A stretch of DNA of 64,000 nucleotides, taken from NCBI GenBank assembly GCA_965112735.1, contig OZ218950.1:4030001-4094000 (forward strand), written 5' to 3'. The DNA is from Phaeosaccion multiseriatum (Eukaryota > Protista > Ochrophyta, other classes). This document shows, piece after piece, positions 1 through 64,000 of this stretch. The position numbers and the translations under genes were made by a program. The stretch's first letter is position 1, and every line of letters begins with the position of its first letter. A model generated the notes under the pieces. The model was not told where the DNA came from. It made no database searches and saw only the letters and a program-made list of their open reading frames with translations.

Positions 1-75
1 CGGGTCAGAGCTCAGTCAAACAGTCAGACAATCAGTCAGTCAGGGTCGGGTAATAAAAAGCTGCAAAGATCGAAC

Positions 76-3000
76 CTGGCGACTTCGTAGTACGGGTGTG
101 TCTTCATGGAGTCCTCGAACCTTTGGTTGCGTGCCATGGAGCCCAGGTTTGATTCCCTTAGGCTGCATATCTGTTCAAGCAGGAGGGAGGAGGAAAGATG
201 AGAGGGAGAGAGAGGAAGAGAGGGTCAGAGAGAGAGAGAGCGGGCAGATGAGCTGATGAGAAACGCGCATCTTACGGGGCAGGAGCAGCACAGAAGCGTG
301 TGTTCTTGATTCGAGTACGAGGAGCGAGGAGGCACGAGCCCGGGCAGAAGGGAAGAGTCACCTCCCTCCCTCCCTCCCTCCAGCAAAAGACACCGACCAA
401 CACGGACGGAAACCGATGGACAAACACAAACGCGGACCGACATGGCCCGACAAGGACGGACACGAACTGATAAGGACTGATGCGGACTACTACGGACCTG
501 CTTCTCCACCTTGTCGATGGCCACGCTAAAATCCAGGTTACGGCCTCTCCTCGTGTTCTTTCTGAAGTTGTGGTTGAAGGACTGCGCTCCGGTGCGTTCC
601 TTGCGCTCGTCGTCCACGAAGTAAATGAGGTACTCTGTGAGTGAGTGAGTGAGTGAGTGAGTGAGGGAGTGAGTGAGTGAGGGAGTGAGGGAGTGAGTGA
701 GTGAGGGAGTGAGGGAGGGAGTGAGGGAGGGGGTGAGTGCGTGGGTGAGTGGGTGAGTGAGTGAGTGAGTGAGTGAGGGAGTGCGTGGGTGAGTGAGTGA
801 GTGAGTGAGGGAGTGAGTGGGTGAGTGAGTGAGCTGGTGAGTGAGTGAGGGAGGGAGGGAGTGAGTGCGTGAGTGAGTGAGTGAGTGAGGGAGTCAGTGG
901 GTAAGACAGGTGCGATGGGGGAGGGGGGTTGGGTGTGGGGTTGTGAGGGGAGGGAAGGGAAACTTCGAGCATCAATCAGGCTTGGTGAGGAAGCTCTGTA
1001 CAACGTTGACCACGTACCCAAGTAAACTGCCCAAGCCTGCTCGAACGACATGGTCTGTACGTTCATGGCTCCACCTTCGTCGTCCTCGTCTTCTCTGCGC
1101 AGCTTAGCTAGGAGCTCGGCATGCGACAAGGATTCCTCCTCCTCCTCCTCCTCCTCGTCCTTGTTGCCATCCTCCTCTCCACCGCTGCCATCCTTCCCTT
1201 CTGCATCATCATCATCATCACCATCATCATCATCCTCATCGCTGTCGTATCTACTCTTCCTCTTCTTCTGCTTCTTCTTGCTCCTGGTATCCTCCTCCTC
1301 CTCTTCCTCCTCCTCCTCGTCATCATCAACGATGAAGTCATCGTCTGACTTGTTACCGCTTCTAGAGACCATCTTCTTCGCCGGAGACTTCTTCGTCTTC
1401 CTCTTCTTCGGTGGAGGAGGAGCTTCATCCTCGTCCTCCTCGTCTTCGTCGTCAGGAACGATGAAGTCATCGTCCGCATTGTAGCCGGAATAACTTGACC
1501 TCCTCTTGGCCGCGGACATCTTCTTCTTCTTCGAGACACTGCTCCTACCCGCACCCCCACCCTCTACGCTCCGTACTGGACTCCCATAGCGATCCCGCTT
1601 CACCCCTCCCGCCTGGTTGCGTCTCGCCCTACTACTAGTAGAAGAGGACGAAGCGGAATCTCTTCCCTCCCTGGCAGGACGCTTCACAGGGGACTCGAAC
1701 TGCGCCTCTTCCTCATCACTCTCTCCACCATCGTCTCCATGGTCGCTATCTCCATCCTCCCCATCGCTGCCTCTCGCCTTGCTCTTCCTTCCTCCCCTGC
1801 CTGACGGCTTTGCGACGGCTTTCGCCTTGCCTTTGCCCTTGCCCTTGCCCTTGCCCGCAGGAGAAACAGCAACCACCTCAACCTCTTCCTCTTCCTCTTC
1901 CTCCTCCTCCTCAACCTCGTCCACGTCCACCTCTAGACCTGCCGCATAGTCCACGGGCCCGGCACTGCTCCTCCGAGGGCGTCTGGTGCTCCTACTTTCC
2001 TCCTTCTCCTCCACTTCCTCTTCCTCTACCCCCCCTTCCCCGGCGAGTTGCCTGTAGTTGACCTTCTTTGCGCTTCGCCTCGGAGACTTCCTAGAAGGGC
2101 GCTCCTCCTCTTCCTCCTCCTCTTCTTCCTCATCCCCAGCCCCCCCCTCCCCCTCCTCCTCCTCGTCGTCGTCGTCGTCGTCGTCACTGCCTTTCCGCTG
2201 CCTGCGCGTGGCCACGGCTCTAGCACTCTTCTTTGGCATGGTCAACGCTGCTTTCCCCCGGCCCCGCGCACTCCTATTGGCTTTTCGAGCGCCTTCTGCA
2301 GGAAGAGAGAGCAGAGGGTCGTAAAAGGCGCTTAGTGTACGTGGGACCGCCACTACATCCGCCAGAATCACGCCGGCATTCGTGAATGACGCTCTCTCGT
2401 TGGAGGGCTTATCTACCACCCTACCACCCACCCACCCCCCGCCCTTGGGGCACTGCGACAAGCATCAAGCCCGCCCGTGTACCGCACCTTTGGCATCCCC
2501 GTCCTGTCCGTCCTCTCCGTCCTCTCCTGACACGAGGAAGTCTTCCATGTCCTCCCCCTCGTCTCCTTCGTCGTCGCTGCGCCTCTCGCGCTGGGCCAGC
2601 TTCGCTATGGTTTTGGCCCTCGATGCTGCCACGCTGGACAAACACACACACACACACACACAACACGCGCACACGTTGGTCGTAAGCGAAGTGGGTTGAA
2701 AGACAACTGTCGATTCTCTGTTCCTTCACGCGCCAGCCTTACCTTCGCGGGGAGGGCGTGTGTTTGTCCTGTTCCTCCAAGCTGCTTGTGCTGCTGTTGC
2801 CATCGTCCTCCTTTCCAGCCTCCTTCTCCTTCTCCTCCCCCTCCTCGTCCTCGTCGTCATCCATGATGACCTTTCGCTTGCCCTTCTTGCCGCTGGCGCT
2901 CTTGATGATGGGCTCTTCGTCATCGCTGCTGCTGCTGTCCCGGAGGTCGTCGTCGGCTTGATCGCCCACCTCCGTGCCCCTCGCACTGTGCTCTCCTCCC

Positions 3001-3996
3001 CGTGGCGCACTTTCTGGCACCCTTCCCCCCGGCCCCTGCTTCCCCTCTGGCCCCTCTTTCGGAGGTCGCTTCCTGGGGGGCGTGGCGACAACAGGGGCCT
3101 CGACAATGAGACAGTCGCTGCTGTCGTCCCCGCCGCTGCCTCCAGCGGGCTCCTCGACTGCAGCACTAATATAAGCAGCCGTAGCAGCACCAGCACCAGC
3201 ACCAGCAGCACCAGCAGCAGAAGAAGGAGCAGCAACAGCAACGGCAGCAGCGGTAGCGGAGGCAGGTGAGCTAGCCAGCGAGATAATCACTCCGCGCCGC
3301 AACGGCGATGACCTGTGATGTTGTGGTGTGGACGGATCCTGCTCCTGCTCCGGGTCCTGCTCCACCGACTCCACCGTCCCGTCTTTCGCCTCCTTCTCCA
3401 GGTACTCTGCAGAAAAAAATGGGAAAAACAACGACAGAAGATTCCAGGTGGTGTCAGCGACAGACAGACCAACGTCCATCGATCGAAACTCGGTCCAAAC
3501 CACCCTCCCTCTTCCACACATCACCTCCCCCCCCTCCTCGGACAATGTTGTCACCCCCCCGAGATGAGGATTATCCCAAAGCCAACCACGTACCCGATAG
3601 CAGCTCCCTGAACCTCTCCGTGTTGCAGCGAGGGCTGTCCTCAGGGACCCACTTGGTCGTCATGCCACTGCTGGCGGACGAAGCACCTCCTTCCGTCCTT
3701 CTCTGGAACTCGAGCAAATACTCGACACGCTTCCCTTTCTCGACGTGTCTCCCGAGCACGCTGACAAGCGGCAGGCCTGGAGTGGTCGCCTTGGCACCTG
3801 CACCTGCGCCCCCCTCGGCCCCTCCTCCGTCTGTGCCACCTACGGTCTCCTCCTCATCCTTCTCGTCATCGTCGGCAAATTTCCTAGAGAGGTGGCGCGC
3901 GGGAAAGAAGGGGAGATTTAAACCGCGCGAAAATGTGGAGCTCTCAAACTCTAGAGAGAGGACATGGATGGAGGAGACATCCCAAGGACTAAGCAC
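76..3996 (-). CDS. Multi-exon acidic/basic low-complexity protein with a chromodomain-like N-terminal segment and a DUF4211/CCDC82-like C-terminal domain (3' end runs off the window; 5' end unresolved)
   Basis: Phase-consistent GT-AG exon chain at about 3996-3593, 3407-2743, 2633-2489, 2295-1018, 634-498 and 170-76. The spliced C-terminus reads SFEQAWAVYL|EYLIYFVDD...FSVAIDKVEKQ|ICSLRESNLGSMARNQRFEDSMKTHPYYEVA, resembling DUF4211. The N-terminal VLGRHVEKGKRVEYLLEF...TKWVPED...ELLS|EYLEK resembles a chromodomain. Confidence 0.6.
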
Positions 3997-4289
3997 ATCG
4001 AGTGGACAAAGGGCTTGACAGAGGCAGGAGGGGGGATGCTTGGGGATGCGCGGGAGGGGAATTGCAAAGCAAGAGCCTGGAACTCTCCTCTCTCCCTCTC
4101 GTCCCCCCTGATATCTTCTTTACCTGCCCGCTTTCCGCCTCAAGGGCTGGGGTTTCGCATCCTTCTGGCCTCTACCACCACTACCCTGCAGTTCTGGCCA
4201 CTTATTGTCCCTCATGTGGCCATTTATTGCCTCTCTTGGGAGAGATCGGGAGAGGAGCCGGGAGAGATGTTTATTGACTTAAGAAATGG

Positions 4290-4353
<64 letters not shown>

Positions 4354-4906
4354 TGTGTGTGTGTCTCTGGGGCCCACTAGGGGCCTGTTTCCCCCCCCGC
4401 CTGATCGGGGGGGGGGGAGCGCTGGTCCGGCGCCGCGGTTGAGCCGGCCCAGGAAGGCGCGTTCTCGCTCCGAGAGCATCTGGTGGCTGCAGCTGACGAG
4501 ACTGCGAAGTCTGGTCAGGACGTGGCCCTTGGTGGTGGAGGAGCCAGTGCGGCCCGTGAGGGAGACGACGTGCTCGGCGAGGGCGTGTAGGAATGACTGC
4601 GCCTGAGAGCGCCGAGTCGTCCGTGGGTCTCGATGGCGAAGGTGGTGAAGCGAACACGCTCTTGGTCGCAGGTGTTGGTAGGGGAGAGGGACGAAGAGGG
4701 CAGAGGCCGATTTATTGGCCGTCAAGTGCCATCTATCCACTCGAAATTCAATGTCAAGCCCAAGCTGACAAGAGGCGTGCTGCCCCCTGCGCCACTGCGG
4801 AGTGAGTCGCACCGAGTGTGCATGCAGTTGTCTCGGGTGCCATGCCTTTTGTAGAAGGGGGATGAAGAAAACTTCAAAACGCAAATCAGTAGTGGAGTCG
4901 TGTTCT

Positions 4907-6265
4907 TCAACTCAAGGCAGCGCTACCGTCGTCGTCATCGTCGTCATCCTCCAGCGTTGCCTCCGGGAGGAGCATGCCTTCTCCGGCGAGGATCATCACC
5001 CCGCTGGCCCTCCCCACAAAGACACTCCAGGCCCGGCTAACCTCCGGAGTCACCACCTCCTCCCCCAATGTGCGCTTCAGGGCCCTGACCAGTGCCTTCC
5101 TGAGGCTCAAATGCATCGACGGTTTCACCCCCAAGTCATAGTGGTGCTTGCCGAGGGGCAGGAGCATGGCCGCGAGCGCCTTTGGATCGGACAGGTGCAT
5201 GAGCTGCGACATCATGACGCTGAATATGCGCTTCTGCTTCTCCCAGTCCAGCGTGGCGGAGAAGACCTGGGCTGCCGCCTGTGGTGTAATCGTAGGCAGG
5301 AGAGCACCAAGAGAGGGAGGGACTGAGGGCCGCAACAGTTCCTGTCAATTCATTCATTCGCTGCAGTGAGCGACGTGTACGTGCGTGCGTGCGTGCATGA
5401 GTGTGTGGGCGTGTGTGCTGCTGCTTGGCGGTGCTCAAGAAGTGTATTGAGCAAAGTATTCAAGTTGGGGCAGTAGGTGGGATACAAGTGCAGCAAGGCC
5501 CCTCTTTCGACGCTCACTCACATTATCTCTCATGAAGTGGCTGTACATGATGGCCATGCACGGCTCCACCTGCCCCAAGCAATGAGGACACAAGAAGAGC
5601 AAATGGAGGAGAGAGGGAGGTGGCGCGACCAGTAGTGGACGTAGCTAAGTGAGCGACCCACTCCCGGTCCACTAGTATATATGTCGACCCAGCAGCAACG
5701 AGGCCAAGCACGATCATCCTCACCACACACAGCAGAGGCTGTTGGGACCACCCAGCGCCACTTCGATGATGCAAAGCTAAATCGGCGCCAGAGCCTGCCC
5801 ACCCACTTTGTTCGGCTTGAGGAGATCCCAGCAGGAGGAACAAACCTTCCTCGCCGCTTCGAAATCGTCCTTCATGATAAAATGAGCGGGTCAGTCACGC
5901 GAAGCAGACGTGGGAGTGAGACATGCGGCAAGAGAAGAAGGAAAAGATCCCCTATCTTTGGGGGGAACGACAGGAAATCTTACCTTTGACAACAGCTCTT
6001 CCATCATCGCGGGTATCCTCTCCTCTGACACAAACTCCACCATATCTCTTCTACTGCCGCTCCTGCTGCTGCTCCTGCTGCTGCTGCCGCTGCTGCTGCT
6101 GCTGCCTATAGTACTGCTGGCTCTGCTCTCGCCTTCTTCCTCTTCCCTCTCAATTTCCTCACATCTCTCTTCATCTTCGCCTTCCCATCGCCTCATGTAT
6201 ATCTGGAGAGCAGCACCACATAATGCACCAGCACCCAGTAGGAGGAGCGTGTCTCGTCTTCTCAT
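4907..6265 (-). CDS. Single-domain globin (3/3 fold, flavohaemoglobin/SDgb-like) with an N-terminal hydrophobic anchor; 4 exons, 254 aa
   Basis: Exons 6265-5984, 5869-5807, 5569-5522 and 5278-4907, all phase 0. The product has globin landmarks: A-helix VCSSCWDLL, TyrB10 in AIMYSHF, PheCD1 in QVF, GlnE7 in EKQKRIF, proximal HisF8 in LGKHHYDLGV, and H-helix TPEVSRAW. Confidence 0.85.
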
Positions 6266-6460
6266 CGCTGCCTTTGTGCAACACTGGCAGGGGGGGGGGC
6301 CGAAAAGCTGTAGCAGAAATTCGAGATGTTAAGCCCCCCCCCCTCCACACTACTCCTCCCTATCATCTCCTCCCCTGTCCCTCTCTACCGCCTTCACAAG
6401 CAAGGCGAGGAACGCCAGAAAGAAACCTGGTTGGACAGAAAGTCTCGGGATCGGTACAGT

Positions 6461-8537
6461 ATGGATGAGGAGGGCTACAAAGATGACGGGCTGGTTACGA
6501 CTACTTCCATGGACCAACACGCCTGTGAGCAGCTGTGTGGCATCAACCTGCTTCCCTACGACACCGCAGAGCTAACAGAGACGGAGTTTGCAGAGTTCCT
6601 CGACAAAGGCATCATCAGTGACGCGGGAGAGGTGAGGTGGAGCTGAAGTAAAAATAGTCGCTGTGGGAGGGGAAGAGGCAGCTCAGACGCCCCCCTTTTG
6701 CCTTGCTTTCTACGCACACAGGGCTTGCTGATGCGCGACCTGCACGTGGACTACCTGAAGAATGGGTTGGGTACGCTACCTGGGCGCTACGTTGGATTGG
6801 ACGCGTCCCGGACGTGGATGATCTACTGGATCGTGCACTCGCTCGACCTCATGGACAGACTACCGGAGGAGTTGCTACCCAACATCATCAGCACCTTAAC
6901 GGTACTTGGGACGACCGTGTGCTCTTCTGTTGTTTTCTCTCTGTGCCACTGTTTCGACTCCGTGTTGCCCGCCGCCCAGAGCACGGAAGAATTAAATCGT
7001 ACCTCCCCCGCTCCGTGTCTCTCCCCCCCTCCCTTCTCTTTCAACCCTCCTCCCCTCCCAGGCGTGTAGGTCGGCGACGGGTGGCTTCGGAGGGGGGCCC
7101 TCTCAGGATCCGCATTGCGCACCCGCCTTCTCAGCGGCACTGGCACTGATGATTGCGGGTACTCCAGAGGCCTATGCCGCAATAGACAGGTGAGCGAGGC
7201 ATTGGAGTGGACGCAGACCGGTCCCTCCTTGGCTTCATTTGGGCGGGAAACATATTTCGGTCGATGCTTTCGCTTTGCTATAATGTACTTGCACCCCCCC
7301 TTTCCCTCCCTCCCTCCCTCCCTCCCTCCCTCCCTCCCTCAGACGGCATCTGTACCAGTTCTACATGCGCATGAAGAGCCCCAGTGGGGGCTTTGCTATG
7401 CATGAGGACGGCGAAGTGGACGTGCGCGGCACCTATACCGTCATGGCCATCGCCTCACTGCTCAACATGCTCACTCCGGAGCTCGTGGCAGGCGTGGCTG
7501 AGTATTCTCTCTCGTGTCAGGTGCGCGGTCCCTGCAGTGCGCGGCTCAATGTATGTCCTTCTTCTCTTACCTTGCCTCACTCGGTCCTCCGCACCTTCCC
7601 CTTTTTTTCTTGACTTTTGTCGCCACCTGCCAGAGAACTGAGAAAGAATCATGCTGTTGCTGTTTGTTCCGTGTTGCCATTGTCCTGTCCTGTCCTGTCT
7701 TGCCGTGCCCTGCTCTTGCCCTGTCCTCACAAGACGTACGAAGGGGGGTTCGGAGGCGAACCTTGGAATGAGGCACACGGGGGTTACGCCTTTTGTGCCT
7801 TTGCATCCCTCGTCATCCTGGGCAGAGAAGCCACAGATCGGGTGCATCTGGACAATCTGGAGTGGTGGCTATGCAATCGACAAATGGCGATGGAGGGGGG
7901 CTTCCAAGGTAGAACGAACAAGCTCGTGGACGGCTGTTACTCCTTCTGGCAGGGCGGCACAGCGGCTTTGGTGGAGTATGTGAGGCGGGGTTTGGGGGAC
8001 GAGGTGGCGCTCCGGGACGGAATGGGCGGTGGCAGTGGTGGTGGTATGAGTAGTAGCAATAGTAGCAGTAGCAGTAGTAGTAGTAGCAGCACCAGCAGCA
8101 GCAGCAGGGCTAGTAAAGGGCAAGCAGGGCAAGCGAGCGGGATGAATGCCGATGACAAGGATGGTACGGTGGACGCGGACGGTGTGACAGACATGAGTCA
8201 CATGGTGGCCTCTATCCACGAGGGCTCGGGCGAACTCTCCTACAACCAAGAGGCGTTACAGAAGTACACACTGTTTTGTGCACAGCAGTGGGACGGGGGT
8301 CTGCGTGACAAGCCGGGGAAGCCGCGAGACTTTTACCACACATGCTACAACCTGAGCGGGCTGTCGGTGTCGCAACACTGCCTCAGCGGGACGCCCTCGG
8401 TGCTGGGGGATGCAGGCAACGAGCTGCGGCCCACCAATCCCGTGTACAACATTACGGAGGACAGGGCGAGGAGAGCGAAGGCGCACTTTGCTCGCATGCC
8501 ATGTTCGCACAGCCTTTTCATGGAGCCGGATCCGTAG
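6461..8537 (+). CDS. FNTB: Protein farnesyltransferase subunit beta (5 exons)
   Basis: Motifs LDASRTWMIYWIVHSLDL, GGFGGGPSQDPH, GEVDVRGTY, CQ|TYEGGFGGEPWNEAHGGYAFC, GGFQGRTNKLVDGCYSFWQ and GGLRDKPGKPRDFYHTCY (Zn ligands D, C, H). Confidence 0.95.
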
Positions 8538-9077
8538 CAGGAGGGACCGAGACCGACCCACCCACCCAGCACACCCGTTCACCCACCGACCGACCGACCC
8601 GCCCATCCACCCACACAAGAGAAAGAGGAGAGGCCTGGAGGGCCGGAGGGACTGACTACTGACTTGCCGTTGCTGCTCTGTAGTAGTACATCCATCTCTG
8701 AGGGGAAGAGAGAGGAGGGGGGTACTGATGGTAGGTTAGGCCAAGGCGAGGCAGTTTCGGTCGTCCTGGGACTTCGCCTTGGCATGCAAAGGCCCTCTAA
8801 GCGTGGGGCGTTTGCATGCCAATGTCAAGCGTTTGCATAGCAATGTCAAGCCCCAATGAAAGACCAGAACTGCCTCGCCTTACCCTAACCTCCCAAAGGC
8901 TTAAGGAGTGTGCCGAGTAATCAGTTGGGTTCCTATCACCCCATATGACTAGATTCATCTCTTCCCGGTCCCCCTCTCCCTCCGCACCCACCAGCCTCTT
9001 GCGGCCATTTTGCACATCGTATATATTCATACATATATAATATATATATATATATGTGTGTGTGTATATTTTACATA

Positions 9078-10715
9078 TCAAAGAAAGGCGACGGATTGTT
9101 CCGATAGATTCCGATGCAGAACATCCACCGACAAGACCACCGTCCCCGCGGGGATGGTCACGAGCTGGCAGCGCTGGTCCCACGCCGTGTTGAACACAAC
9201 ATCGTCGCTCTTGAGCTGCGTGGAAATATCAAAGAAGAAGGCCGCCACTTCCTCTTGCATGGAGCCCGTGGGCCGCCAGCACGGCACTTTCACGTCGGCG
9301 TGGCCCGGCCCCACCGGCAAGTGTGCAAAGCCATACCCCACCAAATGGTTCCTACCAAACTCGTCCAGCTGCCACACCTGTACCGTAATCCTCGGCCACC
9401 CCTGCATGCTCTTGGTAGTGTAATGCAGGTCCAAGGGGTGGTTCCAAGCGGCCAGCTCGTTGTTCTCGGCATACACTGTGTGCGTTTGCCCGACGTCATA
9501 TCCCTCCAACAGCGTCCAGTACTTGCCAGCCTCCACGGCGTACTTGCACGCCACCCCACTGCCAAACCCCACCCCCCCCAACACCTCCCCGATGATGTGT
9601 AGCTCTGCCGCATGCTCAGCCACCACCCTCCCTCTCAGCTCTCTCTTGATGTTCATGCTATTGACCGGGTCCTTGCGCATGTACCCGAGTTCTCGCATCT
9701 TCAGATCCATGGCAGTGCCCATGGTCACATTGAGGCTGCCCCCTGCTGCGTCCCCAAAGTTTCGTGTCCGTTGCCGAGGTCCCAAGCCCTGCCTGTTGGA
9801 CCCATCCAACCCTCTCCCGCTGCCACCGCTGTTCCCATCCTCGCTCTCGGAGCCTGTGTCGGACTCAGCTTCCTCCGCCGCCGCGTTCACCGGAGAAAAC
9901 GGCCTACTAAGGACTGGAGAGCTTGGGGCCGTGACTGGGGAAGAAGGGGCCTGTGCTCTACTTCCTCCTCCTGCACCTGCTCCTACTCCTGCTCCTACTC
10001 CTGCTCCTACTGGAGACTTTGCTTCCCCCTCTCGTGCCGCGCGGTCCTGCTGCCTGCCCCGCTCCAGCGCATCTTCGTCGAATCGAAATTCTCGCCGGCT
10101 TGGACTGGGATTGGCGGTGGCCCGCGTCCCTGACTCCTCCTCCTGCTGCTGCTGTTGTCGTTCTTTCTCTTCAACTCCTTTCGCCTCTTCAATTCCCCTA
10201 CTACTACCACCGTCCCTTGGTCCTCCTCCCGCCGCTGGAGTTGTGCGAGGGTCATTCGGATCCACCCCCATAGGGCGAGGCGGGCTACCCGACTCATGAC
10301 TGCGATGCGTCTCGGCCATACTACTACTTTGGGCGGCACTCGCCTCCCCTATTGGCGCAGAGACCCCCCCTCTGCTGTGTGGGGACGTAGTCTCCTCCCC
10401 ATCTGGGAAGTGCATCAAGTCAGCTTGCCCTTCTCCTGGCGGCCTTCCACCCGACTCCATGCCCTGCTCTGTAGAAGGGCGGGGGGTTGACTCGACCGAA
10501 AGCTTACCCGATGCACGCTCTTCACGTGCCGATTGCGCGTGAGGTTGCGCAGAGGTTTTGTCAACTTCCCCTGTTGTCTCGAATGTGATCAAGTCTTCTC
10601 CATCTTGTGCCCGTCCGCTGCTTCTGGCACCATCACCCCCCTCCACGTCTTCTTCTATCCCACCACCACCACCACCACCACCACCACCACCACCACCACC
10701 ACCACCACCACCACT

Positions 10716-10755
<40 letters not shown>

Positions 10756-11036
10756 TCAGCAGCTTCTTTCCTCCTCCGCTTTTCTCTCCTTCTTCGCTTT
10801 CGCTCTTCCTTCTCGGCCTTTAATCGTTCCAAGTCTCCATCCCCCCCGGTATCCTCTGGAGTCGCGCTTCTTCCTGTCTCTAAGGGTGCCAGCTTTCCTT
10901 TGGATGCCGCAGTGGCAGCACCGGCGGACGGGCTTGACAAAGGCAAAGCAGAGTTTGCAGCAGACGGAGAGCCGGAGAGCTGTGTGTCTCTTCGAGAACC
11001 GTCCTCCCCCTGCATGTCCCGCAGAGTAGACTTCAT
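9078..11036 (-). CDS. B9D2: B9 domain ciliary transition-zone protein B9D2/MKSR2 with a ~475-aa low-complexity N-terminal extension; single exon
   Basis: The C-terminal ~175 aa (AELHIIGEVLGG...GQT...WNHPLDLHY...QGWPRI...VW.LDEFGR..LVGYGF.HLP..PG...PCWRP.GS) follow B9D2 along its length. Confidence 0.9.
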
Positions 11037-11404
11037 CCCTATCTTCCCCTTCTTACATAGAGCCCCACAACTGTGGTGCTTCTTGTGGGATCCTTGGTAT
11101 TAAAGCCTGTCCATCTCAACCGTCAGGACAGAAGTCAGTGAAATGTGAGAGTCATATAGGCAGGCGGATCCGTCCTGTCTCCCCCCCTCCCCCTTTCCTA
11201 TCCTAACCGCCTGGAGACCGTATACAGAGCAGAGGCAGAGGATCCCTTGGGTAGCACGTCTCTCTATTTGTCCAGAGGCAACCCAAGGAGGCGGAAACAG
11301 AAACAGGAGAGACCGGAGGGCGGGCGGGGCCTCGAGTGAGGGGGGGGCGCGAGGGGGAGCGAGCGAGGAGGGATATAGAGGAGAGCCCCCTGCGTTGCGT
11401 CGTC

Positions 11405-13653
11405 ATGGTGGTAAGCTTTGGGCAGGTGGTGGTGGGGCCGCCGGGTTCTGGGAAGACGACATTTTGCAGTGGCATGCAGCAGTATCTGAGCTCCATGGGA
11501 AGGCGCGCCGTGGTGGTGAATCTGGACCCAGCCAACTTTGGCGATCAGGTCCCCTACAAGGCCGACATTGACATCCTGGAGCTGGTGTCGCTGCAGGTGC
11601 GCAAGTCTGGGAAAGAACCCCCATCATTATAGTCTCTCTTGCGGGGGACTCGCTTGAGACGCGGACTGGAAGCGGTGGGATACGCGGTGGCACCTTGAAA
11701 GCAATGTAATGGAATTGGCTTTCGGGGGCAGAGTGGAGCTGGGCACCGGCCAAAGCCAAAAAAAACTTGCAGGGACATCGCACTTGCCTCCGTCCGCCCC
11801 ACCAGACCCGTTGCCTGCACCCCTCGCTCGCCTCCGTGCCTCCCGCTGTACCTCTGACTCCCCCTCCGCTGCCATTGATTGCCATTGCCTGTGCCGTTGC
11901 CGTTTCTAGGCTGTGATGGACGAGTATGACCTGGGCCCTAACGGCGGGCTGGTGTACTGCCTCGAGTACCTGGAGAAGAACATGGACTGGCTCATTGACA
12001 AGTAAGTAAACAAACACAACACAACCGCACACGCCTCTTCTATTCCCACCCCACTCGTGCCCATACGCCTCCCTCGTACCTACCCTTCTTTCTCACTTAA
12101 GTGCACAAAGTGTCCGTCGCTCCCTCTTCATCACCTCGTCTCCTTGCTTCTCCCCCCCCTGGCCTTCACCACCCGCCCGGACGCTGCTCCACCCACGCAC
12201 CCACCCAACCGTGTCCTTTGCCCTTGCCTAGATGCGACAAGCTCCGTAACGCACCGCCCGGCCAGCAGACTCCGTACTTCCTCTTCGACCTCCCAGGACA
12301 GGTCGAGCTCTTCACACACTACCACGTTGGTACGACAATTGAATCCATACGAATGACAACCACCGCACCGCAGTCATTCGCCGTGCGGCCTTGTCCCTTC
12401 TCGTCGCTCTCTGGGTCCTGCCTAACCACTGGCTTCATGATGATGATGAACGTTTGCTTGTGCTGGCTTGTGCTGCTTCTCTGGCCCGTCCATGCGGTGC
12501 TTCTCTCTCCCTCCCTCCCTCCCTCCCTCCCTCCCTCCCCAAAGTGCAACGAATCGTGGCAGCGCTGCAAAAGGCCGACCACCGACTCACCGCCGTACAC
12601 CTCGTGGATGCGCACCACTGCAGCAGCCCGAGCCTATTCATCTCCGTGGTGCTTCTGAGCCTCACTACAATGCTCCGGCTGGAGCTACCCCATGTCAACG
12701 TTTTGAGCAAAGTAGACCTGCTCGCTCGCTATGGGGAGCTTGCTTTCAACCTCGACTTTTTCACAGATTGTCTCGACATCAAGCAGATTTTGAGGTATCT
12801 AGATGCCCCACCCTTGACGGCGTACGAAGAGGAGGAAGGGTGGAAGGAGGAGGAGGGGGAGGGGGGGGGCGAGGAAGGTAGAGGAGTGGGGGGGCGGTAC
12901 GACGATGGGAGTGACGAGGAAGATAGCGGCGAAGAGAGCGGGCGCAGCGGCAGGGGCGTTGGACGAAGAAGAGGGCAGCAGCAGCAGCAGCAGGAGAGCC
13001 GGCTGCAGCGTGCATTTGGCAAGATGAACGCAGAGTTGTGCGACGTTATTGAAGACTTTGGGCTCGTCTCGTTTTACCCCCTCCACGTGGAAGAAGCGGT
13101 GAGTGAGTGACTGAGTGAGTGAGTGCGGGGCTTCATTGACAGTTTACACTCGTAATCCATGCCCTGTCTTCATTTCATGAGTCCTTGTTCTGTCTTCGAC
13201 CCATCCAGGTCTTCCTCCCTCGTTGTTTCTTTCTATTCAGTGTCGACTTCAGCTCGACCAACAGTGCCTGTCGTCCTTCTTCCCATGTCGTGTGCTGTGC
13301 ATCTCTTCTCTCATCCCGACCCACCCACCCACCTCGCTCGCTGTCCCTGCCCTCCCTGTGGCATGTAACAACCCTCTCGGTCGCCCTCTTTCTCTCCACA
13401 GGAGAGCGTCGAAAGAGTGCTGGCGGCGGTGGACAAGAGCAATGGCTTCTTTCTGTCTGAAGCTGCTTCTGGTGTAGGCAGTCTGGCAGGAGGAGGAGTA
13501 GGAGGAGGCGGAGGAGGCGGAGGCACTTCTGCCTCCACCTCTTCTGCTGCTGCTCCTGCTGCTGCTTCTTCCGCTTCTTCGTCCGCGTGGCGGGGGTCGG
13601 CTGCTGCGGCGGCTGTTCCTTATCACCTTTCGGACGTGACCGAGAGGGGATAG
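11405..13653 (+). CDS. GPN2: GPN-loop GTPase 2 (5 exons)
   Basis: Motifs [68 protein letters not shown] and [14 protein letters not shown]. Confidence 0.93.
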
Positions 13654-14415
13654 AGGATAGGCAAGACAGACAGGCAGATAGACAACACAGATAGACCAGA
13701 CACACGAGCCGACAGATGGACCAGAGGGATAGGATGGAGGGGGCAGGAACATGACCCAGCCAGGCGATGAAAGGGGATCGACGGACTCCTGATTACCACT
13801 CGTGTGGTGTGCATAACTTCTTTTTCCTCGTAGCTCCTGAGTACTGTAAGTAAAAAAATAAACTACTGAAAAAGCATTTATGTACTTGTATAATTTAACT
13901 GTACGTTAGAAGCAAGAGAGACGGGGGGAGCACTTTCAAAAAAGAGGTCGTGGAGGAGCGTCACAGCGCTCGGACCGCCGCCCGTACCTGCTGCTGCTCC
14001 TCCCCCCCCCCCCCCCCTGCTGCTGCTGCTGCTGCCCGTCGTGCTTCTCTCGCGTCTCTCATCGCTCCTCTCGCTCCTCTCTCCTCTTGCAAACCTCTGG
14101 CCATGGTACAATCTACACATACAAACGCGGTGATATACACGGTGTCGGCCACCCCACCCGAAGGGGCGCTTGGGGAGGGAGCACACGAACTGTCAAAGTG
14201 CGGGGCCGGCGGGCTGGCGGACGGGCATCCATCCATCCATCCATCCATCCACTGCCATCCATCCATTCAAAACCCCATTCGTCTCCTCTCATCTCACACC
14301 ACCTGACCTCTCACTCTCCTCTCATATTCCATATCCCCTGATGACCACACTCACAGATGGCGAGGACGATGGAAGAACGAAGGCGACGACAAGGACCGCC
14401 CCTACTCTCCTCGCT

Positions 14416-14874
14416 TCACCTCTTCCCCCTCCTCCGATCGCTGCCCGCCGCCAGAGCAGTCAGTCCCACTGCCAGCCCTACTCCGACGGCCACCACCGCC
14501 CCAAACACGAGCCCGGAACGCACGCGCCCACTCTTCTGGATACTCCACCAGAGCCGTAACCGCAGAGGCGGTACCTTGTAGCCGTACAGCTCGTGGGCCT
14601 GCATATACCTCAACACGCGGTCGTCCAGGCTGCTGCTGTCCATCCACACCCGCTCCAACGCCTCCAGCTCGGCCAACGCACCTCCTTTAGACACTTGGGC
14701 GGCGTGCCGAGGGGCCTCTCGAAGCTTGGTGGAGGAGATGTCCGTCATCTGTGAGATATGGTGCATCTCCATGTTCTCGGGAAGAGAGGACGTGTCGCTC
14801 ACCAAAAAGCCATGTCCTAATTGAGTTGGTATGGTATGGGGTGGTGTGGTAGTACAAGTAGTAGTAGTAGTAGT

Positions 14875-14905
<31 letters not shown>

Positions 14906-16766
14906 GAAGGAGGAGAAGAAGAAGTTAGTATCACTCGGTACGACGACGAAGGCAAGCGCTCGCCCACTCTCTCTCCCTCTCACACACACACTCACTCCCT
15001 CCCTCCCTCACTCACCACACTTATGTCTCACACAACACGGACACAAAAACAGACACACATCCTCCCTCCCTCCCTCCCTCCCCTCACTCACTCGATATGA
15101 CAACGAAGTCCACCATCTTCCGCAGCTCCTCCGCCTTCTTCCACTTTCCCCTCAGCAGGTCCTTGTACGCATCAGTGCCCACAGCGAAGGAGAAGGCAAA
15201 GGAGGGGGGCGTGGCGGCCTTGAGGGCCGTTACCACGTCGAAGCTGCACACACGGATGTCTTTGGGATCTCCCCTGAGGCACGGTAAGGGGCCAGAGGGC
15301 ATGAGCCCACCACACGGGGATCCACACGGGTTTCCGAGGGATGGATTGATTCGTTGGGATGGTGGGGTAGGAGGGGGGGGCAGTCGGTGGTTTCGTTGGT
15401 TGTCTTGTCTTGTCTCTCTCTTCGCGCACCCACCCCGCCACCCCCCCCCCCCCCCGGCCCCCTTCCTGCCTCCCCTCTGTAGCATATCCTCTCTATGAGC
15501 CTTCACCGTTCGTCCTTGCCCAAAATGACAAACAAAATTACGGTACGTAGGGATTACCGAGGATGATTGAATTCCAACCTGCCCTTCTGTCCCTGCTGTG
15601 CTGTGCTGTGGCGGTGCTGCGCTGTGGGGAAGTCGTCCCAACTACAAGTCACTCCAACGACAGTTCTCATGGACTCCTCTTGATCGACCAGTGACTCCTC
15701 TGTGTGTCAAGAGCCTTCCATCTTGTTCGGCCGACCGACCCATCGGCCTGTGCCCCTCCCCTTCCTCTGCCTCTTCCTCTTCCTCTGTCGTACTTCCCTC
15801 GTCGCGCACTTACCCCTCCCTCGCCAGCTTCTCTAGGAACAAGTCCTCCTCGATGGTGAGTACTTTGACCTTGCAGGTGGGTGAGGAGAGGGCTTCAAAT
15901 GACAGCCTTTAGCCCCCCCCCCACAGAAAGATATTCGCCACCGGGAGGAGGAGATAGACGGAAGGGAAGGGAGGTTGGGATGGGGGGTGGGGGAGACAAC
16001 GAGAGGGAGAGGGAGAGGGAGACAGAGAGGGGACATCAAGCGCAACACAGCACACCGACGAAAGATGCTCTTGGGAAGATCTCGTTCATTCCCCCAACAC
16101 TGTGCTTGGTCGATCGACCATCGAAACACACGCTCGCTTCGTTGTTCGCGGGCCCCACTCATCTCGCAGTCACGATGGCACACTGCTGACCTGCACATCT
16201 GTACTCTCTGCTCGAAGTTGGGCATCTTTATCGCCTGCTCTCCGCCGCCCATCAGCTCTCGCTTGCCGGCGTACATGTGCTGGTACACTGGAAGTACCCA
16301 AATCTCGTCAAATGATCCTACGAGGGAAGGAGGGAGGGGGGTGAGGGGGAAGAAGCTTCTCGCTGCTTCATAGTCAAGACCGCTTTGGGATACTAGATAG
16401 ATAACTCAGTCCAAAAGTAATGGAGTGTTGCGGGCTAAACAAACGTGGGTGGGGTTTTGCCCTTAGCCGTGAGCTGGAAAGTCTAAAAGCTGGGAGCTCA
16501 CAGTAGGCCACCCGCCTAAACTCACCCGTCTGTGCGCAGTACTCCACGATTCCACTGTGACCTCCCTTGCCAGTGGGAGGATTCCCGCTCGTGCCGAACA
16601 GCAGAATCCTGCGACTCGAGCCCTTTCCTTCGTCCGATAATGCTGCCACGGCATTGGTAGCCCACTCGTGCACGTGGGAACTTGCTTCCCTTACGGCTGC
16701 TTCTTGCTCTGGCGAGTCCCCTCCACCCTGCTCTTCACCCCCCCCCTCATCTTCAAGCACAGCCAT
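14416..16766 (-). CDS. NadD/NMNAT-like nucleotidyltransferase (cytidylyltransferase superfamily) with a C-terminal transmembrane tail; multi-exon
   Basis: Motifs ILLFGTSGNPPTGKGGH (variant of GGSFxPxHxGH), EIWVLPVYQH, FEQRVQMC, AVGTDAYKDL..GKWK..EEL, DISSTKLR and VLRYMQAHELYG, followed by a hydrophobic 24-mer and RRRGKR-stop. Confidence 0.82.
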
Positions 16767-18288
16767 GCCCTCCGTAAACCCCTCGATGCTACACCTCTTG
16801 GTCACCACAGCTCCGTGGCCAACACAGGTCACCTCCCTTCAGCGACTGTTTCTCACACCCCTCTTTTTCTTCGTGAGGCAGGGCAGCAATAAAATGCGAT
16901 AAAAGGGGGGAAAGCTTCAAATTGAAATGAGAAATTCGCAAGGAGGTCATCGTGTGTATTTTCCAGCTGGTACAATTGTATTTTTCCTTTTTTTTACATG
17001 ACCATGTCTTGATCTTTGAAAGGGAGGTGGAGCGAACCATAGAACGGAGAGTGGCTAAGCCTTGCGTCTTCCTAATGAAGGGAGAACACAAGTGACCGTC
17101 AAAATGAAGATGTTGGGAAAGACTCGGGGCCTGCTACCATATTGACCCATGCGCCCCAATTGCCATCCTTCTCCCCTCGACCCCTGGAGCAGCCAGCAGG
17201 CGGACGCCAGGACAGTCAAAGCGGGAAGGCACTTCTCTTCTCTGCTCTGCTGGAGCCAGTCATCGAGTCGGGCATGTGCTTGCAGGAAGCTGATGCTCAG
17301 AGCTACACCAACACACTACCCTTAGTCTGACATCCTCCTCGCTCAGCCCTCCCTCCCTGAGGAGGGAGTCGGCACCAAAAGCCGCCGCCGCCGCAGCAGC
17401 AGCAGCAGCAGTAGCAGCAGTGGCAGCGGCAGCACCAGCAAGCCCTCCAGAGCCGCGCAGCTGCACAGCGGCCAGGCGTCGCCCTTGCACCCCGCCGGCA
17501 ACAGTTTCCCTCCAGTCATGACAAGCTGCAAAGCTTAGTCATCAGCGCCCGGTTGCGCGCCCTTCCTGAGGCTTGCGGACACGATAGAGGTGCCTCAGGT
17601 AACCCAACTACCCAACCCAGCTCCTCCGCAGGGCCTAGGAAGATAGAGCCACGCACTTGGGGTTCCGTGGGCCTCTCAATGCTCCATCCCAGACACACCC
17701 CCTTGCCTTGGCCCCTGTCCTTCTCCTCCTGTGCCTACGCAATGGTGGCGGTCTCGGCCTCAGAGCCTAACTTCCATGCTTCTCCTCAAATCTTCGACCA
17801 CGGAGATGGAAAGAGAGAGTCTCGCCCTGCCACTTGCGTCTGTCTGCCCCGCCTTTACGCCGCCCCCACCAGGGCACGATAGCGGACAGGACAGTCCTCC
17901 CCATGCCACACGTAGCCGCTGTGGAGGAGGCCGTTCCAGAGACCCACCTCCTTGTCTGAGGTAGGCAGGCAGACGCCCAGCCACTGTCCTCCCCCGCCTC
18001 CCCCTGCCCGCTTCTTTCCGCCCAGAACAGAGAGGCAATGTGAGAGAGAAGGTGGTTGCGGTGCGGCAGGCATCTCTTCCCTCTCTTCGCAGGCTCTGCA
18101 AGTTCTTAACTCACACCCACATAGCGCTGGCGCCTACTACCAGCCGGAGCTCTGTCTAAGTAGTCTCCGGACCGCCCAGGCCGATCAGACGAAGGGACGC
18201 CGGACGCTCGCTCTCTCCTCTCCCTCTAAGTGAGGGGGGTCGAGTACGCTGCGTCATCTAGAGGATATGCTCTGCCCAGAGGAGATAT

Positions 18289-19020
18289 TCATTTCTGTCC
18301 AGTGCTCGCGTTGGTGCCCAAGATTGCCTGCAAATCCTTCGCGCTGAAGCCCTTGACGTTCTTCGCCTTGATGCGCTTCGCACGACTGGCCACACACATC
18401 ACGGCCTTGGCTTCCACCTTGCGGCCTCCCTTCTTCTTGCTCCCGGCCCCGTTGCCCTCGCCCCTACTCCCCCCCTCTCCTCCGCTTGCCTCTGCCTTGG
18501 CCTGCTTCTTGACTGCTAGTTTGGCAGCTCTTTTCGCGGCCTTCTTCTCCGCCTTCTTAGCTGCCTTCCTCGCGGTTTTCTTGTCAGCTCCGGCGGCCAC
18601 GGCAGCTTTTGCTGCTGCCGCGCCCGCCAAGGCGTTGCCCCCCGCGCCCCCGTAGGCTCCATTGAGGCTCTCCAAAATGGAAGAAAAGTTGGAGGAAGAC
18701 TCTGACCAACCTTGCTGCCCGGAAAGGTCTCGGCTGGCACCAAGCGCCAGGCGCTCGTCCCTCTTCTTCACCGAGACATGGGTCTCCCTCCCGTCTTCCA
18801 TCTTGCCCAGTCCTTTGCCCTCTTTCCAGCCCATGCGCTGCAGCATTCGGAACCCAAAGGCTGACTTATCGTCACTCCAAGCCTGGTTGAGCGTGCTGCC
18901 ACTCTGGCCGCCGTTACTGCTGATGCTGCTGCCGCTGCCGTTGCTGCTGCTACTACTCGTGGCGAGGGACTCGCTCTTGTCCACCTCAGCCGCGGCGGCC
19001 GCACTGGGTGAAGCCGTCAT
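18289..19020 (-). CDS. PINX1: G-patch protein, PinX1/Pxr1-like; single exon
   Basis: WSDDKSAFGFRMLQRMGWKEGKGLGKMEDG...VKKRDERLALGA G-patch, then W...F..IL..LN, a Lys/Ala-rich middle and a C-terminal K.DLQAILG. Confidence 0.8.
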   Translation of the reverse strand: MTASPSAAAAAEVDKSESLATSSSSSNGSGSSISSNGGQSGSTLNQAWSDDKSAFGFRMLQRMGWKEGKGLGKMEDGRETHVSVKKRDERLALGASRDLSGQQGWSESSSNFSSILESLNGAYGGAGGNALAGAAAAKAAVAAGADKKTARKAAKKAEKKAAKRAAKLAVKKQAKAEASGGEGGSRGEGNGAGSKKKGGRKVEAKAVMCVASRAKRIKAKNVKGFSAKDLQAILGTNASTGQK

Positions 19021-19368
19021 CTTTGGTCTGTGGTGTGTGAACCATTCGCGCGAGGGGGTTGGTCATATGAGATTCTTGCCATTTGTTGCAATATCGAGCT
19101 CTCGACAAGCAAAATCGATAAAATCTGGCAGTTACAAATCGAAATTCCTTGAAAACCCCTTTAAAGCCCGTAGAGAGGAGAGCACTGCCAGAGACAACAG
19201 TGCACAGCACTGTGGCGAAGAGGCACTAGTAGAAGGGAAAGTGGGAGGCCTTTGGGCAGATGAGGCAGATGAGGCAGATGAGGTAGGGGGGAGGAGGAAA
19301 GACGAAACCGTGAACGAGGTTGGCGTGTGTGATACATCGGAGAGGGGAGGAGGGAGGAGGCGCGGAGG

Positions 19369-25386
<6,018 letters not shown>

Positions 25387-25776
25387 GCTCTCTTTCTCTT
25401 TCTCTTTCTCTCTCTCTCTCGCTCTCTTTCTATCTTCCTCTGGCTCTCTCTGGCACTCTCTTCTCTCTCTCTCTCTTCTCTTCTCTTTTCTTCTCACACG
25501 GGAAGACGAGAGGGAGGAGGGAGGGAGGGACGGACGGAAGGTAATCGATTGCGTCTCCACTCTTCCCATGAGGGCAGTCGTGCGGGGGGAATACGCGGGG
25601 AGTGCTTTACCGTAGCCACTTGAGTTTAGCAAGCCAATGGGAGGGCACACAGACTCACTCCGGAGAGAGAGAGAGAAGGGGGGGACACCACAGAGCGAGA
25701 CAGAGGACCAGCCAGAGGGGGGGCACAGAGAGGGGCTAGCAGAGGTGTTGTAACTAACCAGTACTTACTACAGACT

Positions 25777-25852
25777 TGAAGGAAGGAAGGAAGGAAGGAA
25801 GGAAGGAAGGAAGGAAGGAAGGAAGGAAGGAAGGAAGGAAGGAAGGAAGGAA
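25777..25852 (+). repeat. (GAAG)n microsatellite
   Basis: Seen directly, downstream of the coiled-coil gene stop. Confidence 0.9.
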
Positions 25853-26100
25853 GACTGCTACGCTCGGAGCGCGACCGAACGAAAACGCGTCAAAGGCAAC
25901 GAAGGAAGCCATTTTTACAAATAAGCCTACGACAGTAACGATAGTAATAGAAAGGTGTGTGTAACTTTGCTGCTGCTGCAGCCCCGCTTCTCCGACGGCG
26001 CCAGCGCTGTCCTGCGGCTGCTAATGTACCACCAACTCCTCCTCACCCTGTGAGCCCGTACCACCAACTGCTGCTTCCTGCTGTTGCTCTCTCCCTGCTC

Positions 26101-26724
26101 TTCTTGGCGGTCCTCCTCTTGCTTCACGCTGTCCACAGCTCATTCACCTTCTTGGCGGTCCTCCTCTTGCTTCACGCTGTCCACAGCTCATTCACCTTCT
26201 TGGCGGTCCTCCTCTTGCTTCACGCTGTCCACAGCTCATTCACCTTCTTGGCGGTCCTCCTCTTGCTTCACGCTGTCCACAGCTCATTCACCTTCTTGGC
26301 GGTCCTCCTCTTGCTTCACGCTGTCCACAGCTCATTCACCTTCTTGGCGGTCCTCCTCTTGCTTCACGCTGTCCACAGCTCATTCGCCTTCTTGGCGGTC
26401 CTCCTCTTGCTTCACGCTGTCCACAGCTCATTCACCTTCTTGGCGGTCCTCCTCTTGCTTCACGCTGTCCACAGCTCATTCACCTTCTTGGCGGTCCTCC
26501 TCTTGCTTCACGCTGTCCACAGCTCATTCACCTTCTTGGCGGTCCTCCTCTTGCTTCACGCTGTCCACAGCTCATTCACCTTCTTGGCGGTCCTCCTCTT
26601 GCTTCACGCTGTCCACAGCTCATTCGCCTTCTTGGCGGTCCTCCTCTTGCTTCACGCTGTCCACAGCTCATTCACCTTCTTGGCGGTCCTCCTCTTGCTT
26701 CACGCTGTCCACAGCTCATTCACA
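26101..26724. repeat. 48-bp minisatellite, 13 copies
   Basis: Unit TTCTTGGCGGTCCTCCTCTTGCTTCACGCTGTCCACAGCTCATTCACC. Copies 6 and 11 share an A>G variant. Confidence 0.95.
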
Positions 26725-26951
26725 GCTCATTCACAGCTCATTCACAGCTCATTCACAGCTCATTCACAGCTCATTCACAGCTCATTCACAGCTCATTCAC
26801 AGCTCATTCACAGCTCATTCACAGCTCATTCACAGCTCATTCACAGCTCATTCACAGCTCATTCACAGCTCATTCACAGCTCATTCACAGCTCATTCACA
26901 GCTCATTCACAGCTCATTCACAGCTCATTCACAGCTCATTCACAGCTCATT
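26710..26951. repeat. 11-bp tandem repeat CACAGCTCATT, 22 copies
   Basis: Seen directly; the unit is a substring of the adjacent 48-bp unit. Confidence 0.95.
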
Positions 26952-27272
26952 GCTCGCTGTCACTCAGCCCTGCTTGCTGCTGCCCACTCAAAGTAACGAG
27001 CTACCCCAAGGGTACTACTTACTTCCCACTGTATCCATTCAGTGCTGCTTTGATACGACCTAATCCTCACTCTGTTCACTTAGTCCTGCTTGGATACTCC
27101 GTACTGCCCACGGTATTCACGGTTTTCACTCAGTCCTGCTTGCTGCTGCTGACGTCTCACATGCCGATACTGCAGTGGCGGAGGCCGCCTTCCTCCCCAT
27201 AGATGATCATAGATGGCACTTAAGAGTGTGTATGTGTAATATATTATCCTTCCCCCCCCCTATTAATTGCCT

Positions 27273-27463
27273 CTACTGCTTGCCGGGGTACTTGGTTCCC
27301 CTCGTGCTTGCCCTTGTGCTTCCCCTCGAGCTCCCTCTTGTCGTGCCCTCCCTCGTCGTCGGCCTACCGGTACTAGGCCGACTGGTCCGAGTGCTACCGG
27401 CGGAGCGAGAGGCACGAGAAGAGGGAAGAGAGCCCGCCTCTCTCACTCCGAGTAAGGATGGTA

Positions 27464-27502
<39 letters not shown>

Positions 27503-28558
27503 CAAGCCCAGCAGGAGGTGTCTCAGAGATGCGCACGAGACTCATGACACGGCCCCTTAGATGCGCGAGAACGGCCTTGATGGACACCTTTTGCTTGGCA
27601 TGGGCTCGCCAGGGAGGGTCAATGTCGAACACACCTAATGGGGTAATGGGGTAGGGAGGTATGTATACAAATGGTGTGTGGGGTAGGTGGTGGGCGGTAG
27701 GAGGGTGTGTACAGGTTACAGACGGAAGATATGGGTGCCATGCTGGGCATTGGCGTGTTATTGCGCAGGCCAGCAGCAATCCATCCGCAAGCATCAGCAG
27801 TTGGTGGTACAGCAGGAGCAGCACAAGGGGCGAGAGACACGAGGTTATATACCCCTGAGAGCGCATCCGTCCGTCCGGCCGCTCGGGATGGATCGCCAGC
27901 GAAGCGTCAGCAAGCATGTCGGCTCAGCAGCCAAGCAAGGTGATCACCTCACTCATGGCCATCTCTCTCGTCTTTCTCTTGGCTGCTGTAGACTGCCATC
28001 GATCCAGCCTCTACTCACTCACACTCACCGAAGAGGAACCCCCCAAAGGCCTCATCCAGCACCTGTGGCGAGATTTCCGCCGCCGTATCACCAACCGCTG
28101 CACTTCCTTCACCTGAACCTCCACCCCTGCTGCCACTGCCGCTGGTGCCTCGTCGCTCCTGCTCCTTCTGTACCACCAACTGCTGCTGCTGTCCAGGGCT
28201 GCTCACAGAGGTCGTCCAGCTGCCCCCGTCCGCTACTTGCACTGGCGGGGCAGTAACACCTGTACCACGACCAGCAGTACCACCAGCAGCAGCACCACCA
28301 GGAGCCTCAGCGTCGTCCTCCTCGTCCTCCTCATACTCCAGCAGGGCGGGGTGGAAGTGCGATGCGAAGATGCCGTGCAGGTCCTGTACCGAGATGGTGC
28401 CCTGCGTTGTGATGTCGTGCAGCTTTATGGTGCCGATGCACTCGGCGAAGGTAATGGCGGCCCTCATGACGTTGGGATTGATGACGGAGAAGAGCAGCAG
28501 ACCCGGGCCCTGTTGTTCGTTGGTTGTTCGTTAGTTGTTCGTTCGTTGAGATGGCAGA

Positions 28559-28594
<36 letters not shown>

Positions 28595-29876
28595 AGCGGT
28601 GTGTGACCGTAGCGAGCAGAGCGAAAGCAGAGAAGGGTAGAGAGAAGAGTAGAGTGAAGGGTACAGCGAAGAAGAGTGCAGAATGGCAGGGACACAGAGA
28701 CGCAGAGAGTGAGTGAAGTGATGTGAAGTGATGTGACTTGAAGCGGCCAGAGGACATATATTGACTTAAGAGGAATCACCTGAGGATGGAACAGACAGGA
28801 ATGGGTTTAGGGAGCCGTGTGTGCGTGCGTGCACGCGATGGCGCCCCCCCCCCCTGCTGCGTCTAGACGCACATGCACGCACACGCATCCACACACGCGC
28901 CCACACACGCACGCACCTTAAGCTTGCTCCGCTCGTAAATGGCGGTGGCCTTGAGCTTGGCGTCGAGATCGCGCATGTTCTTGTCTATCTGAGCGTCGCC
29001 AGACATGACCTGTTGGTCCTCCTCCTCCTTCTTACTGTACTCCTTGTTGGGGTGGGGGGCGGCAAGGCCTGCTGCGCGATTGCTCGTGCTGGAATGAGTG
29101 AGTGAGTGAGTGAGTGAGTGAGTGAGTGAGTGAATGAGTGAGTGAGTGAGTGAATGAGTGGGTGAGTAATGAGTGAGTAGTGAGTGAGTGGGTCAGTTGT
29201 TTAGGTTTACGTCACAGGAAGGGGAAGGGGGGGGGGGGGGTCAGAAGGCAGAGCAACACGAACGTGGTGAGTCAATAGTCAATGGGGTAGCAGCCGTTGG
29301 TGCGTCAGGAACAGTAGCAGCAGCAGCAGCAGCAGCACAAATGCACACACACGCACAAACACTCACACACACGCACGCACGCACGCACGCACGCACGCAC
29401 ACACACAAACTTACACACATACACACACATACACATACACACCCCCACCCACGCACCCACACAAACACACACACACACTCACGTGAAGCCTGTGGCGTTT
29501 TCCTCCGTGATGTGTCCCTCTTGCACTAAATGCCTGCGGAATCCTTCCCAATACCGCTGGCGATAGCGCAGGCGAGCCGTGGAAAGCAGCAAACGAAGCA
29601 CCTCCACCTTCAACCCCGTCGCCACACCGGCACCACCAACCCTCCCACTGCTTCTCGCACTGCTTCTCGGGGTAGCAAACGGCGATGTGGTGTTGTTGGA
29701 AGGAGGGTCGGAAGGCGCGTCGCTCGTGTCGTTGGCGAGTTGATTTAGCAGTTGCTGCTGTTGGCGTTGGAGGTGCTCCTGCTGCTGCTGGTCGAGGAGC
29801 TCCTGCTGGTGGGAAGGGAGGGCTGATAACGGCTTGCGGTTGCCTCTTGCGCGTTTCTCTGTGGATTTTGTGTGTG

Positions 29877-29952
<76 letters not shown>

Positions 29953-30316
29953 TGTGTGTGCGCGTGTATGCGTGCGTCCGGTCGGTGGTAAGAGGATAGA
30001 TAGGTGCCAAAGAGAGCGAAACGAAGTAAAAAGCGAGTGGAAAGCCATTCAATCCATCAGATCAGGCATGAAGAGAGAAGAGAGAAGAGGGAAGTGGATG
30101 GGGGTACTGCGATTCCTTGTGTGAGAGAGAGGAGGTGGGGGGGGGGAGGGGGCTGCTTGCTCGGCATCGACGGTTCGGTTCAGGTGAGCGCTTGGCACTT
30201 TTGGCAAGCCATTTGGTGATGATACAGCAGTTGGTGGTACAGCAGTGCATGAGGCGAGTGGAGAAAGGGCCGGGCAAACCCACGCTCCAGCCAGCCAGCC
30301 AGCCAGCCAGCCACAC

Positions 30317-30353
<37 letters not shown>

Positions 30354-33300
30354 CACGTACACACACATACATACACACCCTGACGCACGCACACATACAC
30401 GCACACACTGACACACACACACACGCGCGCGCACACACACACACACGCACGCACGCACACACGCACATACGCACACGCACACGGACGTACGCACACACAC
30501 GCACACGAAAACATACATAGAGGTTCGCGCACACACTCCTTACCCGCTGCTAGGATGCGCATCTGCTCCACATCGTTGAGCAGCAGCTCCACTTGCTGCG
30601 ATAGCGTATTGTCGCACATTTCCTCGCCACGCCGCCACGACACTTGCGCTCTCTCCTTCGTCAGCTGACACGGGCGGGCATATGGGCAGGGACAGGTATA
30701 TGGGCAGGGACAGGCATATGGGCAGGGGCAGGCATATGGGCAGGGGCGGGCATATGGGAAGAGGTGTAGTCATATGGGGGTAGGTGATGGACATCAGTGG
30801 GTGCCACATCAGTGGGAGGTATTTAGGGTCAAGCAGCGGACGGGGGGCCACAGAATGTTTTTTCTTCTGAAGAAACGAGGAAGAACTAGAACAAGCAAGT
30901 ACAAGAAGAAGAACCAGAGCAACGACCCATCCCTTCCTCTCTTCCCCCCTCCCTTCCTTTCTCCCTCTCTCACCTTCCGCATGGCCCTGTTCCAAAGGAA
31001 GTTCAGGCTACCCAACCTCTTCCTGGTGACGCAACTATAGTGCCGCCAGAACCGTTGACACTTGCCCACTTGAGCTCTAAACTTCTTGAGGTATTGAAGC
31101 ATTTCAAGATTGCCCATGGACTTGAGCAGGCCTATCAACACGTCCGCGGACTCTCGTCGAATGGCATCTGTGGTGAGCGAAGTCAAAATGCCGTTGGCAA
31201 AGAGGGCGGGGGCAGGCATGGCGTCTTCACTGCCGAGGGCGCGTTGCTTGTGAGTCATCCAGCCGCGTTGGATGATGAGGGCGGCGGCTTGCATGCGGGA
31301 GGCTTTTTCTTCGGAGAACAGTATGGCCTTTGGGGAGGGGAAGGGAGGGGAGGGGAGGGGAGGGGAGGGGAGGGGAGGGGAGGGGAGGGGAGGGGAGGGG
31401 AGCTGAGGGGAGGGGAGGGGAGGGGAGGGGAGGGGAGGGAGGGGAGGGAGGGGAGGGAGGGAGTGTTTTTGAATATGGAGTGCACTATGCTTGTCTTGCT
31501 GGAAGGAGACGCAAGCGCATTGGCAACCCACGGACCCAGGAGACGACCTGTGAATGTCTCACAGCTTTATCCCCCTCCCCTGCATCCCCCCATCCCCTCC
31601 CACATCCTTTCTCTCCCCCTCTCCCTCCATGCCCCCCCCCTCCCCCCCCTCCTTCTCCCCTCCTTCTCCCCTCCTTCTCCCCTCCCCTCCCCTCACCCGC
31701 AAGTTCCACTGCCTGGCGCTGCGCACGCAAGCCATAAGTCGGATCCACTCTATCCGGCGGCGGGCGAGATCTCTCCGGTCTTGCTTGAGTTTCCGCCGCG
31801 CCTCGCTCTGGGAAGCCAGGGCGAGAAGCTTTGGGTATCGCAATGGAAAGGGAAGGGAAGGGAAGGGAAGAGTGAAACCGACAGGAGGGGGTAATAGAGG
31901 AGAGGAGAGGAGAGGGGCAGAGAGGGAAAGGGGGGAGGAGAGGGGAGGGGAGGGGAAGGGAAGGGAAGGGAGCGGAGGGAAGAGGAGAAGAGGGGAGGGG
32001 AGGGGAGGGGAGGGAAGAGGGGGGGAGAGGAGAGGAGAGGGGAGGGGAGGGGAGGGGAGCGGAGGGGAGAGGAGGGGAGAGGAGAGGGGACGAGAGGAGA
32101 GGAGATGAGAGGGGTGGGGAGAAGAGGAGGGGAGAGGCGAGAAAGGCGAGAAGAGGGCAGCAACAGTAGTAGCAGAAGCAGCAGAAGCAGCAGAAGCAGC
32201 AGTAGCACCAGCAGTAGAAGGAACACCAGCGGGGCAGGTGAAGGAGGGACGGTTGGCGGTTGACGAACGGTCCATGTACGCCCCCCCCCCCCCCCCCCGC
32301 CCATACATTCGCCTCGTCCGCACGAACGTACTTACACCCACACCGACCTTCTCCTTTGCCTCAATGCGGGCTCTTCGCCGTCGGATGGCCTCCCCGTGAG
32401 CTTTGCGCTTCCCTCTCCTTGTGGCAGGAGAGTCCTCTTCACCCTCAGCAGACGAGCAGGCCTCCCTGTGTGGTGGGGAGGATGGCAGAGCGGTAGAGGG
32501 GAACGGGCGGACAGGGGCAGATACACTGCAAGCTTAGCAATGGCTTCGGTAAGATGGTCAGACAGTGGCAGCGGCAGGGCTAACGGTTACACAACTTTAA
32601 CTTAACGTTACACAACGTTACACAATGTGGGGATCCGAGAGGGCAGGGGCAGCGCTCTCGCCACAGCTCTCACGCCAGCCCTGTAGATAGTGTCAAGCAC
32701 TGACATACACAAGCGTGCGGCCTAACACCCGGTACCAGAGCACTGGTCCATGATCCTCATACCAGGTACCTCCTCTCCCCTCCTCTCCCCTCCCCCTCCC
32801 CTACCTGGCCGCCGATCCCTCGCCCCTCCCTTTTAGCCCTGGAGCCTTCCGATGGCGTCTCCTCCGCAAGGTATGTACAGCCACAGCCTCATTATGCGCA
32901 ATGAACGCCTTCTCCGTGTTACGGAGCTCCGTCAAGCGGGCCTCCAGCGCTTTGCTGTGGAGGGGAGAGGAGCAGGTGGGTGGGTGAGTGGGTGAGTGAG
33001 TGAGGCGTTGGGGGGTGAGGGGGGTCAGGGGGGTTGGTGGGGCGGAGGGGTCAGGCCATGCCCCTTGCATTTTTGGGGAGATGTCATGTCCTTCCGCCTC
33101 CACCCACTCTCAGCCGCAGCCGCAGCGGGTTAGGAAGCCCACATGCATCAGTGTTTGTCCGCCCCCACAGTCCCACAGCAGTCCCACAGCAGTCCCACAG
33201 CAGTCCTACAGCAGTCCTACAGCAGTCCCACAGCAGTCCTACAGCAGTCCTACAGCAGTCCTACCCAGGGGGGGGGGATGGTGACGATGTTACTCACCTC

Positions 33301-34139
33301 ACGACGGCGAGAGGACCGCCCTTGGCGATCGCTGTGGTCCCGGAAGGCTTGGGTAGTGAGTCCATGACTCTCTTGGGCAAAGAGACGCCCGCTCCTCCTC
33401 CTCCTCCTCCTCCTCCTCCTCCTCCTCCTCCTCCTCCTCCTCCTCCTCCTCCTCCTCCTCCTCCTCCTCCTCCTCCCCCTGCTCCTCCTCCTCCTCCTCC
33501 TCCCCCTCCTCCTGCTGCTGCTGCTCCTCCTCCTCCTCCTCCTCCTCCTCCTCCTCCTCCCCTGGACCTTTCTTCTAGTTGTTGTATCCCCCCCCGCTGC
33601 TGTTGCTGCATTGCCATAGATGCCTTGGCTGAGGCTGAGGCTGAGGCGGATGCGGAGCTTGTGTGTGTGTAGTCCGTTGCGTAAGAATCAACGCTGCCCC
33701 CCCTTCCCGCCCTTGCTCTGCCTCCTTCTCCCCCTGCGCCCCCCCCCGGAGCAACCTCAACCCGCCCAGCCCCGCGTGAGTGGTATTGGCTCATCTGAGG
33801 CTGGCTGTAGTCAAGCGTGTGGCTGTGAACCCCCCTAACGGGGCTGTTAGAGCTGCCGCCGCCGCCGCTTCCGAGCTGTGCTTGTTTTTCTCCTTCTCTT
33901 GCTCCTCCTGCTCCTCCTCCTTCCTCATCTTGTCTGAAGCTGCCCCCACGGAGTTCTCCCTCTCCGCCCCGCGAAAGATGCAAGTCCTTCAAGCTGCTGT
34001 CGCCGTGCTGTATGGCCCACTGCCTCTCCTGGTGCTTGTGGTCCTGCTTGTCTTCTGCGGCCTTGAAACTCCTCTGCCCCGGCAACGACAGCTTCCCTCC
34101 AAGACCAAGAATTGACACCTTGTTGACCTGAGAAAGTAC

Positions 34140-34189
<50 letters not shown>

Positions 34190-35730
34190 GTGTGAGTGTG
34201 AGTGTGCGACGTCGACAGCAGCAGCCACGGGAGCAGCAGCACGAGCAACAACAGTAGCAGCACAAGGAGGAGCTCATGTACAGGTAGAGAGTTGGTGGTG
34301 GTGTGAGTGGTCTGCTGGAGGGGCTTGGCACTGACTGTACTGTGCCCCTCCATGGCAAAGGGGAGTAGAGGAGAGGAGTGAGTCGCATGTTGCCGTGGCT
34401 CCTCCTCAAATCACAACAATGCCCTTACTCACTCGAAAGCAGAACGGCTTGGTCGTGGGGATTTCCGATTCGGGATCGTAGATCGGAGGCTGTAATGGAA
34501 ATGCCGCGACAGTTTCATCAGTCGCCGCTGTGTGGCCACGGGCACTTCTTCCCGGAGTACGCTGAGATGGTCAATGCGCACAGATGATTGCATTGATCAC
34601 CAGTGTTCGCAAGTACGGGATTGGTTACGCAAATGCAGGAAGAAGAGGAAGAGAGCGACACGGGGGGGAATGGGTTGGGAGGGAGGGGAGGAGGGGAGTG
34701 AGCGAGGGGGGCAAAGGTGGCAGAGAGGCACAAGTGAAGATGAGGGTATGATACAAGAATAAACGACTTCTCCACAACGTTCAGGCTGGCTACCTATTCA
34801 CAGCTGTAAAGAATTCAGCACGAAAGTGGTACATCTGACCCCCTTGCTCTACTCTACAACCAGAGGCCCCATCCTGCGTTTCCGTGGTAAGGAAATGGAA
34901 AGAAGATGGCCTGCTCAATTCCGACACAGCCCCTCCTCTTGTTTGAGGCTGTTGACCCGATCTTCCTAGAAGAAGCATATTCTCTTTCTCTCCTCGCCCT
35001 CTCGCTCTCTTCCGGCCCTCTTCTCTCCCTTCTCTCCTTTCTTACACACACACACTTTTTCTCTTCTCTCCTTTTCTCTCTCTCTTTTCTCTTTCTATCT
35101 CTTTCTATCTCCCTCTCACGCTCCCTCTCTTTCCTTCTCTCTCTCTCACTCTCTCCGCACCTGCCTCTTGCCCAAAGTCGCTGGCCGTGCCGTGGCAGGT
35201 GGTCGAGGGGAGACTGCCGCTCCGCCGGCGGCTGCCTCAGTCGACCCATCCCCTGCACTGCCGGTTCGAGCACTGTGGGAGGGGTGACATGAAGATGAAG
35301 ATATCCGGGGTCGACCACGACTCCCTCCAGACGGCCCCCGGACGCTCGTTTTTGTACTGGCTGGTGTGACAAGCCCCACTTCCTGGTACCAGGGCAGACA
35401 CGCGTCTCTGTCCTCTCCCTTCTCATCATCGCTGACGTCCTCGCCGTCCTCGTCAGCGTAGCAGTTCTTGATATCACAATTTGGATCCGTGTAATCAGAA
35501 CCCTCCGTTCCTGCCGCAGATATCGCCCTCCGCGCCAGTTGCTTCGCCTTGCGCTCCTCTTGAATGAGTCTGTCCAGATCGCGCGAGTACCACCAGCGAC
35601 ACCACTCGTGTTGCAGGTGGGTGGGCAGAAGCTCAGGGTCAAGCGGCTGCTGAGAGTCCTCAGTGTAGCTGTCGCTACGGTGCATCAGATACATCAGCGG
35701 CCCTACGCCAGCCTCCTCGGACATCACCAT
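27273..35730 (-). CDS. Large uncharacterised multi-exon protein with IQ-like calmodulin-binding motifs and Gly/Gln-rich tracts (exon joins partly tentative)
   Basis: Approximate exons 35730-35160, ~34590-34435, 34127-33298, 32955-32805, 32455-32347, 31830-31697, 31328-30976, 30664-30544, 29804-29482, 29089-28917, 28510-28026 and ~27632-27273. Motifs [16 protein letters not shown] and [11 protein letters not shown]. Confidence 0.55.
33170..33263. repeat. 11-bp intronic tandem repeat ACAGCAGTCC(C/T), about 8 copies
   Basis: Seen directly. Confidence 0.85.
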
Positions 35731-36555
35731 CGGAAGCAAAGTTGCCGCAAGGACGGAAGTGCAGAGGGAGTATGAGTTTCAGTGTGAGGTGTGAAACTGT
35801 GAAATTGTTTCAGTTTCAATTTTTTTTTTTTTTTTTTTTCTCTCTCAACTAAAACTGCTTAATTTTGTGTAAGGGGGGGTAAATGCGATTTCCAGGGGGT
35901 GCCAAAGCAGGGCAGGCAGACGCGTCTGCCTCGCCCTTACTCCCATCCACCCCGTTGGATTCCCGATAACCCCACTCGTCCCCCCGGGCCGGGCGGGTGG
36001 GAAAACTTTTGCTGTCGCTGCCGTATCCTTCTACGCGGTGGACTGCTGGGCTGCTCCGCCCCTTCGCTGTCCTCCTCACCGCGCTGAGCTAGGAATTTGG
36101 ATTTTGGGCGGTACCCCCTAAAATAGGGATTTGGGATTCTGGTGGCCTCTGCAGGGCGGATTCCGCTTTCTATCCCCCTCCTCCTTTTCCTCTGATTACT
36201 GAATACTATTATGGCGCCGGCCGGCCTGATTGATCCCTGATTACTGATTACAGCCGGTGACCAGCCGGCCTGATTACTGATTATAGCCGGCGCACACCAT
36301 TCTTCTTAGAGTTACAGTTTCTTAGGTTATCCTCCTTCGCTCTATCCTTCCTTCCCTCCTTCGCTCCATCCTTCCTTCCCTTTCCTCTCCATCCCTCCTT
36401 CCTTCTTTCCTTCCCTCCCTCGCTCTCTCGTTCAGTATTCCCCGTCCGCTTAGTCTCTTTTACTCACAACCCGCTTGTGTTGAAGGCGAAAACAAGTCAC
36501 GGAGTTTACCCTCGGCACACTTGCGCCTGCGCTGCTTCACATGTTGGTAATTCAT

Positions 36556-37368
36556 TCACATGTTTGAATGCACCTTTCGAAGCCTTGCCTGTAGCGCGCG
36601 AATGTTTGCCTTTGCCTAGGCACAAAGCGGGAGCGACAAAGGGCAGCGCAGACGGAACGAGCGAGCTAGCGAGTTTCAGCGAGCGAGCACAGCGATGATG
36701 ACAAGCCAATGGTGATGATGACAGGCAAAATACTGATGATGACAAGCCAATGGTGATGATGACAAGCCAATGGTGATCAAGCAATGGTGATAATGGCAAG
36801 ACGAGAAAGGCCAGGAGAGGAGGAGAGGATCACATGTCCCTCGCAGAGGATCTGTGTGCGTGTGTGTGTGCGTGTGTGTGCATGCATGAATGGGTGCGCA
36901 GGTGAGTGGGTGGGTGTACGTGTGTACCTTGGAGGAGACTTCCTTGCCGCCGTGCCCCGCAGCGCTCACAGGGGCGGCCGTGGTGGCCACGCGAAGGTTT
37001 GACTGAAACGATCCACGCCATTCATTGCCATCCATCGGCATCCACAGGGAGAGAGAGATGGATGAGAGCAGTAAGCAGGAGAGTCCAGCAGAGTCCAAGA
37101 GGGTGGGGAAGAAAGGGCAGGGGCGTTGTGAGGGGAGGAAACGGGGGCGAGTGGAGCGTCGCGGGGGCGGGGGGGGGGGTTAGCCGACAAGAGGGATGGA
37201 TGGCAGTGGGTGGAAGGGGGGGGAGGGAGTGAGGCAGGGAGGCGACATGCGACGTCAAAGTCTCGAGCCCTCTGAAGGGAAAAAAGTGTAAGGAGAAATG
37301 GCTTGGTTGAGGAACAACAGCAGCGGGTCAAGTCGTTGGCGTTCCTTCCCTCACACACACAGGTACAA

Positions 37369-37414
<46 letters not shown>

Positions 37415-39315
37415 GCGAGCGGGCGATGTCCCACGACTCCCTTCCCCACGGCGTGGAACAGTCCTTGGCCATGGCGTGGAACGTTACGCAGAAGGCGAGG
37501 TACCTTAAGAGAGAGAGTGGAGCATTGCATGGGATAGGGGAAGGGCAAGGGCAGGGACAGCACCGTCCAAGCACAACATGATATCAGTAATTGGCGAGGC
37601 GCTCAATCATAACAGCCGGCAAGTCCGGCCCGAGTTGGCGGAGGTTGCTGAGATGGCAGAGGATGGCAGCGTCAGGTGGCATTCAATGGCAGGGGATGGC
37701 AGAGTCATTCCTATACCGAGGCTGTCTGGCCTGACACGGGCTGAGGGGGTCGGAGGGCTCCCTTCACCCAAAGCGAGGCAGGAAGCAAAAGTGCAACAAA
37801 GAGGCTTTGCTAACGCTGACCCATGTGCCTCTCACCTGTCCAAGCTCGCCACTCGGGACTCATAGAACAGCTGCTGCGGGATGCTCTTGTCCTGGATCTA
37901 ATGGGGGAGAGGAGCGGCAGGAAGGAGCAGGGGGAGGCGGTGCGTTGGTCAGGCGCGCAGGCGCAGCACGGCACAGCACAGCAGAGGAGAGGAGAGCACT
38001 TGATGATACAGTACAGCACAGCACAGCTGGCACAAGGGTGATGACAGTCACCTCACTCCATGCGGGCAGACGGACTTGCCCCTCATCATCACCCCTCGCA
38101 AGCATTCAAACAAGTCAAGGAGTGTTGGTAGTACAATGCACTTCAAAAGAGCCCAACCCCAGCTGCTCCTACTCCACCCGACTCACTCACTCCGTCCGCC
38201 CTTCCGTAAGCGTACGTACCGTTTGCGTAAGCTCGTCAAGCTTGGAGGTGAAGGCGAGGCGCTTGGCAGGGTCATGGATGGCTCTCCACGCCGCCGCATC
38301 GTCTTCGTCGCCGCCGCCGCCGCTGCTGCTGCTGGTGCTGTTGCCTCTCTCACCGCTGCTGCTGCTTATGCCCAGCATGGCCCTCCAGCCATTAGCAGGA
38401 GGGGGGGGTGGCTGGCTCTGTGTCTGATGCTCCTCCTCAGCACCACCGGGAGCCGGGGACGGAGGGAGGGGAGGGGAGGGGGGCGAGGAAGACATGGGCG
38501 CAGGTCCTGTTGAGACTTGCGCTCGCTCCTGCTCGTTACCCCACATCCCCAGCCTGCCCAAAAGCCTCAGGTGCTGGAGTGCTCGCCTCACCCATCGGCC
38601 CAGCCATCGGCCAGCGGCTCCTCCGCACCAAGCGCTCCCGCGACGCTCGTCGTCATCCCAAGCTGTTGCGCAGAGGGGGGCGGAAGGGAAGAGACAAGGG
38701 AGACAGGAGAGGTGCAACACACACAGACACATGCACACACAGAGGAAGGAACAAAGAAAACTTTGAGTGACGTCCCCGTGGGGGTGGAGGACTGGGGGGT
38801 CATTCAGACCTAAGTCACGCACTCACATACTCACTCACTCGCTCACTCATCCACCCACCGACCCACCCACCCACCACACCTACTCCCTCCCTGTCTCTCA
38901 CTCCTTCCCTTTTCTTCTGTTCCTAACTCGGCATACACACACACTGTCTCTTTTCCTCCTCTATGCGTTTCCCTACATCGGCACACCCATTCCCTTCCTC
39001 CTCTATGCCTGTCCCTATGTCTGACACGCACACGTGCACATACATACACGCACACGCACACGCACGCACATACACGCACACGCACACACACACACACACA
39101 TACACGCACACGCACACGCACACACATGCACGCACTCAAACACACACACACACATACACGCACACGCACACACATGCACGCACTCACACACACACACATG
39201 CACGCACACGCACACGCACACCCATGCACGCACACACACACACACACATACACGCACACGCACACGCACACCCATGCACGCACACACACACACACACACA
39301 CATACACGCACACGC

Positions 39316-39351
<36 letters not shown>

Positions 39352-42103
39352 TCACCCATCCGGACGCGTTCCTCGTTGGCGAGTTCGCTTCTCACAAGCA
39401 CTCTCTGCGCCTGCTGCCCGCGGCGGATCTCCTTGGCGTCAAGGCTCTGCAAGAAGCTCTGCAAAGTGCCACCTGAGTCGACAAAAGGGTTCAGATCGCA
39501 CGTGATAGATGGCAGTAGATGGTGACATCAATAGATGACATTCGATGGCTTGACTGACTGGCTGACGGGCTTACTTACCCTCAGGCACTTGGATGTTCTC
39601 CGCGTGATGTGCCCCGATAGGCAGATCCTCATAGAAAACCCTGAAGGGTTCCGTTCCGCCACCGTCAGCAGCGGACGAACGGGGAGAGGGAGAGGGAGAG
39701 AGAGAGAGAGAGAGAAAAGCACAAGCAGCTGTGAGCAGAACAGCCAGCGAAGCAAAAACCACCCCTTCTCAGCTCCTACACTCCCGCTCTCAGTTACCAG
39801 AACCGGAAGCGAATGGAAGCAACCAAAACCCATCCATCCGTGCCCTCGAGCGCGTGCCTCGCTCCCTGTGTCCTTCCCTCCCTCCCTCCCTCCCTCCCTC
39901 CCTCCCTCCCTCCCTCCCTCCCTCCCTCCCTCCCTCCCTCCCTCCCTCCCTCCCTCCCTCCCTCCCTCCCTCCCTCCCTCCCTCCCTCCCTCCCTCCCTC
40001 CCTCCCTCCCTCCCTCCCTCCCTCCCTCCCTCCCTCCCTCCCTCCCTCCCTCCCTCCCTCCCTCCCTCCCTCCCCCCCTCCCTCCCTCCCTCCCTCCCTC
40101 CCTCCCTGACCGACAGACCCAAAACCTGTGTGGCCCCGACCCATGCAATGAATGATGCGACTGACCAAAGAACCGACCAACGAACTATCGCCCCCCAGAG
40201 AGAGAGAGAGATCGACTGACACATAGCGAGCTTATTCTTCCTTACTCTTCCTTACTACTTCGAAGTACTACTTACCGCATGTTGCTGATGTTGCTCATCA
40301 TCCGGCGGCGCATGTACAGCCTGTTGGAGATGCTTGAGTCAATGCCCAGCGAGGAGTCCATCCCAAGCGAGGAAAAGTCCAGCCCCATGGAATAGTCCAG
40401 CGACTTCCTCGACAATGCTCCTCCTCCTCCTCGTCCTCCTCGTCCTCGCGGCGACTGGCCCGTTCTCCTTGCCCGGTCGAAGTCGCCAGTGCCCTCCCCT
40501 CCCCCTCCTCTGCTCCTCCCTCCCCCCCCTCCCCCTCCACCCGTGTCAGCGGATTCGTCGAAGCTCACAAGCGTTGTCTTTGAGGCAGGCCGGGGGATGT
40601 TCGCGTCTTTGCAGAATAGAGAAGGGAGGAGGAGAAGGGGGAGGAGGAGGAGGAGGAGGAGGAGGAGGAGGAGGAGGAGGAGGAGGAGGAGGAGCAAGAG
40701 GAGCAGCAGCAGCAGCAGGAGGAGGAGGAGGAGGAGGAGGACATAAGACAGAAACAAGAAGAGAGCGACGAGGAGAGAGCAGAGGTGAGGAGAAGAGAGG
40801 ATAGTTTTGCTGACGTAAGCCCGTACTTACCCTGCACCATTGCGGCGGGCCTCACGTCCCAAGGCTCCATCTCCACGGCGGCGTGGTGCCTCTGCTTCAG
40901 AGAGGCCTTTCGAGACTGCAGCCCGATGGAGCGGAGCATGGCCAGCGTGAAGGGCTTACGAGCATGCACCAGCCGAGCGTACACCTTAGAAGGGAGTGGG
41001 GTGGGGGGGGGTTGTTCGTACGCCGCAGTAAGGGGGTCAGGCAGGTCGTCAGTCGGCGGGGCAGGCCGGCAGATGGCAGTTGTGAGGGGGAAGGGGAGGG
41101 TAGAAGGGACGAGGGGAAGAGGAGCAGAGGCGCAAAGGCGGGGAAGAAGCAGCGGGGAGGGGCGGAGGGGCAGGCAGAGGCAGAGACAGTGGCAGTGGCA
41201 AAGCAGCGGAACAGCGGTAAAGTGAGCAATACCTCGTGTGTGTGTGCGGTGCGATGCGAATTGCGTACATGCGTGCTTGCGTGCGTGCGTGCGTACGCAA
41301 GTGGTGACCCCTTACATAGCATCACTCACTCACTCACTCACTCACTCACTCACCTCTTCGTCCAGGAAGGGCCTCCTGTTGGAGGGGAGGGTGACTGAGG
41401 AAGTGTTGTGGATGGCGGGCTCGAAGGGGCTGTGGCCCACAAAGAACACCTGTTGCGAGCAGTTTGGGTTTGGAAGGGATAGATATAGTAGTCAGGCAGT
41501 CATTCAGGCAGTCAGTCCGTCAGACAATAAGTCAGTCAGTCCGTCAGTCAGTCAGTCAGTCAGTCAGTCAGTCAGTCAGTCAGTCAGTCAGTCAGTCAGT
41601 CAGTCAGTCAGTCAGTGAGTGAGTCAGGCCTCCACACGCCACAGCACACCACGCACCACACACAAACATACACACTCACATCTACACACACGCACACACA
41701 CACACGCACACACACACGCGCACACGCACACAACACAAACACACTCACACACACACACGCACACACACACAATACACACACACACAATACACACACAAAA
41801 TACACACACACACACACACACACCATCCTACCTCGCAGCCCGTGCGAAAATTCTGAATGAAGGCCGCTTGCTTGACAGCCAGCAGCACCGTTGCCTCCGT
41901 CTTGGTCAGCGAACAGAGCCTCCCATCGGGCCTACCCACGGCAAGAAGGGTGCCCCGAGTGACGCGATGTGTGTAGCGGTGGACAAAGTGGTCGCTGCCC
42001 GATGCCCCGTGCACCTCTAGTCCGTTGAAGGAGTAGGACATGGAGAAGAGCTTGGAGACGAAGGCCTATGTGTGTGTTTGTGTGTGTGTGTGTGTGATTG
42101 CGT

Positions 42104-42139
<36 letters not shown>

Positions 42140-44662
42140 TGTATGTGTGTGTGTGTGTGTGTGTGTGCGTGCGTGCGTGTGTGTGTGTGCGTGGGAAGGG
42201 GAGGGAGGGGAGATGGCGCATTCAATCAATCAATCAATCAATCGTACCCAAGGTACTAGTCCTGACACCCCCTACCCATCCCGTCCTGTCCTGACACCTC
42301 CCACCCGTCCCTGGCTTGTCCTGCTGACACCACCCCTGCCCTACCCCACCCTACGCTACCCCACTCTGCCCTACCCTACCATACCCCATACCCTACCTCA
42401 CCCTACCCTACCCTACCCTACACTACTCTTCTCTGCTCTACCCTACTCTACCCTACCCTACCCTACCCTACCCTACCCTATCCACCCTACCTTACCCAAC
42501 CCTACCCTACCCTACCCTATCCTGCCCTACCCTACCTTACCCTACCCTACCTTACCCAACCCTACCCTACCCTACCCTACCCTGCCCTACCCTAGCTTAC
42601 CCTACCCTACCCTACCCTACCCTACCCAACCCTACCCTACCCTATCCTGCCCTACCCTACCCTATCTTGCCCTACCCTACCCTACCCTACCCTACCCTAC
42701 CCTACCTTACCCTACCCTACCCTACCCTATCCTGCCCTACCTTACCCAACCCTATCCTACCCCACATTGCGTGCTACCCTCTCTCACCTCAGTGAGCTCA
42801 TGCACCATCGGATTATCCACAATCACGAGAGTCCGCTTGCCGATCCTCGCCGCCACGGTCCGTCCATCCACCCACCGCTTGAGCTTGGTCAACAGATAAC
42901 CAACATAGATGTAGAACAGTGCATCCAGCACGCGAATCACAAGCCCCACACCGGCAGGCACCCATCCCCACCTTCCTCCTCCTCCCCTCCATGTGTCCTC
43001 CTCCCACATGTCTGAAGCCCAGCAGAGGTCTCCACAGAGCACCTCCTCCCCTCCTCCCTCTGCTGCGTCTGTGATGCTGTTCACAATGGCGACGACCACT
43101 CGTGTGCAGAGGTGGAAGATGGGCAGCTGGAGGCTTACGGACAGGAAGATGTACAGCGCCGCCATACAGAGCACCTGCCAGGGCTCCTTGATGTGTTTGG
43201 CCCACTGCAGACCCTGATGGACGAGGTCGCGGTGGACCTATTGGTGATACAGAGGGAGGTGGAGAGATGGGAGGGAGGACCATCCGTTGGGAACCCGTGG
43301 CTAGACGAATAGAGCTAGGTAGAAACACAGGTGGAAAGGTGGAAAGGTGTAGTCTCTCTTTCTCTCCGCCCCTCCATCCCTCCTTCCCCCTTTCCCTCTC
43401 TCTCTCTCTCTCTCTCTCTGCCCCTCTTTCCCTCTCCCTCCCTCCCTCCCTCCGTCCGTCCCTCCCCTCCCTCTCTCCCCCACCCCCACCCCCCCCCCTC
43501 TCTCTCCCTCTCCCTTTCTCTCTCAGTACCTTCGAGGGCAGCGTGTTGCCAAAGATGTCTGCCCCTACGATGAAGGTGCTCCCCCCCACCACGGCCGACG
43601 AGAGCATCATGCTCATGTCTCGTAGGTCAGATCTGTCCACACTGCCTGTGAAGCTTGTACGAGTAGCCTCAGGCTCAGGCTCAGGCTCAGGCCCAGGCTC
43701 AGCAGTTGGTGCAGTAGCGGGACCAGTCACAGCCGTTGGTGATGCAGCAGCACCAGCCGCAGCAGTTGGTGATACATTGCGCACGTCACGCACACGCGGC
43801 GGCGGCGACCGAGAGAAACAAGTAGGAGAAGTTTGGCGATGCCGTCGCATCGCCGCCCTCTTGGCCCTTCGGTCGTCCTGCCTACTTCGAACGTGCACGT
43901 AGTCGGCAAGGAACAGGAGCAGGCTAAGGGAGAGAGAGGGTGCGTACATAGAGAGGGAGATACAGACAGAGAGGGGGGAGACATACAAGGACGATGCAAG
44001 GAGGAGGGAGGGGTGCACAGAGGTTAGATCAATACGGGGTGGGGAGGGGAAGGTCATATAAAATGAATCCCTACTGAGGCCCCGCTCACTCACACACTCA
44101 CTCACTCACTGACTCACTCACTCACTCACTCACTCACTGACTAACTCACTCACTCACTGACTCACTCACTCACCGGCTGAGGGTGTGGTGTGTAGCTGCG
44201 GCGGCCATGGAGGTAGGCTCTGCTGGGCAATGACCCGAGTTGTTAAGCAGCACGCGGGGGGCGACCACCTCAGCAGCGGTCAGGCCAGGAACTTCGCGCT
44301 TCACTTGCCGCATTGCTTGCTCCATCTTGCTGCCCTCCTCCCCGGTAAGGATGAAGGTGCCATGAGGTACGAGGCGGGTCATAAGGCGAGTGGCATGGAG
44401 AGTGGGGAAGGTTTGGCCAGACTGGGACACGAGAAGGACGATGGCGTTGGAGGAGAGAGACTCTGTGGTCCATCGCCGAGCGCCGGAGGAGAAGACCTGA
44501 GAGGATTGGGGGAGGGGCAGTCCAGAGCGAAGCAAGGACACAGAGTAGACAAGTTGGTGATACAGAGCAGTTGCGATTACAGAATAAAAGTGGTGTCAGA
44601 ACAGGGACAGGATCGGGCTGGACACACCTGGAAACGCACACACACACACACCTTGCCCCCCC

Positions 44663-44693
<31 letters not shown>

Positions 44694-47575
44694 ACACACA
44701 CGCACGCACCTTGTCGCTGCTGTGTCCACCGATACCAAGCACCTTATTCGCGCTAACGCTCTCCACCGTGAGGGCGGGAAACATGTTGGACAGGTCCATG
44801 GCCCACTGCTCAACGATCCACAGCGAGGCCTCGATGCCCGTCACCAACACGTCGATGGAGCCGTCGTTGCGAGCCCTACGCGCCTTCATGGCAGCGAAGA
44901 TGCGCTTCCCCATGGCCTCGGCGGTGCGCAGTGTATTAGTGTGGTAGTGCAGTGCGTCTTCGTCCTCCTCCTCGTCGTCGTCGTCGTTTGCCGATTCCTC
45001 CTCCTGCTGCTCCTCCTCCTCATGGGATGGCTGCGGAGCCCCAAGGCCCTGCTGCAGCGGGGTATCCACTGCCATCTTCATACCCAATGTCTTCCTCTCC
45101 TCCTCCTGCGGGGAGCCGTCCCCCTCCTCCACAGACTCCAACGCCCCCCACGACGGCCTTCATCATTCCATTTGTTCGACAAGTGCAAAGGACAAAGGAC
45201 GAAGGGCATGTCATGTGTACGTGAGGCATACGGCGGTGCATGACAGGCATCACAAGTATATGGGCAGGAAGTACAGGCATCACAAGTATATGGGCAGGAA
45301 GTACAGGCATCACAAGTATATGGGCAGGAATTACAGGCATCACAAGTATATGGGCAGGAATTACAGGCATCACAAGTATATGGGCAGGAAGTACAGGCAT
45401 CACAAGCACATGGGCAAGCATCACAAGCATCACGAGCGCATGCAAGCCTACAAAGGCGGCTGTGGCGATGGCGATCAGAGCAAGAGACAGAGACAGAGAC
45501 AGAGACAGAGACAGAGACAGAGACAGAGACAGAGACAGAGACAGAGACAGAGACAGCGACAGAGACAGACGGAGACAGAGACAGAGACAGAGACAGAGAC
45601 AGAGACAGAGACAGAGACAGAGAGAGAGACAGAGACAGAGACAGAGACAGAGACAGAGACAGACAGAGACAGACAGACGGAGACAGAGACAGAGACAGAG
45701 ACAGAGACAGAGAGAGACAGAGACAGAGACAGAGACAGAGAGAGACAGAGACAGAGACAGAGACAGAGACAGAGACAGAGACGGACCTCCCCCTCCTCCT
45801 GCCCCCCCCCCGAATGCCTCACCTGCTGGCACCCTTGCACAGAGCCCTCGAGAGCGGCACCGCTGGGGGGGGAAGCACCACCACCTTCTGCGCCTTCTTC
45901 TCCTGCTTCTTGTCCTCCTCGTCCTCCTCCTCCTCCTTCTTCTTCTTCTTCTTCTTCTTGTGCGTCATGCCCTTGCTCTTGCTCTTGCTGTTGCCCCTGT
46001 CCATCACCGAGGTCCTGTCGGTGTCGTTCCAAGTGCTGTCGATGACCATGAGCACGTGTGGGATGCAGCGAAGGTCCCAGGCCACAAGATCCTCGGAAGG
46101 ACGCTTGGCGGGGCGACGCATGCCGTGCACAAAGTGCCTGTGTGTGTGTGTACACGAGTACGTGTGTGTATGCGAGTACGTGTGTGTGTGTGTGTGTGTG
46201 TTTGTCTCGACATCCACATATCTCAGTCCTGACATCCCCCCCCCTTCTCTGTCTGTGTCCTGACACCGCCCTCTAATCTGCCTGTCCTCAACCCCCCCCT
46301 CCCCTCTCACTATCCTGCACGCCCCCCCCCCTCCCTCCCCCTTACTGAACTGCACACATTCCTCTCACCTGGAAGACACACCAAGCCGAGGCCCGGCCTG
46401 TACGGCCTCGAAGATGTGCGTCCTTCGGTCCTTCAACTCCTGCGCAGTGCTCTCTCGGGCGGCGGACAGGAGGAAGGAGCGGAGCGTCACACCGCTGAGC
46501 ATGGTCCATCCTGTGGGGGAGGGGGCTGCTGTACTACCAACTGTTGATGATGCGGATGGTGAGAACACTGATGCAACACCATCACCACCACCTCCTCCTC
46601 CTGCTGCTGCTGCTGCGGCTCCTGCCCCTTCCTCGGCAAGCCTGAGTTGATGATGATGCTCCTCCGCAGTACCCCCCTCCCCTAACCCCTGCTGTACCAC
46701 CAACTGCTGGCCTTGGCCCCCCTGAGGCTCGTCTTGGTCCATCATCAGCGGCCCCCCTCTCTCCTCCGCCCCTGCCTCTGCTGCTGCCTCACGCTCGAAA
46801 AACTCGGCCCCCTCCCCCGAGGAGGCGTCACCTGCCCAGCCATGCAGGCCTGCCGCCACAGGCAGGAGCCCCTCCTTCTCGGCCATTTGTTGTTGTATCA
46901 TCAACAGCTCATGCACCTCCGCCGGGCCTGACACCGCCGCTTCGTCGTCGAGCCCCGGGGTGCCTCCTCCTCCTCCTCCTCCTTCCCCTGACAGGCCGTC
47001 TCCCTCTCCTCCTCCTCCCCTCCCCTCCCTCCGGGGTCGCGCCCCCACCTCCCCAGCAAACGCCGATTGGTCACTGAGGGGGTGCTTCCTGCCGATGCGC
47101 ACCACTTCTCCCCGTTCGTCAAGATCGATGCGGTTCGAGGGAAGGGTGGTGTTGGGCTCAGCAGTTACACGCGAGCGTGGTGATGGTGACGGTGATGATG
47201 CCGATGCTAGTGCTCTGTCGCCGTCTACTTCGGCCACGACGGGAAGGGCTGCGGCGCTCCTCTGGGGGGGGGGGGGGGGATGGAGAGGGAGAAGGAGGGG
47301 GAGAGGGTGAGGTGGTAAGGCAGGCAGGCAGGCACGCAGTGGGCCAAAGCCGAAGTATGTTAAGGGGCACCTGCTTACTATGGTGTGACATCGATGTTGC
47401 TGACTTTGACTAGGCCTGCCCGACTCTCTAACTCTCTCTCTCTGTCTGCTGCTGACTTTGACTGGGCCTGCCTGACTATCTAACTCTCTCTCTATCTACC
47501 AACAACCAACACGAAACAACACACACGCGCGTGCACACGCACGCACCCACGCACCACAACACACACACCACAGCA

Positions 47576-47634
<59 letters not shown>

Positions 47635-49920
47635 ACACACACACACACACACACACCGGCGTCTCCCGCACCCTGCTGGCCACGGCTGCCGCTTCACTGC
47701 CGAACAGCACCAGCGGTACGTCCTCCGTGAACGCCAGGGCCATGGGCTGCCCTTTGGACGCAATGACCACACTCGCAGGCTCCAAGCTACAAATGCCACT
47801 GATGCCGAACGACCCTTCCCCCCGGATGAGGAACTCGGACAGGGCGGTGAAGAGGTCCTGCCGCAAGAAGCTTCTCAGCGTGTGGAAGGCGAAGGACCGC
47901 AGCTCTGCCTCGCTCCATGCCATCCCCTGACCCCTGTCGCCGCTGCTCGGCACAGCCAAAGGAAGAAGGGGGGTGGGAAGGGGGGGGAGGGGACTCGCTT
48001 CGGCCCCACCAGTAGTAGTAGCAGCAGCAGCTGCTGCAGGTGTTGGTGATACCGCTGTGGAAGTGCCAGAGGCGGAGGCGTCCGCCGCTTTGAGGGCCTG
48101 CACCATGAGCGGATAGAGGCGCTTAACTGCTTCTTCGTCGATGGTGTAGGCCACTCCCTCTCCTCCTCCTCCTCCTCCTCCTCCTCCTCGTCCTCCCCCC
48201 CCCCCTCCCCCTCCTCCGTCCACCCCTAGCACTTGAATGACGTTATCAACCTCCCCCACCCACACCGCCTCGAAGCAGCGGCCCCACTCCTCACACCACT
48301 CCTGAGAGGGCGCATCGTCCTCCTTACTGCTGGCGACGGCCCTTTGGTACGCCAATCGCACACTCGCCGCCCAGCGGCCCTGCGTGGTCAGCAGGTCCAG
48401 CATGCCCGCAATCTTGGCACTGTCTCCTTTAACCTTGCTCCCCACGCCAAGCACTCGTGTCAGCCACGCCCCCACCTCATGGTTGGAGAGCTTCTGATTG
48501 AATAGGTCAAGGCTTTCAAAGTCTCCGTTGTGGGTAATCTGGATGCCCACTCGACAGTCGGGCACGGGCTGAAACGCTCCATTGAACATGCGCCACACCG
48601 TCTCGTGGTGGAAGGGTGTCCATTCGTGGGGGTGGAGTTCGGGCACCCGATTCACGCTGCTGGTGGCGAAGCGTGTGTGGCCAATGTAGGCACTGCTGCT
48701 GTTGCCGTCGTTGCACAGCAACCCACCCGGGGGGGCGCAGGAGCAGTTGTTGGTGGTGGTACAGCAGTTGGTGGTACGGCAGACGGACTTGAGTTGAGCC
48801 TTTCCGAGCTGAGAAACCCACTTCTCTGCCAAATCGTCTGCCAGGCTGTGGCGCTGTAGGACCGGGGGGAAAGAGGAGGGGCGGCGGCGCGGGGGGCATG
48901 GGATGATGGAGGAGTTAAGGTAGGAGGCACTGAACTTGGTTTTGACTTCCATGTATGAAGCAGAAGGACTTCCATAATGTAGGACAGGCCTCGAAAGGAG
49001 CCAAAGGAAGGCCGCTCGGGGGGGGTAGCGGAGGAGAGGAAACTCGTGTTGAGTCTAAGACACGTTTCCCTCCCTCCGTCCATCCATCCATCCATCCATC
49101 CATCCCTCCCTCCCTCCCGGCCCTCCCGGCGGCCCCCCACAAACTACGCTACCGGGGCGGGTGAGTTGTTACCTTCCTCGCACAGAGCCTCAGGCGCATG
49201 TGGAACGGCTCCACATCCGGGTTGATGGATGTGTACAGCTGAGCTTCAGCAGAGGGGGATGGAAACTGGCGAACACATAACACACACACACATATATATA
49301 TACGCAGAGAGAAGGGGAAGATGAAAGGGGGGAGAGAAGAACGTGAGAGACAGAGCGGGGCGAGCGGAATGGATACGGTATGTCCAAAAGAGCAGGTGCG
49401 CACTGCCATCGCTCTGCCTTTCGAGCCCTACCTGCTGCTGCTGCTGCTGGGTCTCAGGCGAGTAAAGGCTGGAGTCCTCCCTCCACTGCATAGTGGCCAG
49501 GCCCGCAGCCTGCCCACCCCTGATCTCCGTTGCCGCTGCCATTTGCTGCAGGATGTCGACGCAAGGGAAGAGAGAGTCATGCTCGGCCCCAACCTCGATG
49601 GAGGCGCAGGACGGCTTGCTCAGATCAAGCGGGTCGTCGCTGGTGACCGGGGCACGGCCGACGATGTCTTGCTGGAGAAGGAGGCGGAGCAGCCTGTGCG
49701 TGTGTGAGAGATGTAGAGAGCGGACGTGATGTGACGTGCGTGTCAGTGTCAGAGCCAGTGTCAGGGAAGAGTCCCAGGCGGGGTCAAGAAGGCATGAGGA
49801 GTGGAAGAGGAGTCTTGCTTGTGCCCATTCTGAGGCAGAGATGAGCTTGCTCGGGTCATTGGGAAAGGGCGTCGGGAGAAACATCCCAGCACTTCAAGCT
49901 CACCCAAAGTTTCCACACAT
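36556..49920 (-). CDS. GlmS-like protein: class II (Ntn) glutamine amidotransferase + SIS domain + two transmembrane segments + second SIS-like domain; about 20 exons
   Basis: Exon 1 (49920-49904) ATGTGTGGAAACTTTGG|GTGAG joins in phase to give MCGNFG|LLRLLL. Further motifs: [88 protein letters not shown], hydrophobic exon 43210-42788, [19 protein letters not shown]|YLAF and SQ|[13 protein letters not shown]. The last exon (36615-36556) is tentative. Confidence 0.85.
39875..40106. repeat. (CCCT)n intronic microsatellite
   Basis: Seen directly. Confidence 0.95.
42335..42762. repeat. Degenerate (CCCTA)n/(TAGGG)n pentanucleotide array at an intron 5' end
   Basis: Seen directly; G-rich on the transcribed (-) strand, next to the donor at ~42787. 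Confidence 0.9.
45243..45782. repeat. Intronic 30-bp tandem repeat (~6 copies, 45243-45420) followed by a (GAGACA)n array (45484-45782)
   Basis: 30-bp unit ACAGGCATCACAAGTATATGGGCAGGAA(G/T)T. Confidence 0.9.
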
Positions 49921-50715
49921 GGCTAATGCAGGCCTCCTTCCTCCTCCTCACTCCAAGCTCCTGGCTGCTGAGTCCTGGGGAAGTTTCTACTACGGTTACC
50001 TCCCCTTCCGCAGATTGCCCACTTGTCGATTTTTCCCCTCTGAATGACGAAGGTAGTTGAAGTGGGGCGAGTGCCGGTCTCACAAGCGCTTACAAGAATG
50101 GCAGACCACCGCAGTAGCACTGCCAGGATCAATCTATACTCCTCCTTTCGTATCCGCGCTCACGGGAGCAACCTGCGCACCTCCTTGCAGCCTACACCAC
50201 AAACCGCTCCACGTTTCCGTTCCCCCCAACTTTGCTCTGGCGTTACCCCGTCCTCAATGAGAGACAGCCCAGCTCCGGACCGCTGCAAGTAGAGAGGGGA
50301 TGCAAATGTACTCCCCGTACGGCGTAAGGCTGCTTTTCCCCGTGCTTTGTGCCGCGTGGTATTGTATATATTGAATTTCACACATCAGGAGGTGGGGGTT
50401 GGTTCTTCGCCACTCCTGTGAGCACGTCAAACGAAACGTTTTTTTTTATGTCGTTCTGGAAGCGTGTTTTTTTCAATGTCATACTTGCACGGGTTGGTTG
50501 TGGGAAATGGGAAAGCGTGCTGTCCGCTGGTAGAGTGCCCCTTGTCTACGAAAGGAGGGAACGGACAAGAACCAGCGATACAGAGATCGATTTATCTCAA
50601 CACGCCCTCCCCGCCCGCAGCCGTCCCATCCAGAGCCAGTGCCCAATACCCCCTCATGTGGAGGGACACGCTGCAGAATGTACATGCTGAGCTCCGCCTC
50701 CCGATTCTCCTTGTT

Positions 50716-51620
50716 CTAGGCGTCTCGGTGTATCTTTCTCCAAGGATGGGTAGCTAGCCGCTCCTGTACCACCTTCATGTACTTCTCCACTTCGATACGG
50801 TCGTCCTTCTCCTGCCCATCCGTGTAGGCGCCACCAGGACGGTACATCATCCACGATATGGTGCTCGTCATGTGCATCGTGCTCGTACGCATACATATGA
50901 CAGCTGTTGCACACCAAGGAATCAATCGTCATGTCACTAGCTAAGTCTGCTGGCGCGCTGTAGGCAGAGTATCCTTCCGCGACTCTTGTTCGTGTTTTGC
51001 TGTCGGCCAGCCAGTCCCATGATATAGTGCAGGGTGGTGGCGAACTTTTCCTCCAGGGCGTCAATGGACAAGCCCCCGAGCTTGGTGTCCATCCTGAGGG
51101 CGTTGTTGAAGAGGTCCTGGAAGATGGGGATGTGTCCTCAGATGGTGAGGTGTCCTCACCATCTTCCAAGATCTATTCAAGAACGCCCTCAAGATGGACA
51201 CCAAGCTCGGCGGCCTGTCCATCGACGCTCTGGAGGAAAAGTTCGCCACCACCTACACTTTATCATCCCGTACGTCGTACGTCCGCTCAACCAGCTGCCT
51301 CCTCTCGACCAAGGGCTCCTGCTTGCCGTCTGCCCTACCCCAGCCCCACAGCGGATATCGCGCGCCTATCCGTCGCATCTTCCCTTCGCCCTGCCCCCCT
51401 CCTGGCTGCCCTCTTGTCCTGCTGCTCCACACATTCTTCCCTCTTCTGCTGCAGCCTGCGCCCCCTCTTTCCTGCGAAGGAAGCATGCTGCGTGTCCTCA
51501 TCACAAGCCACTCCACCGTCCTGTTTGATCGTCGTCGGGCTCGATGCGCCTCTTCTTCGCTCGTTGCGACTCCATCAACAGTACAGCACCTTCTTCTGAC
51601 GAGACCCGTTCGCTCGTGAG
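50716..51620. pseudogene. Degenerate coding-like relic (frameshifted fragments, possibly of transposon or multi-copy gene origin) surrounding a fold-back
   Basis: Overlapping minus-strand fragments in different frames (WDWLADSK...SLVCNSCHMYAY; DDRIEVEKYMKVVQERLATHPWRKIHRD) and codon-like divergence between the inverted arms. No intact gene model. Confidence 0.35.
51019..51266. repeat. Long inverted repeat (fold-back; hairpin-RNA/miRNA-precursor-like)
   Basis: 51033-51127 is the reverse complement of 51159-51253 (95 nt, 9 mismatches), extendable ~14 nt with one indel; the spacer is 31 nt. Confidence 0.9.
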
Positions 51621-52288
51621 TGTGTGCATCATATCACTCCTCCCAGATGCTATCGCTGGCTTGGCTGCTGTGTCGACTAGACCCAGACTCTGCGCACGCC
51701 CTTTCTGGCCGCCTTTCGCTTTCCCTTGGCCGCTCCACTCTCTGCCTCTCCATAGGCCGCGCTGAAGGCATCGTAAGGCCAATACAGCTGGCAGCCGAGC
51801 GTTGGGCTAGCTCGCTCGCTTCCTTAGCCGGCTTCCAACCCCCCCCCTCCCCTCTCTCTCGTAGGAAAAAGGTCTTTTGATGCTGTCATGAGGGCTTGAT
51901 CCCTCTCCGCTCCTCCATGATTTTCTACAAGGGGACAAGGCCCGTACACACACACACATACGTACGACACAGGTGAGCGAGTAGATGAGGCTAAATCAAG
52001 CAGACGAGGGCAACTCAATGCCCGAGATGGCAATCGACGCACACCTAACCACCTAACCTGACCAAATGATGTGCCTCAACACCACCAGAGGTACGGCAGA
52101 ACACCCTTGGGCTAGACACTCTACACTTGTACACTACTACCCTTCCCTTTCCCTTCCCTCGATCCTGCCCGCCCGTCTCTTCCTCAGTCTGAGCTGATCT
52201 CTTGGGCCTCCGCTACTCGATCGTCCATTCGTCATTTGCGTAGGCCCCTTCTCAACACGCCGCCACTCTCTCTCTCTCTCTCACACAC

Positions 52289-52898
52289 CTTCGCTGCAGC
52301 CTCTATGCGAATCACCTCGGTGGCCAGGCCCGCATCATATCCGAGCTCTGCTGGTGTGCGAAGGGACTTGTCGCGTATGGTGCGAGAGGCACCCGCTCGG
52401 AGCAGCAGCGCCGAGACCTCCAGGTGCCCACGCTGCGGTTGGTAGAGGTGTAGGGTTGATTGACGAATTGATTGATTGGTTCAAGAGGAAGAGCTGTATG
52501 TTTGTATGTAAGTATGTATGTATGTATGTTCTGCGGAGGCTGCATCATCCCCCCTCACCTTGTAAGAGAAGTGCAGGGGAGAGAACCAGCCCCACGCGCA
52601 GCGGGTTGTCACCTTTGCGCCTAATAAGAAAGGACGACAAGGAGGCATCAGGTAGAGCAGAAGAGATGTCTGTGGTGAGGGAGGGGGACTCTGACAGTAG
52701 ACATGAGCAAGATTTCGCTCTTGTACCTTTCGAGATGAGAAACCGCGCGCAGCCCACGCTGTTCCAAAGGGCACACGTGTGGAGCGGTGTGATACCCTGG
52801 GGGTGCTTGGTCATGTTGGGAGACATGCCCTCAACCTCGATCAGGTGCTCTACGCGCTTGAGATTGTCCACTCTGCAGGCAATGAATATGTCTCCCAT
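52289..52898 (-). CDS. Small ankyrin-repeat protein (at least 3 exons; last exon unresolved)
   Basis: MGDIFIACRVDNLKRVEHLI...GITPLHTCALWNSVGCARFLISKG|AKVTTRCAWGWFSPLHFSYK|RGHLEVSALLLRAGASRTIRDKSLRTPAEL. Confidence 0.85.
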
Positions 52899-53145
52899 GT
52901 TTACGAGTACTAGAACCACAAGCAGCTCAACTCACAAGAAAATCGACACGTAAGCCTCCCTTGTCCCTTGGGCCAGCTGGTCCCATCCGTTCCATTTTTA
53001 TCCAGCTCGCAGTTAGTTTCAGTGGCAACCGCCAAAAAACATCCAGCGCGGGAAATCCGGATGGCATCCCACGCGCTGAGCCTCTCTTGGGTCACTAGTC
53101 TCCGATCATCGTCAAAACACTCGGCGCTTGGGCCAAAGGAGCGGG

Positions 53146-55326
<2,181 letters not shown>

Positions 55327-55533
55327 CGAGAAAAGTGTTGCACTCATCCGAGAGAGAGCGAGAAGAGAGGAGGGAGCAGAGCAGAGCTGTGTGAGCAACC
55401 AAACAAGCAAGGCTCCTTCCTGCCGTCCGTTGGGCGTCTCCGGTGGCTCTATCCAAATGCATGGGCCGGTGGCGTTGGCCTTTTCGTGCACGCCTCCGCC
55501 CCTCTGTGGGGGAGGTGCCCTTGTCCCCCTTCA

Positions 55534-56620
55534 GCAGTCAGCAGGTGGACATGTAGGACGTGCGTCAGAAGGAGGGGAAGAGTCGAGAGGAGCAGAAGAG
55601 CGAGCAGGCACATGGCATTCGCATGTAAGAAGAGGCAAGGCCTTGGTACGTGGGGGTGTGCTTTTCTCTCCCCAGGGAGGGGGGCGATGCCCCTATCTGC
55701 TCTGTCTTGGTACTCCCTCCCTGCCTCTCTCGGCGGTCAGTTGAGCACGCAAAGCGGAGTCTTGTCGCCGTCCTTGTTAGTGCCCTTGCCTTCCTTGTGG
55801 TCGACAAGAGCAAGACATTCATGGTCAAGGAAGGCAAGAGCAAGACATCGAAGCCCTGTCTAAGACAGGTGGTGAGGAGCTCTCATCTCTCTCTGTGGCT
55901 GCAGAGGCTCCGCTGCTCTGGAGTGGTCTGCCCTTTGCTTCTGCCTGCAGTGAAGAGCTATTCCTGGCAGCAGATCCTTGTACAGCCACACACACAGAGA
56001 GAGAGAGAGAAGACAGAGGTCCTTGTTCTGAAGAGGAGGGTTTGTTTCATGCTTCGGTCAAGTCACTCAATCCACGGCATGTCAGGACGGGAGGCGCCAA
56101 GACTTGGACGTGGCCTGAACGGGTAGGAGTGAGGAAGATACCAAAGGCTTTCTCTCTCACCAGCTGGTTCGTCGGTTGGTGGGGCTGTCCAACGCTTTGC
56201 GGGGGCTTCGGGTCGGTGCTGCTTCCCTTCCTTTCGCCCAGGACCTCGAGGCAGGCACTTCGCTTCGCTTCGCAGTTTGTTGCGGAGGTCCTTGTGGATG
56301 AGGAGCGCGAGCAGCGTGTGTTGGTGGGGGGGTGACGCCGAGGAGGGACAGCGTGACACTTTCCGGCCCCACCATCCATTCCCTCTCCCTCGTGTGGGGC
56401 TTTCTTAATGCTGTGTTGGATGGGCGCGATTCTGTTCTTTCTGTGTACCAGCTTCACGACGGCCACAAGAGGTACACCCCCTCCCCCCCCCGCACTGCCA
56501 GCGTCACCACCGAACAAGAGCAGGCCATTTTTGTTCTGTGGGTACACGATGCGACAAAGCGTCTTCTGCGACTTGTTGGTGATCTACGCTCGAGGAAGAA
56601 GAAGTCCTTTTGTTTGCATT
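55534..56620 (+). other. Possible small multi-exon gene or gene remnant of unknown function
   Basis: Exon-like blocks bounded by AG/GT (e.g. 55741-55868, VEHAKRSLVAVLVSALAFLVVDKSK...CLRQ; ~56242-56322). No start codon or homology recognised. Confidence 0.25.
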
Positions 56621-56747
56621 TGTGTGCAGTCGGTGGACACACACAGAGAGAGAGGGATGGGCATAGATAGATAGAGAGGCTCCCGCCCCTGCCTGAAGCG
56701 CATCAATAACATTGAACCTAAATTTAGATCACTCACCAACCTTTGCT

Positions 56748-58498
56748 TCACTTTTCCAAGATGGGAGGGGGGCTGCTGCCGGGCGGGATGATGATTGTGT
56801 GCGCGGCAAGGGCATCCGCGTCGTCTTTGTGAAAGAATGCTTCGGCCGCCTCCTCGTCACTCCTCGCACCCCCGGCACTCGCCTCGCCCTCCTCCTCTAT
56901 CCTGTCGTGCATCCACTCCTGCCCATAGAGGTGGTTGAACACGGCCTTCCAGCCGGCGGTTGGGCCGCTGCTGCTCGACTTGTCATCCTTGTCGTCGCCA
57001 GGAGTAGAAGTAGTAGTGAGCGGGCCGTGGATGACCCGGCCGTGGTTGGGGATGACGGTGTCGGCGAACCAGGAGGTGAGCACGTTCATCAACACGTCCG
57101 CCTTATACTTCTTCGTCAGCTGCGGAGCACCACCGAAAAGCATGGGCAGCAACAGAAGCAGCAGCAGCGGCAGCAGTAGCAGTTGGTGATACAGGGGCAG
57201 GAAGGCAGGAAGGGACCAACAAGGGTTTTGGTCACTTACCAAAAAGGTGCGATAAAATGGGAGGTACACCCGATTCATCCAGAGCTGGTACAGCCTGTCC
57301 TGCGGCGCCATCAGCGGGTCGTGGGATGGGTAGTTCCAGTACAGATCTGTCGCAAGAGCAAAATGGCAGTAGATGGGTTGCCCCCCCAGCGGACAAGGGG
57401 TGGGGGGGGGGGTTAGGAGTCGTGACGAGGGTGACCGAGCGATAGCCACCGCCGTGCATATATGGAACTATTCTGAAGTATGAAACAAGTGCTCCGAGTC
57501 GAGCGGTGAATCAAGGGCTTCGCTCGCTCGAGCCGCTCCGCCCTGACGCCTCTGTGGGGGCAGTGCTGCTATTCCCTTCCACGAACTCCACTCTTCTGCT
57601 TACCAGTCACCATGAGGCAGGAGGAGGGTCGATGGAAGAACACCACTTCGTCAAAGGCAGGATGAAGTCGCTTCTTCTCGCAGACCACGTGGTAAAAGGC
57701 AATGCTCGCAGGCCAGTCCTTCGGGACGCCGCTCTCACCAACTCGGGCATCTCCCACGGACCAGTGGAAGGGGACGTCGGGTCTCTTCTCCATGACGCCT
57801 GGGCAAGCGAAGGCCTTGGCGTTAGGGAAGGCGCTGATCCAGTCCGAGACGAACCTTTTGAAGGAGGAGAGCGAGTGAGGGGGCAGGCAATGGATGGAAG
57901 CACTGAAAAGGCAGCAGAGTGGCTCTAGGCTAAGTCAGTCACTTGTGTGCGCTAGGGAAAGCGCCGACGCTGTAAGTATCAGCAATAATCGGCCCACTCT
58001 TTGCCTTTACCTGACGTGCTCATTGTTCGCGGGCGAGACAATGTACTTGACTTCTCCGAGCGTGGACAGGCGCTCTTTGAGACGTTCATCTAGCTGAACG
58101 GGTTCATTGACCCAGAGAGCTCCATCCTCCAAGCGAATGACCTGCGGCGGCGGGAGCAATTAGCAAGGTACAGGATGATATCCTCCAGGTCGCGTTCTCG
58201 CTTCAAGCTTGTGCCTCACCGTCGCGCGGGAGCCAATGTCGATACCGTTCCGGATGAAGGGCCTTTCGACAACCCACACGTTCTCGGCCACAGCGACAAG
58301 GTCCGCCCCCGTAGGGTTGGACCAGGTCTTCGGCCGAGAGTCGTGACCCTTTGTTGCTTGAGCCCTTGTTGTTGCTCCCCGCCCTCCTCCTCCTCCTCCT
58401 GCTGCTGCTGCTGTGCGACAGGGCGTCGTAACGAAGCTCGCACCAAGGCTGCATCCTGTAGTAAAACAGAGCAGAGTGAGGGTACTGAGAAGTCCCAT
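56748..58498 (-). CDS. DUF4336-family (metallo-beta-lactamase-like fold) protein with a bipartite plastid-targeting leader; 5 exons
   Basis: VAENVWVVERPFIRNGIDIGSRAT|VIRLEDGALWVNEPV...LGEVKYIVSPANNEH, FPNAKAFACPG, FDEVVFFHRPSSCLMVT|DLYWNYP and W.ADTVIPNHG. Leader MGLLSTLTLLCFTTGCSLGAS-FVTTP. Confidence 0.85.
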
Positions 58499-59018
58499 GG
58501 TACAAAGAGCTTTAGAGAGAGAGAGAGAGTGAGAAGGGAAAGAGAGAGTAATTGGGTTCAAAAGATACCCAAGCTCGTGCTCGTGCGGAAAGAACACCCC
58601 TCGGGATTTGGCAGTTCTCTTGGGCTTTGTTTCTTAAACACGGCCAGACTCATCCCACACTAAGCTACTTCTGGTGCCTCTTCCGCCAGCAGCTGTTGCG
58701 CCCTTCTACCCTGCAGTGCGGGTCCAGGGCTGAAGGTGCCGCTCCCTCCGCAGGCCCTTCTCAGGTAGGAGCGGTGTTAGGCCCGTGTGTACCTGGGGGG
58801 AGCAGTGCCTCTTGTGCTTTGATGGGCTATATACGCCCCTACAGCCCGCCCCCTCTCGCTTCCTCGCATAGTAGGCTCGGTGAAGATGGCTCTGACTGTT
58901 TAGCTGCTCCACTCCCCCCCCCCCCATTTTTCGCGGGCCGGCCATGTGGAACGATTGTGGCTCTGCCCCCCGCCCCCCTTCCTCTGGCGGTGCAGCAAGT
59001 GGGACTACAGTAGTCACA

Positions 59019-62000
59019 ATGGCGGAGCCTGGCCAAGTCGAAGCGCAGGATCAGCTCAGCGGCATGGCCGTGTCGCTTCAGCTTAAAAAGGATGAGATCG
59101 CTCGAGGAAGGCGGCAGGAAGTGGAGTGCAAAGAACGTATATGCAAGCTCGAGGCAAGTAGGGAAGGAAGAGGGGTCGCTTCCCCTGTCTAGCACTTGTG
59201 CCGTATATTGTCCCTATCCTGCACTAGCTACTTGTCCTGGTGTGGATGGGGGGGAGAGCGGAGCTGTGCTTGAGGGAAGGCTGCCCTGGCAAGCTGTGTG
59301 GCCTCCTTTGGATTTCAGAGAGCCTTACGCACTCGGCGAGGGATATTCCTCTTGTCGCGCCACGCGCCCTGCCTTTCCCTCTGCTTCTTCACTTCGCGTT
59401 CGACGTTGGAGGATGAGGACCTGAGACCACCCTGTCGTTCCCTTCCTTGCCTACCCCTCCGCCCCTCGCTCTTCACTTTCTGTTCTCTGCTCCTCCATAC
59501 GGCACCTGCTTGTCATCGACTTGGTGTGTGTGCTGCACAGCGGGACTTGGAAAAGAAGGTGGCCGAGTCCAACGCCCTTCAGAAGGAGGATGCCGCTCAC
59601 CTACAGTCTCTCAAAGACTTGCGGACCGAGGTCTCCCGCACACTGGCAGGTGCGTCGTGACGTAGGCACAGCTCGGGATGCGGAACAAGGGACCAGAAGG
59701 AGTAGCGTTACTTGCCGCTCCCTGTGGCCCCCGTCTTCCCTCAAAGGCTTGCTTCCTTCTCCGCTCGACTCCCTCCGCCGTCCTCCGCGTCCTTCAAACT
59801 GCACCCCAGGTATCTTCATGACCGCGGCGCCAGCGAAGGTCGAGGAGCGCAAAGATGCCGTGGGGCGCCTCAGAGCTCAAGTGCGGGTGCGTGGCAGGGG
59901 GGATGGAAGGAGAAAGAGGGCTGAGGCAACTCAGAGGGGAGGGGAAAGAACTCAAATCACCCTCACAAACGGAAACACGCCTCGGACTCGTGAGGAAACG
60001 AGCAGGTGATGGTAGTTTTCAATTCTTGTCTGATGTATTTGTGGGCATCCTGACCACGCTCCTCGCCCCTCCACAGCAAGTCGTGCAAGGGGAAGAGGCG
60101 ATGAGGGGGGAGCTTGACGCGGTGAGGACGAAGCTGGGGGAGACGAGGAGCGCGATCGCCAAGACCAGTCGCTTGCTTGAGGACGAGGAGAAGCGGGCCA
60201 AAGCGCTCTCCGACCAAGACGCCAAGTCGGAGAGAAGCCTCCAGCGTGAGAAGGATAAGAGCGCCAAGGCACGGGCGGACGCGGATCGGCTGAAGGCTGA
60301 GCTCGAGGCCAAGCGAAGCGAGCTGGCGGAAAGGCAGGCGGCAGCGCAGGAGGAGCTCAAAGCACTGAAGAAGGAGCAAGAGGCTGGGGCGGTGGCCGTG
60401 CAGACGCTGCGAGCCGCCGCCGAGAGGGAGAGGGAGGCCCACCTGCAGAAGGAGGCGCTTTCACAGAGGCGGGGCGAGCAGCTGGAGGCGCAGACCATGG
60501 CAAGCCAGGAGAAGCTGTGCAGGATCGCGCAGGAGGTCGCCTCTATGCTGGGCAGCAAGTACGCCGACAAGACCACAGACGGGGGTCTCAGTGCTGCCAT
60601 TGCGGAGTGCTGTGCGGATGGACAGGCGGAGATTGCGCGTCTCACTGCCTCGTGTGAGACCCAGCGCGAGGCCATCAGACGCGCGGAGGAGGAAAAGCAG
60701 GCCGCCGACGCTCGCATCGCCGCACAGCGCTCACGCCTTGCCGCGGCGGAGTGCGAGAAGGCATCGGTGACGCGGGCCGCCGAATGGGTCAAGACTCGGG
60801 CCGAGGACCACGAAAAGGGAGACGACGACTTTCGCGAGAGGGAGAGGGGCTTCGCAGCCATCCTCAGCGACTGCGAGAGGCTGGAGCAGGAGGTGCGAGC
60901 GCTCCAGTGCAAGTCCGGAGCGGCCCGAGAGGCGGCGCAGAGGGCAGAGGAAGAGGAGAACGCCTCTCGCAAGACGCTTCTCACGATGGCGCAGGAGCAC
61001 CACCCGGAGGAGGAGGAGGATGAAGGGGAGGAAGGCGAGGTGAAGCAGGAGCCACCACCTTCGCATGCGGGTAGTCTGAGCAGCGACGAGGACGAGGGCT
61101 CCAAGGCGCCAGTCTGCCCCGATGCTTCTGATGCTCGGGAGGAGGAGACAGGAGCAGCGAGAACGCCTAGTGAGGAGGAGGAGGAGGAGGAGGAAGAGGA
61201 GGAGGAGGAGGAGGACGAGGAGGGCGGGGGGAAGGGCGTCGTAGGCACTCCACCTTCTTCCAGTGCCGGCAATGCCTCTGCCATCCCCGCCCCGGCCTCG
61301 CCCGCCGCGTCCAAGGAGCACGACGAGGACGAGTTGCGGCGGCTCACCGCCAAGCAGGCAGGCATCGCACAGCAAAGGGTGGAGGTCGAGGCCGAAGTGC
61401 TGCGGCTGCGCCAGGCGGGCGCGGAGGCGGAGGAGAGCTGCGGTGCGCTGCGGATGGAGCATGCCGAGCTCCTGCAGCAAGCGGTGGATGTGGGTGCGGA
61501 GGTCGAAAAGGCCGAACGGGAGGTGGCGGAGGCGGCGGAGAAGCACGCCCAGGAGGTGAGTCGTGAGTCGTGAGTGGGGTTGGGGCTGGTGCCCAAGGGG
61601 AAGATGAGAGAGTAAATGGGGACACCCTTCCTCACTCACAACCCACACACTTGCTGAATCGGGTCACGGTCGGGTCAGAGTCGCGTTGCTCTTGCGGAGA
61701 GTCGCTTACTCAGTGTACCGCTGGGCACGCTGCGTCCCCAAACTCGCTCTTGGGGCCTAACTAGGTAGTGGCCACTTCACTCACCATGTCTGGCTCTGAA
61801 GTGTACCTGAAGCAAGCAAGAACCCAGAGAAAAAGCAAGGGGAGGAATGTCCCTTGCTCGGCTGCACTGACATACGACATTTTTGGCCCTCGCATACACT
61901 TCTCAGCTCTCCCCCCTCGTGCTATGCTGCTCTACCATGCTATACCCTCTCCCTTTCCCTCCACTCACGCACGCACTCACTCACTCACTCACTCGTTCAC

Positions 62001-63204
62001 TCAGATTGCAGATGCAGAGAAGCAGCTCCAGCTCTTGGAGGATGGACTCGCAGAGCAGGCTCAAGCCGCGAGCAGGGAGCTAGAGCGGTGCAGAGAGGAG
62101 CGCGCAGAGCTAGAGCGCATTGTGGCTGGGCTGGAGGCCGAGTGGGAAACCAAGAAGAGGCAGGAGGGAGAGCAAGCCAAGGAGGAGGAGAAGCACGAGC
62201 TTGAGTTGCGGAAGCAGGAAGCGTCGGTGTGGGCACCGGCATCAGACGAAGCGAAACTCATTGCGACTTGCCTCCTCGCCCAAGCCAAAGGAGCAGCGTC
62301 GGCTCGCGATGGCGATGGCGATAGTGGTGATGGTGATGGTGATTGCGATGGTGATGGTGACAGTGATGGTGGTTGTGATGGTGGTGGCTGTGTGACCCTC
62401 CTCGAGGCGGCGCTGTCGGCCAAGAGAGACAAGATGCGGGTGGAGAGGGAGCGGATGGAAAAGCAGGCGCGAGTGACGGAACAAGACCTCGAGCAGCAGC
62501 TGAGGAGAGCCGACGCAGAGAAGGCAGAGCTCGAGGCGAAGGTGCAAGCCTTACAGAAGAAGGCTCAAGACAGGCTGGGCAAGGCTCCGAAGCAGCAGCA
62601 CCAGCAGCAGCAAGGGGCAGCAGTGCAACCGAAGAAGAGGAAGGAGAAGAAAGGAGACGCAACCCTTGCCGCCAAGCAACCACCGCACGCTCCCAAGAAA
62701 TCGACGAGCCACGGCGGCTCCACTCTGTCTGCTGCTGGCAGTAGTACTGCTCCTCGAGGAAGAACAAAGGCTGCTGTGGGGGGGGCGACGGCTCGCGGCC
62801 GCAGCAAGGGGGCTCGGTCCGGTAGCGGCGGCAGAGGCGGTGGTACCGAAGGGGCCGACGGGGCCGGAGGGGCGCGGACGACCGGAAAGTCGAAGGAGCC
62901 GCACCGAAAGAGACCCAAGAGCCTCAGCACCTCGCAGCCCCCGCAGCAGCAACAGCAGCAGTTGGTGGCACAGCCGCGGCAGCAGCAGGTGGTGAGACAG
63001 CAGCGGCGACAACAGCAGCCGCAGGAGTCGCACCCGTACAAAAAGACCGCCCAGCAGCAGCAGCAGCAGCAGCAGCACCGTCATCACCGCGAGAAGGAGA
63101 ATCAGCCTCAGCAGGCCACGGGTATGCCAGCTATGTCGCGTCAGTCGCTGCCCAAGCTCAAGATTCGCAAGAAGAGTAGGAAGAACGGGCCAACGTCAGC
63201 CTGA
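59019..63204 (+). CDS. Large uncharacterised coiled-coil protein (~1000 aa, 5 exons) with an acidic insert and a basic/Gln-rich tail
   Basis: Phase-consistent exons 59019-59153, 59541-59649, 59834-59880, 60077-61555 and 62005-63204; continuous Glu/Ala/Arg/Lys/Gln-rich helical sequence. Confidence 0.75.
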
Positions 63205-63671
63205 TGCCTTGAGGGTCAAGGAGCCGCGAGGGGGGGAGGGGGCGAGTGTGGTGAGTGAGCGATGGATGGCTGCGTTTCCGAGTCCAGCGGGGAAGGAAGG
63301 AAGTGGCAGCAGCGCCCAATGCGGACTCGACTGCTGCTGCTACTGGTGGCCGCTCGAGGGGCGTCTCTGCAGCTCCCCCCCCCTCTCCCTCCCTCTCTCT
63401 TCCTACCTTTAGACCCCAGGAAGGAGTAGAATAGAAGGCCAGCATGGATAGATCAGTGGATCGCTTCATCTGGATAGATGGCACTAGATGGCACAACCGG
63501 ACCAGGGGAGGTCAGCTGAAGGCTTTCGTTTGGATCGCCCTCTCCCCCTGCCCCCCGACTCAGATTAGAGAGTAGCAGCGGCATTTGATTGTTTTATTGG
63601 GAAGAGGAAAGGCTGATCTATCTTCGTGTGGAGGCACAGCCCCCATCTCTCTCCTCTCCTTACTGTATGCA

Positions 63672-64000
63672 CTACTTCTTGTCTTTCTTGCTCTTCTTCT
63701 TCGCAGATTTCTCCTTCTTGTCCTTCTTCTTCTTCTTCTTCGAAGACACAGACTCGGTCACCTCATTCTCATCCCCGCGGGCCTCTGATACTTCCTCCTC
63801 CCTCTCCTCCTCGGCTGCTGCTGCTGTTGCGCCCCCCTCTCCGGCAGACTTGTTACTCTTTCTCTTCTTCCGCACTGGTGCTGCTGCTGGCCCGCCCTGA
63901 GCCCCGCCCCCCACCCCCGCCCCTCTTCTTCTCTCCGATTCGAATGTGGAGTTGGCCCCTGCGGGCCTGAAGCGTATCCGCATGCCCGTGAGCTGAGGCT
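63672..64000 (-). CDS. 3' end of a probable RNA polymerase I subunit RPA34.5/PAF49-like protein (partial)
   Basis: PQLTGMRIRFRPAG resembles the PQxxGLxxRFxPxG motif of RPA34.5 and is followed by a lysine-rich tail. The 5' part lies outside the window. Confidence 0.5.
   Translation of the reverse strand, partial: PQLTGMRIRFRPAGANSTFESERRRGAGVGGGAQGGPAAAPVRKKRKSNKSAGEGGATAAAAEEEREEEVSEARGDENEVTESVSSKKKKKKDKKEKSAKKKSKKDKK

Follow-up and report, generated by a model that had tools for sequence, protein, structure and literature searches.

A gene for a putative membrane-anchored glutamine amidotransferase of GlmS-like plan in Phaeosaccion multiseriatum

The amidotransferase GlmS/GFAT has been studied extensively and is a drug target, and Glu488 of GlmS is the catalytic base for isomerisation (PMC9272926). 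The GlmS-type layout, which consists of an Ntn domain, a double-SIS isomerase domain and a C-terminal lid, is also present in the protein described here, encoded in a stretch of 64,000 nucleotides of Phaeosaccion multiseriatum (contig OZ218950.1; hereafter the window). In GlmS, glutamine is held by Arg73 and Asp123 at its alpha-carboxylate and alpha-amino groups. Here we describe the gene, compare its product and 225 members of its family with GlmS, and weigh the functions which these comparisons suggest. The literature was also searched; a paper on the family was not found, and the records seen carry either "hypothetical protein" or an automatic label only.

Gene structure and order of domains

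The gene lies on the minus strand, has at least 15 exons from 49920 down to about 36950, and opens as MCGNFG/gtgagc. The model was built from homology and splice-site consensus. Each exon block has a homologue match by tblastn and the family HMM, and the fourteen homology-supported exons are joined in frame by GT-AG sites with no stop. The order encoded is Ntn glutaminase, SIS, a two-segment hydrophobic insert, second SIS and a conserved C-terminal tail. The motifs quoted in a preliminary description of this DNA were recovered in the minus-strand frames where it had placed them (MCGNFG at 49920-49904, IRGGQAAG, GDSAK, SQSGQT within 44496-44174, SKLFSMSY, and the tail from 37002), and its exons were supplemented with 46137-46008, 43923-43530, 41449-41354, 40984 onward and 37897-37836. 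The exons are as follows.

49904-49920, minus strand: exon 1, ATG TGT GGA AAC TTT GG with donor GTGAGC; start Met and Cys nucleophile (MCGNFG).
49432-49693, minus strand: exon 2, start of the Ntn domain with IRGGQAAG (counterpart of GlmS Arg26); tblastn with P0010 and P0025, and splice sites; HMM match at 49563-49468.
47657-48853, minus strand: exon 3, Ntn glutaminase core, also holding GDSAK, the family helical insert and Gly/Ala-rich low-complexity stretches; HMM E 1e-103, tblastn, and hhalign mapping to GlmS 1-237.
46369-47261, minus strand: exon 4, end of the Ntn domain, long low-complexity insert and linker; HMM matches at 47141-47070 and 46556-46401, and junctions; it may contain a further intron.
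46008-46137, minus strand: exon 5, linker helix before SIS1; tblastn with P0235, HMM match at 46130-46017.
44710-44964, minus strand: exon 6, start of SIS1; homology (tblastn) and HMM; 44964, 44967 and 44970, all in an acidic repeat, are alternative acceptors.
44174-44496, minus strand: exon 7, SIS1 with the phosphate loop SQSGQTFPT; Pfam SIS E 0.04, HMM E 1e-37, hhalign to GlmS 347-352.
43530-43923, minus strand: exon 8, helices after SIS1 and a Pro/Ala-rich insert; best-scoring junctions 44174 to 43923 and 43530 to 43237.
42788-43237, minus strand: exon 9, two hydrophobic helices, then the first SIS2 strand; hydropathy, and tblastn with P0034 749-853.
41832-42065, minus strand: exon 10, SIS2 core with SKLFSMSY (GlmS 484-491 region) and Asp-x3-His-x3-His; HMM E 3e-49, conservation, fold match.
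41354-41449, minus strand: exon 11, SIS2 strands; HMM.
40811-40984, minus strand: exon 11b, start of the variable region; P0190 match ERLHLAAKPFTAILLKSL, acceptor CTTCTAAG/GTG in frame with donor 41354; its 3' end and possible exons down to 37897 are not placed in the model.
37836-37897, minus strand: exon 12, start of the last long helix; tail HMM E 0.004, canonical AG and GTGAGA sites; it adjoins exon 13 in profile coordinates.
37413-37503, minus strand: exon 13; tail HMM E 2e-11, tblastn with P0190, P0198 and P0230.
36958-37002, minus strand: exon 14, conserved C-terminal tail, counterpart of GlmS lid 598-608; tail HMM and VIA alignment; the frame is open to 36679 and the endpoint 36958 is provisional.

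The product across the exon 1/exon 2 junction resembles homologue starts of the type MCGNFGLLLL. A first guess for exon 12 (37652-37596, with a GC donor) was replaced after the tail-specific HMM search. Spliced RNA was sought by comparing four runs with 44100-49950, and only microsatellite and low-complexity matches were obtained; the ten RNA or presumed-RNA runs listed contain 5-6% of the sampled words. One apparent RNA joint, 48714/49431, falls between two CAG/AGC repeats and was rejected.

Relation of the family to GlmS

The comparison of profiles and structures, which the preliminary description had proposed, points to GlmS by both routes and bears out the domain order Ntn, SIS, insert, SIS. 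By hhalign, the family (225 sequences) matched GlmS (11 sequences) with a probability of 98.5% and E 1.5e-15, family positions 1-612 corresponding to GlmS 1-384, i.e. the Ntn domain and SIS1. This value required the deeper family alignment and the 11-sequence GlmS profile gathered from plasmid records, the probability against a single GlmS sequence being 66% only. For SIS2 and the tail no sequence-level signal to GlmS was obtained in local or global hhalign, and here the evidence is that of fold. In AlphaFold models of a cyanobacterial homologue, the full-length chain retrieved human GFAT-1 and E. coli GlmS at the top in Foldseek (E 1e-15), with PurF next. The C-terminal half was modelled at pLDDT 93.7 and aligned with the GFAT/GlmS isomerase domains over 355-363 residues (Z 33-34, rmsd 2.6-2.8 A, Foldseek target-normalised TM 0.72-0.78), model residues 2-568 matching E. 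coli GlmS 236-608; the match extends across the entire GlmS isomerase domain, and the SIS fold is thus present twice.

Sequence models of known families respond little. Pfam gave no match for the family in the window exons and 20 homologues, except SIS (PF01380) in exon 7 at 14.2 bits against a gathering threshold of 25 (E 0.04), which is sub-threshold; the sole Pfam match among the 20 homologues is a Glucosamine_iso domain of P0174, outside the module. Against the NCBIfam GlmS models (TIGR01135 and NF001484), five homologues scored 16-26 bits where the cut-offs are 381-418. Family profiles run against PDB sequences gave non-significant fragments of GlmS or FrlB only, and phmmer and hmmsearch matches against the same sequences that arose from Gly runs were discarded as false.

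The glutaminase site, which had been described as intact, is nearly invariant in the 225 members. Cys follows the initiator Met directly (ATG TGT, 49920-49915) and is kept in all 213 members that cover the position. The counterparts of Arg26 and Arg73 are each present in 223 members, Thr76 in 225, His86 in 220, Asp123 in 224, and the oxyanion-hole pair Asn98 and Gly99 in 224 and 225, while the Trp74 position is Phe or Tyr. Every family-invariant residue that was checked is intact in the window protein. Together with the fold match to GlmS and PurF, the Asn-Gly oxyanion hole and the Arg/Asp glutamine ligands are class-II Ntn features; hhalign also revealed about 100 residues of family-specific helices inserted in this domain.

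The phosphate-binding set of SIS1 (Ser303, Ser347, Gln348, Ser349 and Thr352 in GlmS) is present and intact in the window protein, and among the 225 members the counterparts number 215 for Ser303, 223 for Ser347 (as Ser or Thr), 221 for Ser349 and 215 for Thr352.

Catalytic residues of the isomerase appear to be replaced. In a register that is our reading of secondary-structure order and motif, Ser stands in place of Glu488 in the window protein, as previously proposed, and the members have Ser in 147, Ala in 74 and Gly in 3 cases; conserved acidic residues are absent there and nearby, and Lys is found at the Lys485 position. The Lys603 position had been read as Val; with the tail anchored at model 557 as residue 598 and model 568 as residue 608, this inferred register places Arg there in the window gene, and in neither register is it Lys. 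In close cyanobacteria the position is Lys in 75 and Arg in 40, and in diverse representatives Arg in 82 and Lys in 8. The family has conserved acceptor-side residues of its own, comprising Asp-x3-His-x3-His, with Asp and His on one helix face, and several Arg (SKLF Lys in 219 members, D851 in 202, H855 in 208, H859 in 215 and R807 in 224). The conserved H845, H852, H855 and H859 (P0166 numbering) lie within a few residues of the His504 position, and in the same register His504 may be retained, with a conserved His close by. The preliminary description had held that this is not a normal GFAT, and the GlmS-model scores and the replaced residues support that view of the window protein.

The two hydrophobic segments reported earlier for exon 9 stand, at about residues 1177-1210 and 1249-1275 of the gene model and with Kyte-Doolittle means over 19 residues of 2.06 and 1.73, and the exon start moves from 43210 to 43237 on the best acceptor and homology. 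In the AlphaFold models long helices are seen, and the segments form a hairpin insert of about 90-140 residues that separates the SIS subdomains; 215 of the 225 members share its hydrophobic character. The membrane-spanning call comes from hydropathy only; on it, the hairpin would anchor the protein to a membrane, where the protein probably faces the cytosol because no N-terminal extension precedes the Cys. In most bacterial members a multi-pass membrane domain of about 190 residues lies ahead of Cys. These pre-Cys sequences recall the propeptides carried by B. subtilis PurF and glutamate synthase.

Distribution and candidate functions

The family comprises 2388 cluster representatives (50% identity clusters) at E<=1e-3 and 684 at E<=1e-30. 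A word-index protein search with the Chrysoparadoxa protein returned six matches only. Many cyanobacteria have members, and the anticipated MCGNFG...TTAAPVS proteins do exist in them; for 30 cyanobacterial sequences the mean column identity is 58%, in keeping with constraint on the family. Further members come from purple sulfur bacteria, from Elusimicrobia, where they are giant fusion proteins, and from three groups of algae (ochrophyte, red and cryptophyte). The endosymbiotic origin suggested in the preliminary description was not supported. The eukaryote-like sequences form one clade which is not attached to the cyanobacterial clade, and constraining eukaryotes and cyanobacteria as one group costs 143 lnL units and is rejected (p-AU 0.00015); the gene may have a bacterial origin by another route.

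Genomic context was surveyed as had been advised. At 80 bacterial loci no conserved operon or neighbour and no recurring pathway genes were found, only common signalling genes and antisense ORFs recurring, and Pfam gave no pathway pointer for seven proteins encoded beside cyanobacterial copies. A sugar-phosphate context is hinted at by one Elusimicrobia member, in which a Glucosamine_iso/6-phosphogluconolactonase-type domain (PF01182, E 8e-7) belongs to the same fused chain. In homologues from pelagophytes, precomputed Pfam lists EF-hand domains. The giant forms in bacteria contain large additional regions, and an ESM Atlas look-up gave no match for the N-terminal 1230 residues of a giant Elusimicrobia protein.

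The reading to which we give somewhat more credence than to all others together is a membrane-anchored class-II glutamine amidotransferase on the GlmS plan, delivering ammonia to a phosphate-bearing acceptor. Removal of Met would expose Cys as the nucleophile, glutamine would be hydrolysed, and its ammonia would pass to the acceptor held by the SIS pair. The acceptor chemistry would then not be that of GlcN-6-P synthase (Schiff base and ketose-aldose isomerisation), because of the Ser or Ala at the Glu488 position, the mostly Arg at the Lys603 position and the family's own conserved residues; since it would differ in this way, the acceptor is probably not fructose-6-phosphate. More specifically, and only tentatively, an undescribed amidotransfer at the membrane to a phosphorylated sugar, a sugar acid or lactone, or a lipid head group may be considered, in which a remodelled acceptor site, possibly metal-assisted via the Asp-x3-His-x3-His helix face, replaces the Schiff-base isomerisation. 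If so, the enzyme would make a metabolite or lipid that has no assigned gene in cyanobacteria and red-plastid algae.

Best placed among the alternatives, and still unlikely, is a sensor or regulator, with the SIS pair as its phosphosugar-binding part and the Ntn domain as the part that binds or cleaves glutamine; it would report C/N status at the membrane and yield no aminated product. The loss of the isomerase Glu and Lys with both ligand-binding sites retained, the lack of pathway neighbours, the Pelagophyte EF-hands and the extra regions of the giant forms are in keeping with it; but a pure binder would have no need for a Cys and Asn-Gly oxyanion hole invariant across the family, the window protein has no recognisable output domain, and the strongly conserved polar residues on the acceptor side resemble a catalytic site. 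Of the two functions put forward in the preliminary description, we would favour a different acceptor, probably phosphorylated, over the C/N sensor.

A divergent but genuine GlcN-6-P synthase, with relocated catalytic residues and working at the membrane for glycan or wall synthesis, is improbable. It would account for the GlmS-like architecture, phosphate loop and lid, the Lys at Lys485, the conserved His in the vicinity of the His504 helix and the presence of a basic residue at or beside the Lys603 position. It is opposed by the lack of a conserved acidic residue near Glu488, by the scores far under the GlmS cut-offs, and by the fact that Arg, which is unable to form a Schiff base, is the most frequent residue in place of Lys603; members' genomes are also expected to hold an ordinary glmS, which counts against it.

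Equally doubtful is an amidohydrolase role of the Ntn domain on something other than free glutamine (a gamma-glutamyl or other amide compound), with the SIS pair only positioning or regulating; the family-specific Ntn helices and the change of Trp74 to Phe or Tyr would suit it, but the counterparts of Arg73 and Asp123 are invariant. A decaying pseudogene or artefactual exon chain, to which the lack of RNA support, the unmodelled 40811-37897 and the provisional last exon end might point, is very improbable given fourteen exons that join in frame without a stop and the intact invariant residues.

Under the amidotransferase reading, discovery of the acceptor would probably bring a new reaction into the nitrogen or sugar-phosphate metabolism of phototrophs, and would show in what way the GlmS scaffold can be repurposed.

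Comparison with known amidotransferases and SIS proteins

The family can be regarded as a large sister family to GlmS, which has the same architecture and an intact glutaminase but differs in its putative membrane anchor and in an acceptor site that appears rebuilt. GlmS/GFAT (EC 2.6.1.16) is the best structural match for both halves, and the Cys Ntn domain, the two SIS domains, the lid, the glutamine-site residues and the SQSG.T loop are alike. Unlike GlmS/GFAT, the family has the hydrophobic hairpin of about 90-140 residues and the Ntn helical insert of about 100, Ser or Ala in place of Glu488, mostly Arg in place of Lys603, and conserved Asp-x3-His-x3-His and Arg residues that are its own.

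With PurF-type enzymes (PRPP amidotransferase, glutamate synthase, asparagine synthetase B) it has the Ntn fold, Cys1, Asn-Gly and Arg/Asp in common, whereas its acceptor domain is a SIS pair and not a PRTase, synthetase or FMN domain. The SIS-only isomerases, deaminases and deglycases (NagB-II/GlmD, AgaS, FrlB/FraB) share the double-SIS fold; the C-terminal half model matched PH0510, NagB-II, FrlB and FraB at Z 23-31, and the phosphate loop of such proteins gave the only sequence-level PDB matches of the C-terminal profile. These proteins are soluble and without a glutaminase, whereas in the family an intact glutaminase is fused to a SIS pair split by a hydrophobic hairpin.

Gene model in the window

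The GlmS-like amidotransferase gene is a eukaryotic gene with many introns on the minus strand, in a window of 55-64% GC that is microsatellite-rich throughout. The exon chain was assembled from three-frame translation, tblastn with homologues and searches of stop-free segments with the family HMM; exons were joined at phase-compatible GT/GC-AG pairs, ranked by family HMM score.

Exon chain of the gene (window coordinates)
Exon 1: 49920-49904, minus strand
Exon 2: 49693-49432, minus strand
Exon 3: 48853-47657, minus strand
Exon 4: 47261-46369, minus strand; possible internal intron
Exon 5: 46137-46008, minus strand
Exon 6: about 44964-44710, minus strand; acceptor approximate
Exon 7: 44496-44174, minus strand
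Exon 8: 43923-43530, minus strand
Exon 9: 43237-42788, minus strand
Exon 10: 42065-41832, minus strand
Exon 11: 41449-41354, minus strand
Exon 11b: 40984 onward, minus strand; variable stretch from about 40811 to 37897
Exon 12: 37897-37836, minus strand
Exon 13: 37503-37413, minus strand
Exon 14: 37002 onward, minus strand; provisional 3' end

Exons 1-11 form a stop-free joined frame of 1417 codons and the last three exons are likewise in frame. Of the sampled words, about 5% occur in the RNA runs (listed or presumed), and those four runs that were compared with the DNA match repeats only; the gene model is therefore a predicted one, based on homology and splice consensus. All motifs quoted in the preliminary description were found in these exons. 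A 48714-49431 splice, seemingly joined in one metatranscriptome contig, was rejected as a repeat artefact, with CAG/AGC repeats (QQQQQQ and NSSS codons) at each end. Tracts of (GT)n and (CA)n directly follow several donors (47657, 44710, 41832, 37413), and a long tandem repeat at 39790-40150 falls in the gap of 3.7 kb that separates exon 11b from exon 12; its minus-strand reading is (GGRE)n and its plus-strand reading (PPSL)n.

Fold, glutaminase site and inserted hairpin

Pfam gave nothing above threshold on the window exons (sub-threshold SIS only, E 0.04) and no match within the family module of 20 homologues, the Glucosamine_iso domain of the Elusimicrobia protein P0174 lying outside the module. 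The NCBIfam GlmS models matched five homologues weakly and colinearly (E 2e-6 to 3e-3; 16-26 bits against cut-offs of 381-418). A family alignment of 225 sequences, window protein included, was compared by hhalign with an 11-sequence GlmS profile (E. coli and ten plasmid-borne bacterial or archaeal glmS genes); family 1-612 aligned with GlmS 1-384 (probability 98.5%, E 1.5e-15), which covers the full glutaminase domain and SIS1, and sequence-level signal to GlmS was absent in the SIS2 and tail region.

The full-length AlphaFold model of P0166, a short cyanobacterial member, has a pLDDT of 74, and its best Foldseek matches were human GFAT-1 and E. coli GlmS (E 1e-15), followed by PurF. The model of P0166:430-1005, built from a 125-sequence alignment, reached pLDDT 93.7 and pTM 0.93; it matches complete double-SIS isomerase domains of GFAT/GlmS with Z 33-34 and rmsd 2.6-2.8 A over 355-363 aligned residues, and isolated isomerase domains with a Foldseek target-normalised TM of 0.72-0.78. 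Against the complete domains, model residues 2-568 pair with E. coli 236-608, reaching the final residue of GlmS. The structure models settle the predicted family fold as the double-SIS GFAT/GlmS type, and the order of Ntn, SIS, inserted helices, SIS and C-terminal lid, proposed earlier apart from the lid, is therefore real.

The intact glutaminase site claimed in the preliminary description is borne out in the hhalign register by near-invariant counterparts, with Trp74 of GlmS replaced by Phe/Tyr in the family.

Glutaminase residues in the 225 members (GlmS residue; members retaining it; window protein)
Cys1: 213/213; C2
Arg26: 223/225; R64
Arg73: 223/225; R154
Thr76: 225/225; T157
His86: 220/225; H167
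His97: 220/225; H201
Asn98: 224/225; N202
Gly99: 225/225; G203
Asp123: 224/225; D237

The SIS1 phosphate ligands are also retained: Ser303 in 215 members, Ser347 (S/T) in 223, Gln348 (Q/H) in 220, Ser349 in 221 and Thr352 in 215. These results establish the fold, the domain order and the conserved glutaminase and phosphate sites.

The two hydrophobic segments described between the SIS domains were located in exon 43237-42788 (33 and 26 residues; Kyte-Doolittle 19-residue means up to 2.06 and 1.73). The insert is hydrophobic in 215/225 members and forms long helices in both P0166 models. From hydropathy we infer that this hairpin is inserted in the membrane; two membrane-spanning helices would put both SIS subdomains on one side of it.

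Acceptor side and proposed working

In GlmS, Glu488, His504 and Lys603 act in ketose-aldose isomerisation (PMC9272926, review). The SIS2 secondary-structure elements follow the GlmS order in the P0166:430-1005 model, and VSKLFSLSY was set against GlmS ALKLKEISY, a register inferred from motif and secondary-structure order rather than from a tool-made residue-level superposition. In this inferred register the Lys485 position holds Lys in 219/225 members, and Glu488 is replaced, as first described, by Ser in the window protein and by S147, A74 and G3 family-wide. Two VIA alignment anchors in the tail (model 557 = residue 598 in 7dnr; model 568 = residue 608 in 2j6h) leave a one-residue ambiguity at Lys603, which falls on a K/R column or on its neighbour (T/L or I/V). 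Counts in the K/R column are K75/R40 for close cyanobacteria and R82/K8 for diverse representatives, and the window protein has Arg there. Either way, the aligned sequences indicate that Lys at this position is unconserved in the family and missing from the window gene, in line with the reported loss.

Judged by residue conservation, the acceptor side is not decayed and has a strongly conserved residue set of its own (P0166 numbering): R807 (224 members), R811 (219), D817 (201), R860 (191), R863 (206), E884 (178) and the motif G870-x-P872-D873-G874-R875. Asp851-x3-His855-x3-His859 (202, 208 and 215) lies on one helix face in the model, and a His504 counterpart could be among these residues.

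We propose that the initial Met is removed to free the Cys and that glutamine would be hydrolysed there, the ammonia passing to the SIS pair beneath the C-terminal lid in a GlmS-like manner. The acceptor would bear a phosphate and be handled by chemistry unlike that of GlmS; the Asp/His/His line may bind metal or have an acid-base role. The hairpin would keep the enzyme membrane-bound, and its position at the membrane therefore suggests a membrane-proximal acceptor or partner. Competing readings are a sensor, a GFAT that is genuine but divergent, and an amidase acting on a substrate other than glutamine. The observation made in the preliminary description is confirmed, and its interpretation is partly supported.

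Distribution, origin and long forms

The Ntn exon, used as query in a word-index search, retrieved 49 proteins, among them 'hypothetical proteins' of cyanobacteria and numerous truncated gene calls of eukaryote type starting MCGNFGL. The second search returned 428, mostly cyanobacterial and of about 1200-1250 residues, which keep the window motif order through ...SKLFSLSYGIASLEVHGANP... to the ...SQSRTKIMTTAAPVS tail; the MCGNFG...TTAAPVS proteins that the preliminary description placed in cyanobacteria thus do occur there. At a cut-off of E<=1e-3 an exhaustive profile search gave 2388 cluster representatives; at E<=1e-30 it gave 684. The closest named relatives of the window protein are two Chrysoparadoxa australica proteins, and further named eukaryotic members occur in Tribonema minus, Pelagophyceae sp. 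CCMP2097, the red alga Timspurckia, the cryptophyte Hemiselmis and a Polykrikos transcriptome. Among species-representative genomes the family is chiefly cyanobacterial, with Chromatiaceae (Thiocapsa, Thiocystis) and Elusimicrobia MAGs, and no neighbour gene was conserved across 80 loci.

Three eukaryotic members, from Pelagophyceae sp. CCMP2097 or metagenome relatives (P0274, P0353 and P0355), carry EF-hand domains by precomputed Pfam, which hints at calcium regulation of pelagophyte-lineage members. In two metagenome contigs (L003:2830-2832, L004:2796-2798) a cyanobacterial gene is called as 853- and 237-residue ORFs, split by a single in-frame TGA at the Trp invariant in other members (GDVPW|VHQLL); a nonsense change from TGG to TGA could account for this, as could read-through. 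In Chroococcidiopsis cubana SAG 39.79 (L001:12540-13451) the gene is interrupted between the SIS1 region and the remainder by an IS element, with a DDE_Tnp_1 transposase on the strand opposite the gene.

Trees were built with FastTree (142 rows) and IQ-TREE (LG+G4, 47 rows); deep branches are weakly supported and amino-acid composition is heterogeneous. Eukaryote-type sequences, just a handful of them assigned to a named eukaryote, fall into a single group (support 95 and 100, respectively), cyanobacteria form a separate one (support 100), and in both trees the eukaryote group joins other bacterial sequences away from the cyanobacteria. Constraining eukaryotes and cyanobacteria together was 143 lnL units worse (p-AU 0.00015), in an AU test chosen post hoc with the tree already known. 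The endosymbiotic cyanobacterial origin suggested earlier is therefore not endorsed; one bacterium-to-eukaryote acquisition, its donor unclear, fits best.

The window gene and some cyanobacterial members, the short forms P0166 and P0087 among them, start with MCGNFG. Most bacterial members carry a multi-pass membrane domain of about 190 residues immediately N-terminal of the Cys (residues 1-190 of P0162 in A1, an alignment of 30 cyanobacterial proteins; also P0205, P0303, P0184 and others), with invariant motifs H56-x3-H60...D68 and N167...S174..D177 that faintly resemble those of site-2 proteases. Its HMM matched none of the eukaryote-clade members compared, nor anything in the window. Since an Ntn enzyme depends on a free Cys at its N terminus, either cleavage would remove the domain or the Cys would act differently. 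In bacterial giants of 2300-3300 residues the entire family module is internal, as in two ORFs of 2582-2885 residues.

L006:6001-14658: P0174, Elusimicrobia MAG; single ORF, module in the middle
L007:6001-13749: P0171, bacterial; single ORF, module in the middle

Their roughly 1200 N-terminal residues matched no family, and P0174 also has a C-terminal Glucosamine_iso/6-phosphogluconolactonase-type domain (PF01182, E 8e-7).

We found no paper on this family of GlmS-fold class-II amidotransferases, which lies outside Pfam coverage and, in the records consulted, is named by automatic labels only. It shares with GlmS/GFAT the glutaminase domain, the two SIS subdomains and the C-terminal lid, and differs in the helices inserted between the SIS subdomains; whereas GlmS uses a Glu base and a Schiff-base Lys, the family would use neither and carries instead a conserved Lys, several Arg and the Asp/His/His line.
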